DNA of 64,000 bases from Nitrosopumilus sp. Its GTDB lineage: Archaea; Thermoproteota; Nitrososphaeria; Nitrososphaerales; Nitrosopumilaceae. Under the pieces are notes generated by a model that made no database searches, was not told the origin of the DNA, and saw only the letters and a list, made by a program, of their open reading frames with translations. Positions 1-64,000 of this stretch are shown piece after piece. The stretch's first letter is position 1; every line of letters starts with the position of its first letter. The DNA is taken from contig OZ250186.1 in the NCBI GenBank assembly GCA_965238275.1, positions 928,001 through 992,000 of the forward strand, read 5' to 3'. The translations under genes were made by a program, and so were the position numbers.

Positions 1-361
1 ACAGATTCGTATGTAACTGCTGCATCCGGAGGATACACTCGGGAAGGGTGCCGGGTAATGCAGACAGGACCGTGTCCCAGTCGTTGTTTCCTCTCTCTAT
101 GCCACTTTCCATTGGAATTCATCGGTTGTAGGATGGATCGGTGATCCGGGACACCTGGCACCTGACGATCTTTGGAATTTTGTTGCTTTTTTGACGAGGA
201 TGCGGACAGTATCCCATGTGGCATGCATCCCCCGATCCGGCATCCGTTAGGCACGAATCACACAAGTAATCATACATGTTTTGGAGGTGACATGGGCACA
301 CATCCGGCGGCTGTAAAAAGTTTTAAATAACTATTTGGTTCAAAACAGACAGGTAAACGCT

Positions 362-694
362 ATGAATACAAAAGTACTTTTAACAGCAACAGTCCTTTCT
401 GTGTTCTTCATCGGTACCATCGGTTCGACTACTGTGGCATTTGCACAGTATCTCGGCAACGTTGGAGGCCAAGGAGAGACAGGATCACTAACCTTGGAAG
501 AAGCCCTTAAGGTTCAGGCAGACCGTATTGAGTCTGTAAAAAACAACCCTGGAGCCGGATCAGGAACACCATATCTTGATGCAAACGGCGTCGTTGGCGC
601 ATCAGTCATAGCCGGTGCAGTATTTGGCGGTATTGCAGGAGCCTTCTTCATCAGAGGAAGATCCGGCAAGTATGCTGCCATGGGCAGAGGATAG
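362..694 (+). CDS. Conserved thaumarchaeal secreted/membrane-anchored hypothetical protein
   Basis: ORF with signal-peptide-like N-terminus (ATG at 362), C-terminal TM helix and basic tail; TTTAAATA box upstream and T-rich terminator downstream. Confidence 0.75.
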   Translation: MNTKVLLTATVLSVFFIGTIGSTTVAFAQYLGNVGGQGETGSLTLEEALKVQADRIESVKNNPGAGSGTPYLDANGVVGASVIAGAVFGGIAGAFFIRGRSGKYAAMGRG

Positions 695-1009
695 TCACGT
701 ATCTTTTTTTCCCTTTTTTTGTTACAGTTGCCTAGACTCTATGCGTAATTTGACATTGGGCAAACATCGACTGGGCATTCATTTGCGCCGTATGGCCAGA
801 GACTAGGCATTGCGATCCGCCGACGCGTTCCATTCTTGCAGTACATCATGCGATCTGGATCGGCTTCTGCATGGCCATGCCGCGATCGCACGTCCCACCA
901 TAACCGTAAAGATCAAAAGCAAATCCAACCTGATGCTCTGTAGAATGCCGGTTCCGGGTCTCATACAGGCGGTAAACAACTTTTGGGACTACAATTAACC
1001 GTGTCAAGA

Positions 1010-2222
1010 GGGTGTGTCCTAGTAATAAAAAATGCCATCCCATGTGCCAAGATGTCAAAGACACGATTGGTGCCAGAACCCGTCGGCATCAACAGTGCAG
1101 CACCGTCGATCCCCCACAACCCATAAAATCCCCCAAATCCAAGACGCTGTGCGGAGGCTCCGCTAGGAGGCGCGTGTCAAGACGCGCCGGTTACGCTGCA
1201 AGTATCGCGATTTGATCCTGTGTGAGCCTACCGTCTTTTGCCTGCAATCTGGCCACGAGCTCGACGTTGTAGCACATGATGCGGATCGCAACCTCATTTG
1301 CCCGGTTCTCGTGTTTTCGGCATCTGGTGCCATCCCCGTACATCTTCTTGAGGGCGGCAAAGACTGCCTCGATGATGCTCCGCTGGTGGTACTGCGAATC
1401 AAATTTGTCCCGATCATCCATGTACAGGCTCACCATCTCGCGCCACGACTGGCTTCCCTTGGCGTTGCGTACGGTGTTGGACTTTGGCTTGATGCGGGGC
1501 ACCATTCCCATGGCAGATATCATGTTGCACATGAGCCTTGCCAGGTACGCAGAATCCAGGCAAAAGTCGCCGGTGCCCCGGCTTAGCCTGCAGAGCATCA
1601 CATACAACCCGTTTATGTCTGCCACCGCGCTGTCTGTCACCATGCAGTCGATTATCACCCTGGTGCGGATATCCACGATTGCGTGCAGTTTGACCCATCC
1701 CTTCCTGGTGCGAAAACTGTCGGTCCTGACGTCAAGCCACCTGACAAACCGCAGGTACGAGTATCCGGTGCTGTCTGCTGCCAGGGAGCCTGCCTCCACC
1801 TCCCTGATGGCAATCCGGTGTGCCTCTGCCAGATACCATTCCGGGATCAGGCCGTAGGCGCGCGCTATCGTGCTCTTGGAGGGAATCCGGTCCAGGCCCA
1901 TCTTACCTGCCATGGTGCCGTTATTCCGGAGAATGCCGACCATCTTACGGTAGGTCGTGCGCTGTGCCTCAAGCATGATGCAGACAGCTGCCATGGCGCC
2001 AGGCGGATATGCAGTCATGCCGCCCAGGCCGGGCCTGACGGCGTACGGATTCCCAAGCTCCTTGATTATTCCCAGCACGGTATTCAGCATGAGACCAGAC
2101 AGGTACTGCTGAACCAAATCGTATTGTCGTTGATCGCGTTTCTTTGTAGTCATTAGGCGATGCCGTGATCTGCCGATCCATATCTTTTGTCATCCGGGGG
2201 TATATGTCTCTAGGACACACCC
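1010..2222 (-). mobile_element. Intact IS5-family insertion sequence (1213 bp)
   Basis: 13-bp perfect TIR GGGTGTGTCCTAG (1010-1022 / 2210-2222); 9-bp target duplication GTGTCAAGA (1001-1009, 2223-2231); encloses a DDE transposase. Confidence 0.92.
1191..2153 (-). CDS. IS5-family DDE transposase
   Basis: Motifs AADSTG, KGWVKLHAIVD, LDSAY, YHQRSIIEAVF (DDE_Tnp_1-type). Confidence 0.9.
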   Translation of the reverse strand: MTTKKRDQRQYDLVQQYLSGLMLNTVLGIIKELGNPYAVRPGLGGMTAYPPGAMAAVCIMLEAQRTTYRKMVGILRNNGTMAGKMGLDRIPSKSTIARAYGLIPEWYLAEAHRIAIREVEAGSLAADSTGYSYLRFVRWLDVRTDSFRTRKGWVKLHAIVDIRTRVIIDCMVTDSAVADINGLYVMLCRLSRGTGDFCLDSAYLARLMCNMISAMGMVPRIKPKSNTVRNAKGSQSWREMVSLYMDDRDKFDSQYHQRSIIEAVFAALKKMYGDGTRCRKHENRANEVAIRIMCYNVELVARLQAKDGRLTQDQIAILAA

Positions 2223-2267
2223 GTGTCAAGAGAAATGTATATATCTCACAAATAGAGCTAAAAATAC

Positions 2268-2537
2268 ATGACTCCTATCATAGGTACCTTCCTAAGTATG
2301 CTGTCTTCATTGACAGGACAGCTGGGACCAAACTATGATCCATTGTTCTACGATGTAATGATTTACATCTTCGGAACCATGATGTTCACAATATTCCTTC
2401 TTGGAATCATATCATTCTGGTTGCGTGTACACGGCTGGGCCTACAAGGACAACCGAGAAAGATGGGTCGACGAACTGGACAGACACTTCGAACGAGAAGG
2501 CATTGGTCTTATTCCAGACAACGGTAAATACTGGTAG
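2268..2537 (+). CDS. Small single-TM membrane protein near the amo cluster
   Basis: 89 aa, one TM helix, TATA box ~30 bp upstream, poly-T terminator, codon style like the amo genes. Confidence 0.75.
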   Translation: MTPIIGTFLSMLSSLTGQLGPNYDPLFYDVMIYIFGTMMFTIFLLGIISFWLRVHGWAYKDNRERWVDELDRHFEREGIGLIPDNGKYW

Positions 2538-2751
2538 AACCATTTTTCCCTTTTCATTATTTTAGAATCACCCGTACTGCGTGGTTTCGATACATGACAC
2601 GCTGATCTGGCCGATCTACATCATCATCATCTGTCAGTCTGAATCCGTGCCGGTCCTGGCCGTGCAGTGAGATGTGTTCAAAACATGGTCCTGCGTTAGT
2701 ACGTGTGCAGAACCTGAAAGCGCCTGCTGCTGCTGCCAGGCACCCGCCCTG

Positions 2752-3279
2752 CTAGCTCTCAGGCGGAAGAAAGTCCTTGCCCTCTGATGCTTCATGTTCC
2801 TTTGAGGTAAATTCTGCACGGTAGTGCTTTCCGTCCTGCAATGGGTGGTTGATAAAACTAGGCGACAGCGTGTCGTCTACATATACTGCAGACTCTTTCT
2901 GATTCATGTCTTTCAGTGGAAACTCCCACATCCACAAAAAGTGGCCTATCTCATACGGATACTCCTCTTCCCATTCTGCATAGATCGTTCCATCCCCTGC
3001 CAGCGTGTACATGCTTCTTTGACAGCTGTCATTGATTCCAACGTTGGCCGGAATGTCTGCCTTCTTGCCGTCAACGATCAGTTCCAGCGTAGCCCTGATC
3101 TTGTATGGCGTGTCCTTGTCATCAATGCATGCCTTGAGCGGGTCATTTGGATTGACCACATACTGGAAGGCAGAACTTGCAGCAGCCGCAGAGACGCCGA
3201 TGATTGCAGTGATTATCAGGAATTTGATCGTCTTCTTTCTCTTGTAGGGATCACTGGTTCCTGGCCAAATCAACATCAC
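2752..3279 (-). CDS. Conserved hypothetical membrane-anchored protein
   Basis: 175-aa ORF, N-terminal TM helix, two Cys; lies downstream of amoB. Confidence 0.75.
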   Translation of the reverse strand: MMLIWPGTSDPYKRKKTIKFLIITAIIGVSAAAASSAFQYVVNPNDPLKACIDDKDTPYKIRATLELIVDGKKADIPANVGINDSCQRSMYTLAGDGTIYAEWEEEYPYEIGHFLWMWEFPLKDMNQKESAVYVDDTLSPSFINHPLQDGKHYRAEFTSKEHEASEGKDFLPPES

Positions 3280-3526
3280 TGTTCCCCTTGAATCCTTTAA
3301 AGTTCTTTTCCTCGCCGTGTGGGCGTGTGTGGGAGTTATGTCAGATCGCCGTTTGTGCCCCCACCTTCCTTAGGGCAGATGCAGCAGTATGGGGTCGCAT
3401 GGGTTGGTCAAATACAAGTTAAGGTCAGGCGGTGCATGCTGCCGATGGGCCCTGTCAGGCCCAGTATTCCTGGCGCATCTTACGCAAACAGGCTTCCCCG
3501 TGGATTCGGGCATGCCTGCATGATTC

Positions 3527-3865
3527 TCATCCGTACATGATCTCAATCGTGTCCAGCCTGTCCTGGTGGTCTGCAAGAAAGTATGTAATTACATCCGAGT
3601 CGATCTCAAGCCACTCCGATCTTCCCCTGTATGGAATATAATCCTCGACATACAGATCCTTGGGTCCTGTCAGTCTGACTATCAAGCTGCCCCCGGTGGC
3701 TTCTATCTCAAATGGCAGTTTGAGTACCTTGCCTCTTCTCTGATTCTGAATGTTTACCTTGAACTTGTCAGAACGGAATGTTACATCGCCGAAGAAGTAG
3801 CTCTGGGATATGTCAAGCCTGTCTATCTTGAAGCTTAGCATGCCATTCCATGAAAGGTAAAACAC
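3527..3865 (-). CDS. Conserved hypothetical protein directly downstream of amoB
   Basis: 112-aa ORF with normal protein composition, co-oriented with amoB. Confidence 0.7.
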   Translation of the reverse strand: MFYLSWNGMLSFKIDRLDISQSYFFGDVTFRSDKFKVNIQNQRRGKVLKLPFEIEATGGSLIVRLTGPKDLYVEDYIPYRGRSEWLEIDSDVITYFLADHQDRLDTIEIMYG

Positions 3866-3905
3866 GGTTTAAGGTTATTGGAAAATGAAAAGGAAAAGGG
3901 TGATT

Positions 3906-4475
3906 TTAGATTACTTGCCAGGGTCGTGTCGCAAACGTAATGACATATCCAACACCAATTATGATTGACTGGTATGCGATGTTGGTATATGGGATTGGTT
4001 TGATGATTGGTTCCCCTTCAACAACTACTGTCTGACCTGGACCAAGTCCGGGACCGACACTTGCTACGTTGAGCTGGGTGTGTACGTGATATACCCCTGC
4101 CTCTAGTGCCTTTGCAGAAAGGGAGTAGTTGATTTCACCGTTGCCTTCAATATCAAAGACGTTTCCGGGTGGATCTCTTGATAGCATCTCCCATCTGTTT
4201 CCTGCGTTAGTAGACTCTGAGAATATTGATATCCATCCTCTGAGATCTCTCTCCACTAGGCTGACCAGTTTTCCCTCAAGTACCAAGGTTTCACCAGTCT
4301 GCAGGGATTGTCTGTTGAAGGTCTCGTCTTCGATTCTAATGAAGCGACTCTGGAGTTGTGCCTGGACACCGTGTGCCTCTGCAGGTGGGAGTATGACTTC
4401 AACCCAGTTGAAGCCCAACGTTCCAAGTGCGAGTACCACAGCAAGTCCAACTGCGAACATTCTTTTTTCGACCAT
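3906..4475 (-). CDS. amoB: Ammonia monooxygenase subunit B
   Basis: Signal peptide followed by AEAHGVQAQLQSRF, GVYHVHTQ His motif, C-terminal FATRPWQVI typical of archaeal AmoB. Confidence 0.97.
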   Translation of the reverse strand: MVEKRMFAVGLAVVLALGTLGFNWVEVILPPAEAHGVQAQLQSRFIRIEDETFNRQSLQTGETLVLEGKLVSLVERDLRGWISIFSESTNAGNRWEMLSRDPPGNVFDIEGNGEINYSLSAKALEAGVYHVHTQLNVASVGPGLGPGQTVVVEGEPIIKPIPYTNIAYQSIIIGVGYVITFATRPWQVI

Positions 4476-4727
4476 AGTTATCCCTAATAATCAGAAAATC
4501 ACATACGTCGTTATATGTTTTACTTTCATCCGGGGTAATTGTCTTATTGGTTGTTTATCATCAATGATTAGCAATGAAAGCCAGCAAAATGTAATAAAAT
4601 TTTTTTATAAAATGATATGTTATATGGAATTATTTACATTGAAACCTGAAATAATTATTAAAAAATTAGCCAAAATTTCCGTCAAAGGAGAGTCTTACTT
4701 TATATGTAGATCTTACAGAATAGATCT
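4476..4727. promoter_or_regulatory. AT-rich divergent amoB/amoC promoter region
   Basis: Strongly AT-rich spacer; TTTATATG box at ~4699-4706, ~25 bp upstream of the amoC ATG. Confidence 0.6.
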
Positions 4728-5291
4728 ATGGCACAAATGCCGGCATTAATCCCAAAGGAAGTTGAGATCCAGAGACTAAAGAAGATCTGGCTCATCGTCA
4801 TTGCTATGGGATCAACTGCTGCGTCAGTCGAAGTAGACAACTTCGTAGATGGTTCCCTACATCAGACCTCTATCAGAGACAGTGCATTCACCCCAGCACA
4901 CTGGTGGCTGTACTCACACTTTGTTGCATTACCACTTGGATGGGGTGCAGCAGCAATCTATGATAGAAAGGTTCCAATTCTCAGAGGTCCAAACAACTCA
5001 ATGAACACCGGATTGAAGATGACCATTCTTGGTTACCTTGCAACCATGTTTACAATTGGAATCAACGAGATGTGGCACTTTTGGTTTGTAGAGGAGATCT
5101 TTGCTGTTCCAAACCATTGGATGTTTAACATGGGTGTCGTAGTGGCATTCATGGGCGCACTTGCATACGTGGTCAGGGTATATGCCCGACTAGTAGAGCT
5201 TGGTGCAGAGACTCCAGGTGAGAACCCGTACGTTGCAGAAATGTACAAGATGGCCTTGGAAGGCAAGCTGTACAGCAGATCAATCCCATAA
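4728..5291 (+). CDS. amoC: Ammonia monooxygenase subunit C
   Basis: MAQMPALIPKEVEIQRLKK...DGSLHQTSIRDSAFTPAHWWLYSHF; characteristic archaeal AmoC. Confidence 0.98.
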   Translation: MAQMPALIPKEVEIQRLKKIWLIVIAMGSTAASVEVDNFVDGSLHQTSIRDSAFTPAHWWLYSHFVALPLGWGAAAIYDRKVPILRGPNNSMNTGLKMTILGYLATMFTIGINEMWHFWFVEEIFAVPNHWMFNMGVVVAFMGALAYVVRVYARLVELGAETPGENPYVAEMYKMALEGKLYSRSIP

Positions 5292-5696
5292 TCCTATGTG
5301 CAAATTAGCACATTTTTTATTGGTTCAAAGGCAGATGACTTGCCGCATCTGTGCCAGACAAACGGATCCGTCCATGCAGAATGAATCCATGTGACTAGGG
5401 CAAGGGAGTTCGGGTAAAACTGGGCACGTCAAACCGAGAACCATGAACGGGTAGGGATTTTTTGTTCCTTGCTCCGGATGGCCGCCATCGCATCATCAGA
5501 TCTGCTCCTGTGACGCGTTTTGACATGGTGTCTCCCAGGATATACAAATCCGTGTCTGAATGACGAAATGATCCGACTGGGATATGAGATCGCATGTACC
5601 GTGGTTCTGATCCGGAATCATGCGCCGAGACGGATCCGTGTACCTTTTCATGCCTGATGTGGCGTTGTTTGTGGACTGTCCTGGGCCATACAATTA

Positions 5697-7050
5697 AACT
5701 CTGTTTCCTAATTACGCTCGACACAGATACTCGTCTGTGCAATTCTGCCTACGTCGTCGTCTTGCCCCCTTCCCTTGCAGTCCTTGGGCCGGGCTTGTAG
5801 GCTTGCACGATCCTTGGCGTGCCGTACCCGTTGTCGATTGCAGTATCGATCATCTGGTTGTACAGCTGCACCTTTCCGTATATCTCGGCCTTGACGTTCT
5901 CCCACTTGCGCGCGCTTATGCACTCGCCCAACACCCGCTTGAACGTGGAAAATACAATCTCGACTGACCACCGGTCGTTGTACCCTGACTCCCTGCGCCA
6001 CGCCTTCTGGAATTCCCTCTTTTGTTCGCGCGTGAGGCCTGCAAACTTGCGTTCTGCCGTCTTGTCCATGCAGTCCAGGTCCCCCAGCTGCCTGAATCCT
6101 GCCTCCTTGCGGGGCATGCACCCGTTCGCCTTTCCGGCAAAGTCGATGCGGACGGGAATCAGCGGCTCGATTCCCTGCTCGTCGCAGTACCTGCGGATCT
6201 TCTGGGTGTCGTACGCGCCGTCGGCTGCCGCCTTGGTGCCTGCAGAAGTGTCTGAGTTTGGTGATTTTTTTGCATTTGCAAGGGCCTGCCCCACCAGTTC
6301 CTCAAACTGCGGAGAGTCCCCGCACTTGTCGTCGGTTATGGCCACGGCGTAGATCTTTTTGGTTTTGGCATCCACCCCGACGTGCAGCTTTATGAAGCCC
6401 CGCCTGGTCCCCCACTTTTCTGTCATCCAGTCGCCGCGGTTTGTGGGCTTGAGTCCAGTGGAGTCGAAGGCAAACAGCTTGATCTCGGCCCGGGTGCCGC
6501 CGTCTGAGAACCACGCAGAAGCCGTGCCGCTACCATCATCATTGTCTGCAACAGTGCAGCCAAGCTTGGTCATCCTCTTCTGGAACGCCGAGTACGTGGG
6601 CGCGTTTTCCTTGCCGACTATCGTCTCTGCCAGACCCTGGAGCTGCCTGTACCTTATGCCGGTGGCGTTTTTGAACAGGGATGCTGCTGCAAAGCACGCG
6701 TTTGAAAATACGTACGGGCGGCCTACCTTCCCGCAGTTTAGCTTCTCGACTCCCTGAGTCAGGATCTCCGGGCTTATCTGGAGCGTCCACAACTGGCCGC
6801 GGTCTATGTACCTGCGGTCATCGTACTGGAACCGGCGTTCTTTGGATTTGAAAGATTTTTTAGCCTCATGCGTGCCCGTTTTGTCTGGAGAGGATGTGTT
6901 TTCAGTCATGGCGATAACCTGACTGTCTGCACACCTCTCTGATCAATACGGTTTTCTATTGAAGATGTTTGATATTATGTTCAAATTCAACTGATCTGGC
7001 CTAATTCTGAACCTGCTGGGTGTGACTGGCGATAATTAGGAAACAGAGTT
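5697..7050 (-). mobile_element. Intact IS5-family insertion sequence (1354 bp) between amoC and amoX
   Basis: 18-bp perfect TIR AACTCTGTTTCCTAATTA (5697-5714 / 7033-7050); 8-bp TSD TACAATTA (5689-5696, 7051-7058). Confidence 0.93.
5749..6909 (-). CDS. IS5-family DDE transposase
   Basis: Motifs FDSTGLK, GFIKLHVGVD, AADGAYD, GYNDRWSVEIVFSTFKR. Confidence 0.92.
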   Translation of the reverse strand: MTENTSSPDKTGTHEAKKSFKSKERRFQYDDRRYIDRGQLWTLQISPEILTQGVEKLNCGKVGRPYVFSNACFAAASLFKNATGIRYRQLQGLAETIVGKENAPTYSAFQKRMTKLGCTVADNDDGSGTASAWFSDGGTRAEIKLFAFDSTGLKPTNRGDWMTEKWGTRRGFIKLHVGVDAKTKKIYAVAITDDKCGDSPQFEELVGQALANAKKSPNSDTSAGTKAAADGAYDTQKIRRYCDEQGIEPLIPVRIDFAGKANGCMPRKEAGFRQLGDLDCMDKTAERKFAGLTREQKREFQKAWRRESGYNDRWSVEIVFSTFKRVLGECISARKWENVKAEIYGKVQLYNQMIDTAIDNGYGTPRIVQAYKPGPRTAREGGKTTT

Positions 7051-7098
7051 TACAATTAAGAAAGATTTAAAAGGATTCTAAAACACCATAATCTCATA

Positions 7099-7461
7099 AT
7101 GACTCTTCCAAAGGGATTCGGATCTGGCAGTGCTGGTGGTTCATCAAGCGCTGATGTAGAACGAATGATTGGAAAACGCGTTGAAAATATGACCGGTGTG
7201 ATTACAGTCTCATACTGGGCAGCATTGTTGGCCACTTTTGGCGGTACTGCAGCTGGATACTTTTATTATCCTTGGGCATATCCCACACCAAGCGGTCACT
7301 ATGCATTCATCGTACTTGCAATCATCGAGGCAATAGGTTACATCTTCTGTGTCAAGGTCATGGAAGAAGGTTCCAACAAGAATAGTAATGGTATAGTTGG
7401 CGGAAGTATTGCTGCTTCAGTGGCATTCGTGCTGTTTGTATCATTGTTTGTTGGTAACTAA
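7099..7461 (+). CDS. amoX: Ammonia monooxygenase subunit X
   Basis: 120-aa multi-TM protein MTLPKGFGSG...YFYYPWAYPTPSGH between amoC and amoA. Confidence 0.9.
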   Translation: MTLPKGFGSGSAGGSSSADVERMIGKRVENMTGVITVSYWAALLATFGGTAAGYFYYPWAYPTPSGHYAFIVLAIIEAIGYIFCVKVMEEGSNKNSNGIVGGSIAASVAFVLFVSLFVGN

Positions 7462-8072
7462 CTTCGTAGAAATCCTCAGCACACCTCTTTTTCATTTTAG
7501 GATAAAAGCAACGTCTGTACAAGCACGCAAAAACACATAGTCGATCAGTCGCGTTTCCTTGTCTTTTTCTGAGATCCTCCCCGGTTTCTTCCTGAATAGC
7601 GGAGCGACTTGGCGTAAGCCCTGTTTGGCTCACTGCATGCCCTGGCTGCATTCCATGCTGCTGTTCTGCAGGACATGTTTTGGGCGGTGTTGTTCCGCGT
7701 TCTCTCCTGGTCCGAACGCCATTCCGATTGTATCTGCGCGGGTTTTGTGCACGTGACTGCCGGCGCTTTTGATGGATTGCACCTCCGTACTTCAGGCAGG
7801 TTGTTCCATTTATGATAGTGGCGCATCTGCCATGCCGCCTCTTATGGAACGGCTTGGTCCATGCCGCCTGCGTCCATGTCTGGCCACGCCAGATGCCTTT
7901 CAGGTCCCTGGCAACAACCACGAGTACGCAAGATCGCAAAATGGGCACAGTCTGCCATTTCCGGCAAAATCTCCATACATGGGTCCTGAATGGGGGGTTT
8001 TGGGCATTTGGGCATGCAATTACCGTAAATGCACTCTAAAATTTTATATATTGACGATTTTCTAAACTGTTT

Positions 8073-8723
8073 ATGGTCTGGTTAAGACGATGTACCCACT
8101 ACTTGTTCATAGTAGTAGTTGCAGTTAACTCTACACTGTTAACGATTAATGCAGGTGACTACATCTTCTACACTGATTGGGCCTGGACTTCGTACACGGT
8201 ATTCTCAATATCGCAGACGTTGATGCTTGTTGTAGGTGCAACATACTACCTAACATTTACAGGCGTTCCAGGTACCGCGACGTACTACGCCCTGATTATG
8301 ACAGTCTATACATGGATAGCCAAAGGCGCATGGTTTTCCCTTGGATATCCATATGACTTCATTGTGACGCCAGTCTGGTTGCCATCCGCAATGCTATTGG
8401 ATTTGGTGTACTGGGCGACGAAGAAGAACAAACACTCGTTGATATTGTTCGGCGGCGTACTTGTAGGAATGTCATTGCCATTGTTCAACATGGTAAACCT
8501 GATAACAGTCGCAGACCCACTAGAAACGGCATTCAAATACCCAAGACCGACACTGCCACCATACATGACACCGATAGAACCGCAGGTAGGCAAGTTCTAT
8601 AACAGCCCAGTTGCTCTCGGTGCAGGTGCAGGTGCAGTCTTGGCATGTACGTTTGCAGCCCTAGGTTGTAAGCTCAATACATGGACTTACAGATGGATGG
8701 CCGCATGGTCCAAGTGGGATTAA
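8073..8723 (+). CDS. amoA: Ammonia monooxygenase subunit A
   Basis: MVWLRRCTHYLFIVVVAVNSTLLTINAGDYIFYTDWAW...RWMAAWSKWD, 216 aa. Confidence 0.99.
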   Translation: MVWLRRCTHYLFIVVVAVNSTLLTINAGDYIFYTDWAWTSYTVFSISQTLMLVVGATYYLTFTGVPGTATYYALIMTVYTWIAKGAWFSLGYPYDFIVTPVWLPSAMLLDLVYWATKKNKHSLILFGGVLVGMSLPLFNMVNLITVADPLETAFKYPRPTLPPYMTPIEPQVGKFYNSPVALGAGAGAVLACTFAALGCKLNTWTYRWMAAWSKWD

Positions 8724-8922
8724 GCCCAACCTTCCTTTTCCTTTTCTAAGTATCTCCTAGGGTGTACCCTGCATGTCCGATAGGAACCAAGCATGCATTC
8801 GGTCAAACACTGCAATTTACGCCTGAATAAGGGATCATGTCTGACACATGTTCAAAAAAATTACATAGATTGTCACATCTTGTTCCCTATGTCTCGTAAA
8901 CATATTTTTCACGACGGTTGTT

Positions 8923-9777
8923 GTGGTTCAAAGGCAGATTCTTGCGACTTCTAAACCGTTTTTAAAATGGGCAGGTGGGAAGCGCCAGCTGATTCATGTG
9001 CTGAATGAGAACGTCCCTGACACGTTTGGAAGATATTTTGAGCCGTTCCTGGGAGGCGGGGCCCTGCTGTTTCATACGATGGCTACCAGACCCGGGCATG
9101 AGTACAGAGTATCTGATCTAAACCCGGATCTCGTCTGTTCGTATGTTACAATTCGGGACAGGGTGGATGATCTGATCTCCTCCCTTAGGGATCATGAAAT
9201 AAGGTATCATCGTGAACCCCAAGAGTACTATTATGAAGTACGCGCAAGCCGGCCTAATGGTAATGTGGAAAAGACATCCCGGACAATATTTCTGAACCGG
9301 ACCTGTTTTAACGGACTGTATCGGGTCAACAGCAAGGGACTCTTTAACGTGCCTTTTGGGAAATACTCCAACCCCAAAATCGTAAACGAGGACAACCTGC
9401 GCTCTGTGAGTTGGGCCCTGAGGGAAAACGGCGTATCGCTCATGTGTTGCGATTTTGAGTCGATTCTTGATGAGGCCTGTGAGGGTGACTTTGTCTACCT
9501 TGATCCTCCGTACCAGCCGGTGAGTCCTACTGCCAGATTTACCAGTTATACCAAGAAGGATTTTGTAGACGGCGGACTGGAAAGGCTTGCCAGGCTCTGC
9601 ACAAGGCTGGACTCGAAGGGATGCAGGGTTCTCCTCTCAAACTCCGACTCCGAGGAGGTCATTGATCTGTTCTCTTCTAGGCCGTGGAGTATTGACAGGA
9701 TTCGCGCAAACCGTGCGATCAACTCCAACTCCAAAAGAAGGACAGGCCACTTTGAACTTTTGATAAAAAACTACTAG
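8923..9777 (+). CDS. dam: Dam-family N6-adenine DNA methyltransferase
   Basis: FLKWAGGK, YFEPFLGGG, FNGLYRVN, YLDPPY motifs; no adjacent endonuclease. Confidence 0.9.
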   Translation: MVQRQILATSKPFLKWAGGKRQLIHVLNENVPDTFGRYFEPFLGGGALLFHTMATRPGHEYRVSDLNPDLVCSYVTIRDRVDDLISSLRDHEIRYHREPQEYYYEVRASRPNGNVEKTSRTIFLNRTCFNGLYRVNSKGLFNVPFGKYSNPKIVNEDNLRSVSWALRENGVSLMCCDFESILDEACEGDFVYLDPPYQPVSPTARFTSYTKKDFVDGGLERLARLCTRLDSKGCRVLLSNSDSEEVIDLFSSRPWSIDRIRANRAINSNSKRRTGHFELLIKNY

Positions 9778-9898
9778 GGCCGGCGGCATGTTTTGATGCA
9801 GCAGCACCAATTGCATCCCGCGGACTCCTGTCAGGGTGGATTTTGGACGAACATGATTGCCCGTAGCATGATCTGCTACAGATGTTGATGATGAATGA

Positions 9899-9972
9899 AG
9901 CTTCGAGCGGGATCCGGACCCGCGACCTTTACCTTACCAAGGTAACGCTCTACCAGGCTGAGCTATCGAAGC
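9899..9972 (-). tRNA. tRNA-Thr(GGT)
   Basis: Cloverleaf GCTTCGA...TCGAAGC, anticodon arm TTACC-TTGGTAA-GGTAA. Confidence 0.9.
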
Positions 9973-10072
9973 GATATCTTTCCAAGATGCAAAATCCTTA
10001 TAATTCTTCACGTATGGTGCAATCCTGCTTCTTCTCTAAACTGTTAAATCTTGTACTCATACTTACAATTCC

Positions 10073-10196
10073 GGAGGAGTAATCAAGCCTGGCCAAAGTA
10101 AGTACTTGTACTTTTGGACATGCAGGACTTAAGATCAAATAATGGGTGATCCTGTTCCTAAGGGGTTCGCGGGTTCAAATCCCGCCTCCTCCACCA
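10073..10196 (+). tRNA. tRNA-Leu(TAA) with two introns (~10099-10119 in D arm; 10134-10148 at 37/38)
   Basis: Removing the 21-nt and 15-nt segments gives a canonical long-variable-arm tRNA ending CCACCA. Confidence 0.85.
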
Positions 10197-10583
10197 CTAC
10201 TCCGGATGTCTGACTCCTCTGGCGTTCAGGATCTCATAGACATCAGGCAGTGAGAATACAAATCCTACATGTACACAGTTCTTCTCCTCGCATAGGAAGC
10301 AGAACAGTTCTCCGTTCTGGATTGTGACCTCGACAATCCTGTTTTTGATGTTGTCCTTTAGTATTACGCGATCATCATCTATGCTGATCTTCTCGAGCTT
10401 TGGCGCGTACACTGCAAACGTCTTGTCCTTTTTCATTGCCTCCTCAAGCATGTATGTCACATAACCTGAAAAGCTGTTGACGCCCCTTGTCGCAAGGTCA
10501 TTTTTACTCTGCTCATAGACCTCTTGGAACCTGTCGTAGATGTTCTCCGAAACCGTTATTGATTTGAATCCTGCTTTTGGCAA
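10197..10583 (-). CDS. Hypothetical protein with RHH-like N-terminus and C-terminal Zn-binding motif
   Basis: KSITVSENIYDRF N-terminus; CxxC-x4-CxH motif. Confidence 0.75.
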   Translation of the reverse strand: MPKAGFKSITVSENIYDRFQEVYEQSKNDLATRGVNSFSGYVTYMLEEAMKKDKTFAVYAPKLEKISIDDDRVILKDNIKNRIVEVTIQNGELFCFLCEEKNCVHVGFVFSLPDVYEILNARGVRHPE

Positions 10584-10979
10584 TTTACTTTCCTGTTACT
10601 GTACATTAAAGTACGTGTGTATATAACCTTTTATTGATGCGGGGTGCCGGATCCACCCGTCATGGCATGGGCAGGATCAGTACATGTTTGACACACTGCA
10701 CGTGTGGGAAATCCGGTTGTAGGTGTGTCCTGGCAATGTGCCCTTTGTATGCAGATCCGGGCTTGTTCAACAAGTATCATATAAGCCAGCAGTGCCATGT
10801 AGTGTCATGGGTGTTATCCAGATTGCAAAAGGCAGGATTGGTCTTGCGTGCGCGCCGGATTCGGCCGGCCGGCCGGAGATTCTTGCAGGGGCCCGCCTTC
10901 TGCCTGACGGGATTGAATCCGAGACGGGGCAGGCTGCAGACGGGTTCATGCCGGGGTTCATCGCACATCCGGGATCGTT

Positions 10980-11504
10980 GTGGAAATGAACCTGCGAATC
11001 CCCGTCACCAAATTGGAACCGCTGCCCTTCAAGATAAAGACATTTGGCTACAACCGATACCGGATCGAACACCCAAAGGTCAGCGGCATCCTGAACCTTG
11101 GACACATTGTTACACGCGTCAGCAAGGTTCCGGACTCCATGATTCCAAATCAGCCCCTGCCTGACGGAATTGCCGTGGCAGTGGAATATCACCCGATTAT
11201 GTCATTTACCAACCAGGGTCACAAGAATGCCCCGTCGCAAAAGATGCCTACGCCGCAGGAACTTGGCACTTCAAAAAAGCAGGAACTTACAGGTTTTATC
11301 ATTGATGCAGAAAGCTACGAGCCCTGGAACGAATACGTGCTGGAGAAGCCGGTTCCAAGGCTGCTAAAGACGCGTACGGTGCTAGTCAAGATAGAATGGG
11401 TGGTTGACTGCTATGATCGCGTAGGGGATCCGGCACTCGTAGTCAAGCCAAACACAATCCATTCCATTTCAAACACGGACACGCCAGAATCCGGCATGCG
11501 CTAG
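10980..11504 (+). CDS. Hypothetical protein
   Basis: 174-aa ORF with protein-like composition; no motif recognised. Confidence 0.6.
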   Translation: MEMNLRIPVTKLEPLPFKIKTFGYNRYRIEHPKVSGILNLGHIVTRVSKVPDSMIPNQPLPDGIAVAVEYHPIMSFTNQGHKNAPSQKMPTPQELGTSKKQELTGFIIDAESYEPWNEYVLEKPVPRLLKTRTVLVKIEWVVDCYDRVGDPALVVKPNTIHSISNTDTPESGMR

Positions 11505-11724
11505 ATCAGCCATTCTGGTGATCATCCCTGTCAGATATCATGCACAGTTTGCAGCGCCGATGCATGCGTGGTCCATGTGGCATGTCACGGCCGATGCAAC
11601 AGGCTGGCTGACTTGGAGGCGCACGGTACGAAAAATTGCAACAGGCACTGTGGTGGGGGATGGGATAATCCACAGCACAACCGTGTAAAACTACTCTTTA
11701 TATCGTCTGCAACGCAGATGTATC

Positions 11725-12618
11725 ATGGCCCGCGGGTATGGCATGGATGAGATGCGGCAGAATCTTATCCGTATCATGGGCGACTCCAAGACCGAGATGT
11801 CCGGGGTGGAACTCTCCCGGAGGCTGGGGATCAGCAGAATCACCATGGCCAAATACCTTGCCCTCTTTGAGATCGGGGGGCTGCTCCGCAAGAGGGGCAT
11901 CGGCAACGTTACCCTGTGGTCGCTGGAGCCGGAGCAGGAATCCTTTGACTTTCCTGACGATTACTTCAAGGTGGCCCAAATGTATCTCAGGTTTCTGACT
12001 GGGAATTCAGAGGATCAGGCGTTTTCACTACTCCGAAACTGTATGGATTCAGGTGGCCTCATCCGCAGGCTTATCCTTGAAGTGATTATGCCCGCAGTTG
12101 ACTCGGTCCGGGTAATGTATGACGACGGCAGGATTGGAACCGCCGAACGCAGCCTACTTGAGACTGCAATATCCCGCTCCCTGCACATGCTAAGTCATGC
12201 ACAGCCTGCCGTTCAGCCAGAAAAAAACGTGGTCGTGATAGCAGCTGACTCACAAAGCAGACTGGTATCTGAGATTGCCTCTGCTGCGTACCGCTCCGAT
12301 GGCTGGAGGGTGTCCCATCTGGGGGACATGTCCATGGCGATCAACGTCCTTTTTGATCTCGACTTTCAAAAGCTGATCCGAAAGGTGTGGAGACAGAAGC
12401 CAGGAATTCTGATCGTGGCGGTATTTTCGCACAGCATAGAGGGGTTCAGTTTTTTTGCAGACTCTGTAAAACAGATCCGGTCAAAGTCGGGAAGACGCAT
12501 AAAGCTGGTTCTCTGCGGCAGCCTCTCGGACAGATTCGGACATGAATCCGATCTGCTGACTGAAAGGGTGGAGGACGTACTGCAGTGGTCCGAAACTGTA
12601 TCTGGGAATCTCAAGTAG
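11725..12618 (+). CDS. HTH transcriptional regulator with B12-binding-like domain
   Basis: N-terminal wHTH (SGVELSRRLGISRITMAKYL); cap and Rossmann-like segment (VIMPAVDSV, GWRVSHLGDM). Confidence 0.75.
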   Translation: MARGYGMDEMRQNLIRIMGDSKTEMSGVELSRRLGISRITMAKYLALFEIGGLLRKRGIGNVTLWSLEPEQESFDFPDDYFKVAQMYLRFLTGNSEDQAFSLLRNCMDSGGLIRRLILEVIMPAVDSVRVMYDDGRIGTAERSLLETAISRSLHMLSHAQPAVQPEKNVVVIAADSQSRLVSEIASAAYRSDGWRVSHLGDMSMAINVLFDLDFQKLIRKVWRQKPGILIVAVFSHSIEGFSFFADSVKQIRSKSGRRIKLVLCGSLSDRFGHESDLLTERVEDVLQWSETVSGNLK

Positions 12619-12622
12619 GGGA

Positions 12623-12697
12623 TGGGCCCGATGAGATTCGAACTCATGACCTTTCGATTATCAGTCGAACGCTCCAGCCAAGCTGAGCTACGAGCCC
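12623..12697 (-). tRNA. tRNA-Ile(GAT)
   Basis: Cloverleaf GGGCTCG...CGGGCCC, anticodon loop CTGATAA. Confidence 0.93.
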
Positions 12698-12798
12698 ACT
12701 AGAAATTTTTCTGGTTGGAGCCATTTAAGTTTAATTTATGGTTTGGATGTAGTGAATCCCGACATGGCGGGTCAGGACTTGTACGGCTTACCGGACGG

Positions 12799-13338
12799 CT
12801 ATTCCTTCCACTTGATCGAGCATCCGATTGACGGATCAAAATCCTTCTCAATACTCTTGCCCTCAAGCAGCCTCTTGATGTTGTTTATCATCGTCTTTTC
12901 AGTGGCCGCGTCCCCAGGGCTCATGGCATTGTCGATTCTTCCGTGAAAGACAAGCCTCTTTTGATCATCAAACAGGAACGGATCCGGCGTGCACATTGCA
13001 CCGTACCTTCTGGCAGTCTCCTGCGACTCGTCGATCAGGTAGTCAAATCCAAATCCCTTCTCTTTTGCAGTCTGTTTCATTGCCTCAAAGCTGTCTTCTG
13101 GATAATTGGCTGAATCGTTGCTGTTGATTCCCACTATCGCAACACTGTCTCCAAATTTTTCATACAGCTCGTTTAATGCGTCTGCCTTGGCCTTTACATA
13201 CGGACAGTGGTTGCACATGAAGATGACCAGTATTCCCCTGTATCTGCCATAGTCCCCAAGCGCATGCACCCTGTCGTCAATTCCGGGCAGTTCAAAGTCC
13301 GGCGCCGTATCGCCTGCCTTGAGCTTGATCTGTACCAG
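12799..13338 (-). CDS. Thioredoxin-fold (AhpC/TSA-like) redoxin; native start apparently lost
   Basis: APDFELPG, FMCNHCPYV, GINSND, YGAMCTPD, SIGCSIKW; no ATG/GTG/TTG near the expected start. Confidence 0.8.
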   Translation of the reverse strand: MVQIKLKAGDTAPDFELPGIDDRVHALGDYGRYRGILVIFMCNHCPYVKAKADALNELYEKFGDSVAIVGINSNDSANYPEDSFEAMKQTAKEKGFGFDYLIDESQETARRYGAMCTPDPFLFDDQKRLVFHGRIDNAMSPGDAATEKTMINNIKRLLEGKSIEKDFDPSIGCSIKWKE

Positions 13339-13361
13339 ATCGCCCGTGCGTGTTCTGCCGG

Positions 13362-13831
13362 CTACGTCAAGTCCTGCATCATCTGCGGCACCTGAATGAT
13401 CCTGCAGATGCGCGTCCTGGTGCACGGCAGGGATCCTGCACTGCCGCCTGTCAGCACACTCACGGTTCTCCAAGGGAGGCACGACACACAACAATTAAAA
13501 TCAGTGCCGGGACTACTTCTTGCGTGGGCCGGTAGTATACCTGGTAGTATACCCGCCTTGCACGCGGGGGGTCACGGATTCAAATTCCGTCCGGTGTTTC
13601 CTAATTCTGCCGATACTCGTCTACGCCAAGTCCTGCATGCACATCTGCGGCGACGGCCTGAAGCTGACCTTTCGTATATCTGCAGATGCGCGTCCTGGTG
13701 GCAACGGACCACCGGTCGGGACTCCTGCACTGCCGCCTGTCAGCACACTCACGGTTCTCGGGGCATGCACCCGTTCGGGAGGCACGAATCACACAACAAT
13801 TAAAATCAGTGCCGGGACTACTTCTTGCGTG
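13362..13831 (+). repeat. Imperfect direct repeat (~13362-13526 and ~13621-13831) flanking tRNA-Ala
   Basis: Shared blocks CTGCAGATGCGCGTCCTGGTG, CCTGCACTGCCGCCTGTCAGCACACTCACGGTTCTC, ACAACAATTAAAATCAGTGCCGGGACTACTTCTTGCGTG; first copy has many small deletions. Confidence 0.85.
13526..13595 (+). tRNA. tRNA-Ala(TGC), 3'-truncated/pseudo
   Basis: GGGCCGG acceptor, CCCGC-CTTGCAC-GCGGG anticodon arm, T arm intact; last acceptor bases replaced by IS-TIR-like GTTTCCTAATT. Confidence 0.7.
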
Positions 13832-14363
13832 TTATGGCCGGCGTAGATCTTTTTGGTTTTGGCAAATCAAAAAAATCCCAAACGTGCAGCTTTATGAAGC
13901 CCCGCCTGGTCCCCCACTTTTCTGTCATCCAGTCGCCGCGGTTTGTGGGCTTGAGTCCAGTGGAGTCGAAGGCAAACAGCTTGATCTCGGCCCGGGTGCC
14001 GCCGTCTGAGAACCACGCAGAAGCCGTGGCTACCATCATCATTGTCTGCAACAGTGCAGCCAAGCTTGGCCATCCTCTTCTGGAACGCCGAGTACGTGGG
14101 CGCGTTTTCCTTGCCGACTATCGTCTCTGCCAGACCCTGGAGCTGCCTGTACCACGGTGGCGTTTTTGGGGATGCTGTGCAAAGCACGCGTTTGAAAATA
14201 CGTACGGGCGGCCTACCTTCCCGCAATTCCGTCCTGGAGGTCACAACCATCATCGTACTCCAGCCTCACCTGGAGAGGATGTGGCAGGATTCAATCCTTT
14301 TGGATGGATTTAAATAGGCCTAATACCTGCTGGGTGTGACTGGCGTAATTAGGAAACAGAGTT
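13832..14363 (-). pseudogene. Decayed copy of the IS at 5697-7050
   Basis: Near-identical blocks to ~6335-7050 with deletions/frameshifts; ends in the same TIR TAATTAGGAAACAGAGTT (14346-14363). Confidence 0.9.
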
Positions 14364-14407
14364 CTCCTTTTGGATGGATTTAAATAGGATAAGTTTCAGT
14401 TCTCTTC

Positions 14408-14509
14408 ATGGCAAGTGTAGCAGATGGATGGCCTGTATTCATTCCAATGATCGTAGGTTTGGCACCAGGACTGATTTACTGGCTGGCAATTACCGCAAGG
14501 AGAAAATAA
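14408..14509 (+). CDS. 33-aa single-TM microprotein (MASVADGWPVFIPMIVGLAPGLIYWLAITARRK)
   Basis: Below the ORF-track cutoff; TTTAAATA box 29 bp upstream, T-rich terminator, TM helix plus basic tail. Confidence 0.7.
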   Translation: MASVADGWPVFIPMIVGLAPGLIYWLAITARRK

Positions 14510-14735
14510 TCTCTTTATTTTTAATCTCTTTTTAGTGCGCCCTTATCGGATAGATTGCCCCATTCCGGCACGTGCATGCATCGGATGCAGGAGATCGCAG
14601 GTATTCCCTCATGGCATGTCAGTTGTGGCATGTCGTCCTGGGGCATGATCCCTGTGTTTGGTTAAACGTTGTTACCTTTCTTGTTCATTATATCATACGC
14701 TGTACAACATTAATCACTATCTCCAACAACATTTG

Positions 14736-15788
14736 ATGCGTGGAGCTGTTCTTGGCATATCCCTAATCCTGATGCTGGTTCCATTCTCAGATGGATTCTC
14801 TCAGGACTCCTCTACGCAGCTTGGCCAATCCCTGAATGCCCCTGTTCCGTTTGTCTATCAGGACGCTGAAGGGTTTACCGTCGTAGTCGGAGTTGTTGAA
14901 AACATCAACCAGATGTCCGCCGTTGCCGACGTCTTCATTTACGTAACCTTTTATGGTGATGCCGGTCAGGAACCGCTGGAATATGCCTCTGGGGGAACCA
15001 CGCTTGATGTGATTCCGTCCGGGGGGAACTCTACGTTTGTCATACGTTCTGAAACCCCAAACCCTGAGATAACAGATGCGTCCGTACGTCTTTTGAGCTT
15101 TGATCTTGCAACAGAGAAACCAAACAGCCTGACCGTATACTCTACCAATGTCGTATTTGACAACACATTCCGGTTCTCCGGCGTTCTGCAAAACGGTGCT
15201 GCACCAACTTCTGAGAACCGGGTTCATTTTGCCTTTTACGATGCCTTTGAACCCTCACGGATACTTTCCGTCTCGACTGTGAACTTGGGTAATGTGGAAC
15301 CCAACGCCGAGGTGGCCGTTGAGTTTGAGGGTGTGATAGATTCCAAAGCGGTCGGTTTTTCACTGTTTGCCGAATCTGACACATTTCGTTCCGACATCGT
15401 TGATGTAAAGATCCCTCCACAACAGCTTTTGACAAAGCTTGCCACAATACGCGACATCTCGGCAACAAACGATTCAGGCGCAAGGGTCTCTGAGATTAAT
15501 GCCGGCTCCACTGTGACCATCAGCAGTTCAGTTGGGATTCAATATGTGGATGATCAGGACGTCCAGACGCCATACAAGTACTATGTCCAGGTAAAGGAAT
15601 CCGGAAGTTCTCCGGCCGTGGTATTTCTTGGGGTGCACGAGGGGGTGTTTGACGGCACGGCACAGTCCCCAAGCGTGGACTGGACTCCGGAAGAGCCGGG
15701 CCTGTTCCTCATTGAGACGTTTTTGTGGGATGAAAACAACGTACCGATCACCGACAATGGGCCGATCGCCCTGTTTGTTGTAATCTAA
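14736..15788 (+). CDS. Secreted beta-sandwich (FxLYD-like) surface protein
   Basis: Signal peptide; VVVGVVEN...VTFY and GVLQN...FAFYD repeats; acidic composition. Confidence 0.7.
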   Translation: MRGAVLGISLILMLVPFSDGFSQDSSTQLGQSLNAPVPFVYQDAEGFTVVVGVVENINQMSAVADVFIYVTFYGDAGQEPLEYASGGTTLDVIPSGGNSTFVIRSETPNPEITDASVRLLSFDLATEKPNSLTVYSTNVVFDNTFRFSGVLQNGAAPTSENRVHFAFYDAFEPSRILSVSTVNLGNVEPNAEVAVEFEGVIDSKAVGFSLFAESDTFRSDIVDVKIPPQQLLTKLATIRDISATNDSGARVSEINAGSTVTISSSVGIQYVDDQDVQTPYKYYVQVKESGSSPAVVFLGVHEGVFDGTAQSPSVDWTPEEPGLFLIETFLWDENNVPITDNGPIALFVVI

Positions 15789-15940
15789 CACTACTTCATG
15801 ATGCTCAAAACTTGCTGCATATCCTGAATTATATGCAGCCTTTCTGAACGCAGGCATGCAGCTGTCCCATCATGCCGGAATGAACAGGAGGCAGCCCTAC
15901 AAAGTGGTATGTTTATCTTCTGATGGCATGATGTTTCTGT

Positions 15941-16405
15941 ATGCTCAGGTTTTCCCTTGTTGCCACAGGCGGCACGTTTGATATAATCCACAGGGGACAT
16001 CTTGTCCTGCTTGGAACCGCGTTTGACATATCTGAAAAGGTGCTCATAGGACTGACAAGTGACGAGTTTGCAGCCAGGCTGGGAAAGACGACTGCCAACA
16101 AGTATGGCCAGAGGCTTGACAACCTGCGTGCTGCCATCTCAAGGGAGTTTCCAGACAGATCCTATACCATCGCAAGGCTGGATAATGATTTTGGACCTGC
16201 AGTTTTGGAGGAGACGGTCAAGGCTCTGGTGGTCAGCGAGGAGACTTGCAGGCAGGGCAGCGTACTTAATCATCTGAGATCCAAAAGGGGGGTACCGCCT
16301 GTCCAGATCATAACGGTTCCCATGTATCCGGCAAAAGATGGCACACGGATATCCACTACCAGAATCAAAAACTCCGAGATTGATGCTGATGGGGACTTTG
16401 TTTGA
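15941..16405 (+). CDS. coaD: Phosphopantetheine adenylyltransferase
   Basis: GGTFDIIHRGH, LVVSEET, RISTTRI. Confidence 0.9.
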   Translation: MLRFSLVATGGTFDIIHRGHLVLLGTAFDISEKVLIGLTSDEFAARLGKTTANKYGQRLDNLRAAISREFPDRSYTIARLDNDFGPAVLEETVKALVVSEETCRQGSVLNHLRSKRGVPPVQIITVPMYPAKDGTRISTTRIKNSEIDADGDFV

Positions 16406-16464
16406 CAAGCAGCTTGCCGAACTTTGAGCATTCCTGATAAAAGGCAACTACAGGATCCTACAGG

Positions 16465-16794
16465 GTGGCAATCATCAAGCACATGGTAAGGCAGATCAAC
16501 TCTGACATATCCTGTCTCAAACAGGGACTGCACCCGGAGAGCCTGTCGTTCTGGTATGACCGGATAATCCAGGAGACCATTGAGATGGCACCTCCATGGC
16601 TTCAGGACAAGATCAAGGTTCATCAGGATCCAATCCTTACGCTGAAGTTCAATCTGGACATATCAAAGCGTGCTGTCAGATATTTCATGATTGCAGTGGA
16701 CAACAACCTTGACGACATGCCGTATTCTACCAGGCTGTATTTTCTCAAGGTACAGGAGATACTGGCAACTGAGATGGACAAATCGTTTGTATGA
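16465..16794 (+). CDS. Conserved hypothetical protein
   Basis: 109-aa ORF co-oriented with coaD. Confidence 0.7.
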   Translation: MAIIKHMVRQINSDISCLKQGLHPESLSFWYDRIIQETIEMAPPWLQDKIKVHQDPILTLKFNLDISKRAVRYFMIAVDNNLDDMPYSTRLYFLKVQEILATEMDKSFV

Positions 16795-16856
16795 TGTCAT
16801 GTGCAAGAACATGCCCAACCTCTAACTATCTATATCCGGTTGCAATTCAATAGGGC

Positions 16857-18017
16857 ATGGATCTCTACAGACCTGCGCGCTCAAAAAAGAGATCAGATGG
16901 TCGCAGGCGATCCGACGACGCATCCCGTTCCTTTAGAAACTCCAGAGAACATCCCGCGCCTGCAAGGGCAGACGTAAGGTGTGCCGACTGCAACACCATG
17001 TTTGAGCCTCCGTTTGTTCCAAGGGACGGCAGACCGGTCTACTGTAGCAGGTGCTTCAGGAATCACAGGCAGGATGATGGTATCCATTCCACAGGAGACA
17101 GACGACCCGGACGCTACGAAGGTGACCGTCGCCCCACAGGAGACAGACGACCCGGACGCTACGAAGGTGACCGTCGCCCCACAGGAGACAGACGACCCGG
17201 ACGCTACGAAGGCGATAGGCGATCCGACGGCGCATCCCGTTCCTTTAGAAACTCCAGCGAACGTCCCGCGCCTGCAAGGGCAGACGTAAGGTGTGCCGAC
17301 TGCAACACCATGTTTGAGCCTCCGTTTGTTCCAAGGGACGGCAGACCGGTCTACTGTAGCAGGTGCTTCAGGAATCACAGGCAGGATGATGGTATCCATT
17401 CCACAGGAGACAGACGACCCGGACGCTACGAAGGTGACCGTCGCCCCACAGGAGACAGACGACCCGGACGCTACGAAGGTGACCGTCGCCCCACAGGAGA
17501 CAGACGACCCGGACGCTACGAAGGTGACCGTCGCCCCACAGGAGACAGACGACCCGGACGCTACGAAGGTGACCGTCGCCCCACAGGAGACAGACGACCC
17601 GGACGCTACGAAGGTGACCGTCGCCCCACAGGAGACCGAAAACAGGAACGTTATGAGACTGGTGACTCCCGGGAATCAAGACCAGAACAGGCCTCACACA
17701 CTGACGAGCCTGCCGGATTCTATGATTCGCTAAGGGAGAAATTATTTACAATTCTGGGCGGGAAAGTATGTTCCGGCTGCGGATACAAGGATGAGAGGGC
17801 TCTGGGATTCAGTCATGTGCATGGCGAAATATCGTTTGATAAAATCAGACGTGGCGGTACTGCATCCTCGTGGGAAAAATACGTCACGGATCCTGATGCT
17901 GCCCAGAAGGAGTTGAAGGTCCTGTGTCTAAACTGCAATGAGATTAGGCAGCCTATAGCACGGTCAAAAAACGACAGACCAAACACTGACCAAAAGATCA
18001 GGCGATTTCCCAGGTGA
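16857..18017 (+). CDS. CxxC-x17-CxxC zinc-binding protein with RGD/RD-rich repeats
   Basis: Two CADC...PFVPRDGRPVYCSRC domains; C-terminal CSGC...CLNCN domain. Confidence 0.85.
   Translation: MDLYRPARSKKRSDGRRRSDDASRSFRNSREHPAPARADVRCADCNTMFEPPFVPRDGRPVYCSRCFRNHRQDDGIHSTGDRRPGRYEGDRRPTGDRRPGRYEGDRRPTGDRRPGRYEGDRRSDGASRSFRNSSERPAPARADVRCADCNTMFEPPFVPRDGRPVYCSRCFRNHRQDDGIHSTGDRRPGRYEGDRRPTGDRRPGRYEGDRRPTGDRRPGRYEGDRRPTGDRRPGRYEGDRRPTGDRRPGRYEGDRRPTGDRKQERYETGDSRESRPEQASHTDEPAGFYDSLREKLFTILGGKVCSGCGYKDERALGFSHVHGEISFDKIRRGGTASSWEKYVTDPDAAQKELKVLCLNCNEIRQPIARSKNDRPNTDQKIRRFPR
16905..17637 (+). repeat. 312-bp tandem duplication containing 45-bp coding tandem repeats
   Basis: Unit CCACAGGAGACAGACGACCCGGACGCTACGAAGGTGACCGTCGCC (PTGDRRPGRYEGDRR); ~3 copies from 17089 and ~5 from 17401. 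Confidence 0.95.
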
Positions 18018-18166
18018 CACACCGGATCAGGTTAACCGGTACAGTATGATATTTCAATCTGGTATGATCTACAGGGTTCATCCTCTTTCACAATCAGTCT
18101 GGCTCACAATACGCGAGCAAGGGGCTTCCATTAACACTTTAATTATAATGATCATCAAATCAAAAC

Positions 18167-18250
18167 ATGAACCAAGACTTTTCGGCCCTGGGTTTTTCTC
18201 TGGTTGCCATGGTGGTAGTCACAGGCATCTATGCACTGTTCTTCCGATAG
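18167..18250 (+). CDS. 27-aa single-TM microprotein (MNQDFSALGFSLVAMVVVTGIYALFFR)
   Basis: TTTAATTA box ~29 bp upstream; hydrophobic helix; stop abuts the convergent gene. Confidence 0.5.
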   Translation: MNQDFSALGFSLVAMVVVTGIYALFFR

Positions 18251-18532
18251 TCACTCCTTGGTGATCTCTACGCAGTTCCCTAGGACCTTGGCCGAGATCA
18301 GTCTGTGTTCCCCGTCCATCACTGACTGCATAAAGTCTGCAAACCTCTCCACATCTGTGGCAGAATCAAGCAGTATGCTGTGGGCCGACTTGTCCTTGAG
18401 GGATATGACCAGCTCGTTGTCTATAACGTTGAGAATTCCTGCAATGTATGTCTCCCCTACATCCCTGATGAAGATCAGACTTGCCAGTTTCTGGGCCTCG
18501 TATTTGTCACTACACGGGATGCTGATTCTCAT
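18251..18532 (-). CDS. Conserved hypothetical protein
   Basis: 93 aa, overlaps the trpS stop (operon coupling). Confidence 0.75.
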   Translation of the reverse strand: MRISIPCSDKYEAQKLASLIFIRDVGETYIAGILNVIDNELVISLKDKSAHSILLDSATDVERFADFMQSVMDGEHRLISAKVLGNCVEITKE

Positions 18533-19641
18533 TTGTTACTCAGAAGGAATCCTTCTATCTGATCCCTTGCCCTCTCCCTCTTTTTTTGGTGTTCTGACAG
18601 AAACCTGTTGATCTTTTCGATGAGCATCCCCTTCAACTCTCCTGAGAGCAGGCTTCCTGACTTGTAATCATCATACACTGCCTTGAGTTTTTTGTCGTCA
18701 GGCTCAAAGAACATTCTCAGGTACTGGTATGATACGTCAATATCCGGATTACCCCCCATCTCCCTATGCTCTTTGATGTCGGATCTGCCTCCGGAAAATG
18801 CATGCCCATTGATCTTTTTTTCGACTGCTCCCGGGGTGTCGGTGGTGTAGATGGTGTTGTTCTGGTCTGAGGCTGACATCTTTCCACCGGGACCCTCCAG
18901 TGCCGGCATCATTATGTTGTGGATGAGTGCAGGCTTTGGCATGCCGATCTTGGGTGCAACGTCTCTTGTGAGTCTGAAGTGGGGATCCTGGTCCACTCCC
19001 AGCGGAATCAGGACCTGCCCGTCCTCTATAAAGCACGGTGCAGACTGTAGCGAGGTGTAAAATATCATGCCGATGTTAGTCTCGCCGGTAAACCCAAACG
19101 TCGCCTTTGTGTTTGAAAAGTTGATCCTCTTTGCCACCCTGGCCGCAATCGGGTACAGGGTCTGGATGTTTCGCGTATTGATGATAATCTTGGTGTTTTC
19201 CGGCTTGAAGCCAAGTGCGATGAAGTCCAGCGCGTTCTCGTAGGCAAAGTCGCCGGTCTCCTCAAGCGTGATGTCCGGCTTTGAGTAGAACTTCTCATCG
19301 TCTGTCAGCTGAAAGTACATGTTGACATCAAACTTTTCCTGCAGCCACCTTGCAAAGACCCACGGGACCAGATGCCCTATGTGGGTGTGGCCGGACGGGC
19401 CCCTTCCGGTATACAGAAAGAATTTTCGTCCTGCGTCATACTCGTCAAGCACCCTGGACATGTCCCTGTGCGAAAAAAAGACGCCCCTTCTGAGCATAAA
19501 GTGATCATCGCCGGCCCTTTCCCTGATCCTTTCAAGAATCCGGGGGGAGATTCTCTCTGTTCCAAACCGTTTTATCAGTTTCTCATAGTCTATCTCGCCT
19601 TCTACATGCCATGGTGTAACAGTAAAGTCGTCAGTCGGCAT
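18529..19641 (-). CDS. trpS: Tryptophan--tRNA ligase
   Basis: YTGRGPSGHTHIGH, GVDQDPHFR, KMSAS. Confidence 0.97.
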   Translation of the reverse strand: MPTDDFTVTPWHVEGEIDYEKLIKRFGTERISPRILERIRERAGDDHFMLRRGVFFSHRDMSRVLDEYDAGRKFFLYTGRGPSGHTHIGHLVPWVFARWLQEKFDVNMYFQLTDDEKFYSKPDITLEETGDFAYENALDFIALGFKPENTKIIINTRNIQTLYPIAARVAKRINFSNTKATFGFTGETNIGMIFYTSLQSAPCFIEDGQVLIPLGVDQDPHFRLTRDVAPKIGMPKPALIHNIMMPALEGPGGKMSASDQNNTIYTTDTPGAVEKKINGHAFSGGRSDIKEHREMGGNPDIDVSYQYLRMFFEPDDKKLKAVYDDYKSGSLLSGELKGMLIEKINRFLSEHQKKRERARDQIEGFLLSNK

Positions 19642-19695
19642 TTCGTTTGATGTGGCTTCTTAAGATTTAAAAAGTCTTTTTCAGATTTTGAGCTG

Positions 19696-21174
19696 TTGAC
19701 AAAGGTACTGCACGACATTGAAAAAAGAATCATCAAGGCCATCAAGGATGATGAAAGTGTAGGCCGGCCACCATACCCGAAGAATTCCCTGAAAGATACC
19801 ACCACTCTCTATACCACGCTTGGAACCATGACCGGACTCTCACTGGATCAGGTTAGAAGGGGAATTGAATGGCTTAGACTCAAGCGCCTCATACGTGTGG
19901 ATTTGGAATCTACAAATGCATTCTGTATGGCCCGAAACGGTCAGGAGTCCCTTGAGAATAAACTGCCTGAGAGGAGGCTGATGAATCTTCTCAATTCCAA
20001 GAGTCCTAGGAACCTCCCTGATCTGCAAAGGGATCTTGGACCATTACTTGGACCTGCGATGGGAATTGCAAAAAAGAACGGCTGGATAACCGTATCGGGC
20101 GGATCAGTATCACTCCGGGAATATCCTGGGGAACTGCTTGCTGAAAAGGCACTCGAACGGTTTAGAGATCCCGCCGCTCAAGCCACTGAAAATGATGCAA
20201 GGCAAGGTCGGATCGGCTTGTCCGAAGACAAGTTCAAACCTGGAGAATTGGCCTCGTTGGATCGTCCAGGGTTTCTTGACGTGACAAAGGTAGTGAAGAG
20301 ATCCGTGTCCCTTTTGGATTCTGTACAATCAATTGATCTGTCCGACTCTGACGGGATAGACGTGGCGGCTGGTGTCCCAAACCTTGTTGTGGCAAGGAGA
20401 CACCCACTCAAGGACGTGATTGATGAAATTCGTGAGATCTTCGTCACACTGGGATTCACCGAGATAAGCGGGAATATGACCCAGTCAAGCTTTTGGAACT
20501 TTGATGCACTCTTTACACCGCAGGATCATCCTGCCAGAGAGATGCAGGATACGTTCTATCTTGATTCTGCCGTTGCTGCTACTAGAGATGTCGCATCTGA
20601 CTTGCAGATGAGAAGGGTTTCTGAGTCGCACCGGAGAAACTGGCGATACCGGTGGGATGCAGAACAGGCACGCAGGATGGTTCTGCGAACCCACACCACA
20701 TGCGTTACCATCCGGCATCTGGCAGAACACAGGCCCGAGGAGGCCAGGTTCTTTTCGCTTGGCCGTGTCTTTCGGAACGAAAAGGTAAGCTACAAGCACC
20801 TTGTGGAGTTCAACCAGATCGAAGGGGTGGTAACCGGAAGGAATGCAACCCTGCGCGATCTGATGGGAATCCAGAAGGAATTCTACAGGCGGATTGGAAT
20901 TACCAAGGTCAAGTTCTGGCCTACGTTCTTCCCGTATACGGAGCCGTCGCTTCAGACGATGGTGTACAACGAAAAGCTTGGAAAATGGGTGGAGCTGTTC
21001 GGGATGGGCATCTTTAGAAGGGAGGTCACAAAGCCGCTTGGAATCGACAGACCCGTACTGGCCTGGGGAGGAGGAATAGAGAGGATTGCAATGCTCAGAT
21101 ATGATCTGGACGACGTCCGGGAGTTTTACAACAACAATCTGGACTGGTTGAGGAATGCTGTAAAATGCCAGTAG
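19696..21174 (+). CDS. pheS: Phenylalanine--tRNA ligase alpha subunit
   Basis: FWNFDALFTPQDHPAREMQDTF, LRTHTT, FPYTEPS. Confidence 0.97.
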   Translation: MTKVLHDIEKRIIKAIKDDESVGRPPYPKNSLKDTTTLYTTLGTMTGLSLDQVRRGIEWLRLKRLIRVDLESTNAFCMARNGQESLENKLPERRLMNLLNSKSPRNLPDLQRDLGPLLGPAMGIAKKNGWITVSGGSVSLREYPGELLAEKALERFRDPAAQATENDARQGRIGLSEDKFKPGELASLDRPGFLDVTKVVKRSVSLLDSVQSIDLSDSDGIDVAAGVPNLVVARRHPLKDVIDEIREIFVTLGFTEISGNMTQSSFWNFDALFTPQDHPAREMQDTFYLDSAVAATRDVASDLQMRRVSESHRRNWRYRWDAEQARRMVLRTHTTCVTIRHLAEHRPEEARFFSLGRVFRNEKVSYKHLVEFNQIEGVVTGRNATLRDLMGIQKEFYRRIGITKVKFWPTFFPYTEPSLQTMVYNEKLGKWVELFGMGIFRREVTKPLGIDRPVLAWGGGIERIAMLRYDLDDVREFYNNNLDWLRNAVKCQ

Positions 21175-22814
21175 TGGAGATTTCACATTCGCGCCTTCGA
21201 AGGCTGGTGGGCGGCTCCGCCAGAAAACAGATCTCAGAGACTCTGCCGTTTCTGGGGCTTGACATAGAATCCGAACACGGGGACGCAGTGCGCGTGGAGT
21301 ACAGCCCGAACAGGCCTGACTACTCTACTGATTTTGGGATCGCGCTGGGCCTGCAGGGGCTGCTTGGGCTCAAAACGGGGGCAGTCAGACTCATGGTAAA
21401 GGAATCTGACAGATACCAAATCTCAGTCAGCCCCGGCGTCTCCAAGATTCGACCGTTTGTGACCGGAATAGCCGCCATGGGTGGCCGAATCAATGACCAC
21501 ACCATCAGACAGCTGATGGCGATGCAGGAGGATCTCCATATGGGGCCGGGCAGAAGAAGGAAAAAGTCCTCCGTTGGGATTCATGACATGGACAGGATCA
21601 AGTTCCCCCTGGAATATACTGCAACATCGCGTGATCACCGGTTTGTCCCGCTAAACTCAAAGGACGATCTCTCCATCTCTGAGATTCTCAGTACCACGGA
21701 CGTGGGCCGGAACTATGGCAGCGTCCTTGAAGGACACACCATGGTTCCGATAATCCTTGATGCCGCCCAGGACGTCATCTCGTTTCCGCCCATCATAAAC
21801 TCCGCCCTTACCACCGTGACTACAAAGACCAGAAACCTGTTGGTGGAGATAACCGGAACCGGCAAGGCCGATGCAGAAGACATGCTTGCCGTGGTGGCAA
21901 CCGTCCTGCAGAGTGCCGGATTCTCCCTGGAGACGCTTGGCGTGTCGGGCCCGAAAAACTCCACCCCGTCCCTCAAGACCAGGCACATGACACTGGATCC
22001 ATCACTTGCAAACCAGACCCTTGGACTGAACCTTGGCCGGTCAGCCGTGGCATCTGCCCTCAAAAGATCAAGGCTTGATGCGTCCGTCCGGAAGGGAATG
22101 ATCGAATGCACCATTCCTGCATACCGCTTTGACATACTCGGACCAATGGATCTTGTGGAGGAGGTTGCACTTGGATACGGAATACAGAATCTTGATCCCG
22201 TCCTGTCCCCGTCCCAGACGCTTGGACAGGCAAGCCCTGTCTCATCGGCACTGAGCCTGCTTGACCAAACCATGATCGGGCTGGGATTCCTTGAGGCGCT
22301 AAACTCCAGCCTCACCAGCATGGACACACTCTACACCCTGACAAACAGGAAACCCCAAAACCCGTTTTCGGTACTTGACTCAAAGAGTCGCGAGCACACC
22401 GTCCTGCGCGACTCCATACTGCCAGAACTACTTGAGAACCTTTCAAGAAACATACACGTGGCATACCCGCAGAAAATCTTTGAGACCGGCACCATATTCC
22501 TTGAGGGCGACCCGGTATCTGAGGTTACGAGTCTTGCCGCAGTCAGCGCCCATGATGATGCAAGCTTTACTGAGATAAAGTCCGTACTCCAGTCGTGCCT
22601 TGGAACGGGGTTTGGAATCAAGATACAGACTCCCCCCTCCGCCCATCCGACATTCCAAAAGGGCAGGTGCGCTGACATTGTGATAAATGATCAAAGGGCG
22701 GGGACAATCGGGGAGATCGACTCTGAGGTAGTCCGGAACCACAAGATCCGCAATCCGGTTGCAGGCTTTGAGATGTTCCTGTCCGGAACCGTCCTAAAGC
22801 CCTCTCAGCCATGA
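21165..22814 (+). CDS. pheT: Phenylalanine--tRNA ligase beta subunit
   Basis: PNRPD, SFPPIINS, PAYRFDI...DLVEEVA; overlaps pheS. Confidence 0.96.
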   Translation: MPVVEISHSRLRRLVGGSARKQISETLPFLGLDIESEHGDAVRVEYSPNRPDYSTDFGIALGLQGLLGLKTGAVRLMVKESDRYQISVSPGVSKIRPFVTGIAAMGGRINDHTIRQLMAMQEDLHMGPGRRRKKSSVGIHDMDRIKFPLEYTATSRDHRFVPLNSKDDLSISEILSTTDVGRNYGSVLEGHTMVPIILDAAQDVISFPPIINSALTTVTTKTRNLLVEITGTGKADAEDMLAVVATVLQSAGFSLETLGVSGPKNSTPSLKTRHMTLDPSLANQTLGLNLGRSAVASALKRSRLDASVRKGMIECTIPAYRFDILGPMDLVEEVALGYGIQNLDPVLSPSQTLGQASPVSSALSLLDQTMIGLGFLEALNSSLTSMDTLYTLTNRKPQNPFSVLDSKSREHTVLRDSILPELLENLSRNIHVAYPQKIFETGTIFLEGDPVSEVTSLAAVSAHDDASFTEIKSVLQSCLGTGFGIKIQTPPSAHPTFQKGRCADIVINDQRAGTIGEIDSEVVRNHKIRNPVAGFEMFLSGTVLKPSQP

Positions 22815-22962
22815 CGCTGCAGACAGTATTGCCCCTGCCGAAAGAATTCCAGCCCCTATGACTGACTCTACCACCAGCCTCTGATGGATTGCCCTCTCCT
22901 CTGAGCCAGGCAGCATGCGGGATTCTGAACCAAGCCCCTCCTCAAGATACTGAATCTGGGGA

Positions 22963-23122
22963 TATAGCGACGCGCATAAATTCGTGCAGTCTAACCTGCG
23001 ACTGCAAACTCTGCGCTTTCCGGCGCTCTGTCAGACCTTCTATAGCGGCGAGCGAAAGTTCGTGCAAACAGATCTCTCTGTAGCATGTCCTGATGCTCTT
23101 TCCGGCGCTCTGTCAGACCTTC
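22963..23122 (-). repeat. Tandem duplicated element-end module (78 and 82 bp); putative omegaRNA 3' region
   Basis: Identical 25-mer CTTTCCGGCGCTCTGTCAGACCTTC at 23016-23040 and 23098-23122; TIR-like 26-mers at 22963 and 23041; unrelated 27/31-nt segments between. Confidence 0.85.
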
Positions 23123-24543
23123 CAATATTGTCGTCGTTGCCGGGTCCAAGCCGACCTGTCGAATTGTTCATTCCAGAACTATCCGATCCGTGATCCTCGC
23201 GCCTTGTGACGACCTCGACACCTGCAATGGTGCCTCCACGATTCCCGTGGGCTTGGCCGCCAGTCTCCTCCGTATGGAGACAGTCATTATCCAAAATGTT
23301 TTTTGCCACGTTCTTGTCGGCATGGTGGCACCATCCGCATGAGACGCAGACAAATGATTCGCCGTTCCTGGATTTCTTGTCCACTACCCCGCAGGCAGCG
23401 CACCTCTGGCTTGTATGTGCGTGTTCCACGCGTCTTGAAATTCCGCCTTTCTTTTTCATCTGCCATTCGACTTGCGTCCTGAACTCTCCCAGACGGGAGT
23501 AGGCCATCTCGCGGTTGAGTCCGGTCTTTGATGCCTTTCCGTTGGATCTTCTCATTCTGGTCAGATCCAGGTCTTCCAAAAACAACGCTGACAACCCCCT
23601 TGTTATCCGCCTGGCGATGCCTGTCTCGTTGTGTCTTTGCCTGTCAGATGTCTTTTTCAATTCCTTTTTTATCACGCGGCCTGTTTTCCCCCACTCCCTT
23701 GATCCACGTTTGTATTTGGATCGCCGTGCACGCAGCCTGTCAATTTTGTCGCCGCCATGCCTTCTGCATCCGCCAGGAACATTGTACAGTCTCTCGTTTC
23801 CGTGACTGTCTGCCACTGCGGCAAGGTGCCTGACTCCCAGGTCAAGTCCTGCAATTTTGCCGCCGACGTCTGCAGGCTCCGGATCCGGAATTTCTGTTTG
23901 CAGGCACAGTCTGAACTTGCGCTGGAAATCAGCCGTCTTGCGCGTGACCTTGTCGGTAACGTCGATCATTTGAAATGACACCAGCCTGCCTTCAGGCATT
24001 GTCGTGCGCGGTTTTACTTCCCCGAGTCCCGGCAGGAACACGCACCCGTTATCACGCAGTTTTGGCCTTCCGCGGGAATTTAACGAACGCAGCCTGGTGA
24101 TCTTTTTGTCCCACCGCCTCATCAGGCTTGACGGCTCTGTCCACCTGTTGTGCTTGTACGTTTGACATTTGCCAAGCCTTGCCTGTTTTTTGCGCCAGAC
24201 GCGCTTGTGGTGCTTGAGCCGGTTTGCCTTGCGGAATTTGGCCACGGCCTGGAATGCCTGTTTGGATGCTGCCTCGTGCATGTGGCATGTGCCAGTCAAG
24301 TCAAATTTCTTGCGCCACATCGTTATCATATTGTTTAGGTCAAATTGGGTAATCCTAGGATGTGCAAGCTTCATCATGATTGTCATGTCGTAAACAATGT
24401 CGGTTTCCCGGGAGTATTTCACGATCTTGCGTGAGAGTTCCCTGGATTGTTTTATCTTGATGTTTTTGCTGACAATCATGCATGCAAATAGAATTGGTTT
24501 CTTAAAAGGAGTGTAAAAGTGCACGAACTTATGCTTTTAGCTA
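22965..24543 (-). mobile_element. Non-autonomous TnpB-carrying element with terminal inverted repeats and TA duplication
   Basis: Ends TA|TAGCGACGCGCATAAATTCGTGCA (22963-22988) and TGCACGAACTTATGCTTTTAGCTA|TA (24520-24545); boundaries fixed by the host ORF reconstruction. Confidence 0.85.
23040..24479 (-). CDS. tnpB: TnpB-family RNA-guided endonuclease
   Basis: RuvC-I AGLDLG, RuvC-II FLEDLD, Zn finger TSQRCAACG...CVSCG, RuvC-III HADKNVAKNI; likely ATG at 24479 with TTTTAAG box upstream. Confidence 0.92.
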   Translation of the reverse strand: MIVSKNIKIKQSRELSRKIVKYSRETDIVYDMTIMMKLAHPRITQFDLNNMITMWRKKFDLTGTCHMHEAASKQAFQAVAKFRKANRLKHHKRVWRKKQARLGKCQTYKHNRWTEPSSLMRRWDKKITRLRSLNSRGRPKLRDNGCVFLPGLGEVKPRTTMPEGRLVSFQMIDVTDKVTRKTADFQRKFRLCLQTEIPDPEPADVGGKIAGLDLGVRHLAAVADSHGNERLYNVPGGCRRHGGDKIDRLRARRSKYKRGSREWGKTGRVIKKELKKTSDRQRHNETGIARRITRGLSALFLEDLDLTRMRRSNGKASKTGLNREMAYSRLGEFRTQVEWQMKKKGGISRRVEHAHTSQRCAACGVVDKKSRNGESFVCVSCGWCHHADKNVAKNILDNDCLHTEETGGQAHGNRGGTIAGVEVVTRREDHGSDSSGMNNSTGRLGPGNDDNIGRSDRAPERASGHATERSVCTNFRSPL

Positions 24544-24720
24544 TAGTCAAAGATTACGACCATGGAGCCAAGAACCACCATTACAATCCCCACCAGAAAG
24601 AGCATCGTACGGTTCATCTGATTCCAGTCATAAACTGCATCATTTAACCCTGGTCTAATCCGGTATTCCTTCCTGGGCCAAATTCGTGCAGGTCCTGCCC
24701 GATACAAATGTGGCTTTTTT

Positions 24721-24864
24721 CATATACTCTAAGTTTTTAGCCTGATGCCCCTGTTAGGAGATCATGATCAAAAATAGTTTTAAAAAATTAGACAGACGCG
24801 GATTTTCTGATTGTAGATATGGAGTTCAACTCCAGATACATATACTCTAAGTTTTTAGCCTGAT
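24721..24864 (+). repeat. 26-bp perfect direct repeat, two copies 92 bp apart
   Basis: CATATACTCTAAGTTTTTAGCCTGAT at 24721-24746 and 24839-24864. Confidence 0.9.
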
Positions 24865-25072
24865 TGCCCAAGAGCAGGCACGCAGACGGATCAGGATGAT
24901 GTCGATCGTAACGATACCTGTGATTTCTGATTCACCCAGGTGTGCTACATTATGGGCAACCCCGGTTACAGAGCCAAGGGAGGTTTTTGGCTAAATGCCG
25001 ATGAACCTGTGCGAGTCAGAGCCGGGGAACATCCAAAAACCATAAAACAGCCCTCACACCCACACCAGACGT

Positions 25073-25510
25073 ATGACCAACTACTGGCTTGCAAAACAGG
25101 AGCCTGGCGGCCCGAGGGGATACAGCTTTGGACAGCTTGAAAGGGACAAGGAGACTGTCTGGGACGGCGTCCATAACAACCTTGCACTAAAACACATGAG
25201 AAGCATGATGCCCGGAGACCTGGTACTGTTCTATCACACCGGCGGCGAGAGGCAGGCAGTCGGCATCATGGAGGTAACATCAAAGCCATACCCCAATCCC
25301 GCAGAGGCCTTTGAGCGCTTTATCGTGGTGGATGTAAGGTACAAAAAGGCGCTAAAGCGCCCCGTGACCCTTGAGGAGATAAAGGCAGATGAAAGATTCC
25401 AAAACTGGGAGCTTGTCCGGATATCCAGGCTCTCTGTAATGCCCGTACCGCCGCCCGTATGGGACGCCATATTGGCAATATCTGAGACCCAGGCACGATC
25501 GATTTATTGA
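25073..25510 (+). CDS. EVE domain protein
   Basis: YWLAKQEP, WDGVHN, GDLVLFYH, SRLSVMPV. Confidence 0.92.
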   Translation: MTNYWLAKQEPGGPRGYSFGQLERDKETVWDGVHNNLALKHMRSMMPGDLVLFYHTGGERQAVGIMEVTSKPYPNPAEAFERFIVVDVRYKKALKRPVTLEEIKADERFQNWELVRISRLSVMPVPPPVWDAILAISETQARSIY

Positions 25511-25535
25511 TATAACCGTCCCATGCAGGAAATTT

Positions 25536-25775
25536 ATGGCAACAGCTTATGTTTTAATAAACTGTGAACTTGGCTCAGAAGAGGCAATCATCCAGCAGTT
25601 GAAAGGTCTGGATGGCGTCAAGGAGGTTCATGGAACCTTTGGTGCCTATGACATCCTTGCCAAGATTGAGTCTGACACCGTTGAAAAACTCAGAGAGACC
25701 ATTACTTGGAAGATTCGAAAGATTGAGAAGATTCGTTCGACTCTTACCCTGATGGGAATCGAGGGGCAAACCTAA
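25536..25775 (+). CDS. Lrp/AsnC ligand-binding-domain protein
   Basis: AYVLIN...GAYDILAKI...STLTL. Confidence 0.9.
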   Translation: MATAYVLINCELGSEEAIIQQLKGLDGVKEVHGTFGAYDILAKIESDTVEKLRETITWKIRKIEKIRSTLTLMGIEGQT

Positions 25776-25795
25776 CCCTATCCCTTTTTCTTATC

Positions 25796-26389
25796 ATGCT
25801 ACTCCACTTCATCTTCCTTGTAAGGGAGCAGGATCTCCAGAGGCGCAAGCCAGAGTTTGAGTACATACAGAAGATGGCCCGGTTCTATAACGCGTGGATA
25901 TGGGAAAAATTCAGACTCCGCTACGATGTCTGCTGCGACGAGATGGTCATAAGGCCCAGAAGCATACTTCAGAGGATTGACACGCACACGCTTGTAAATG
26001 ATCACAGGCAGAGGGGGGATGACACATACCACTTCTATCTGGCACATTTCAGACCCACGTGGACTGACTGCACATGCGAGGGATACCATGCAGAAAATTT
26101 TGGCATGATCTTCTGGAAGCCTCCGGGGGAGGAGGCCGACGGCGAGCTGTTCCTTGCAGAAAAGAACTGCACTGCCGTATCACATGAGATTCTTCACGAG
26201 ATGCTCCGGTTATCCGGACGCAAGAGATTCATTCGGGACGTTCATGACGTATGGACCAAGCATCTCTTTGAGAATCTGGAGTTTGAGCAGTACGGGGATG
26301 ACTTTGCAAGGACTGACGGGATGCCGGTCTTTCTTACAATGAACACTGCACAGCTTGGCCTGGAAGACGGCCTAGTATCTGGTGACTGA
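25796..26389 (+). CDS. Conserved hypothetical, possible zincin (HExxH)
   Basis: SHEILHE motif. Confidence 0.7.
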   Translation: MLLHFIFLVREQDLQRRKPEFEYIQKMARFYNAWIWEKFRLRYDVCCDEMVIRPRSILQRIDTHTLVNDHRQRGDDTYHFYLAHFRPTWTDCTCEGYHAENFGMIFWKPPGEEADGELFLAEKNCTAVSHEILHEMLRLSGRKRFIRDVHDVWTKHLFENLEFEQYGDDFARTDGMPVFLTMNTAQLGLEDGLVSGD

Positions 26390-27004
26390 GTAGATGTTGT
26401 TTTCAAAGTTTGCAGTCTTGAAGTCCAGCGTGTCTTCTTGCTCGTTGGACCTTGACTTGTTCAGGTTGTCAAGCTCGACTAGCGCATCGCCCCTGAAACC
26501 CACCGAGGATCCATAGATTGCATCTGTAAGCATCGTTCCGTGATCACCCCTCTTGATGTCGTCTACCATGTCATAAAATCTGGTAGTCTCCCTTTTGTTG
26601 ACCGGATTTCCAGTTGCCTTGTTGTATGCCACTGAAATGTACATTCCGTTGCTCTTTACTGCAACCTGAATCTTGTGATTCTTTCCTGATGCTCCGGGAA
26701 TCATCTCGTTTACCAGAACCTCGCACTTGTGGTACATGCTTGAGACGTACGCGTAGAACCTGTACTGTGCAAACTTTCCTGCATGGTCCTCCTGGCATTC
26801 GACAAATATCCTGTGCAGCATCTCCAGTGCGTCATCATTCATGCTCTGAAGCCTGTCATCAATCCTGCCTCTCTCAAGAAGGGTCGACTTGGTCTCTTTT
26901 GCGATCAGCACCAGGATAAAGTCCGGCAGGTTGTAGTTTTTGAGGGCCGCCACAAACGAGCCTGACTGTGACATGCCAAACTTTGGAAATCCCTTGTTGA
27001 CCAT
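26372..27004 (-). CDS. Conserved hypothetical protein (possible degenerate restriction-endonuclease-like fold)
   Basis: Likely start MVNKG at 27004; GASGKNHKIQVAV segment. Confidence 0.65.
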   Translation of the reverse strand: MVNKGFPKFGMSQSGSFVAALKNYNLPDFILVLIAKETKSTLLERGRIDDRLQSMNDDALEMLHRIFVECQEDHAGKFAQYRFYAYVSSMYHKCEVLVNEMIPGASGKNHKIQVAVKSNGMYISVAYNKATGNPVNKRETTRFYDMVDDIKRGDHGTMLTDAIYGSSVGFRGDALVELDNLNKSRSNEQEDTLDFKTANFENNIYSVTRY

Positions 27005-27086
27005 GCCCCTAGACCATTCCCCTAGATCATTCCCCGAGGATCGGCATACACAAACATCATAATATAAAGCCCCCATTGGCTTATAA

Positions 27087-30053
27087 TTGTTAAGAAATTC
27101 GGATGGATTCCGGGGCGTGTTTCTGACCATTCCTGGAATGTTGCCCCGAATCGGCCCTGTCCGGTTGGTTGGTTGGAACATGCAGTATGCAATTCTTAAA
27201 TTGATGTGCCGTGTCATACTACCATTGAGAATACACTTGTTCATGATTCTTGGAATGCTTGCAGCATGCATGATGGCATTTGATGCGCACGCACAGGAAT
27301 CCGATGCGGGGCTGCTGTCCGGGGAGGTTCGGATCGGCTCCCTCATGCCGATTACAGGCGAGCTTGAGGCACTCGGACTGGAGTTTCAGGCAGCAGAAGT
27401 CCTTGCAGTACGCGACTTTAACCAGTATCTGACTGACAAGAATGCAGACTGGTCACTCAAACTGATCCATGAGGACACGCAGTCGCTTCCCGCAGTTACC
27501 CTGGAGAAACTGGAGCTGCTGCACGCCCAGGGAATAACATCTGTCCTGGGGCCGCTGGACAGTGCCAGCCTGCAGCATTCACGCGGATACATCGACTCCA
27601 ACCAGATACTGGCCGTCAGCTGCTGCTCCACGTCTCCTCTCCTTGCAATTCCCAACGACACCATCTTTAGGATGTCTGCAGACGACTCCGGCGGGAGCGT
27701 CGTGATGGCCAATCTTCTTGGCTACGCCGGAATCGATGTCATGATCCCAGTATGGAGGACTGACACGTGGGGAATAGCATACGAGGACAGCATGCGGCAG
27801 CTGTTTGTAGCAGGAGGCGGTATTGTTGATGAAGGAATAATGTATGATCCCGGCGGGACTGATTTTTCGGATTCCACATCACTCCTGACACAAAGGGTGC
27901 AGACGTATGTGGACGAGTACGGATCACACAATGTGGCCATATTCTACATGGGATTCGGTGAAATTGTTCCGTTTATTCAGCATGCATCAGAGCATGACAT
28001 CCTTGATGATATCCGGTGGTTTGCAGCTGATCCCAATGTCCAAAACCCCGAACTCGTCTCGGACGCCGGAATACTCCGGTTTGTGACTGATACCGATTTT
28101 ACAACACTTCAGGCCACGTCAGGCAAAAACGAGGTCAGCCGGCATGTGCATGACACGCTGCTTGCAGAACTTGGCATGGAACCAATCATATTTTCAAGTG
28201 CTGCATACGACTCGGTCTGGATTACAGGCCTTGCGATGGAGATGACACAGAGTACTGATGTCGCACTGCTGCGTGATGCAATTCCAGTGGTTGCACAAAA
28301 GCATGTGGGCGCACTGGGATCCATACGCCTCAATGATGCAGGAGATCTGGCACATGCAAACTACGACATCTGGACCATAACAGACGGCCAGTGGGCCATG
28401 TCCGGTTCCTATTACCCGTTAAATAGCGAGTTTGTGTTTTCTGATGCCACGGCCGGATCACCTGCAGATGACCGGATCACGATAGGGGGAATACTTCCAA
28501 TTACAGGCGATGCATCAATCAGCGGCGAACAGCTGGACGTGGCAGTGGAATACGCAGAGGCCCGATTCAACGAATACCTGCAGGAAAACGGCATTGACTG
28601 GACCCTGCATGTGGTGATATCTGACAGTACGACTGATCCTGGAACCGCGCTGGAGAGGCTTGCCACGTATCATCAAAACGGCATCGATATAGTGGTGGGG
28701 CCGTATTCCAGTGCGGAACTTGCAGCAATGAAGGATTATGCAGACTCTAACGGGATGATACTGGTAAGCCCGGGCTCTACTGCCCCGTCCCTTGCGATTC
28801 CAGGCGATAACATCTTCCGCCTTGTTCCAGACGATACGCAAAACGGGGACGTGCTTGCAAATCTCTTTGAGGCAGGAGGGATCACAAGCGTGGTTCCAAT
28901 ATGGAGGGGAGACACCTGGGGCGACGGGCTGGTACGGATTGCCGGGGAGTCCTTTGCCGAAATCGGGGGAAGCATGGATGACGGGGTGAGGTATTCTACG
29001 GACACGGCTGACTTTTCAGAAGACGTATCGGCACTTTCTGAAATTGTCCGGCGCCACACGGATGCCGGGGACGGAGGCAAGACTGCAGTCCTTGCCTTGG
29101 GTTTCCAGGAGATAGTGCCGCTGATCCAGGCAGCATTACTCCATGACAATCTTGATGACGTGGCCTGGTTTGTCCATTCCGGAACACTGCCTGCCAATGA
29201 ACTGCTTGGAAATCCCGATACTGCAGGTTTCATGCAGGCAGTCATGATGACCGGTTCGCAGTTTGAACCCGTGCCAAACCAAATACTTGATCAGGTAAAT
29301 GCCGTCGTGTCCGATGCGACCGGCCGTACCCCAATCGTGTACGTGGCAGGCGCATATGACGCAGTATGGATACTGGGACTTTCAATAATTGCATCCGGCT
29401 CTGCTGCTGCTGATACTGCCGCGATCCTTGAGGCAATGCCTGGCGTACTGGAAGGGTACGACGGGGCACTCGGGCAGGTATCTGTCAACGGGGCAGGCGA
29501 CCTTGAGAGAACCAACTACGGCATATACAGCATTCAGGATTCTGCATGGGAACGGTCGGGTGGATATGACGGTGCCACAGGCGAGATTACCTTCGTTGAC
29601 GACACACCGCCGGAGACCGGTCAGGATCCGGAGACCGGTCAGGATCCGGAGACCGGTCCGGGCGGTGGTGGATGCCTGATCGCAACTGCCGCATACGGCA
29701 GCGAGCTTGCACCACAGGTTCAGTTCCTGCGTGAAATCAGGGATGGCACGCTGCTCTCCACTGCATCCGGAACATCGTTCATGACAGGATTCAACCAGGT
29801 GTATTATTCCTTCTCGCCTGCAGTTGCAGATATTGAACGGGAGAACCCGGTATTCAGGGATACCGTACTGACATTAATCACGCCCGGTCTGTACGCCATG
29901 AACATCATGACGCTTGCAGACCCCGGTTCTGAGATGTCAGTCCTGGTATTTGGAATGCTTTCAATTGGGGCAGTAGCCGGAATCTATGTGGTGGGGCCGG
30001 CAGCGGCAATACGCACCGTTCAGAGAAGAATAAGGGTATCTGCCAGGGGATAG
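27087..30053 (+). CDS. Tandem branched-chain-amino-acid-type substrate-binding protein with CFI-box-CTERM anchor
   Basis: Two PBP1 repeats (IGSLMPITG / IGGILPITG...AYDxVWI), PETGQD linker repeats, GGGCLIATAAYGSELAPQVQFLREIRD; true start probably downstream (~27204-27243). Confidence 0.88.
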   Translation: MLRNSDGFRGVFLTIPGMLPRIGPVRLVGWNMQYAILKLMCRVILPLRIHLFMILGMLAACMMAFDAHAQESDAGLLSGEVRIGSLMPITGELEALGLEFQAAEVLAVRDFNQYLTDKNADWSLKLIHEDTQSLPAVTLEKLELLHAQGITSVLGPLDSASLQHSRGYIDSNQILAVSCCSTSPLLAIPNDTIFRMSADDSGGSVVMANLLGYAGIDVMIPVWRTDTWGIAYEDSMRQLFVAGGGIVDEGIMYDPGGTDFSDSTSLLTQRVQTYVDEYGSHNVAIFYMGFGEIVPFIQHASEHDILDDIRWFAADPNVQNPELVSDAGILRFVTDTDFTTLQATSGKNEVSRHVHDTLLAELGMEPIIFSSAAYDSVWITGLAMEMTQSTDVALLRDAIPVVAQKHVGALGSIRLNDAGDLAHANYDIWTITDGQWAMSGSYYPLNSEFVFSDATAGSPADDRITIGGILPITGDASISGEQLDVAVEYAEARFNEYLQENGIDWTLHVVISDSTTDPGTALERLATYHQNGIDIVVGPYSSAELAAMKDYADSNGMILVSPGSTAPSLAIPGDNIFRLVPDDTQNGDVLANLFEAGGITSVVPIWRGDTWGDGLVRIAGESFAEIGGSMDDGVRYSTDTADFSEDVSALSEIVRRHTDAGDGGKTAVLALGFQEIVPLIQAALLHDNLDDVAWFVHSGTLPANELLGNPDTAGFMQAVMMTGSQFEPVPNQILDQVNAVVSDATGRTPIVYVAGAYDAVWILGLSIIASGSAAADTAAILEAMPGVLEGYDGALGQVSVNGAGDLERTNYGIYSIQDSAWERSGGYDGATGEITFVDDTPPETGQDPETGQDPETGPGGGGCLIATAAYGSELAPQVQFLREIRDGTLLSTASGTSFMTGFNQVYYSFSPAVADIERENPVFRDTVLTLITPGLYAMNIMTLADPGSEMSVLVFGMLSIGAVAGIYVVGPAAAIRTVQRRIRVSARG

Positions 30054-30143
30054 TTTCAGGCATTGCCCTGTACGAGATGCCGGGACACATTCACTTGGTT
30101 TGCCTGCCGGTGATCTGTATGGCCACCTTAAATTCCACAACTT

Positions 30144-30281
30144 TCAATCACGGTGCAGTTCTTCAAGCAACTCCTTGAGAGTTCCAGTCTTGTGTTCTTT
30201 TGGATTGCTGTAGAAATTCTTAACGTCCTTTATCTCCTCGGATGACAGTGGGATGGAATCTACCTGTACCTTGTCTGACAT
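30144..30281 (-). CDS. 45-aa putative antitoxin-like small protein
   Basis: MSDKVQVDSIPLSSEEIKDVKNFYSNPKEHKTGTLKELLEELHRD; not in the ORF track. Confidence 0.4.
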   Translation of the reverse strand: MSDKVQVDSIPLSSEEIKDVKNFYSNPKEHKTGTLKELLEELHRD

Positions 30282-30556
30282 CTGTTTTTATTCGCACTGT
30301 CCATAAAAAAACACTTTGGAAGGACAGTACGTCCTCAGATCCGTGCCTGAAAACTGATCAGAATATCCATCAATTTAGGCTGTCATTGTTTGGATCATGG
30401 GAATGCCGTCATGTGATGCGGGAATCGCCCATCAGGGATCCGGACTGGAGGATATTCGGACAGCCTTTGCGTGAGGAGCGGATACCTGTGGCTGCTACGG
30501 CCCAGACTGCCTAGAACTGTGTATTTGGTACAAATGGATGATTTGGGGATCTGAGG

Positions 30557-32872
30557 ATGTATACCCTCCCGAATGCAACTATTAAATTCAGGATGCGTAC
30601 TGCCGATCCTGTGGAGATTGACACTACGCCGGAGCTTGTCTCTGGCGTTTATCAAAGATTGAAAGAAAACGTTGCTCGGTATCGCGATGTGGTCAAAAGG
30701 CCGCTCACGCTTGCAGAGAAGATACTGGCGGGTCACCTTGACGTGATGGGTAAGGATACCCCCGTGGGAGGACGAGACTATGTCCTTCTCAGGCCGGATC
30801 GCGTCGCACTGCAGGACGTGACAGGCCAGATGGTCATGCTTCAGTTCATGCAGGCAGGACTGGACACGGCGGCCCTGCCGACCACTGTGCACTGTGATCA
30901 TCTAATCCGGGCAGAGGTTCGGGGGGATGTGGACATGAAGGTATCACTTGACGAGAACAGCGAGGTCTTTGGATTTTTACAGTCGGCTGCTGCAAGATAC
31001 GGATGCGGATTCTGGAGGCCGGGGGCAGGAATCATACACCAGGTGGTTTTGGAAAATTATGCATTTCCTGGAGGACTGATGATTGGAACCGACTCGCACA
31101 CACCCAATGCCGGGGGCCTTGGCATGGTTGCAATCGGAGTCGGCGGCCTTGATGCAGCCGAGACCATGGCTGGCATGCCATGGGAGCTGCTGTACCCAAA
31201 AATAATCGGAGTCAGACTGACTGGCAGGCTCAACGGCTGGACCTCACCCAAGGACGTAATCCTAAAGGTCGCAGAAGAGCTTACAGTATCCGGAGGCACC
31301 AATGCGATAGTGGAGTATTTTGGCCCCGGAACAGAATCCATCAGCTGCACAGGCAAGGCCACCATTACAAACATGGGAGCCGAGATAGGCGCGACCTGCT
31401 CCGTGTTCCCATACGATGACAGGATGAGGACGTATCTGAACCATACCGGCAGGGCCGGAATATCAAAACTTGCAGACTCGTACAGGGATCTGCTTGTGGC
31501 AGATCCCGAGGTGGAGCAGACACCTGAAAAATTCTTTGATCGCATAATTGAGATTAACCTGTCGACTCTGGAGCCGCACATAGTAGGGCCGCACACGCCT
31601 GATCTGGCACGTCCAATCTCGGATCTGGCACGCGACGTCCGGTCCGAGGATTACGTGGATTCGATATCAGTTGCCCTGATTGGAAGCTGCACCAACTCAT
31701 CCTACGAGGACATGTCAAGGGCCGCAAGCCTGGCAGAACAGGCAAGGGCCATGGGAGTCAGATCCAAGATCCCGCTGCTAGTCACGCCAGGCTCCGAACA
31801 GATTCGGGGCACAATAGAGCGGGACGGGCAGATGGAGTCCCTCAAGGGGATTGGCGCCACGGTTCTTGCAAACGCATGCGGCCCGTGCATAGGCCAGTGG
31901 AACCGGCCGGAGATTGTAGAGGATCAGAGAAACACCATAGTCACGACATTTAACCGGAACTTTCCTGGCAGAAACGACGGACGCAGGAGCACGCTGAACT
32001 TTATCGGGAGCCCTGAGATGATAATTGCACTGTCCCTGGGAGGTAGGCTCTCGTTCAACCCGATGACAGATTCCCTTGTGGCCTCTGACGGCACGCGGTT
32101 CCGACTGGAGCCGCCGGCACCGGCACCGGAGGTTCCTGACGGCGGATTCATGAGGCCCGAGGGCGTGTATGTTGCCCCGCCGGAGAACCACGAGGGGATG
32201 GAGGTGATGATTGATCCTGGCAGCGGACGACTCCAGCGCCTGGAGCCGTTTCCTGCATGGGACGGAAGAGACTTTGAGGATCTCCCAGTAATGGTAAAGG
32301 CTCGCGGCAAGTGCACCACTGATCACATATCCCCTGCAGGCGCGTGGCTCTCGCTCCGGGGGCATCTTGACAACCTCAGCGACAACATGCTGCTTGGGGC
32401 AGTCAATGCCTTCAACGGCAAGGTGGGCGTGGGCAAAAATATACTGAACGGCCAGGCAGAGCCGTTTGCAGGCATTGCAAGGCAGTACAAGGCAGGACAG
32501 ATCAGGTGGGTCATAATCGGTGATGGCAACTACGGCGAGGGAAGCAGCAGGGAGCATGCTGCAATGACTCCCAGACACCTGGGATGTGCTGCGGTAATAA
32601 CAAAGAGCATGGCCAGAATACACGAGACCAACCTCAAAAAACAGGGAATACTGGCACTGACGTTTGCGAATCCGGACGACTATGAGAGGATTCTTCAGGA
32701 CGACAGGATCACCCTGCCCGGACTTGACGGGCTGGCACCCGGCAGGCAGGTCCGGTGCGTGATTGTGCATGCAGACGACACCCGAGAGGAGATTCTGCTG
32801 AACCACTCATACAATGAGACCCAGCTGGGGTGGTTCCGGGCAGGCTCCGCCCTGAACGTCCTTCGCGGTTAG
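30557..32872 (+). CDS. acnA: Aconitate hydratase
   Basis: QDVTGQM, HCDH, GTDSHT, IGSCTNSS, ANACGPCIGQW, YGEGSSREHAA; start may be 30593. Confidence 0.95.
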   Translation: MYTLPNATIKFRMRTADPVEIDTTPELVSGVYQRLKENVARYRDVVKRPLTLAEKILAGHLDVMGKDTPVGGRDYVLLRPDRVALQDVTGQMVMLQFMQAGLDTAALPTTVHCDHLIRAEVRGDVDMKVSLDENSEVFGFLQSAAARYGCGFWRPGAGIIHQVVLENYAFPGGLMIGTDSHTPNAGGLGMVAIGVGGLDAAETMAGMPWELLYPKIIGVRLTGRLNGWTSPKDVILKVAEELTVSGGTNAIVEYFGPGTESISCTGKATITNMGAEIGATCSVFPYDDRMRTYLNHTGRAGISKLADSYRDLLVADPEVEQTPEKFFDRIIEINLSTLEPHIVGPHTPDLARPISDLARDVRSEDYVDSISVALIGSCTNSSYEDMSRAASLAEQARAMGVRSKIPLLVTPGSEQIRGTIERDGQMESLKGIGATVLANACGPCIGQWNRPEIVEDQRNTIVTTFNRNFPGRNDGRRSTLNFIGSPEMIIALSLGGRLSFNPMTDSLVASDGTRFRLEPPAPAPEVPDGGFMRPEGVYVAPPENHEGMEVMIDPGSGRLQRLEPFPAWDGRDFEDLPVMVKARGKCTTDHISPAGAWLSLRGHLDNLSDNMLLGAVNAFNGKVGVGKNILNGQAEPFAGIARQYKAGQIRWVIIGDGNYGEGSSREHAAMTPRHLGCAAVITKSMARIHETNLKKQGILALTFANPDDYERILQDDRITLPGLDGLAPGRQVRCVIVHADDTREEILLNHSYNETQLGWFRAGSALNVLRG

Positions 32873-32881
32873 GGTTTGACG

Positions 32882-33034
32882 TGGGGCCGACCGGAATCGA
32901 ACCGGCGACCTACGGGTCACTACAGCTCCAAACTTACATCATCCCTGAGTCAGTGCAGCTTAGCTTACCTCTGGAGCCCTTAGCGGTGATCTTATCGTAG
33001 ACACTGTCGCCCTACCAGGCTAGGCTACGACCCC
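32882..33034 (-). tRNA. tRNA-Trp(CCA) with two introns (32980-33005 in anticodon stem; 32918-32970 at 37/38)
   Basis: Removing 26 and 53 nt gives anticodon arm ACGGG-CTCCAGA-CCCGT and a canonical cloverleaf. Confidence 0.85.
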
Positions 33035-33920
33035 ACGACATATGGTGAAATGGACTTGGATTTTAACCTATTTTTGGGAGGGATTTTGCATCATCCAAAA
33101 GACGTATCGGCGCTTCCCAGGAATCTCCAAGGTCCCGGCTTTGTCGTGTCAGGCGATACATGCATCCCATTGGGATGCAGACTCAGAAGGCAGGCAGGTG
33201 CAGGCAGGTGCAGGTACCTACATCATTCAGGCGTACCTGCTGCCGTACGGCACAACTGGCAGGTTCCAAACCATGCGCATATGCGGCGTGCACGCCTGAC
33301 GGGCGCAGCACCGGCGGCGTGACACAATGACAGCAAATACCGCACCCCTCTTTTTGCCACTGCGTGTGCTGGAACCCGATATCTGATTCCTGCCGTACCG
33401 CCCTTGCCTGCAATCCTTGTGCAAGATTTGTGAAAATGATGCATCTACCGGGAATTCAGAATAAGATTCATCACCAAACCTATCATAAAGCCCCTGAATA
33501 TTATTTATCATATATGGTCTGTGAACATCTATATTATTTTTTAATTCTAAAACACTCTTGAATTACTTTGAAACTGATAATTCCGTACCAATTAATTTTT
33601 TTTTGATAAATTAGAAATGAGCACTAATCACAATAAACCATGAGACAAATCAATCCGACAGTATGAAATAAAAAAATAAAATGCCGGATAATACCAAATG
33701 CAGGCATGAATCGTGGTATTTTACTGCGTTGCAGGCATGTAAATATCTGAAAAAAGATACAAAATGGAAATTCTCCCAACTCGCATATTCGCCAACAAAC
33801 AGGACACCTGTGCTTATAGCCATCTTCTGGCCGGACGCCGACTGCAGGCATCTGGTTTGAAACCGCGTGTTTTTGGCTAAGACTTATTTGCAATAACTTC
33901 CAATTCGATACTGTACACAC

Positions 33921-34454
33921 ATGGTCAAGAATATCTATCTGGCACTTGGAGCCATTCCGGTAATTGTGGCGCTGCTCCTCTCGGTCCCGCTTTTAATACG
34001 CAACGAGATTCCAATCTCTGCGGCAAACTCCTTTGATAGAATCGAGATAGAGTACACCAAGCACCAGTTAAAAAAGATCTCATACGGCGTTACCGAGAGG
34101 GTCGGGGCGCAAAAGACTGAGATTCTTCTGATCAAGGACGACGGCGCCACAAAATACTCGGTAAACGAGGCGGGGTACCTCCGGCCGGACATCCGGTCCA
34201 CGCTTGACGATGCCGATCTTGACAGGATCAAGGCCCTGATAAAGGAGACCGGATTCATGTCCATCCCGTCCGAATCCTTTGAGGTGCCAGAGAATGTAAC
34301 CGAATACCAAAAATCCAACGTAAAGGTCACGCTTAACGGCAGGGTCAACCAGATCTTCTGGCCGGAACAGGAAGTCACGCCGGACTTTATACCCCCGCTC
34401 ATCACCATGGTCGAGGCCGAGCTTGATCAGATAATATCTGACATTCGTGAATAG
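33921..34454 (+). CDS. Membrane-anchored hypothetical protein
   Basis: N-terminal TM helix, 177 aa, upstream of pdxS. Confidence 0.75.
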   Translation: MVKNIYLALGAIPVIVALLLSVPLLIRNEIPISAANSFDRIEIEYTKHQLKKISYGVTERVGAQKTEILLIKDDGATKYSVNEAGYLRPDIRSTLDDADLDRIKALIKETGFMSIPSESFEVPENVTEYQKSNVKVTLNGRVNQIFWPEQEVTPDFIPPLITMVEAELDQIISDIRE

Positions 34455-34466
34455 GTACAAATAGCC

Positions 34467-35453
34467 TTGAATGAAAATCATGGCATGATTTCACTGTCCG
34501 GTCAGCGCAATGACGCCCGGGGAATCGTCTCTGAAAAGAGGGACACCTATGACGTTACACGCGGCTCGTCTGTACTCAAGCGCGGCTTTGCCCACATGCT
34601 AAAGAACGGGGTGGTAATGGATGTCACCTCGGTCCAGCAGGCGCAGATAGCAGAGGATGCAGGGGCGGTATCTGTCATGGTACTTGACAAGCTTCCGTCC
34701 GATGTCAGAAAGGCAGGCGGCGTTGCAAGGACTGCAAGCGTAAAGGTAATCCAGGACATTATGAACTCTGTCACCATTCCGGTAATGGCCAAGTGCAGGA
34801 TAGGGCATGTCAGCGAGGCACAGGTGCTGCAGGCATGCGATGTTGACATGATAGACGAATCCGAGGTCCTGACTCCCGCAGACGAGATGCACCACATCTG
34901 GAAGTGGGACTTTACAACCCCCTTTGTAAACGGCGCACGATCCCTTGGGGAGGCGCTGCGCCGTATCGAGGAGGGGGCGGCAATGATAAGGACAAAGGGC
35001 GAGCCCGGAACGGGAAACGTCGCAGAGGCCATCACGCACATCAAGAAGGTAAACGACGAGCTCCGCCTGATATCATCCGTATACGATTCCGGCGACGATC
35101 AGGAACTGGTCCGGATGGCAAGGGAGTTTCGCGTATCATACGACATCGTAGAGCATACCGCAATGCTTCAGAGGCTGCCGGTGGTAAACTTTGCAGCAGG
35201 AGGAATCGCAACCCCTGCCGATGCTGCATACCTGATGTCGCTTGGATGCGACGGAATCTTTGTAGGCTCGGGAATCTTCAACTCTTCGGATGCCTCGCAG
35301 AGGGCCAAGGCGATAGTACTGGCTGCCACCTTCTGGGATGATCCGGATCGTGTCATGGAGGCCCAGCAGATGATTGACGAAAGGGAGTCCATGCTGGGAC
35401 TGGATGTAAACACGCTGGACCTGCGGATGCAGGAACGGGGGGGCATGGCATGA
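34467..35453 (+). CDS. pdxS: Pyridoxal 5'-phosphate synthase lyase subunit
   Basis: [39 protein letters not shown]. Confidence 0.97.
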
Positions 35454-36076
35454 GCAGCAGTATCAATATCGGCGTTCTCTCAATCCAGGGGGACGTGGAG
35501 GAGAACATGCTGGCTGCAATGACTGCAATAGACGAGCTAGACGTTGACGGGACCGTATCTGATGTCAACACGCCTGAGGACGTACCTGATCTGGATGCCC
35601 TGATAATTCCCGGAGGGGAGAGCACCACCATGGGGCGCCTCTCTGCTGACAACGGCCTGCTTGATGCCATACGGGACAGAATCTCGGAGGGAATGCCCGT
35701 TCTTGGGATATGCGCAGGCATGATAATGCTGTCTGCCAGCGCAGGAGACCGCGTAATGGGGAAGACGCAGCAGCCGCTCCTTGGAACACTTGACATTGCA
35801 GTGGAGAGAAACGCATTTGGAAGGCAGTCCCAGTCCTTTGAGGCAGAAGTCTCGATGGACTCCATTGGAATTCCGACGTTTCTTGGCGTATTCATCCGGG
35901 CGCCGGCAGTGACTGATGCAGGCTCTGCAGAAGTACTGGCCAGGCTCGACGGCAGGGCAGTCGCACTCAAAAAGGACAACATCATAGGGACATCGTTCCA
36001 TCCGGAACTGACCGGTGACGTATCCCTGCACAAGTACCTTGTCAATCTTGCAGTCATATCTGCCAAGGACAAGTGA
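35450..36076 (+). CDS. pdxT: PLP synthase glutaminase subunit
   Basis: [25 protein letters not shown]. Confidence 0.96.
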
Positions 36077-36136
36077 CTGCCTGGGCCTGCCTGTGGGCTG
36101 CTGCTGCTGCCGCTGCTGCATGTAGCTAGCGATTCT

Positions 36137-38464
36137 CTATTCTATACTGTGCATTGCCTTGAGATCCGCCTGGAACGGCCCGAGGGATTCTGGAATCTCC
36201 ATCGTTATGGGATCCTTAAAGGACAGCCCGTCTGACTTTTTTTTGTTCCATACTGCAGAGTTGAATCTGGTAATCTCCTTGGTGGTGTGGCTCACGTCTT
36301 CGGCCTCCTCCTCCTCCTCCTCCGGCTCTGCCTGCCTCTGTTTGTGGATGCTCTGGTCTGAGTACAGCACCCTCCAAAGGTGTTCTGTGATGAACGGCAC
36401 TATGGGTGCCAGCAGCCTGAGTATGGTGGAGAGCACCTTGTGAAGCGTGTACAGCGCACCGTTCCTCTCCTCCTCTGAGAAGCCGATTCCGTATGCCCGC
36501 GCCTTGACCATCTCTACATAGTGGGCTGCAAACAGGTTCCACGTAAACTCCCTGAGCGCGATTGCAGGCACAAAAAAGTTGTACGTGGCGTATCCCTTTT
36601 TGCACTCTGATACCAGCCGGTCAAGCTCTGCGAGGATCCACCTGTCTGATGCAGAAGGCGTCCCCTCGGTTACTACCGGAAAGCTTGAGAGGAACCTTGA
36701 GACGTTCCAGAGTTTGCTGAGGAATTTTTTAGTCGACTCTATCCTCTGCTCGTTGCACCTAAAGTCGTACCCGTGGTTCACCTCGCTTGCGCTCCAGAAC
36801 CTGAAGGTGTCTGCGCCGAGCCTCTCTATTACCGGCAGCGGGTCTATGGCGTTTCCCTTGCTCTTGCTCATCTTCATTCCCTTCTCGTCAAGGCCGTACC
36901 CCATTATCCAGGCCTCAGACCACGGCTTCTCCCCGGTAATCTGGTGGCACCGCAGGATGGTATAGTACAGCCATGTCCGGACGATATCCTTTGACTGCGG
37001 CCTTATTGATGCCGGATACGTCCTTTTGAAGAACTCCTCGTCCCTGCCAAACCTGCTGATGAACAGGGGGGACGCGCTGGAATCCATCCAGGTGTCAAAG
37101 GTTCTCTCCTCCCCTACAAACTCGGAGGCGCCGCACTTGGTGCAGCGCTTTACGGGGCACTTGTCATGCCACGGCCTGTAGTATTTTCCGGGTTCTGGAA
37201 CGTGGGGTTCTGAGCACTCCTTGCAGTACCATATGGGAACCTCCGTGCCGTAGTACCTTCTCCTTGATATGGGCCAATCTATGGATATGGATTCCAGCCA
37301 GTTCATCAGAATCTGCCTGTGCATTACGGGATGAAACAGGGTCTCCTTGCCAATCTGCCTGATCTTTTCCACCGAGTCCTTCTGCCTCAGATAGTACTCG
37401 TCCATGGGGATTATCTCGATGGGATTCCTGCTTCTCTCTGCCACCGGCGTCCTGTGTGTTATGTCCTCGATCCTCTCAACGAACCCCCCCGCCTCCAGAT
37501 CCTCGGTTATCCTTGCCCTTGCCTGCTTGGGCCTCAGTCCTGCATACCTGCCTGCAGCCTCCGTCATCCTGCCGTCCATGCCTATGGCCACGACCTCCTC
37601 CAGGCCCATCTCGCGGAACAGCGCAACATCGTTCCTGTCGCCATAACTGCACACCATCACTGCCCCGGAGCCAAAGTCCTGCTTGGCAGACATGTGCGTC
37701 CTCAACTCGACTTCCTGGCCGGCAATGGGAACGACAAGCCGGCACCCCGCGTGCTTTTTGTACCTTTCATCATCAGGATTCACTATTACGGTCCTGCACG
37801 CACAGAGCAGCTCAGGCCTCGTGCTTGCAATCACAATGTGGGAATTGGTCCCCTTGATTCCAAACTTCATGTGAACCAGTTTTGCAGGCAGGTCGTCGTA
37901 GGCTATCTCGGCGTATGCTATGGTGGTGCCTGAGACCCAGTCGTAGTCGTTGGGCCTGTTGGCCAGGTATACCCTGCCCTCCTTCCACAGCCTGATGAAC
38001 GTGGATTGCGTAAGCGTCCGAAACTCGACTGAATCCGTCCTGTAGTAGTCTGCAAAGTTTCCGCTAATGCCAAGGCTCTTCATGATTAGGATCATCTCTG
38101 CCTCCAGGTCGTCAAGGGACACCCTGCACAGGTCCAGAAACTTCTCCCTGTCAGTCTCCCTCATCCTGATGCCGTGCTTCTTTTCTGTGTACATCTCGAC
38201 TGGAAGCCCGTTCCTGTCTATCCCTATGGGAAAGTAGACGTTCTTCCCTGCCATCCTCGCAGTCCTCGCAATCATGTCTATCTGGGCATAATGGGCTGCC
38301 GCCCCTATGTGCCACGGCCTGCCTGACGGGTACGGGGGAGGGGTGTCTATGGTATAGTTTTCATCCTGCAGCACAAAGTCGTAGGTCTTCTCCTCTGCCC
38401 ACATGCTGAGGATGTCCCTTTCCAGCTCCGGATTCCATGCCTTCTCTTTTATCTTTGGTTCCAT
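36137..38464 (-). CDS. valS: Valine--tRNA ligase
   Basis: DTPPPYPSG-HIG, DWPISRRRYYG, KMSKSKGN. Confidence 0.95.
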   Translation of the reverse strand: MEPKIKEKAWNPELERDILSMWAEEKTYDFVLQDENYTIDTPPPYPSGRPWHIGAAAHYAQIDMIARTARMAGKNVYFPIGIDRNGLPVEMYTEKKHGIRMRETDREKFLDLCRVSLDDLEAEMILIMKSLGISGNFADYYRTDSVEFRTLTQSTFIRLWKEGRVYLANRPNDYDWVSGTTIAYAEIAYDDLPAKLVHMKFGIKGTNSHIVIASTRPELLCACRTVIVNPDDERYKKHAGCRLVVPIAGQEVELRTHMSAKQDFGSGAVMVCSYGDRNDVALFREMGLEEVVAIGMDGRMTEAAGRYAGLRPKQARARITEDLEAGGFVERIEDITHRTPVAERSRNPIEIIPMDEYYLRQKDSVEKIRQIGKETLFHPVMHRQILMNWLESISIDWPISRRRYYGTEVPIWYCKECSEPHVPEPGKYYRPWHDKCPVKRCTKCGASEFVGEERTFDTWMDSSASPLFISRFGRDEEFFKRTYPASIRPQSKDIVRTWLYYTILRCHQITGEKPWSEAWIMGYGLDEKGMKMSKSKGNAIDPLPVIERLGADTFRFWSASEVNHGYDFRCNEQRIESTKKFLSKLWNVSRFLSSFPVVTEGTPSASDRWILAELDRLVSECKKGYATYNFFVPAIALREFTWNLFAAHYVEMVKARAYGIGFSEEERNGALYTLHKVLSTILRLLAPIVPFITEHLWRVLYSDQSIHKQRQAEPEEEEEEAEDVSHTTKEITRFNSAVWNKKKSDGLSFKDPITMEIPESLGPFQADLKAMHSIE

Positions 38465-38467
38465 GCC

Positions 38468-39283
38468 TTATCTTGAGATGTTTGATATTATGTGGGATCC
38501 CTTGTTGTATCCCTCGTATATGTAGACCCCGACTGCCTCCACGTTGGCAGGCAACTTTGGCGCCAAGAGCCTGATTATCTCGCCTGCAAGGTTCTCCACC
38601 GTGGCCTCCCCCTCCAGGACGTACGTGGTGTTTTTTGGAACCTGCAGCCTGAACCTGCCCTTTGGGCCATCAAACTCCACCATGTGGTGTAACTCGTCCT
38701 GGGACGTGACGTATCTGCCGTTTATGAAGAATTTATGGTCAAACGTGTTGACTACCTCCTTGATGATCCTCTTTGCCTGCCCAAAATCCAAAAGAAGGTT
38801 GTCCTTCATCTGGCCTACCAGCTCCACCATTACAGAGGACGTGTGCCCGTGCAGGATGGAGCATTTTTCAACCAGTGGAAGGATGTGCGCATAGTCAAAG
38901 GAGAATGAGGCATCCTCGAGAAATATCGAGCCTGTCTGGGGCGCCTTGTCATAAAATACCATCTCCTGCAGCTCGTCTATCCGGGCCACGTGCTTTGCGC
39001 TTCCGACTGCCATTACCTTCCCTGCTGCCAGGCCCCCCTTGATCTTCTTGTACTTTTCAATCTCCTCGTCTGAGTCGATCACCTCAATGAGGCCCTTTTT
39101 TGTCCTAAAGTCGACTGTGACCTCCTCGCCGTCGTCAAGTTTAATCCGGCAGTCGTACTCGTACTCTTCTCCCAAAAAATCCAGCATCTGTGCCACTGTG
39201 AGCTCCGCCCTGGTTCTGAGAATGTTTCTCTTCCCGTCAATGTATCTGAACTCTGAATCCAGTATTGTGGGGTTTGGGGCCAT
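38468..39283 (-). CDS. 6-pyruvoyl-tetrahydropterin synthase (QueD-like) with N-terminal extension
   Basis: FDYAH...CSILHGH, DFG, FDHKF, TVENLA. Confidence 0.85.
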   Translation of the reverse strand: MAPNPTILDSEFRYIDGKRNILRTRAELTVAQMLDFLGEEYEYDCRIKLDDGEEVTVDFRTKKGLIEVIDSDEEIEKYKKIKGGLAAGKVMAVGSAKHVARIDELQEMVFYDKAPQTGSIFLEDASFSFDYAHILPLVEKCSILHGHTSSVMVELVGQMKDNLLLDFGQAKRIIKEVVNTFDHKFFINGRYVTSQDELHHMVEFDGPKGRFRLQVPKNTTYVLEGEATVENLAGEIIRLLAPKLPANVEAVGVYIYEGYNKGSHIISNISR

Positions 39284-39459
39284 GCAGAATCATCTGCCCC
39301 TGATTAATATAAATTCTGTAATGTGAGGGGAACCCACAAAAGTCCACATAGCCGACAGTTTGGGCGCGGCCCCTCATTGTGATGCCTGGCTACAGCTCCC
39401 ACTCTGCTGTCATTCTTGCGATACAGGGCATTCATACACACAGTATCTGGCGTATACTG

Positions 39460-39738
39460 TCACACCAGCGAGTCGAGAATCCTTGCAAGATCGGTATCGT
39501 TCTTGGTAATCCCCCCGGCGTCATGCGTCATCAGGTCTATCGTGATTCGGTTGTAAACGTTGAGCCACTCCGGATGGTGGTTCATCTTTTCAATCTCCAT
39601 GGCAGCCCTGGTCATGAATCCAAAGGCCCGGTTGAAGCTCTCAAACTCAAAGACTTTGTGGAGCTTTCCATCCATGACGCTCCAGCCTTCAAGACTCTTC
39701 TGCTCCTCTATAATCTCATCCGGGGTCAGCATTCTCAT
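39460..39738 (-). CDS. Pterin-4-alpha-carbinolamine dehydratase
   Basis: MNHHPEWLNVYN, THDAGGIT. Confidence 0.92.
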   Translation of the reverse strand: MRMLTPDEIIEEQKSLEGWSVMDGKLHKVFEFESFNRAFGFMTRAAMEIEKMNHHPEWLNVYNRITIDLMTHDAGGITKNDTDLARILDSLV

Positions 39739-39786
39739 ACCAGTCCGTGTGCAGAACAGTAGTTAAAGGGTTTCACCCATAATGAT

Positions 39787-40569
39787 GTGATGACTCCTGG
39801 GGATACGGATGCGCTCTTTGAGGGGATAAAAAGCGCCATAGCCAAAACCGTCAAAAGCAACAGAATCGGCATTGCATTTTCCGGCGGTGTCGACAGCACG
39901 CTAATCTCAAAGACGTGCCTGGACATGGGGTATGACGTCACGTTGCTGACAGTCGGGTTTTCAGACTCGCATGACATACTGTTTGCAAGGCAGGTCAACG
40001 AGCAGATGCGTCTTGCCCATCACGTGCTTGAAATCGATCCCGAGACATTCCCCCAAACCCTGGCGAAGATTTGCAGCATCGTAAAGACCGACAACCTGTC
40101 GTGGATTGAAAACTGTATCGCGTTTTACTACGTCTCCGTACTGGCAAGGAGCCATGGCCTTGACTTTGTGGTGACTGCAAACGGAATCGACGAGCTCTTC
40201 TGCGGCTATAACGCATACATCAAGGCAATCGAATACGGGGAACAGCGGGTAATGGATGTGATGGCCTCCAAGATAGACAACGAGCTCAAAATGATGAAGG
40301 CGGTGGATTCGGTTGCCTCCGAGCACGGCGTGACGTTCCTGCAGCCTCTGCTGTCCCCCGAGTTCATAACGCTTGCCATGTCGGTTCCCGTGTCAGAAAA
40401 GATTCATGGCCCTGATGACATGTACCGCAAGCACATCATACGCACAATAGCCCGTGCGACAGGCGTTCCTGAGATCTCCTGCTCAAAGAAAAAGAAGGCA
40501 CTCCAGTACGGCTCCAGAATCCACAAAAAACTGCTAAAGGCTAAGAAACTCTCTTTGCTGTATTCCTGA
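39787..40569 (+). CDS. Asparagine synthase C-terminal-domain protein
   Basis: AFSGGVDS, GIDELFCGY, KKALQYGS; lacks the glutaminase domain. Confidence 0.85.
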   Translation: MMTPGDTDALFEGIKSAIAKTVKSNRIGIAFSGGVDSTLISKTCLDMGYDVTLLTVGFSDSHDILFARQVNEQMRLAHHVLEIDPETFPQTLAKICSIVKTDNLSWIENCIAFYYVSVLARSHGLDFVVTANGIDELFCGYNAYIKAIEYGEQRVMDVMASKIDNELKMMKAVDSVASEHGVTFLQPLLSPEFITLAMSVPVSEKIHGPDDMYRKHIIRTIARATGVPEISCSKKKKALQYGSRIHKKLLKAKKLSLLYS

Positions 40570-41902
40570 CAAGCCTTCGCACGTTTTTGATTATTCTGAC
40601 TGACGCGCCAAGATGTCTGTCTGCCCGGAATATGGCATCAATCTCGTCATCGTCAAGCCTTGAGGAGAACGCCCTGTCGTTTCTGACTGCCTGCGCATAC
40701 TGGATCTTGCTGTCCCTTGCCTCAAAGGCGACCCTCTGAACGTCCCTGTATGCCTCAAACCTTGGAACGCCCTTTTTGATGAGCGCCTCCAAAACAAACT
40801 CGGCAAAGATCTGCCCGCCTGTCACCTCCAGGTTCCTTGCAATCCTCTCCTCGTCAACTGACAGGTTTGATATTACCCCTTCCATGGTCCTGAGCATCTC
40901 GTCTACCAGTATGGATACTGTCGGAATCACAAATCTCTCGTTGGCAGAGTTTGACAGGTCCCGTTCATGCCACAGCGGTATGTTCTCAAAAGAGACTGCG
41001 ATGTTGCTCCTCACCATTCTGGACAGCGACGAGACCCGTTCGCTCTTGATCGGGTTTCTCTTGACCGGAACCGCACTGCTTCCCATCTGGCCCTTTTTGA
41101 ACTGTTCGGCCACCTCGCCTATCTCGGTCCTCTGCAAGTTCCTTATCTCCACTGCAATCTTCTCAAGCGTCGCACCTATCAGCGCCAGCTCAAAGACATA
41201 CTCTGCATATCTCTCCCTTGGGACTATCTGGGTGGCGACATCTGCAGGATAAAGTCCGAGGCGCTGCGCCACCATCTTCTGGATATCCAGTGCGCCTGCA
41301 CCCATCAGCGAGCCTGTTCCCACAACGCCAAGGGTCTTGCAGATCAAAACCCTCTTTCTAATCTCTTCAATCCTCTCCACGTGCCTTGCCATCTCTGCGG
41401 CCCAGTTTGCAAACTTTAGGCCAAACGATATGATGCTTGCGTGCTGGCCGTGAGTCCTTCCAACGGCCGGAACCCTCGCATACCTTGTGGCCTTCTCCTC
41501 TAGGATGGTGGCCATCCCTGCCGTCTTTTTCTGGATTATTCTCAGCGTGTCCCTCATCTGCATGGAGTTGCTTGTATCCACCAGATCATTGCTTGTAAGG
41601 CCGTAGTGGATCCACGGCCTTGCATCCGCGCTGCACTTCTCGCTTAACGCCTCCACCAGCGCCGCCGTGTCATGGTCGCTTGCAGCCTCCAGCTCCTTGA
41701 TCCTTTTTGCCGTAACTCCTCCGGAGGTTGCAGCCTTGAAGATATCCTCCCCGGCACTCTCCGGAATCATTCCCATCGTACCCTGGGATATGGCAGCTGC
41801 CCCCTCTATCTCCAACTGGTATTCGATCTTTTGTTGCTCCTCAAAGATGTCTGTCATCTCCTTTGTGCCGTAGCGGCCGCTGTCGATGGGTAGTATTGCC
41901 AA
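40541..41902 (-). CDS. purB: Adenylosuccinate lyase
   Basis: HYGLTSND, GRTHGQHA, GSSAVPVKRNP, HERDLSNS. Confidence 0.96.
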   Translation of the reverse strand: MAILPIDSGRYGTKEMTDIFEEQQKIEYQLEIEGAAAISQGTMGMIPESAGEDIFKAATSGGVTAKRIKELEAASDHDTAALVEALSEKCSADARPWIHYGLTSNDLVDTSNSMQMRDTLRIIQKKTAGMATILEEKATRYARVPAVGRTHGQHASIISFGLKFANWAAEMARHVERIEEIRKRVLICKTLGVVGTGSLMGAGALDIQKMVAQRLGLYPADVATQIVPRERYAEYVFELALIGATLEKIAVEIRNLQRTEIGEVAEQFKKGQMGSSAVPVKRNPIKSERVSSLSRMVRSNIAVSFENIPLWHERDLSNSANERFVIPTVSILVDEMLRTMEGVISNLSVDEERIARNLEVTGGQIFAEFVLEALIKKGVPRFEAYRDVQRVAFEARDSKIQYAQAVRNDRAFSSRLDDDEIDAIFRADRHLGASVRIIKNVRRLVRNTAKRVS

Positions 41903-41950
41903 TGTCTACCATGCATGTGTATCTGAAATAAATCTACTCATGGCAATACG

Positions 41951-42057
41951 CCCTAGCTGTCTCCGAGGGGGTCGGGCAGGAGCCAAGTTCGGGTGGGAAG
42001 CCTGCCGGGACGTCAGAAAACGACAAAGGAATGCAGCCGCCGGGCGACTGCACTTTT
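41951..42057 (+). ncRNA. Candidate structured small RNA between purB and rtcB
   Basis: GC-rich ~105 nt with several hairpins, AT-rich box upstream and T-tract end; family not recognised. Confidence 0.35.
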
Positions 42058-42169
42058 GTATGTGATTTCCAATAACTGCCTTACCAAAGACCCGCATCTG
42101 AATAAATGACGGCATGCCCCGTTCTTCTGATGGTTTAAATTAGATTGGGCGGAAACCCTCCCAATACTT

Positions 42170-43618
42170 ATGTCTGCCACTGCTCCCAGAAGGATTGCCA
42201 ACAACCAGTACCAGATAGACGCAGACTCGAATCTTGGAATGAGGGTGCCTGTACGAATCTATGCCGACGAGACGCTTCTTGCAAAGATGCTCACCGACAG
42301 GACGATAAGGCAGGCCCGGAACGTCTCATCAATTCCGGGAATCGTGGGCTGCAGTATCGTCCTGCCTGATGGCCACGAGGGATATGGGTTTCCGGTAGGC
42401 GGGGTTGCTGCCATGGATGCCAAGGAGGGCATGATAAGTCCAGGTGGTGTCGGATACGACATCAACTGCGGCGTCCGGCTGCTACGATCCAGCCTGACAG
42501 AGAAACAGGTTCGTCCCCGGCTGAAGGATCTTGTAAATGATCTGTTTGGCTCCATTCCGTCCGGAGTGGGCTCCAAGGGCGCAGTAAAGCTGAGCTATTC
42601 TGAGCTTGACGAGGTCCTGGTGAGGGGGGTGGACTGGGCAGTTGATCACGGGTATGGCTCTTCTGATGACTCTGACGTGTGTGAGGAGAATGGCCGTATT
42701 CCAAAGGCGGATCCAAACAAGGTCTCTGAGAAGGCGCGAAAGAGAGGCGCCCCCCAGCTTGGAAGCCTGGGTTCTGGAAACCATTTTCTTGAGGTTCAGA
42801 GGGTCTCAGAGATTCACGACCGGCAGGCAGCAGAGCGGATGGGCATCAAGGAGGGGTCAGTCACGATCCTGATTCACTGCGGCTCAAGGGGGTTTGGGCA
42901 TCAGGTGTGTAGCGACTATCTTAGGATATCAGAACAGGCGATGTCAAGGTATGACATAAGGCTTCCCGACAGGGAGCTTGCATGCGTGCCAAACACGTCC
43001 GAGGAAGGCGAATCCTACAGGAGCGCAATGTTTGCAGCGTTGAACTTTGCATGGAGCAACAGGCAGATGATTACCCACTGGACTAGAAAGTCCTTCCAGC
43101 GCGTCTTTGGGCAGACCGAGTCTGATCTTGACATGGGGCTGGTTTATGACGTATCTCACAATATCGCAAAGATTGAAAAGCACAAGGTTGACGGAGTCCG
43201 GCGGGATCTCGTGGTTCACAGAAAGGGCGCGACAAGGGCATTTCCTGCAAACAGCAAGGAGATACCGTCGCGGTACCAGGACCTGGGTCAGCCTGTCCTG
43301 ATTCCGGGTTCCATGGGAACTGCAAGCTGGATTCTGCTGGGCCAGCCAGGCTCCATGAACCTGAGCTTTGGCTCTACTGCGCACGGTGCAGGAAGGATGA
43401 TGTCAAGGTCAAAGGCCCGGAGAAACTATACCGAGGACGGCGTAAAGAAGTCCCTGCGCGACAAAGGCATATTCATCAAATCCCTGACCCGGGACGGGGT
43501 CGTGGAGGAGACGCCGCAGGCATACAAGGACGTCGATGCCGTTGTTGACGTCTCCCACTCTCTGGGAATTGCCACCAAGGTTGCAAAGCTGGTGCCGATA
43601 GGTGTGATAAAGGGTTGA
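42170..43618 (+). CDS. rtcB: tRNA-splicing ligase RtcB
   Basis: PDGHEGYGFPVGG, GYDINCG, GSLGSGNHF, HRKGAT, HGAGR. Confidence 0.97.
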   Translation: MSATAPRRIANNQYQIDADSNLGMRVPVRIYADETLLAKMLTDRTIRQARNVSSIPGIVGCSIVLPDGHEGYGFPVGGVAAMDAKEGMISPGGVGYDINCGVRLLRSSLTEKQVRPRLKDLVNDLFGSIPSGVGSKGAVKLSYSELDEVLVRGVDWAVDHGYGSSDDSDVCEENGRIPKADPNKVSEKARKRGAPQLGSLGSGNHFLEVQRVSEIHDRQAAERMGIKEGSVTILIHCGSRGFGHQVCSDYLRISEQAMSRYDIRLPDRELACVPNTSEEGESYRSAMFAALNFAWSNRQMITHWTRKSFQRVFGQTESDLDMGLVYDVSHNIAKIEKHKVDGVRRDLVVHRKGATRAFPANSKEIPSRYQDLGQPVLIPGSMGTASWILLGQPGSMNLSFGSTAHGAGRMMSRSKARRNYTEDGVKKSLRDKGIFIKSLTRDGVVEETPQAYKDVDAVVDVSHSLGIATKVAKLVPIGVIKG

Positions 43619-44022
43619 GCGACGATCTGGAACTTGAAAGACTCAAGGCAAGGCGCCTGGCTGAGATGCAGCAGAACCTCCAGAGGAAGAGTGAGCAGAT
43701 CCAAAATCCGTCAGAGGGCAGCAGTCCTGCCACTACTCCGCGCGGCATCCTTGCAGGCAGGCTGGGATTCCGGGGCCTGGAGGTGCTGGAGAACGCAGAA
43801 TCCCAGTTCCCAAACGAGACTGCAATGGTCGTGGCCAAGCTCGCAGAACTGATCAAGGCCGGCGAGATCCGGGAGACGCTTGACGGGGGAAAACTTCTTG
43901 CGCTGTTCAGGGCAGTGGGACTGTACGTCAGGATGGCAACCAAGATAAACGTGGAGCAGGATGGCAAGTTTGTATCCCTCACCGAAAAACTCCAAAGACA
44001 GTCCCCCGGTGAGAAATCGTGA
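43615..44022 (+). CDS. PDCD5-like dsDNA-binding protein
   Basis: DDLELERLKARRLAEMQ N-terminus. Confidence 0.7.
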   Translation: MSDDLELERLKARRLAEMQQNLQRKSEQIQNPSEGSSPATTPRGILAGRLGFRGLEVLENAESQFPNETAMVVAKLAELIKAGEIRETLDGGKLLALFRAVGLYVRMATKINVEQDGKFVSLTEKLQRQSPGEKS

Positions 44023-44326
44023 GCGTAATACTGGAGATTGCGACAAAAAGCTACGGCGATGATCTCCTGATGATCAAAAAGGCGCTCTCGCACATGGAGA
44101 GTCTTTCAGGCCACTACAACGGATACGTTCTTGGCAGCCCGTCATCCAGGTTTGGATGGACATTCTTCAGGCTGGCATTCAAGGCAGACCTGCAAGACGG
44201 CATAGAGAAGAGATTCTCTGATATGATATCCGGGTATGGACGGGGAAACCGTCTGGAGAAGTTTGTGCAGTTTATGACTGACTATCTTAACTCTCGCGGC
44301 TGTAACGTAAAGGCAAAACTGGTAAG

Positions 44327-44330
<4 letters not shown>
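44019..44330 (+). CDS. Conserved hypothetical protein
   Basis: 103 aa, translationally coupled to the upstream gene. Confidence 0.7.
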
Positions 44331-45015
<685 letters not shown>

Positions 45016-45118
45016 TAACTACACAGATCTCAAAGGGTTTAAAATACATTGATTTTTTGTCCCCCCAAAACCTAAAATTTACAACTACACAAATATCACG
45101 TATGCGTACCCTCTGATA

Positions 45119-45436
45119 GTGGCCTCCATTATTCCAGTCGCAGTCGGGCTTGCAGCAACCGCTACAGTGTTCGGCTTTATAATGCTGCAGTCTCTCTCCC
45201 CTCTTGGCGATGCGGTCCTGTCTCCGGTAGAGCAGAAATGCCGGCAGATCGCCAACGAGGGGTACAGGATACATGCGGCCTATCCGGATTCAAGTCTTGA
45301 TGCGATTCCAGAAGAGGATGTGCAGAAAATGAACAGACTTGACGAGAGGTGGATCAACGAATGTGTATCTGTCCTGCCTGCAGCCACCGTCATTGAGATA
45401 GTGGATGACGTGGAACGCAAGAACTTTGGCGAATGA
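45119..45436 (+). CDS. Membrane-anchored hypothetical protein
   Basis: N-terminal TM helix, two Cys. Confidence 0.65.
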   Translation: MASIIPVAVGLAATATVFGFIMLQSLSPLGDAVLSPVEQKCRQIANEGYRIHAAYPDSSLDAIPEEDVQKMNRLDERWINECVSVLPAATVIEIVDDVERKNFGE

Positions 45437-46390
45437 TTACCCAAAGTGATCCCATCCTGAATCCTTCAGACGGCTCATACCCTTGCCACGACTCACAAAT
45501 ACGCCATCCCCGTCTGCAACATGCCCGATCTGGATGACGGGCGTCTTGTACCGTGTAGCATTGCCCATGATCGCCTCCCTGTGGTTCTGGGGTGCGGTAA
45601 ACACAAACTCGTACTCCTCGCCTCCCTCAAAGACCAGCGTATCCGGGTCAAGCCCCAGAGATTTTGCGTGCTTTTGCAGATCACTTGCTGCCGGGGTATT
45701 GTCGATGACAAACCTTTTCCTGCTCTGCCTTGACATCTCGTTTAGTGTTGCAGCCAGCCCGTCGCTGGAGTCCATTGATGATGAAAAATACCTGCCACTT
45801 TCCAGCCCAAAGTCGAGCCTGGGCTCCGGTCGTGCAAATGCCCGCATGGCCCTTCTTACGAATGCACGTCCTCCCCCCCCCTCTTTCTCCCCTCCAAGGA
45901 ACATCCTCAGTCCTGCAGGCGCATACCCAAACGGGCCCGTTACAAATATCAGATCACCTGTCCTGGCCCCGTCCCTGCTGATGACGCGGCTTGCGCTGCC
46001 AAAGAGGCATACTGTGAACACCATCTCCATTCCACCATTGGTGTCCCCGCCAAGAATCGATATCCCGTATTCGTCGCACGCCTTTCTCAAACCTGTCCCA
46101 ATCCTGGCAACCTCCCGGGACGAGACAGTCTTTGGCATGTTGACTGAGATTATTCCGTATCTCGGCCTTACGCCCTTTGCGGCAAAATCACTCACACAGG
46201 CCACCACGCTCTTTCTTGCCGCATCAGCAAGGCTCATCCCTGGGGGAATGTCCGTGCTTTGTACCATGGTGTCCGTGCTTGCAACAACTGTGACGCCCTC
46301 CAAACCAAACACCTCTACATCCTCCGGTACAAAACCGTCATTGCCGAGTCTTTTCTGAATGATTCTGATTATCGCAGACTCATCTGGCAT
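45437..46390 (-). CDS. thiL: Thiamine-monophosphate kinase
   Basis: SDFAAKG, GGDT, MDSSDGL, GGEEYE. Confidence 0.92.
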   Translation of the reverse strand: MPDESAIIRIIQKRLGNDGFVPEDVEVFGLEGVTVVASTDTMVQSTDIPPGMSLADAARKSVVACVSDFAAKGVRPRYGIISVNMPKTVSSREVARIGTGLRKACDEYGISILGGDTNGGMEMVFTVCLFGSASRVISRDGARTGDLIFVTGPFGYAPAGLRMFLGGEKEGGGGRAFVRRAMRAFARPEPRLDFGLESGRYFSSSMDSSDGLAATLNEMSRQSRKRFVIDNTPAASDLQKHAKSLGLDPDTLVFEGGEEYEFVFTAPQNHREAIMGNATRYKTPVIQIGHVADGDGVFVSRGKGMSRLKDSGWDHFG

Positions 46391-47669
46391 TGTCGCACCC
46401 CTCTTTTACCCGACGTCTCATCTCGTTGATAATCCTTTTGCACCGTTCATCGCTGTCCGACTCTGCTGAGATCCTGATGGCGTCCTCCGTGTTGGATTTT
46501 CTTACAAGCACCCAGCTCTTCTCGTCAATTATCCCCTTGATTCCGTCCTGCATGTCAGTCTCAGAATACTCTGCTGGAAGCATCGCCTCCAGGCCCCCGA
46601 TGACACTGTCATGAATCTCCGATGGAACCGCTACCTTTTCCCTCATCTGGCTGTATCCTTCCATGAAACCCAAGACCTCGTCAAACCCCGAATCCCCAAG
46701 CATGGATGATATCAGGCCGCCGGCAAGCATTCCGTCCCGGCAGTAATTGAACTCCGGCAGGATGAAGCCGCCGCTGCTTCCCTCCCCTCCTGCCTGTGCC
46801 TTGCATTCCAGCATGCGCTCCACCACGTTTGCCTCCCCTACCTTGGATCTGAGAACCGTGCCACCCCGCTCCCTGATGAGCTTCTCAACTGATACGCTTG
46901 TATCCACACTCAGGACAAACCTCCTGTATCCCATCCCCAGGGACCGTGCCACCCCGAGCCCAAGTGTTACATCAGGGGTCTGTTTCCTTCCGTCCCTTAC
47001 TACGACCAGCCTGTCGCCGTCCAGATCAAATGCAAATCCTGTTCTGCCCCCGGCAGTAGCCGATACCAGTCCTGACAGATCATCTGACGTGGGATCCGGT
47101 CCCCTCGATGCTGCGCCCTCCTCGTTTATGACATGCACGGAACACCCTATCCTCCTTAGAAGATCCGGCGCAACCCATCTGGCAGCACCGCCGCCTACGT
47201 CCACTACCACCTCTGGACGGGCTCCAACCTCCCCTATGAGCCCTGCAGCATCACTGGCATAAGACGACGCGATGTCCCGCTCGACTCCGATCCTGGTTGC
47301 CTGCACCTCCTGGTGTTTGATTATCTGCGGCAGCTCCTGCTCGTTTATTCCTCTCCCGTTTATGATGAACTTGATTCCGTTCCACTCCAGGGGATTGTGT
47401 GATGACGAGATTACCAGCCCGGCTGATCCCCTTGCCTCCCTGAACACCACCGGGGTTGGAGCCATCCCAAGACTGTGCACGTCAATCCCGTTTGCCATCA
47501 GTGCCGCACCTGCCGCATCCATCATCATGCGGCCTGACTGCCTCGTGTCCCTGCCAATAACGCACTTTGTCCCAATCATCGATGAAAAGTTGTTGCAAAA
47601 CTCCAATACGTGCCTGAGGGTCAGATCCGCCCCAAAGATTCCCCTGATTCCAGATATCGTCTTCTTCAA
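46380..47669 (-). CDS. Phosphomannomutase/phosphoglucosamine mutase family
   Basis: SGIRG, SSHNP, FDLDGDR, GGEGS. Confidence 0.9.
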   Translation of the reverse strand: MKKTISGIRGIFGADLTLRHVLEFCNNFSSMIGTKCVIGRDTRQSGRMMMDAAGAALMANGIDVHSLGMAPTPVVFREARGSAGLVISSSHNPLEWNGIKFIINGRGINEQELPQIIKHQEVQATRIGVERDIASSYASDAAGLIGEVGARPEVVVDVGGGAARWVAPDLLRRIGCSVHVINEEGAASRGPDPTSDDLSGLVSATAGGRTGFAFDLDGDRLVVVRDGRKQTPDVTLGLGVARSLGMGYRRFVLSVDTSVSVEKLIRERGGTVLRSKVGEANVVERMLECKAQAGGEGSSGGFILPEFNYCRDGMLAGGLISSMLGDSGFDEVLGFMEGYSQMREKVAVPSEIHDSVIGGLEAMLPAEYSETDMQDGIKGIIDEKSWVLVRKSNTEDAIRISAESDSDERCKRIINEMRRRVKEGCDNAR

Positions 47670-47722
47670 TCAAACCAATTCGGAAAGACTTTTTATTAAC
47701 TCTGATGAATTCATCCAATCGT

Positions 47723-47796
47723 GCCTTGGTAGCTCAGCCTGGTAGAGCGAACGCCTCGTAAGCGTTAGGTCGCGGGTTCAGATCCCGTCCGAGGCT
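47723..47796 (+). tRNA. tRNA-Thr(CGT)
   Basis: Cloverleaf GCCTTGG...CCGAGGC, anticodon arm AACGC-CTCGTAA-GCGTT. Confidence 0.92.
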
Positions 47797-48161
47797 TTCT
47801 TCTGTATTCGGATGTCCGTCTTTGTGCATGTCACACCCGGCGGTGCAGATTGATGCGTTTCCGTCCGATCCGGACAGAATGCATGTTGGAGACGAGATTT
47901 TTTTTTGTGAACGTTCCACGCATGAGCATGGCGGTTCGCGCCTTGGAATTCTGTTCAGGGTCATTGCATTGTGTGAAACGTGGCAGCTCTTAAATCGCCA
48001 CGAGTCGATTCACATGACGTCGGCGTCAAACACGCTTGACAGTCATGAAATGAAGAAGACAGGCCGGTAAGATCGACATGTCTTTGACAGGATAGGTTAC
48101 GTTACCGTAATGCTATCCTCCGTACATGGCATTACCTGGCGGTGGCAAAAAAAGCGTCATG

Positions 48162-49199
48162 CTATCCTCTTCTCGTGGCAGCTGACTTGCCTAACCGCCT
48201 CCAGATGAGGAAGGCACCTCCACCACCACCACCAAATACGGTGCCCACGATCACGGATGTGGTAATGAGGTCGTTGATGTAGGAATGTCCAAATATGTAG
48301 TCCTTGTCAGTCACGCTCGAGACGTCCCACCCGGAGATGTCGCCGTTGAAGGCGGATGCGTCAAACATCCCACTCATTCTAGTCACGCTCGAGACGTCCC
48401 ACCCGGAGATGTCGCCGTTGAAGGCAGCGTTGGCAAACATCGCACTCGTGTCAGTCACACCGGATACGTCCCACCCGGAGATGTCGCCGTTGAAGGCAGC
48501 GTTGGCAAACATCGCACTCGTGTCAGTCACACCGGATACGTCCCACCCGGAGATGTCGCCGTTGAAGGCGTCGGCATTGTAGAACATGCGACCCATGTCA
48601 GTCACACCGGATACGTCCCACCCGGAGATGTCGCCGTTGAAGGCGTCGGCATTGGTAAACATCCTATTCATGCTGGTTACTCTGGAGAGATCTGGAGCAT
48701 CGGTTGCCTTGTATTCCATATTTTTTGCACCGAGAAACGCTTCAGCCATAGTAGACCATTGTATATCGCCCCACTGGTCAATTGATTTGAGTCGTTCAGG
48801 GGTAACACTGAAAGGAAGATCGCAGCAATGTGGAAAAGCGATGCCTCCCAAGGCACCCGAGATGGCGACAGTATGGGTCCCGACTGTACTATACCGATGC
48901 GTCTGAGGGCCGCCGTTGCCAGTGACGGTTTCGGTGGCGCCGTCTCCCCAGTCTATGATGGCCGTTCCGCCAGATACCACAAACATGATGAATTTGATCT
49001 CTTGATTTGCCGAGGTCGTCTCCCATGTGGTGATAAAGGGTAAATCAATCTGGGCACTGGCGCTCTTGATTTCGCCAAACGGGAATATAAGGACAGACTC
49101 TGAAAGGCTGCCGTCTGCATCGAGTTGATCATAAAGGAGCAACGGAGATGCGGATAAAACAACAATGACTGTCAACGCGGTACATGCTGTTCGCGGCAT
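48162..49199 (-). CDS. BspA-type (DUF285) leucine-rich-repeat surface protein
   Basis: Five FNGDISGWDVSxVT repeats (72-75 bp), IDWGDG PKD-like motif, SIDQWG, signal peptide and C-terminal TM anchor. Confidence 0.9.
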   Translation of the reverse strand: MPRTACTALTVIVVLSASPLLLYDQLDADGSLSESVLIFPFGEIKSASAQIDLPFITTWETTSANQEIKFIMFVVSGGTAIIDWGDGATETVTGNGGPQTHRYSTVGTHTVAISGALGGIAFPHCCDLPFSVTPERLKSIDQWGDIQWSTMAEAFLGAKNMEYKATDAPDLSRVTSMNRMFTNADAFNGDISGWDVSGVTDMGRMFYNADAFNGDISGWDVSGVTDTSAMFANAAFNGDISGWDVSGVTDTSAMFANAAFNGDISGWDVSSVTRMSGMFDASAFNGDISGWDVSSVTDKDYIFGHSYINDLITTSVIVGTVFGGGGGGAFLIWRRLGKSAATRRG

Positions 49200-49622
49200 T
49201 TCAATCCTCTTGGTTCTGCCCAGGGATGATACGGGCATCATTAATGCAAGCAGCATCTTCAGGCTGGAAAATCGGAAGTTTTGCAGTGCAAAGACTAGAA
49301 ACATCCAGAGACGGGAATTTTTCATCATATTTTAAATCGAGTGTAAAACGCACCTGACAGGTTGATTCTGGGAAGATCCACCAACAAATATCCATCCGCA
49401 TGTACATCTATAAGCATTCCATTATGCTCATGTGCAAAACGTTTGCAGAAAAATCCCATGAATAGTGCATGCTTGCCGGGAGTTATTGGGCATTATCTGA
49501 ATTAATCATGACTGCCTGCTGAATCCAATTATGTGTTCTGATACTATTTTTAAAAGCATTTTTCGCACATTTATTATACCCATACCGGCAAGATGCAAAA
49601 CCTCTAAAACTCCCCAAAACCA

Positions 49623-50204
49623 GTGACATGTGAAATCTGTTTGACGCTGTTACAAAACGCCGAATCGTTTGCCCGGGCAAGGCATGCCGGAATGCTCAAA
49701 AAAGACGGCATTACCACACACTCAAGGCATCTTGAGGATGTGGTAAACAGGCTGAAAAGTCTGGGTGTGATAGACGAGGAGGTGCTATGTGCAGGATGGC
49801 TTCATGACACCCTGGAGGACACTGATACCAGCTTTGACGATCTGTTTGAACAGTTTGGAAGCAGGATTGCAGTGATTGTTTCATATCTGACAAAGGACAC
49901 GTCCCTGCCAAGAAAACCGAGGGTGCAGGCATATGTCCGGCAGCTTGAAGGCGCGTCATATGATGCCAAACTAATCAAGCTGTGCGACATCTCGGCAAAT
50001 CTGAGCGCCCTGAAGCGCTGGAACTGTTCAAAGTCACAAAAGATGCGTACGATAAAGCATGTCAGACGCTACGCAGGCGCAATCCGGGACGACCTGGCCT
50101 CCTCCTGTCAGGACTATCCAGGGGTACTTGCAATGCTTGAAGGCATCAACCAGACATTCAGGCAGTTCAATCAAAAGGCAGTCCCACAACGCCCTGCCTC
50201 ATGA
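49623..50204 (+). CDS. HD-domain small alarmone hydrolase (RelA/SpoT, Mesh1-like)
   Basis: AGWLHDTLEDT, LIKLCD. Confidence 0.85.
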   Translation: MTCEICLTLLQNAESFARARHAGMLKKDGITTHSRHLEDVVNRLKSLGVIDEEVLCAGWLHDTLEDTDTSFDDLFEQFGSRIAVIVSYLTKDTSLPRKPRVQAYVRQLEGASYDAKLIKLCDISANLSALKRWNCSKSQKMRTIKHVRRYAGAIRDDLASSCQDYPGVLAMLEGINQTFRQFNQKAVPQRPAS

Positions 50205-50660
50205 TTGACATGACTGCGCCGGCCATCTGATGATCTTCAAAGTCAGGACCGACCTCTATCATTGGTACCAAACCCGAGCCATCTTGCGGAACCGTCGTGA
50301 GGATTGGAATTTTGTGGCCTGTACCTGAACGCATGCACAAATATGGATCACGTGTGGAATGCATATCTGAATTTCTGCAGAATGTGTCTATCTGGGGTAA
50401 CTGTAAGCATTCATTGAGACTCGATGTCTATCTCCAGTTCTTCTGCCAGACCTTTCCACCATTGTCCAACTGCCTCATCCATGCTTATTCAATAAATGCC
50501 GTGCTCCTTTATAGATCTGTCGATTCCCATGCGTGGCGCAGTCACGTCCGTCACCTGTTGGGATACAAATCCTGTGATCACTGCACATTGCCTGATGTGG
50601 CATGCGACTCTGTGTGTGTGGTGGGCAGGCAGTCCGGATGCCCGTGCGGGCCTGAACGCT

Positions 50661-50882
50661 TCAAGAACTCTTCCTCCTCTTTCTGTAGATGATTATAATG
50701 AGGGTGCCCCCGGCACATGCCCAGAACAACGGGGACAGTCCGGGTCCTACAGACGGCTGGAACACGCCCACGAAACTCAGTGACATCACAACCACCAGAA
50801 TCAACCCCACAATCTCCAACATCCTTATCAATATCTTCCCACCATCCATCTGGAAATCAAAAAGATATATGGTTTTGTACAT
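50661..50882 (-). CDS. Small two-TM hypothetical protein
   Basis: Two hydrophobic helices and basic tail; start uncertain. Confidence 0.45.
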   Translation of the reverse strand: MYKTIYLFDFQMDGGKILIRMLEIVGLILVVVMSLSFVGVFQPSVGPGLSPLFWACAGGTLIIIIYRKRRKSS

Positions 50883-50893
50883 ACCACTAACCT

Positions 50894-51112
50894 GTGGACA
50901 AGTACCTTCTCGTAATCATGGCATTCATGATAGTCAGTATACCAATCGCCTTCATATCGCCTGCCACCGGCGAGCTCAGGGAGGCGCCCCTGTTCCTGTT
51001 GTTCTATGCTGCAATCGCCGGAATATCAATCATCATAGTCTACAGCTCCTACAAGGATCGGAAGGTTCGCCAGAGGGAGAACAGAAGACGGCGATCAAAG
51101 AAACGTGGCTAG
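50894..51112 (+). CDS. Small two-TM hypothetical protein
   Basis: 72 aa, two TM helices, Arg/Lys tail. Confidence 0.7.
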   Translation: MDKYLLVIMAFMIVSIPIAFISPATGELREAPLFLLFYAAIAGISIIIVYSSYKDRKVRQRENRRRRSKKRG

Positions 51113-51179
51113 GCCAGACTCAGTGTGCAACATCTGGACAGGATGATCCACAGGAAGCAAAAAAGATTAAAAAATATGA

Positions 51180-51461
51180 CTAGACATCCATGCCAAAAGA
51201 CTCGGCTATGCTGGAGAATCTTGCATAAGACTCCAGATACTGCCTGCCTCTTGGTGTAATAACAAATGTGTTCTTGCCGTCAAACTCTATCCTGTTGATG
51301 AGTCCTGCGCCGGTAAGGTTTGCCATAAATTTGGATAGTCTTGAATGGGAGATGTTTGCCTTGGTTAGAAGGGATGTTGTCTTGATTCCTTCCTGCCCGA
51401 ACTCCTCGGTGGCCTTTAACAGATCCGCCACGATGTGCATGCTTGTTCTATATGTAGTCAT
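51180..51461 (-). CDS. Winged-helix transcriptional regulator
   Basis: YRTSMHIVADLL...KANISHSRL...ITPRGRQYL. Confidence 0.85.
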   Translation of the reverse strand: MTTYRTSMHIVADLLKATEEFGQEGIKTTSLLTKANISHSRLSKFMANLTGAGLINRIEFDGKNTFVITPRGRQYLESYARFSSIAESFGMDV

Positions 51462-51625
51462 GTCAACGTAACTATGTTGTACTAATATATATATAGATGT
51501 AACCGCATCCTTCTTCTCTTCCTCAGGCATGACTCTGCTTGGTTGGTTTGACATGCAGCCCTGCGCCATGTGCATACATGCCCAAGATCTGTCTGGGCAT
51601 AAGCAGTGTGGTCGTGTAGCCGTTC

Positions 51626-52276
51626 ATGCATGTCTCCTACCGGATCATACCTTCCCATAAGATAAATAAGATTCATTCTGCTTATCATCTGATGCGTCCA
51701 AATTCGCCCATTCGGTGGTTTGATGATTTTGTAGGAGTGGCCTACAGGTATTACGATCTCCGAATGAATGTCGTTCCGCTGTTCTCTGAACGCAAGCCTG
51801 CCGTTGATCTCTGGCATGATACCATCCACTGGTGGGTAAATGCGTCCATTCGAATCCGGTTTGTCGATGTGGGCAAAATGTACTGGTTTGTCATGGGTTC
51901 AGAGTCCCAGAGACCTGCAACAAACGTGTCATTCTTCAAACTTCTCCCAAAATCCGACCACTATGAACGGTTCAGACGCGGTCATGATGGGGAGGCGTAT
52001 ATCCGGCTGGGGGTGTATGCAAAGCACTCCCTTGACGATGCCAAAAAGGGCGAGGAATGCAAGTGCGGTCACGAGGCACAGGATCATGACGAGGGGGATG
52101 ATGACGTGTGCCTGTTCAACGAGTGTGACTGTAAAAAATTTTCCAGCTTTCAGGTTACCCTTCTCAAGAGAACAAAGACAGTCACTGACATTGCGTTTCT
52201 GGATGAGAAGGACGTAAAGGATGATCCGCTTGCATGGAACTGCCTTAACGTACACAAGTATTCCAAAGAGGGCTAG
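51626..52276 (+). CDS. Conserved hypothetical protein with Cys/His metal-binding motif
   Basis: CKCGH...H...C...CDC. Confidence 0.75.
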   Translation: MHVSYRIIPSHKINKIHSAYHLMRPNSPIRWFDDFVGVAYRYYDLRMNVVPLFSERKPAVDLWHDTIHWWVNASIRIRFVDVGKMYWFVMGSESQRPATNVSFFKLLPKSDHYERFRRGHDGEAYIRLGVYAKHSLDDAKKGEECKCGHEAQDHDEGDDDVCLFNECDCKKFSSFQVTLLKRTKTVTDIAFLDEKDVKDDPLAWNCLNVHKYSKEG

Positions 52277-52504
52277 TCAAGATCCTTGTTTACCCGGGCA
52301 TGATCCCCGGGATAGTGATCTTTGAGCCTTTTTGAATAACAGTCCCCGCATATGGTCCCGCTTATTCCCCATTCCTTCATGGGGGTGTAGCGCAACATGA
52401 CCTTCCCGCCACACGCAACACACGCCTCCTTTGAACCCAAACTGCATCTGCTTTATGCCATTTGTATAAAAAACATTCCATATGATCGTGTAAAGCCATA
52501 ATAG

Positions 52505-52735
52505 TTGAGAATGACAGTATCCACCATGAGGATAAAATGTCCCAAATGTCATGAACCTGCCGAACTTGCAGGTGATTTCTCCGCTGTACGCTGTACATCC
52601 TGCGATCTGGATATGAGCTATGGCGAGTATGTCAAGTACATCGCACACAACGAGCCCACATACTCAGACATCCTTGGCGACTATGCAGGCAGCACGGAGG
52701 GACAGAGTTCGGGATCCCTTGACGAGTGGGATTGA
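52505..52735 (+). CDS. Small zinc-ribbon protein
   Basis: CPKC...CTSC; start probably 52526. Confidence 0.7.
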   Translation: MRMTVSTMRIKCPKCHEPAELAGDFSAVRCTSCDLDMSYGEYVKYIAHNEPTYSDILGDYAGSTEGQSSGSLDEWD

Positions 52736-52782
52736 GGATCCGCTTCATCAGATTAAAATAATTTGGATGATCCTACACATCA

Positions 52783-53424
52783 TTGGAGTTTTTACTGGTA
52801 AACATACTCAACCTCATCGGATTTCTGGTTGGTCTTGGCATAGGAATCGTGTTCCTGATGGGATTCCGAAGTACCGGAAGCCCCACACTGTTCAGGCTTA
52901 CAATTGCATTTCTATCCATCGGCATAGGATTCCTCGTCATATGGGCAGGATATCTGGTGGACGATCTTGTAACAAAGAACGGCTACATTGAGAGATGGGT
53001 TCAGACGTTGGGAACGGGAATTCAGACGGTGGGATACTTTTTCATCGCGTTCTCGCACAGCATAAAATCATTCTCCCCAAAGTCAAGCTACTTTAGATCG
53101 GTGGGCATTCTTCCGCTGTTTCTGGTATCGTCAGTCCAGCTGGAGCACATATTCCGTTCCGTCTCGTTTATCCTGCTGGCATATGGGGCCATTGAGACCA
53201 TACTGTCATACATTGACAGCAGAAACAAGGGGACGATCTCCGTGGCTGCAGGCCTGGCTCTTTTGGCACTGGGCGAGTTTCTGGGGTGGTACTCGTTCGT
53301 ATTCCCGGAGTCAATCCTGTATCCCGTATCCGTAATAATCAAGATATGCGGCCTGGTAGCACTGTTCATTCCGGTAAGCAGGGCACTGCTGACTCGGATA
53401 AAGTTTGGTGACCTGTCTGAATGA
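52783..53424 (+). CDS. Polytopic (~7 TM) membrane protein
   Basis: Multiple hydrophobic helices. Confidence 0.75.
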   Translation: MEFLLVNILNLIGFLVGLGIGIVFLMGFRSTGSPTLFRLTIAFLSIGIGFLVIWAGYLVDDLVTKNGYIERWVQTLGTGIQTVGYFFIAFSHSIKSFSPKSSYFRSVGILPLFLVSSVQLEHIFRSVSFILLAYGAIETILSYIDSRNKGTISVAAGLALLALGEFLGWYSFVFPESILYPVSVIIKICGLVALFIPVSRALLTRIKFGDLSE

Positions 53425-53600
53425 CCATGCCGGTATAATCAATGAGTGATTCCATGCGTGCCACCATTCGGAGATGAATCCGCATGCCTCTTGCAAATTA
53501 CCTGATTTGGCCGGTTATTCCGTGCTTGTCAAGATCTTTTATCTTTTTGGTATATTGAAAAATATTACATACTATCATATGGGTTTTGTAATACTGCGGT

Positions 53601-53876
53601 ATGGCAGGGTACCGGACGCACATCAAGATTGTGGGTGACATACTGACAACTGCCCGGGATGAGGACGGATCCACTGTTACCCATCTGATAAGAACTGCAA
53701 ACATACCACATTCCAGAATCTCAGGAATCCTGCAGATTCTGGTGTCGCATGGACTTTTAGAGGTGACGCAGACCAGGGGATCCAGCATGTTTATGATAAG
53801 CAGGTCCGGGAGGGAGTTTCTCCAGGCATACTACGAGTTTGTAGACTTTGTAGATAACTTTGGGCTTAACATCTAG
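53601..53876 (+). CDS. Winged-helix transcriptional regulator (paralog of 51180-51461)
   Basis: YRTHIKIVGDIL...TANIPHSRI...SGREFL. Confidence 0.85.
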   Translation: MAGYRTHIKIVGDILTTARDEDGSTVTHLIRTANIPHSRISGILQILVSHGLLEVTQTRGSSMFMISRSGREFLQAYYEFVDFVDNFGLNI

Positions 53877-54022
53877 TCAAACTCGCCGTCTTCAAAGTCG
53901 TCTTCAAAGTCAGTATCCCAGACTTCAAGGGGTTCGGACATACCCCGGAGGGAGATCTGATCCCGTTAAAAGTCTACCCAAAATGCACTCTGTTAACTCT
54001 TCGTGTGTTTTCCCAAATCGAA

Positions 54023-54224
54023 GGCTCTGGTAAATTCTAGTGATCTCTAATGTTCACTGCTCAAAAGTGTGTTTTAGGCTCTTCTCCAGATTCGGCTCCG
54101 CCGCATTTCGTCAGGGTGTTCAAAAGTGTCATGTCTCCAATAATGCTGTTCAAAAGTGAGCTTGGCCACACCCGCACCTTGGTGGTAGATTTCGGTGATC
54201 AGATCACTAGAATTTACCAGAGCC
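54023..54224 (+). mobile_element. 202-bp MITE, copy A
   Basis: 24-bp perfect TIR GGCTCTGGTAAATTCTAGTGATCT. Confidence 0.88.
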
Positions 54225-54547
54225 GATATGGCGTGCAGGCTCATCCAAGATCTTCTCTTGTGACATGCAACCTGCATGTCTCGCGCCTTGCCGGATGGCG
54301 TCTGGTCGATCATCTGGAGAATCTTTTCTCAGTTCGTATCCTGCAAGAACCCGTCGCCCCTGGGCAGCCTGTCATTCCTGCACAGCGCCTTTGAAAATAT
54401 CAGGCCAATTTTCAACATGTTCCAGGATCAAAATTTTTCGATTGCGTTTGCCCACAAATCCGCACCGTCAAATTAGCGAAACATTATGTCCCCGACTATG
54501 CGTCGCATCGTGGAATGTTTTTTACATGTCGCAGCCGCCAGCGTAGC

Positions 54548-54865
54548 ATGACGCACAGGTGGTGGTTTGCGGCTCTTGCAGCCTCGGGGATTTTTGCCGG
54601 ACACATGACATTTGATGCATTTATCCTCATCGGGTACGTTGGCGTTGGGTGCTACGCATTGACTGCATGGGTCATTGCCGCTACATCCTTCGGGGTCGTC
54701 GCATGGCGGATGCGCGCTAGGAATATTCTCCGGTGGTGGCACGTAGTCCTGGTGTTTGCCATCGGCGGATCGTCGTTTGTGGGCCAAGGTGGCGTGATGT
54801 GGCCAATATGCATACCCGGACCGGAGTTCCACGAGATAAATCTGAGGGTGGGCACAAGCCCGTGA
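54548..54865 (+). CDS. Putative cargo membrane protein
   Basis: ~105 aa with 3 hydrophobic segments between the MITEs. Confidence 0.45.
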   Translation: MTHRWWFAALAASGIFAGHMTFDAFILIGYVGVGCYALTAWVIAATSFGVVAWRMRARNILRWWHVVLVFAIGGSSFVGQGGVMWPICIPGPEFHEINLRVGTSP

Positions 54866-54971
54866 CTGTCAAAGATTTTTGATTTACCGCCACATCTTAA
54901 AATTGTAAGAGCAGTATGATGGTATGTACTCAGGTCCAATACAATTCTAGGCACGAATTTGCAAGAATTAT

Positions 54972-55173
54972 GGCTCTGGTAAATTCTAGTGATCTGATCA
55001 CCGAAATCTACCACCAAGGTGCGGGTGTGGTCCGACTTACTTTTGAACAGCATTATTGGAGACATGACACTTTTGAACACCCTGACGAAATGCGGCGGAG
55101 CCGAATCTGGAGAAGAACCTAAAACACACTTTTGAGCAGTGAACATTAGAGATCACTAGAATTTACCAGAGCC
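54972..55173 (-). mobile_element. 202-bp MITE, copy B (inverted)
   Basis: Near-identical reverse complement of 54023-54224 with the same 24-bp TIR. Confidence 0.88.
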
Positions 55174-55245
55174 TGAATCTGGAGAAACCACCCGAAGAGT
55201 TAAGAGCCCCAAAATGGTAATAAGACAAGTGCTGACAGGACTGCC

Positions 55246-55842
55246 ATGAGGGTAACTTGCAGCAGGCATGGGATACAGCAAGCGTCTGAGATTATAATGC
55301 GTGGCGGAATTGCCGTATTTCCCACGGATACGGTTTATGGAATAGGGTGCAATCCACGCAACAGGGAGTCTGTCCAAAGGATCTACAAGATAAAGTCCCG
55401 GGATCCCTCAAAACCTCTGCCCGTTCTGGTTCACTCCCGGGAGACGGCAGAAAAGATAGCCATATTTGATGATGCCAGCAGCAGGATGGCCGCAAGATTC
55501 TGGCCCGGCCCGCTGACTATGCTGCTGAAGGTGGCAGATGGGAATCTGAAGACTGCATTGAACCTGGATGACAAAATCGCACTCCGTGTACCGAATCACA
55601 GATGTACACAGGAACTTCTCAGGATATGCGGCATGTTGGTGGGCACCAGCGCAAACGTCTCTGGACATGTACCGTTTACGAATCCTGAACGCTGCCCCAA
55701 AGAGATACGGAACTGTGACGTCTTTGTGGACGGGGGGGTGGTTCAGGGCGGTGTCGAATCCACAATAGTCGAGTCAGAAGACGGAGAGATTAGAATAATC
55801 CGGGAGGGATTCCTGGACAGGGAGACTGTGTTGGGGTTATGA
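55246..55842 (+). CDS. L-threonylcarbamoyladenylate synthase (Sua5/TsaC)
   Basis: FPTDTVYGIG, KSRDPSKPL, FWPGPLT, TSANVSG. Confidence 0.93.
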   Translation: MRVTCSRHGIQQASEIIMRGGIAVFPTDTVYGIGCNPRNRESVQRIYKIKSRDPSKPLPVLVHSRETAEKIAIFDDASSRMAARFWPGPLTMLLKVADGNLKTALNLDDKIALRVPNHRCTQELLRICGMLVGTSANVSGHVPFTNPERCPKEIRNCDVFVDGGVVQGGVESTIVESEDGEIRIIREGFLDRETVLGL

Positions 55843-56381
55843 ACCTGATCGTCACATGCCCACGACATTACGAGCCTGATGCAGCCGATGAGATCCGGGG
55901 CATTTTAGATGTGCTTGGAGATCCGGACGCCGAGACATCGATTACCAAGATTTCCGGAATACTTACTGCCAGTACAAGTCTTGAGCCGGTGGAGACTGTG
56001 AGAAAGATCAGAGACATGCTTCTTGACGAGCCGTGGAGCATCAGGTACTGCATGAGGGTCATACCGATTCAGCAGACCGTTGATACCGGAATCGAGGAGA
56101 TCCAGAAGGCAGTGGCAGGACTGCCAGGACAAATCTCCGACGGAGAGACATACAGGATTTCAATTGAGAAGAGAAACACGAACATCTCCAGCAGGGATGT
56201 CATCTCAAGACTTGCAGACATGGTAAACGGTACCGTCTCCCTGGAATTCCCAGACAAGATCATTCTAGTTGAGATTCTGGGTGGCAGAACCGGGGTCTCG
56301 ATACTGAAGAGTTCAGACATACTGAGCGTAGAGAAGACAAAACGCAGCATGTCAGAGCAGGACAGCGGCTCTCTCGACTAG
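55839..56381 (+). CDS. THUMP domain protein
   Basis: RVIPIQ, TYRISIEKR, VSLEFPDKIILVEILG. Confidence 0.88.
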   Translation: MNLIVTCPRHYEPDAADEIRGILDVLGDPDAETSITKISGILTASTSLEPVETVRKIRDMLLDEPWSIRYCMRVIPIQQTVDTGIEEIQKAVAGLPGQISDGETYRISIEKRNTNISSRDVISRLADMVNGTVSLEFPDKIILVEILGGRTGVSILKSSDILSVEKTKRSMSEQDSGSLD

Positions 56382-57131
56382 AATATCCTCCAGAGGAGTG
56401 TCTGAGCAGACAACATCAAGCTGTCTTTTTGTAATCTTGAAGTGCCTTTTGAGAAAAGCGCTACTGCCTTTTAGGAACAGGCCGTCTGAGAGTGGCGCCA
56501 GCCTCCTACATAACGAGTTTAATGTATTCCTGTTTCCGATGGCAATCAGGATAAAGCCGTACCCGGGCCTGATTCCGGCGTTTGTTATAGCCTCGGAGAT
56601 CTGCCCTGTCAGCGCAAAACGCATCAGCATGTCCGTCTCCAGTTTTTTTGAAAGCAGGATGTCGTTTCTTTCTGCCTCCAATGAAACGTTGAGAATTTTT
56701 TCAAGATGTCCCCGGCCCGCCACAAAATTCTTAGAGACTGCCTGGAACAGGATTCCTGGATATGTGCATCTTAAATCCTCTAGAAACCCTGCCCCGACGG
56801 CTTTATTCCCCCTGAGACCTATTATTTGAATCTGTTTTCTGCGTATCCTCAGGGACAGCATTCCTGATCCTCCGTGAATGACTGGTATGATACTTACAAC
56901 GTCGGAGTCGTGTATTATTGTGGCCCTGCCCTGCATTGCCGAGGAATCAGTACCGTTGACTGCGATCAGTATGTTTGCAGTGTCAAATTCGTAGGAGTCT
57001 GCAGGCTTTATCTCTACTAACAAATCAAGCAGATCCCCGATGGAGAGATCAACTCTGTTGATCTGTATCTGGTCGGTTTGAAAGGATTTTTTTGCGCCTC
57101 CCATAAGTTTTACAGTGATCATTCTATCCAA
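56352..57131 (-). CDS. Ubiquitin-like (ThiS/MoaD) - KEOPS Cgi121 fusion
   Basis: N-terminal beta-grasp ending IIPVIHGG; C-terminal LETDMLMRFALTGQISEAI Cgi121 motif. Confidence 0.85.
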   Translation of the reverse strand: MDRMITVKLMGGAKKSFQTDQIQINRVDLSIGDLLDLLVEIKPADSYEFDTANILIAVNGTDSSAMQGRATIIHDSDVVSIIPVIHGGSGMLSLRIRRKQIQIIGLRGNKAVGAGFLEDLRCTYPGILFQAVSKNFVAGRGHLEKILNVSLEAERNDILLSKKLETDMLMRFALTGQISEAITNAGIRPGYGFILIAIGNRNTLNSLCRRLAPLSDGLFLKGSSAFLKRHFKITKRQLDVVCSDTPLEDILVERAAVLL

Positions 57132-57155
57132 TTTGGAAACTGGGGGATAATACTG

Positions 57156-58006
57156 TTATTCCGTCCTTGCAGGCTCTTCATCCGTGCCAGAAACGTTCTC
57201 TGGTGGTTTGGAATCTGTTTGTACCGGTTCCGTGACTGCTTGTTCCACCACTGGCTCTGAAACTGCCTGCTCTGCCGCCGCCGGTTCCTGCTCCACCACT
57301 GGCTCTGAAACTGCCTGCTCTGCCGCCGCCGGTTCCTGCTCCACCACTGGCTCTGAAACTGCCTGCTCTGCCGCCGCCGGTTCCTGCTCCACCACTGGCT
57401 CTGAAACTGCCTGCTCTGCCGCCGCCGGTTCCTGCTCCACCACTGGCTCTGAAACTGCCTGCTCTGCTCCACCACTGGCTCTGAAACTGCCTGCTCTGCC
57501 GCCGCCGGTTCCTGCTCCACCACTGGCTCTGAAACTGCCTGCTCTGGCTCCACCACTGGCTCTGAAACTGCCTGCTCTGAAACTGCCTGCTCTGCCGCCG
57601 CCGGTTCCTGCTCCACCACTGGCTCTGAAACTGCCTGCTCTGCCGCCGCCGGTTCCTGCTCCACCACTGGCTCTGAAACTGCCTGCTCTGCCGCCGCCGG
57701 TTCCTGCTCCACCACTGGCTCTGAAACTGCCTGCTCTGCTGCTGTTGCTTCTAGTTTGGCTGCCTTGGCAGCAAGTTCTGCCAATTCATTGGCGTGTGCA
57801 GCGTCAATCTGTGCCTGCTTGGTTTTTCTTTCGCGAATCTCCTTTTTGATGAATTTTGTAATGTATCCTGCAATCTCGTTTTTGAGTCCCTTGGAACGGA
57901 TAATTGACACCTCTCCGAGAATCTTCTTATTGTCAGAAAAACTCTCTCCAAATTTTGACTTGTGCTTGTCCAGCACGTCATACGAGAGGCGTTTTATTCT
58001 ATCCAC
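57156..58006 (-). CDS. rps17e: 30S ribosomal protein S17e with repeat-expanded acidic tail (frameshift in the repeat)
   Basis: FSDNKKIL...SKGLKNEIAGYIT; tail of 16-aa repeats. Confidence 0.9.
57244..57737 (-). repeat. 48-bp coding tandem repeat (AAAEQAVSEPVVEQEP), ~10 units with truncated variants
   Basis: Unit TCCACCACTGGCTCTGAAACTGCCTGCTCTGCCGCCGCCGGTTCCTGC; one 32-bp unit at 57436-57467. Confidence 0.95.
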
Positions 58007-58036
58007 GCTCGTCTAAACAGACGGGGTTTTTTATAC

Positions 58037-58792
58037 CTATATTCTGAGGAATGATTCCGTGTTTTTCTCTAACATGACTGCCGTCTCGTCAAACGTTCTT
58101 CCAATGACCTTTGATGCGCAAAATATGACACTTGGAATGAAACTAACCTGCCCTGACTTTCCCTCAAAGCATCTGGAAAACCTTACAGGACCGTCAGTCT
58201 CTACAAGAATCCTTGACTTGTCTGTTCTAGACAGCAAGGCCTGCTTGTCATTTGCGTAAACTGTCACAGGTCCATAGGATACAAAGAATCCCATGTCCAT
58301 TGCCCTTCGAAGCTGTCTTTTGTTTCCATCAAACCAGTGAAGCAGGGCACGGGTCGCATCATAGGACGTCATTATTTCAAGGATGTCGTCAAGGCTCTTT
58401 CTTGCGTGAATGGATACGGGTTTGTCAAACCTCTCTGCACATGCCATCAGCGTTTCAAAGACATGAACCTGCCTCCTTGCCTCCTTGCCATCCCTTGTGT
58501 ATGTGGGATCCAGTCCTATCTCCCCTATTCCGGCGATATCAGAGTGGGACTGCTCTATCATCCCAACCATCTCTTCAAGATTGTCATCTGCATGCTCTGG
58601 ATGAATCCCGACAAAGGGAAGAACCAAGTCGTCCCTCTCTGCAATCCTGACTGTCTGTAGGGAATTTTCTACGCTTACCGAGACGCAGCATGCCTTGATC
58701 CTCAAATGCCTCATCTGCATCAAGATGAGATCCATGTCCTTGGCGTAGGCGGGATCAGACAGGTGAATGTGGGCGTCAAAGTACCATGTCAT
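58037..58792 (-). CDS. TatD-family hydrolase
   Basis: DAHIH, GIHP, IGEIGLD, LHWF, ETDGP. Confidence 0.93.
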   Translation of the reverse strand: MTWYFDAHIHLSDPAYAKDMDLILMQMRHLRIKACCVSVSVENSLQTVRIAERDDLVLPFVGIHPEHADDNLEEMVGMIEQSHSDIAGIGEIGLDPTYTRDGKEARRQVHVFETLMACAERFDKPVSIHARKSLDDILEIMTSYDATRALLHWFDGNKRQLRRAMDMGFFVSYGPVTVYANDKQALLSRTDKSRILVETDGPVRFSRCFEGKSGQVSFIPSVIFCASKVIGRTFDETAVMLEKNTESFLRI

Positions 58793-58882
58793 TGTTCTGT
58801 CACTCCAAGAGCAGTAGTATTTGATGTCCTGTTAATATTTTTTCACTCATCCTCTTTTTTTAAGGAAACCAGAGCAAATTTC

Positions 58883-59104
58883 ATGCGATCATCGGAACTG
58901 GGAATGTCTGCCATGTATAGATTCCTGAAGAAGGCGGGAGCCGAGAGGGTCAGCGACGAATCGGCAGATGAACTAAGAAGGGTGGTAGAGGAGATTGCCA
59001 GTAGCATTGCAAGGAATGCCGTAGAGATGGCATCACATGCAAGGCGGAGAACGGTAAAGGGCGAGGACGTAAAAATGGCCTCAAGGCAGTTTACCCGATT
59101 TTAA
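58883..59104 (+). CDS. Archaeal histone
   Basis: RFLKKAGAERVS...HARRRTVKGEDV. Confidence 0.92.
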   Translation: MRSSELGMSAMYRFLKKAGAERVSDESADELRRVVEEIASSIARNAVEMASHARRRTVKGEDVKMASRQFTRF

Positions 59105-59143
59105 TCTAAAGGATTTAATTATTCACATCGTGTTTTGCAAAAC

Positions 59144-59215
59144 GGTGCGGTGGCAGAACGGTTATGCGTGGGCCTGCAAAGCCTATACAAGGGGGTTCGA
59201 CTCCCTCCCTCACCT
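59144..59215 (+). tRNA. tRNA-Cys(GCA)
   Basis: Anticodon loop CTGCAAA; one C:U mismatch in the acceptor stem. Confidence 0.88.
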
Positions 59216-59216
59216 T

Positions 59217-59636
59217 CTACTCTACAACCACCTGTCCCACCATCCATGGATGGAGGGTACAAAAGTAGTCAATCGTGCCTGCCTGCTCGAAGGTAACCGT
59301 GTATGAATCGTATGGATTCATGTATCCGCTGTCAAACAGATCAGTCGGGGCGTCATAAAAGCCGGATGTCACGCTGTGGAATGCAGAATCCTCGTTGACC
59401 CATGTCACGTCTGCCCCTCTTTCAACTGTGATCCTGGTCGGAACGTAACACCCTTCAGTCTCCTCGCAGCCCGGGCGGGACACCTTTGTGGGCATTATCA
59501 CGTCGGCTGCCACGTCTGTATCCTCTGTCTTCTCTAATTCCACATCAGCCGGCTCGGCATCATCATTATTATTGGAAGTGCCAAGCGCGGCTGCGATGAC
59601 GAGTACAAGAACCGCCATTCCGCCAACCGCTATCAT
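59217..59636 (-). CDS. Membrane-anchored blue-copper (cupredoxin) protein
   Basis: HSVTSG, YFCTLHPWM type-1 copper ligands. Confidence 0.92.
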   Translation of the reverse strand: MIAVGGMAVLVLVIAAALGTSNNNDDAEPADVELEKTEDTDVAADVIMPTKVSRPGCEETEGCYVPTRITVERGADVTWVNEDSAFHSVTSGFYDAPTDLFDSGYMNPYDSYTVTFEQAGTIDYFCTLHPWMVGQVVVE

Positions 59637-59998
59637 TTTTCCTGGCAGGTCATCTCACACCCCGGAGATCATTCATGATGGTTACTGGTGTATCAGGACA
59701 TGTTATCATTGTAACTGATCGCCGGTGGCACAAATCTGAATCATGCGTACAAGCCGCTCACATAATCGGAACTGTCTGGCACTTCCGATTAACAAGTCCG
59801 TGCAGCCGATTACTTGTACCCTACAGACCGTATGATACTGCATCCGCTACCTGCCAGGATCTGAAATCCCTGATTTGACGCAACAGGCGAATCCGGCAGT
59901 AACTGTTTAGGTTCGATGTCTGCAGCATTGTGGAATTAGGCGTAAACCTAACCACTTACATCCGGCATTCGTAAAAAGATAAAAGGAGTCCGCTATCC

Positions 59999-60289
59999 AT
60001 GTTCTTCATGAGCCGTACCTGTACAAAGTGCAAGGGTGCAATACCTGATGACGAGAATCTTGACATGGTTGCAGCAAAGTATCCTGCATGCAACAAGTGC
60101 TGGAACGAGTGGAAGGAATACCGTGTAATGGTGATGAACGAGATGAGGCTTGACATGTCGATACCGGACCACAGAAAACTGGTCAAAAAACACGAGAAGA
60201 TCTTCATTGGCGTCATGTCCCCTGACGGAGAGGTGATAGACTATTCCAACGAGGACAATCGGAAGCCCGATGATCCCCCGGCCTGCTAG
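59999..60289 (+). CDS. Fe(II)-trafficking (YggX-like) protein
   Basis: CTKC, CWNEWKEYRVMVMNEMRLD. Confidence 0.75.
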   Translation: MFFMSRTCTKCKGAIPDDENLDMVAAKYPACNKCWNEWKEYRVMVMNEMRLDMSIPDHRKLVKKHEKIFIGVMSPDGEVIDYSNEDNRKPDDPPAC

Positions 60290-60750
60290 TAGACTCCAAG
60301 ATGCTTTTTGGCGTTATCCGGAATCATGAGCAGCATTCTTCTCTTGTCTGCCACATCAAGGCTATCTATGATTCCCCTGACAGTCTTTGAAAGTATGTCC
60401 GTCTCTCTTGCGTCGAGCGTCAGAAATATCTCCAGAATGCCGTCCAGATTGAACTCAATCAGCTTTTGCGGGGATTGCAGTGATGCTGTAATGTATGCCC
60501 GGAACAGCCCCTCCCTCTGCTCCTCAGTCAGCGTTGCAAGTATCTCAAGCCATGTCTTGAAGAGTTTTGCAAAGTTGGGAAACGGGATAGTCGGCCCTGC
60601 ATCCAGCGCGTGGCCTATAACTTCATCCCTCTCCGATTCCGAGAGCGAAAAAAACTCCATCATTCTCTTCTTTAGAATGGGGGTTCTTAGAAAGTCGGGA
60701 AGGCTGGCAAGGTTGACTATTATGTTTCCTGCAAAGTTCTCTCCTAGCAT
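60286..60750 (-). CDS. Conserved hypothetical protein
   Basis: 154-aa helical ORF. Confidence 0.7.
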   Translation of the reverse strand: MLGENFAGNIIVNLASLPDFLRTPILKKRMMEFFSLSESERDEVIGHALDAGPTIPFPNFAKLFKTWLEILATLTEEQREGLFRAYITASLQSPQKLIEFNLDGILEIFLTLDARETDILSKTVRGIIDSLDVADKRRMLLMIPDNAKKHLGVY

Positions 60751-60820
60751 GATTCTGGTACGGGATGCGCCTTCTTATAAAGCACTTTAGATTAAATACA
60801 CGTAGCGAGGATCCCTCAGC

Positions 60821-61822
60821 ATGACGCTGACTGTGGTTGTCGGGGGTTTTTTTGGAGATGAAGGCAAGGGAAAGATCATCTCATATCTGGCAGTCCAGGA
60901 CAATCCTGAGATTGTAGTCCGGGGAGGGGCCGGTCCCAACGCAGGCCACACCATAAAGGACGATAACCAGACATACAAAGTCCGAATGCTTCCATGCGGG
61001 TTTCTAAACCGGAACGCAAAGGTAATGATAGGCCCCGGCGTTGTAGTTGATCCTGCCGTGCTTGAACGGGAGATTGACAGCTTTGCCCCGGGACGCTCGT
61101 TCATAGACCGGAACTGTGGAATTATTGAGGATACCCACCGGATCAGGGATTCCAAGGGGGATCTGAAGGAGAAGATCGGTAGTACAGGATCCGGCACGGG
61201 TCCTGCCAATGCCGACAGGGCGATGAGGGTGCTGCGTCTTGCAAAGGACTTTGACTCCCTGTCGCATATCTCCGCAGACGTCCCATTGGAGATCAACTCC
61301 GCGCTGTCCGCAGGCCGCAACGTCCTGGTAGAGGGGACGCAGGGCACGTTTCTGTCACTGTGGCACGGGACGTACCCATTTGTAACCTCGAAGGATGTGA
61401 CTGCATCCGGAATATGTGCTGACGTCGGCATAGGGCCCACCAAGGTCGACGAGGTGGTTATAGTCTTCAAGTCGTATGTGACCCGTGTGGGTACAGGACC
61501 GCTTGGCAGGGAGCTTTTGCCCGAGGAGATGGAAAGAAAGGGATGGGCCGAGTTTGGAACAGTCACAGGCCGCCCAAGACGCGCAGCAGAATTTGATTTT
61601 GATCTGGCCCGGCGCGCCATCATGCTTAACGGCGCAACCCAGATATCCATAACAAAGCTTGATGTGCTGTTCCCGGACTGTGCAGGCGGTACGTCCTATG
61701 ACGGACTCTCAGATGATGCCAAGTCATTCATACAAAAGATTGAAGATGAGCTGGGCATCCCTGTAACCCTCATAGGAACCGGACCGGCAGTACAGGATGT
61801 CATTGACAGAAGGACTGGATAG
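60821..61822 (+). CDS. purA: Adenylosuccinate synthetase
   Basis: GDEGKGK, NAGHT, EGTQG, GTYPFVTS, GTVTGRPRR. Confidence 0.97.
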   Translation: MTLTVVVGGFFGDEGKGKIISYLAVQDNPEIVVRGGAGPNAGHTIKDDNQTYKVRMLPCGFLNRNAKVMIGPGVVVDPAVLEREIDSFAPGRSFIDRNCGIIEDTHRIRDSKGDLKEKIGSTGSGTGPANADRAMRVLRLAKDFDSLSHISADVPLEINSALSAGRNVLVEGTQGTFLSLWHGTYPFVTSKDVTASGICADVGIGPTKVDEVVIVFKSYVTRVGTGPLGRELLPEEMERKGWAEFGTVTGRPRRAAEFDFDLARRAIMLNGATQISITKLDVLFPDCAGGTSYDGLSDDAKSFIQKIEDELGIPVTLIGTGPAVQDVIDRRTG

Positions 61823-61852
61823 GTTTAATTTGAAAGAACCCTGAGCCAATCC

Positions 61853-62539
61853 GTGAGCAAGCCCCCTGATTCCCCTGATGACGCGCTACCGCGATACATA
61901 CAGGTAAACTCGATTCTGGAGTTCTCCAGACTCGTCTGCGCACTGGAGAGGGCACCACGCATATCATTTCTGCACGATCACAACGGGCAGAAGATCCTCT
62001 CAGCGCAGATGGACATGCTTATGGACAAGCCCGTAATCTATTACACTCCGATGGAGCATGATGGCCACTACCTGTGCTACGGACTGAGGCGTGGAAGGGA
62101 GGAGTCTGGAATAGTCGACTCTATTGCAGATACCTGCAAACTCTATTCACCGATTGTCCGGATTAAGTCGCTTCCCAAGACGCTGCTTCCAGGCAACGGT
62201 ACCAATGACAGGTATCTCCCAATCGAGCTGGAGGATACATCCAGTCTTGTAAAGCTTACGTGGAATCTTGAGGAGGTGTCGTTTCCGCTGTTTCTATTTC
62301 CGTGCAGGGGCAAGTGGCTGCTGGGACTCTTCATGACCTTTACTGAGGGCGGCATGTCATACTTTTGCCATGTGGTGCTTGATGAGGATCCCCAGATGCC
62401 ATTTCTCAAGTTTTCAACTGCCAACGGCCACCTGCCAGAGTTTGTCCAGGATCCATCCGAGCATGGCTACTCGTACATCAAGATAATAAAACTAAAAGAC
62501 ACGCATCCGCTGATTGACTATGGCCACCTTCAAAACTAG
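61853..62539 (+). CDS. Conserved hypothetical protein
   Basis: 228-aa ORF between purA and pyrF. Confidence 0.7.
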   Translation: MSKPPDSPDDALPRYIQVNSILEFSRLVCALERAPRISFLHDHNGQKILSAQMDMLMDKPVIYYTPMEHDGHYLCYGLRRGREESGIVDSIADTCKLYSPIVRIKSLPKTLLPGNGTNDRYLPIELEDTSSLVKLTWNLEEVSFPLFLFPCRGKWLLGLFMTFTEGGMSYFCHVVLDEDPQMPFLKFSTANGHLPEFVQDPSEHGYSYIKIIKLKDTHPLIDYGHLQN

Positions 62540-63257
62540 GCTCCTGAAGATTGCACAGTCAAACGGCAGGGTGATTCTTGCAAACGACTACGATCTGCCT
62601 GCACAGGATCTGTACCAAAAAACACTCCGGAACATCAAGGAACTGCACCCCCATGTGTGTGGCATCAAGCTCAACTTCCACCTGCTTGTCCCGCTGGGCG
62701 GCAGGGAGATTGCATCCATCAACGAGGCTGCACACGAATACGGCCTGCAGACGATTGCCGACATCAAACTCAACGACATTCGAAACACAAACCGGATTGC
62801 AGCAGGACGCCTGTGGGATCTGGGATTTGACGCAGTCATTGCAAATCCGATAATGGGCCCGGAGAGCCTCAAGGATCTGACCGGACTGGCACACAGGGAC
62901 GAAAAGGGCGTCATCTCGCTGTGCCACATGAGTGCCCCCGAGGCCAGAATCTCATACGAACTCCTGACCGGAACCCGGGGGCAGCCACTGTACCGCCTGT
63001 TTCTGGAGTGGGCCCTTGCATCTGATGCAGATGGTATCATAGTGGGCGCCACATTCCCGGACATAATCCGATACTGCTCTGAGCATGCAGCAGGACGACT
63101 GGACATACTCTCCCCAGGCGTGGGCACCCAGGGTGGTGATGCAGGCAGCACCGTCTCGTCTGGTGCAGACTATCTTATAGTGGGCAGGACTATTCTTGGT
63201 GCCAGGGATCCTGTTGAGGCTGCATCAAAACTCCGCCTGCGCACCCTTGGCAAGTAG
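62514..63257 (+). CDS. pyrF: Orotidine-5'-phosphate decarboxylase
   Basis: ADIKLNDI, VGAT, SPGVGTQGG, IVGR. Confidence 0.95.
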   Translation: MTMATFKTRLLKIAQSNGRVILANDYDLPAQDLYQKTLRNIKELHPHVCGIKLNFHLLVPLGGREIASINEAAHEYGLQTIADIKLNDIRNTNRIAAGRLWDLGFDAVIANPIMGPESLKDLTGLAHRDEKGVISLCHMSAPEARISYELLTGTRGQPLYRLFLEWALASDADGIIVGATFPDIIRYCSEHAAGRLDILSPGVGTQGGDAGSTVSSGADYLIVGRTILGARDPVEAASKLRLRTLGK

Positions 63258-63659
63258 TAGCGCCTGCGCCCTTGTAAGCACCCTTTTTGCATTCTCAAAC
63301 GTGGTCTTCTTCATGGCCTCGTTGTATTCAAGCCACGTATAGTCAAGATGCTCGTGGGATATCTGAATCCTGTCAGTACCAGTCTCGGCCAGAAAGAATA
63401 CAACCTTCTTGTATATTGGCTCCCCGTCGTGCTGGAAACTGTACCTGATCCACTCCTCAAAGTCCCCCACAAAAGACACGTCTGTAATCCCTGTCTCCTC
63501 TGTAGTCTCCCTTAATGCAGTCTGAAGTGCAGTCTCTCCTCCCTCCATCTTGCCCTTTACAAAATCCCAGTGTCCCGAAGGGTAGTGCAACAGCAGAAAA
63601 AGAGTCCTTGAACCGCTCCTTCTAAACAGCACAATTCCCGCAGACATCTCCCTTATCAT
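63225..63659 (-). CDS. NUDIX hydrolase (Ap4A hydrolase-like)
   Basis: HWDFVKGKMEGGETALQTALRETTEETG Nudix box. Confidence 0.92.
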   Translation of the reverse strand: MIREMSAGIVLFRRSGSRTLFLLLHYPSGHWDFVKGKMEGGETALQTALRETTEETGITDVSFVGDFEEWIRYSFQHDGEPIYKKVVFFLAETGTDRIQISHEHLDYTWLEYNEAMKKTTFENAKRVLTRAQALLLAKGAQAEF

Positions 63660-64000
63660 CTTCCGAGCCTTCTCTTCCTTTCCTGAAATGTTCTGATTGC
63701 CCTCATCAAATCAATTTTTCTAAACTCGGGCCAGAATATATCCATAAAGACCAGCTCGCTGTATGCGCTTTGCCATATCAAAAACCCGCTCAGCCTCTTC
63801 TCGCCGGAGGTTCGCAGAATCATGTCCGGGGACGACTGCGGAAGGTGCGATGTGTACAGGTTGGACTCGATCTCATCCCTGCCAATCTTGTCCACATCCA
63901 GATCCCCGTCAACGACCTTTCGGCATATCTTTCTTACCGCATCTACCAGCTCGTTCTGTCCGCCGTATGCCAGCGCAATATTCAAAAAGTGCCCGTCGTA
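63656..64000 (-). CDS. uppS: cis-prenyltransferase (UppS), 3' part
   Basis: ALAYGG, PDMILRTSGEKRLSGFLIWQ; runs off the window end. Confidence 0.92.
   Translation of the reverse strand, partial: YDGHFLNIALAYGGQNELVDAVRKICRKVVDGDLDVDKIGRDEIESNLYTSHLPQSSPDMILRTSGEKRLSGFLIWQSAYSELVFMDIFWPEFRKIDLMRAIRTFQERKRRLGR

Follow-up and report, generated by a model that had tools for sequence, protein, structure and literature searches.

How can a tnpB gene that lies alone between inverted repeats, in the genome of an ammonia-oxidising archaeon, be moved, and what might an RNA-guided nuclease contribute to the element that carries it? The question is raised by a 64,000-nt stretch of Nitrosopumilus sp. (contig OZ250186.1, positions 928,001 to 992,000; hereafter the window), in which a preliminary description had recognised a tnpB insert bounded by terminal inverted repeats (TIRs). 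That observation is confirmed. From sequence comparison we consider it very likely that this is a non-autonomous element of the IS630/Tc1/mariner superfamily, in which an OMEGA module (tnpB with an omegaRNA of about 250 nt running into the right-end TIR) replaces the transposase gene, and that it is moved in trans by a resident IS630.

The insert and its host gene

The insert occupies 1583 bp (22963-24545), that is, 1579 bp with a TA on each side, and divides a gene for a small membrane protein. Its parts and immediate neighbours, by position in the window, are as follows.

21165-22814, plus strand: pheT, its 3' end overlapped by the C-terminal part of the disrupted gene
22794-22962, minus strand: C-terminal part of the disrupted small membrane-protein gene
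22963-23040, minus strand: unit A, an extra 78-nt 3' module marked by direct repeats D2 and D3, including the TA at 22963-22964
23041-23066, no strand assigned: inner copy of the right-end TIR, identical to the family consensus right end
23041-23280, minus strand: predicted omegaRNA scaffold, from covariation, overlapping the 3' tail of the open reading frame and stopping at the inner right end
23040-24479, minus strand: tnpB coding sequence, 479 aa and stop, from Pfam, NCBIfam and PDB matches to TnpB
24520-24543, minus strand: left-end (LE) TIR, upstream of tnpB, an inverted repeat with 22963-22988
24544-24545, no strand assigned: TA, left-side copy of the 2-bp target-site duplication
24546-24707, minus strand: N-terminal part of the disrupted gene, from the open reading frame list and an intact orthologue in a relative (G017)

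The inverted ends (22963-22988 and 24520-24545, 26 nt each) agree at 21/26 positions, and the TIR pattern given in the preliminary description matches three times in the window vs 0.00 expected (100 shuffles). An intact tnpB is the sole gene of the insert by open reading frame list and profile search alike; because it is the only open reading frame and the insert has no DDE transposase of its own, the element is non-autonomous and not a full insertion sequence. The earlier account of a lone tnpB within 1579 bp and 26-nt imperfect inverted ends is true to the sequence, bounds included, although it overlooked the second, inner copy of the right end at 23041-23066. The TA at 22963-22964, counted here within unit A, completes the target duplication.

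In two genomes of the same genus (G017 and G146), the host gene is uninterrupted with one TA at the site, and the open reading frame across the empty site reads ...VVIFDYPQIRYLE... in both. These orthologues fit the junction that had been reconstructed by deleting the insert, so that the breakpoints are exact, and the empty sites also fix the outer boundary of the element, beyond unit A.

A family of copies and a 2-bp duplication

The window's own genome (G000, 2.2 Mb) holds 32 matches to the element: the window copy itself, 18 near-full-length copies and 13 fragments. The TIRs are common to other copies, as had been anticipated; both are present in 16, with an open reading frame of at least 447 aa in 12 and a broken tnpB in 4/16. 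Two further tnpB subfamilies are present in G017.

Filled and empty states were compared at nine insertion sites, four of them informative, each with one dinucleotide when empty and two when filled (TA at three, TG at one). The window copy has empty alleles with a single TA in G017 and G146, and the copy at G000 1821559 has an empty allele in G017; for an element of G146's own, the window provides the empty allele, at 22795-22796. At G000 2157229 the copy is flanked TG...TG, with a single TG in G017 and in G146, and because of this copy the duplication must be real and not part of the repeat. The 2-bp duplication proposed from one copy is thereby upheld at four sites.

Five of the nine sites gave no informative comparison. 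At G000 2139391 the surrounding gene is diverged and rich in repeats; the sites at 1008928 and 316709 carry other indels; the left end is absent at 2146754; and 1838551 has no synteny with relatives.

A nuclease and a structured RNA

The only long open reading frame of the insert runs on the minus strand over 23040-24524, with a likely ATG at 24479. Its product matches Pfam OrfB_IS605 (2.9e-15) and Cas12f1-like_TNB (6.7e-15), and NCBIfam guided_TnpB at 114.5 bits (cut-off 100). In the PDB it comes closest to TnpB and Cas12f, with ISDra2 TnpB at 7.5e-7; a giant-virus TnpB-like entry (9b0l) ranks below at 8.6e-5, and no closer Fanzor or giant-virus affinity was found among the PDB matches. The RuvC D-E-D triad, rightly described as intact, consists of D213, E302 and D388 and is invariant in 15 relatives, as are four zinc-finger cysteines (CxxC...CxxC). 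Over the first ~400 codons dN/dS is 0.13-0.23 (six comparisons), and the window tnpB compared with a copy of the B type (see "Two right ends in the window copy") gives 0.15 (385 codons). Judged by these patterns, TnpB is under purifying selection.

The 3' RNA was examined by covariation in 13 sequences from three genomes: of the 52 pairs, 23 have changed on both sides, and 95.1% of cells are paired, a level that 0/500 shuffles reach, while slid controls give 1-7. Between subfamilies whose proteins share 47-57% identity, compensatory changes preserve the pairing. By this measure a structured 3' RNA of about 250 nt is under selection, and we predict it to be an omegaRNA reaching the right end. 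An Rfam scan of 22700-24800 by E-value matched no family. Folded as a single sequence, the 3' region with both right-end modules shows no significant excess of stability over shuffles (z = -1.77; 4/100 equally stable), and this fold does not decide which module is the scaffold's partner. Metatranscriptome contigs cover only 23041-23271; assembled from multi-copy sequence, they are silent on strand, ends and level, and may reflect DNA carry-over.

Two right ends in the window copy

The inner right end is the terminus in 17/18 of the other near-full-length copies. The tnpB of the window is itself a mosaic, with a diverged "A-type" 5' portion of ~2/3 and a "B-type" 3' portion of ~1/3, and the right third of the copy, right end included, shares 98-99% identity with the main family. 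The copy as a whole is recombinant: a diverged left part is followed by a family-like right third and then by an older 78-nt right-end module. That module, unit A, repeats a 29-nt motif of the scaffold and finishes in the outer right-end TIR (22965-22988); one DNA contig (run X4) spans the flank, unit A and the inner end. Across 151 genomes of the genus, nothing of unit A came up but its first 26-36 nt or weak matches of 72-73%. The first 36 nt recur in the end of a G146 MITE, and the recurring pieces are ends of IS630/MITE type. Since nothing closer to unit A came up in these genomes, how the copy acquired two right ends is a matter that we infer: a nested insertion would have been followed by recombination between two tnpB genes.

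This structure bears on the guide, which the preliminary description had read from the 3' flank as TATCCCCAG... That reading is not assured, for the scaffold does not run to the outer end but stops 78 nt short of it, at the inner right end (23041). The two tandem right ends make the predicted guide of the window copy uncertain, and its source may be unit A and not the host flank.

Flanking bases and a possible TAM

Position -1 of the left TA is C at 33/33 left ends, and T or A recurs at -3. At right ends, C occupies the mirror position in 15/40 (left vs right, Fisher 1.8e-9). The TTGAC that had been put forward as a candidate TAM does not hold up as a shared motif: it is not common to the copies, among which only C at -1 and T/A at -3 recur. 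Autonomous IS630 of G146 carry C at -1 on both sides (N-side 14/15, C-side 15/18), and the 33/33 of tnpB left ends is no significant excess over the 29/33 of autonomous elements (p = 0.11). Because the autonomous elements carry C on both sides, the invariant C cannot by itself be taken for a TAM, and we rely on the asymmetry alone. What is unusual in the tnpB copies is the lack of a symmetrical G on the right side, a deficit that is weaker in the seven youngest copies (G in 5/7, read by eye).

In the explanation that we favour, TnpB, guided by sequence just past the right end, would cut the empty allele; C-TA adjoining the guide match would be read by TnpB, and the cut would lead to recombinational re-copying of the element, an effect of TnpB that is established for IS200/IS605 and has been suggested for mariner Fanzors. 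At the element's own right junction the same position reads A-TA, which would protect filled sites. More tentatively, and with a little less than even confidence, the asymmetry can be envisioned as the trace of a TAM that overlaps the target duplication (C-TA). The C would then separate the empty allele (C-TA and guide match) from the right junction (A-TA and guide match), and only insertions with C upstream of tnpB would be driven to fixation or rescued after excision, which, if true, would explain why C is universal on the left and frequently missing on the right. The omegaRNA, modular at its 3' end, might in addition allow guide modules to be swapped by nested insertion and recombination. 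If true, the C-TA reading would give the mariner-Fanzor arrangement a working model in prokaryotes; the flank asymmetry, in any case, yields a TAM prediction open to test.

It is also conceivable, if unlikely, that IS630 mobilises the element and that tnpB and its RNA are passengers with no role in its maintenance, being a regulator, a defence function or simply in decay. The broken genes of four complete copies would suit such a history, and the left-flank C may be only the transposase's preference for CTAG. DDE cut-and-paste, moreover, already breaks the donor site, and the benefit of an RNA-guided nuclease to such a transposon is debated for Fanzors and in the part of a 2026 review available to us (PMC13565253). 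Such a passenger is hard to reconcile with a catalytic triad and zinc finger invariant in 15 relatives, with the low dN/dS, or with compensatory change in the RNA across diverged subfamilies, and the difference between left and right flanks is not seen in autonomous IS630 copies.

The probable mobilising transposase

DDE_3 matches over the cut-off number 32 in G000. The IS630 at G000 1873253-1874348, whose product is an intact protein of 337 aa scoring 175.5 bits against NCBIfam transpos_IS630 (cut-off 100), sits within a (GTA)n run that a single TA brings back into phase. Just one intact IS630 in G000 has closely matching ends, its N-side end agreeing with the family left end at 18/26 positions. 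More broadly, the tnpB-element ends agree at 16-23/26 with those of group-IV IS630, vs 6-12/26 for families I and III and 12-16/26 for family II.

The correspondence is closest in the relatives. In G146, with an IS630 of 1106 bp and a 339-aa transposase (18 copies examined), the N-side end agrees at 22-23/26 with the left end of the tnpB family vs 18-19 with its right end, and the C-side end at 22/26 with the right end vs 20 with the left. The left end of the tnpB elements thus has its counterpart in the N-side end of IS630 and the right end in the C-side end, and by these homologous ends the tnpB elements belong with them. The two tnpB subfamilies of G017 each agree at 22-23/26 with IS630 ends of that genome. 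The left end in the window agrees at 20/26 with two G017 IS630 ends (L104_b and L090_b) and at 22/26 with the G146 MITE end; MITEs of 156-277 bp with tnpB-family ends are present in G146. IS630 transposases within homologous TIRs, as had been predicted, thus exist in G000 and its relatives, and shared TIRs, empty sites and IS630 homologues together support the central proposal, in which a tnpB/omegaRNA cargo within IS630 TIRs duplicates TA on insertion and is moved in trans. The mover would be a resident IS630 DDE transposase, binding the TIRs and acting by cut-and-paste.

No transposase neighbours tnpB in the copies examined in G000, G017 and G146, and a composite of an IS630 transposase and this tnpB in one TIR pair was not found among 32 TIR-bounded copies of these genomes (16 + 16), none of which has room for a transposase. 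The missing composite, with end identity that is imperfect even in group IV, might be taken to mean that the likeness to IS630 is old ancestry or convergence and that the mover is an unrecognised enzyme or TnpB itself. We regard this as very improbable, since within each genome the tnpB subfamilies vary together with the IS630 subgroups, the IS630 copies use the same 2-bp TA target and MITEs with the same ends occur in G146.

Even less credence attaches to an IS200/IS605-type element of the IS1341 group, moved by a Y1 TnpA in trans and inserted without duplication 3' of a motif such as TTGAC, with TA as its own first bases. Elements with tnpB only are commonest in that family (PMC13565253, in its available part), the base adjoining the left end is invariant, and from a single copy the TA is ambiguous; the TG...TG copy with its single TG in two empty alleles contradicts such a reading. 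One flank base alone is invariant, TTGAC being no common feature, and the 26-nt TIRs are shared with elements that carry an IS630 transposase. TnpB scores 53.9 against NCBIfam IS200_TnpB, under the cut-off of 425. IS605-type machinery is lacking: the 99.9%-complete single-contig genome has 0 matches to the Y1 transposase (PF01797; control positive in 6/14 genomes) and likewise 0 to serine recombinases (PF00239, Resolvase domain; control positive in 12/14). An IS607-type element moved by a serine recombinase is scarcely credible, given that absence of Resolvase domains, a score of 78.8 bits to IS607_TnpB that makes it the second-best NCBIfam model and lies far under the cut-off of 350, and TIRs with a 2-bp duplication, both absent in IS607 according to the available part of PMC13565253.

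Relationship to known systems

The pairing of TIRs and TA with tnpB had been introduced as best known from Fanzors. It is not known from them alone: IS630-linked TnpBs of prokaryotes, their ends symmetrical, already appear in the available part of Altae-Tran et al. 2023 PNAS (PMC10691335), along with solo TnpBs that carry those ends. The pairing is therefore not new in kind, having been outlined in 2023; the ends, the 2-bp duplication and the likely helper are documented directly here. As in the IS630-linked loci of that paper, so far as it was available, TnpB lies inside inverted-repeat IS630 ends, less than 250 bp from an end, and as for its solo TnpBs, movement in trans is presumed. The IS630-associated loci of the DDE-6 branch, compared by the description in that part of PMC10691335, differ in that tnpB is accompanied by genes for an IS630 transposase and for a separate HTH protein, neither of which is found in any copy here. 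Target duplication, empty sites and flank asymmetry are described here and find no mention in the available part of PMC10691335. A full-text literature search found no paper on TnpB in IS630 elements of Nitrosopumilus, and the supplements of PMC10691335 may list the clade. In the available text of PMC13343696, which surveys archaeal IS630, "tnpb" occurs 0 times.

The element also resembles Fanzor1 in eukaryotic Tc1/mariner transposons, where a TnpB-family nuclease is likewise cargo of a TA-duplicating TIR transposon (available part of PMC13565253). The 5' duplication of Fanzor1 is read there as part of the TAM, which agrees with the proposed C-TA reading. Unlike Fanzor, the element has an archaeal host, Nitrosopumilus, and a protein nearest to prokaryotic TnpB and Cas12f by PDB matches. 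With IS1341-group elements of IS200/IS605 it shares tnpB as only gene, a 3' omegaRNA, multiple copies and the need for a transposase in trans; these have a Y1 transposase and neither TIRs nor target duplication, as described in the part of PMC13565253 available, whereas TIRs and a 2-bp duplication are present here and the genome has no Y1 gene. IS630-family MITEs, like it, have TIRs and a TA target in common with autonomous IS630, but consist of ends only; here 1.5 kb holds a selected protein gene and a structured RNA.

Prokaryotic TnpBs have been studied mostly in scarless peel-and-paste elements (IS200/IS605 and IS607). For asking how such a nuclease serves a cut-and-paste DDE transposon, this lineage offers a compact natural system with recent polymorphic insertions, exact empty sites and an identifiable helper transposase. 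It also has three tnpB/omegaRNA subfamilies that have diverged from one another, the ends of each varying in step with those of its helper. For these tnpB genes, the annotation "IS200/IS605 family" is wrong.

A tnpB element with IS630-type ends

The observation of a tnpB gene alone within transposon-like ends is confirmed, and its interpretation as an IS630-type tnpB element is supported.

22963-24545 (G000:C1:950963-952545 in the source genome, G000), minus strand: tnpB-bearing element with a single long ORF

The ORF product is a TnpB: it matches Pfam OrfB_IS605 and Cas12f1-like_TNB, scores 114.5 bits against NCBIfam guided_TnpB (cut-off 100), and finds TnpB and Cas12f among PDB entries. The RuvC D-E-D triad described as intact in the preliminary description (D213, E302 and D388) is unvaried in alignment with 15 relatives, as are four zinc-finger cysteines. 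The ends are 26-nt inverted repeats, as first proposed; the end pattern occurs three times in the window and in none of 100 shuffles. The third match, at 23041-23066, had been missed: it is a second right-end copy, placed 78 nt inward of the outer. At 135 bp beyond the element (24680-24691), in the flank on the promoter side of the disrupted gene, 12 nt repeat part of the outer right-end TIR exactly, which may be due to chance.

Altae-Tran et al. 2023 (PMC10691335) describe a TnpB branch tied to IS630 transposases with symmetrical ends, inverted repeats in all six DDE-linked TnpB branches, and solo TnpBs whose ends resemble those of transposase-bearing loci. A 2026 review (PMC13565253) restates the IS630-linked TnpBs and indicates that Fanzor TAMs take in the 5' duplication. 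The likeness to the IS630-linked TnpBs lies in the placing of TnpB within IS630-type ends, and the kind of system is therefore already known. What is added here is a new archaeal clade, exact empty sites, a TG duplication, matched helpers, RNA covariation and flank asymmetry.

The proposed search for further copies yielded 32 matches in the 2.217-Mb single-contig source genome: the element itself, 18 near-full-length copies and 13 fragments. Both ends are present in 16 copies, 12 of which retain an ORF of 447 aa or longer. One tnpB element (G000:C1:883619-891004) is apparently interrupted by an insert of ~6 kb, within which lies a family-I IS630 copy. Of 151 genomes searched in the genus, 3 carry the archaeal clade at 47% identity or above; among 48 protein clusters, about 26 are close relatives (at least 46% identity), and the nearest of the others reaches 31%. 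G146, a same-genus relative, and a further genome, G134, also have a second and distant TnpB family (27-35% identical; loci L144-L150). Its elements end in different inverted repeats of ~23 nt and lie between direct repeats of 7-9 bp, a sign of another DDE-type helper. TIR-bounded elements with TnpB alone seem common in the genus.

Empty sites and a 2-bp target duplication

The uninterrupted window site was found in two same-genus genomes, G017 (flank identity 78-89%) and G146 (91-94%). Both have a single TA where the window reads TA-element-TA, and the frame of the small membrane protein stays open across it (...VVIFDYPQIRYLE...), so that the junction reconstructed earlier was correct. Every end of the family starts with TATAG, and the TA ambiguity already flagged for the window copy is thus present in each copy; it is resolved by empty sites. 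Nine insertion sites were compared with relatives, and four were informative:

Window copy: empty alleles in G017 and G146
G000 1821559: empty allele in G017
G146 element 167 bp from the window insertion: empty allele in the window itself, 22795-22796
G000 2157229 (decisive): flanks TG...TG; single TG in both G017 and G146

At all four the flanking dinucleotide is single in the empty allele. A directly repeated dinucleotide other than TA cannot belong to an inverted repeat; the element therefore ends in ...CTA, and the target duplication is genuine and 2 bp long. The G146 element (L059 1518-3030) is a different tnpB element in opposite orientation; it occupies the TA in the stop codon of the small ORF, a position that also falls among the last codons of pheT. 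The two are independent insertions into one small gene. An RNA-library contig from run X17 joins window 22821-22915 to 24545-24575 with 43 other letters between and 11 mismatches; most simply, it represents the uninterrupted gene of a related strain.

Candidate helper transposases

Profile searches of G000 (99.9% complete), with positive controls that scored in other genomes, returned no match to Y1_Tnp or Resolvase and 32 matches to DDE_3 over cut-off, which sort into four IS630 families. The IS630 load is heavy for the genus, with 16 matches in G017, 110 in G146, and at least four families. The tnpB-element ends agree with those of group IV at 16-23 of 26 positions, with family II at 12-16, and with families I and III at 6-12. 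An intact group-IV member (G000 1873253-1874348) encodes a 337-aa IS630 transposase and lies within a (GTA)n run that one TA brings back into phase.

Matching transposons, the search for which had also been proposed, occur in the relatives. The N-side end of a 1106-bp IS630 of G146 (18 copies examined) agrees with the tnpB-family left end at 22-23 of 26 positions and with the right end at 18-19; its C-side end agrees with the right end at 22 and with the left at 20. This correspondence indicates that tnpB occupies the place of the transposase gene, in the same orientation. Two further tnpB subfamilies in G017, 47-57% identical in protein, have ends that agree at 22-23 of 26 positions with those of the IS630 elements resident in that genome. 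MITE-like elements of 156-277 bp with tnpB-element ends are found in G146 (L126 2724-2879; L118 1306-1582; L120 1353-1528), one of which retains ~195 nt of the omegaRNA region. Given the shared ends, the MITEs, the DDE_3 matches and the lack of Y1 or Resolvase matches in G000, mobilization in trans by IS630 transposases, as originally suggested, is the best-supported reading of these sequences.

Predicted omegaRNA and mosaic structure

Over the first ~400 tnpB codons, dN/dS is 0.13-0.23 (six comparisons), and dS is lowered in the ORF tail. The final ~250 nt before and including the right end can be aligned across 13 copies from three genomes. The predicted fold has 10 helices and 52 pairs, with 95.1% of cells paired; 23 pairs change on both sides, a number reached by 0 of 500 shuffles (slid controls, 1-7). 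The last helix takes in bases of the TIR itself. Rfam gave no match for this RNA region. Metatranscriptome contigs from X17 cover only 23041-23271, with none over the coding region, and one from X18 covers 23041-23468; DNA runs have contigs across the whole element. These contigs, which derive from multi-copy sequence and carry no strand, ends or level, hint at an abundant RNA.

The window copy is a mosaic in which two subfamilies have recombined. The left end and two thirds of tnpB, which make up its first ~1100 nt, share 75% identity with the main family; the ~405 nt that follow, as far as the inner right end, reach 98-99% with main-family core copies (85-99% over all 15); and the final 78 nt, called unit A, are unique. 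At 22963-23122, right-end modules of 78 and 82 nt stand in tandem: the inner matches the family consensus exactly, and the outer is unique and forms the real transposon boundary. Unit A repeats the 29-nt motif that supplies the 3' sides of two long-range helices, offers the last helix in a compensated form, and ends in a TIR co-varying with the copy's left end; a DNA contig from X4 covers flank, unit A and inner end in one piece. Most simply, a main-family element would have inserted into an older one, and the two tnpB genes would then have recombined. A consequence of the mosaic is that the conserved scaffold stops at 23041; for the guide earlier read outward from 22962 to hold, unit A rather than the inner module would have to complete the scaffold.

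Flanking bases

Flanks were tabulated, as proposed. The candidate TAM TTGAC is not common to the copies, and the flanking dinucleotide is not always TA, as the TG-flanked copy illustrates. A C precedes the left TA at 17/17 left ends in G000 and 16/16 in G017 and G146. At position -3, 13 of 16 G000 copies have T, and G017 copies mostly have A. For the mirror base, C is found at 9 of 24 and 6 of 16 right ends. The left C belongs to target DNA, being found in five of six empty alleles.

A simple TAM reading of this C is weakened by autonomous G146 IS630 copies, which have C on both sides (14/15 and 15/18), a pattern ascribed to the IS630 target preference, CTAG. Group-IV copies of G000 and G017 have C at 8 of 17 ends. 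The left C (33/33) is not above the G146 baseline (p = 0.11) and is above that of G000 and G017 (p = 1e-5); right-side C (15/40) falls far below the G146 baseline (p = 1e-5). The left/right asymmetry (p = 1.8e-9) is specific to tnpB-bearing elements. Our preferred, though tentative, explanation is a retention filter in which TnpB would read C-TA. In the seven youngest G000 copies (at least 96% mutual identity; 316709, 708708, 1724457, 1779808, 1821559, 1935336 and 2139391), G follows the right TA in five, against two of nine older copies; the right-flank deficit may depend on copy age or on the helper transposase used.
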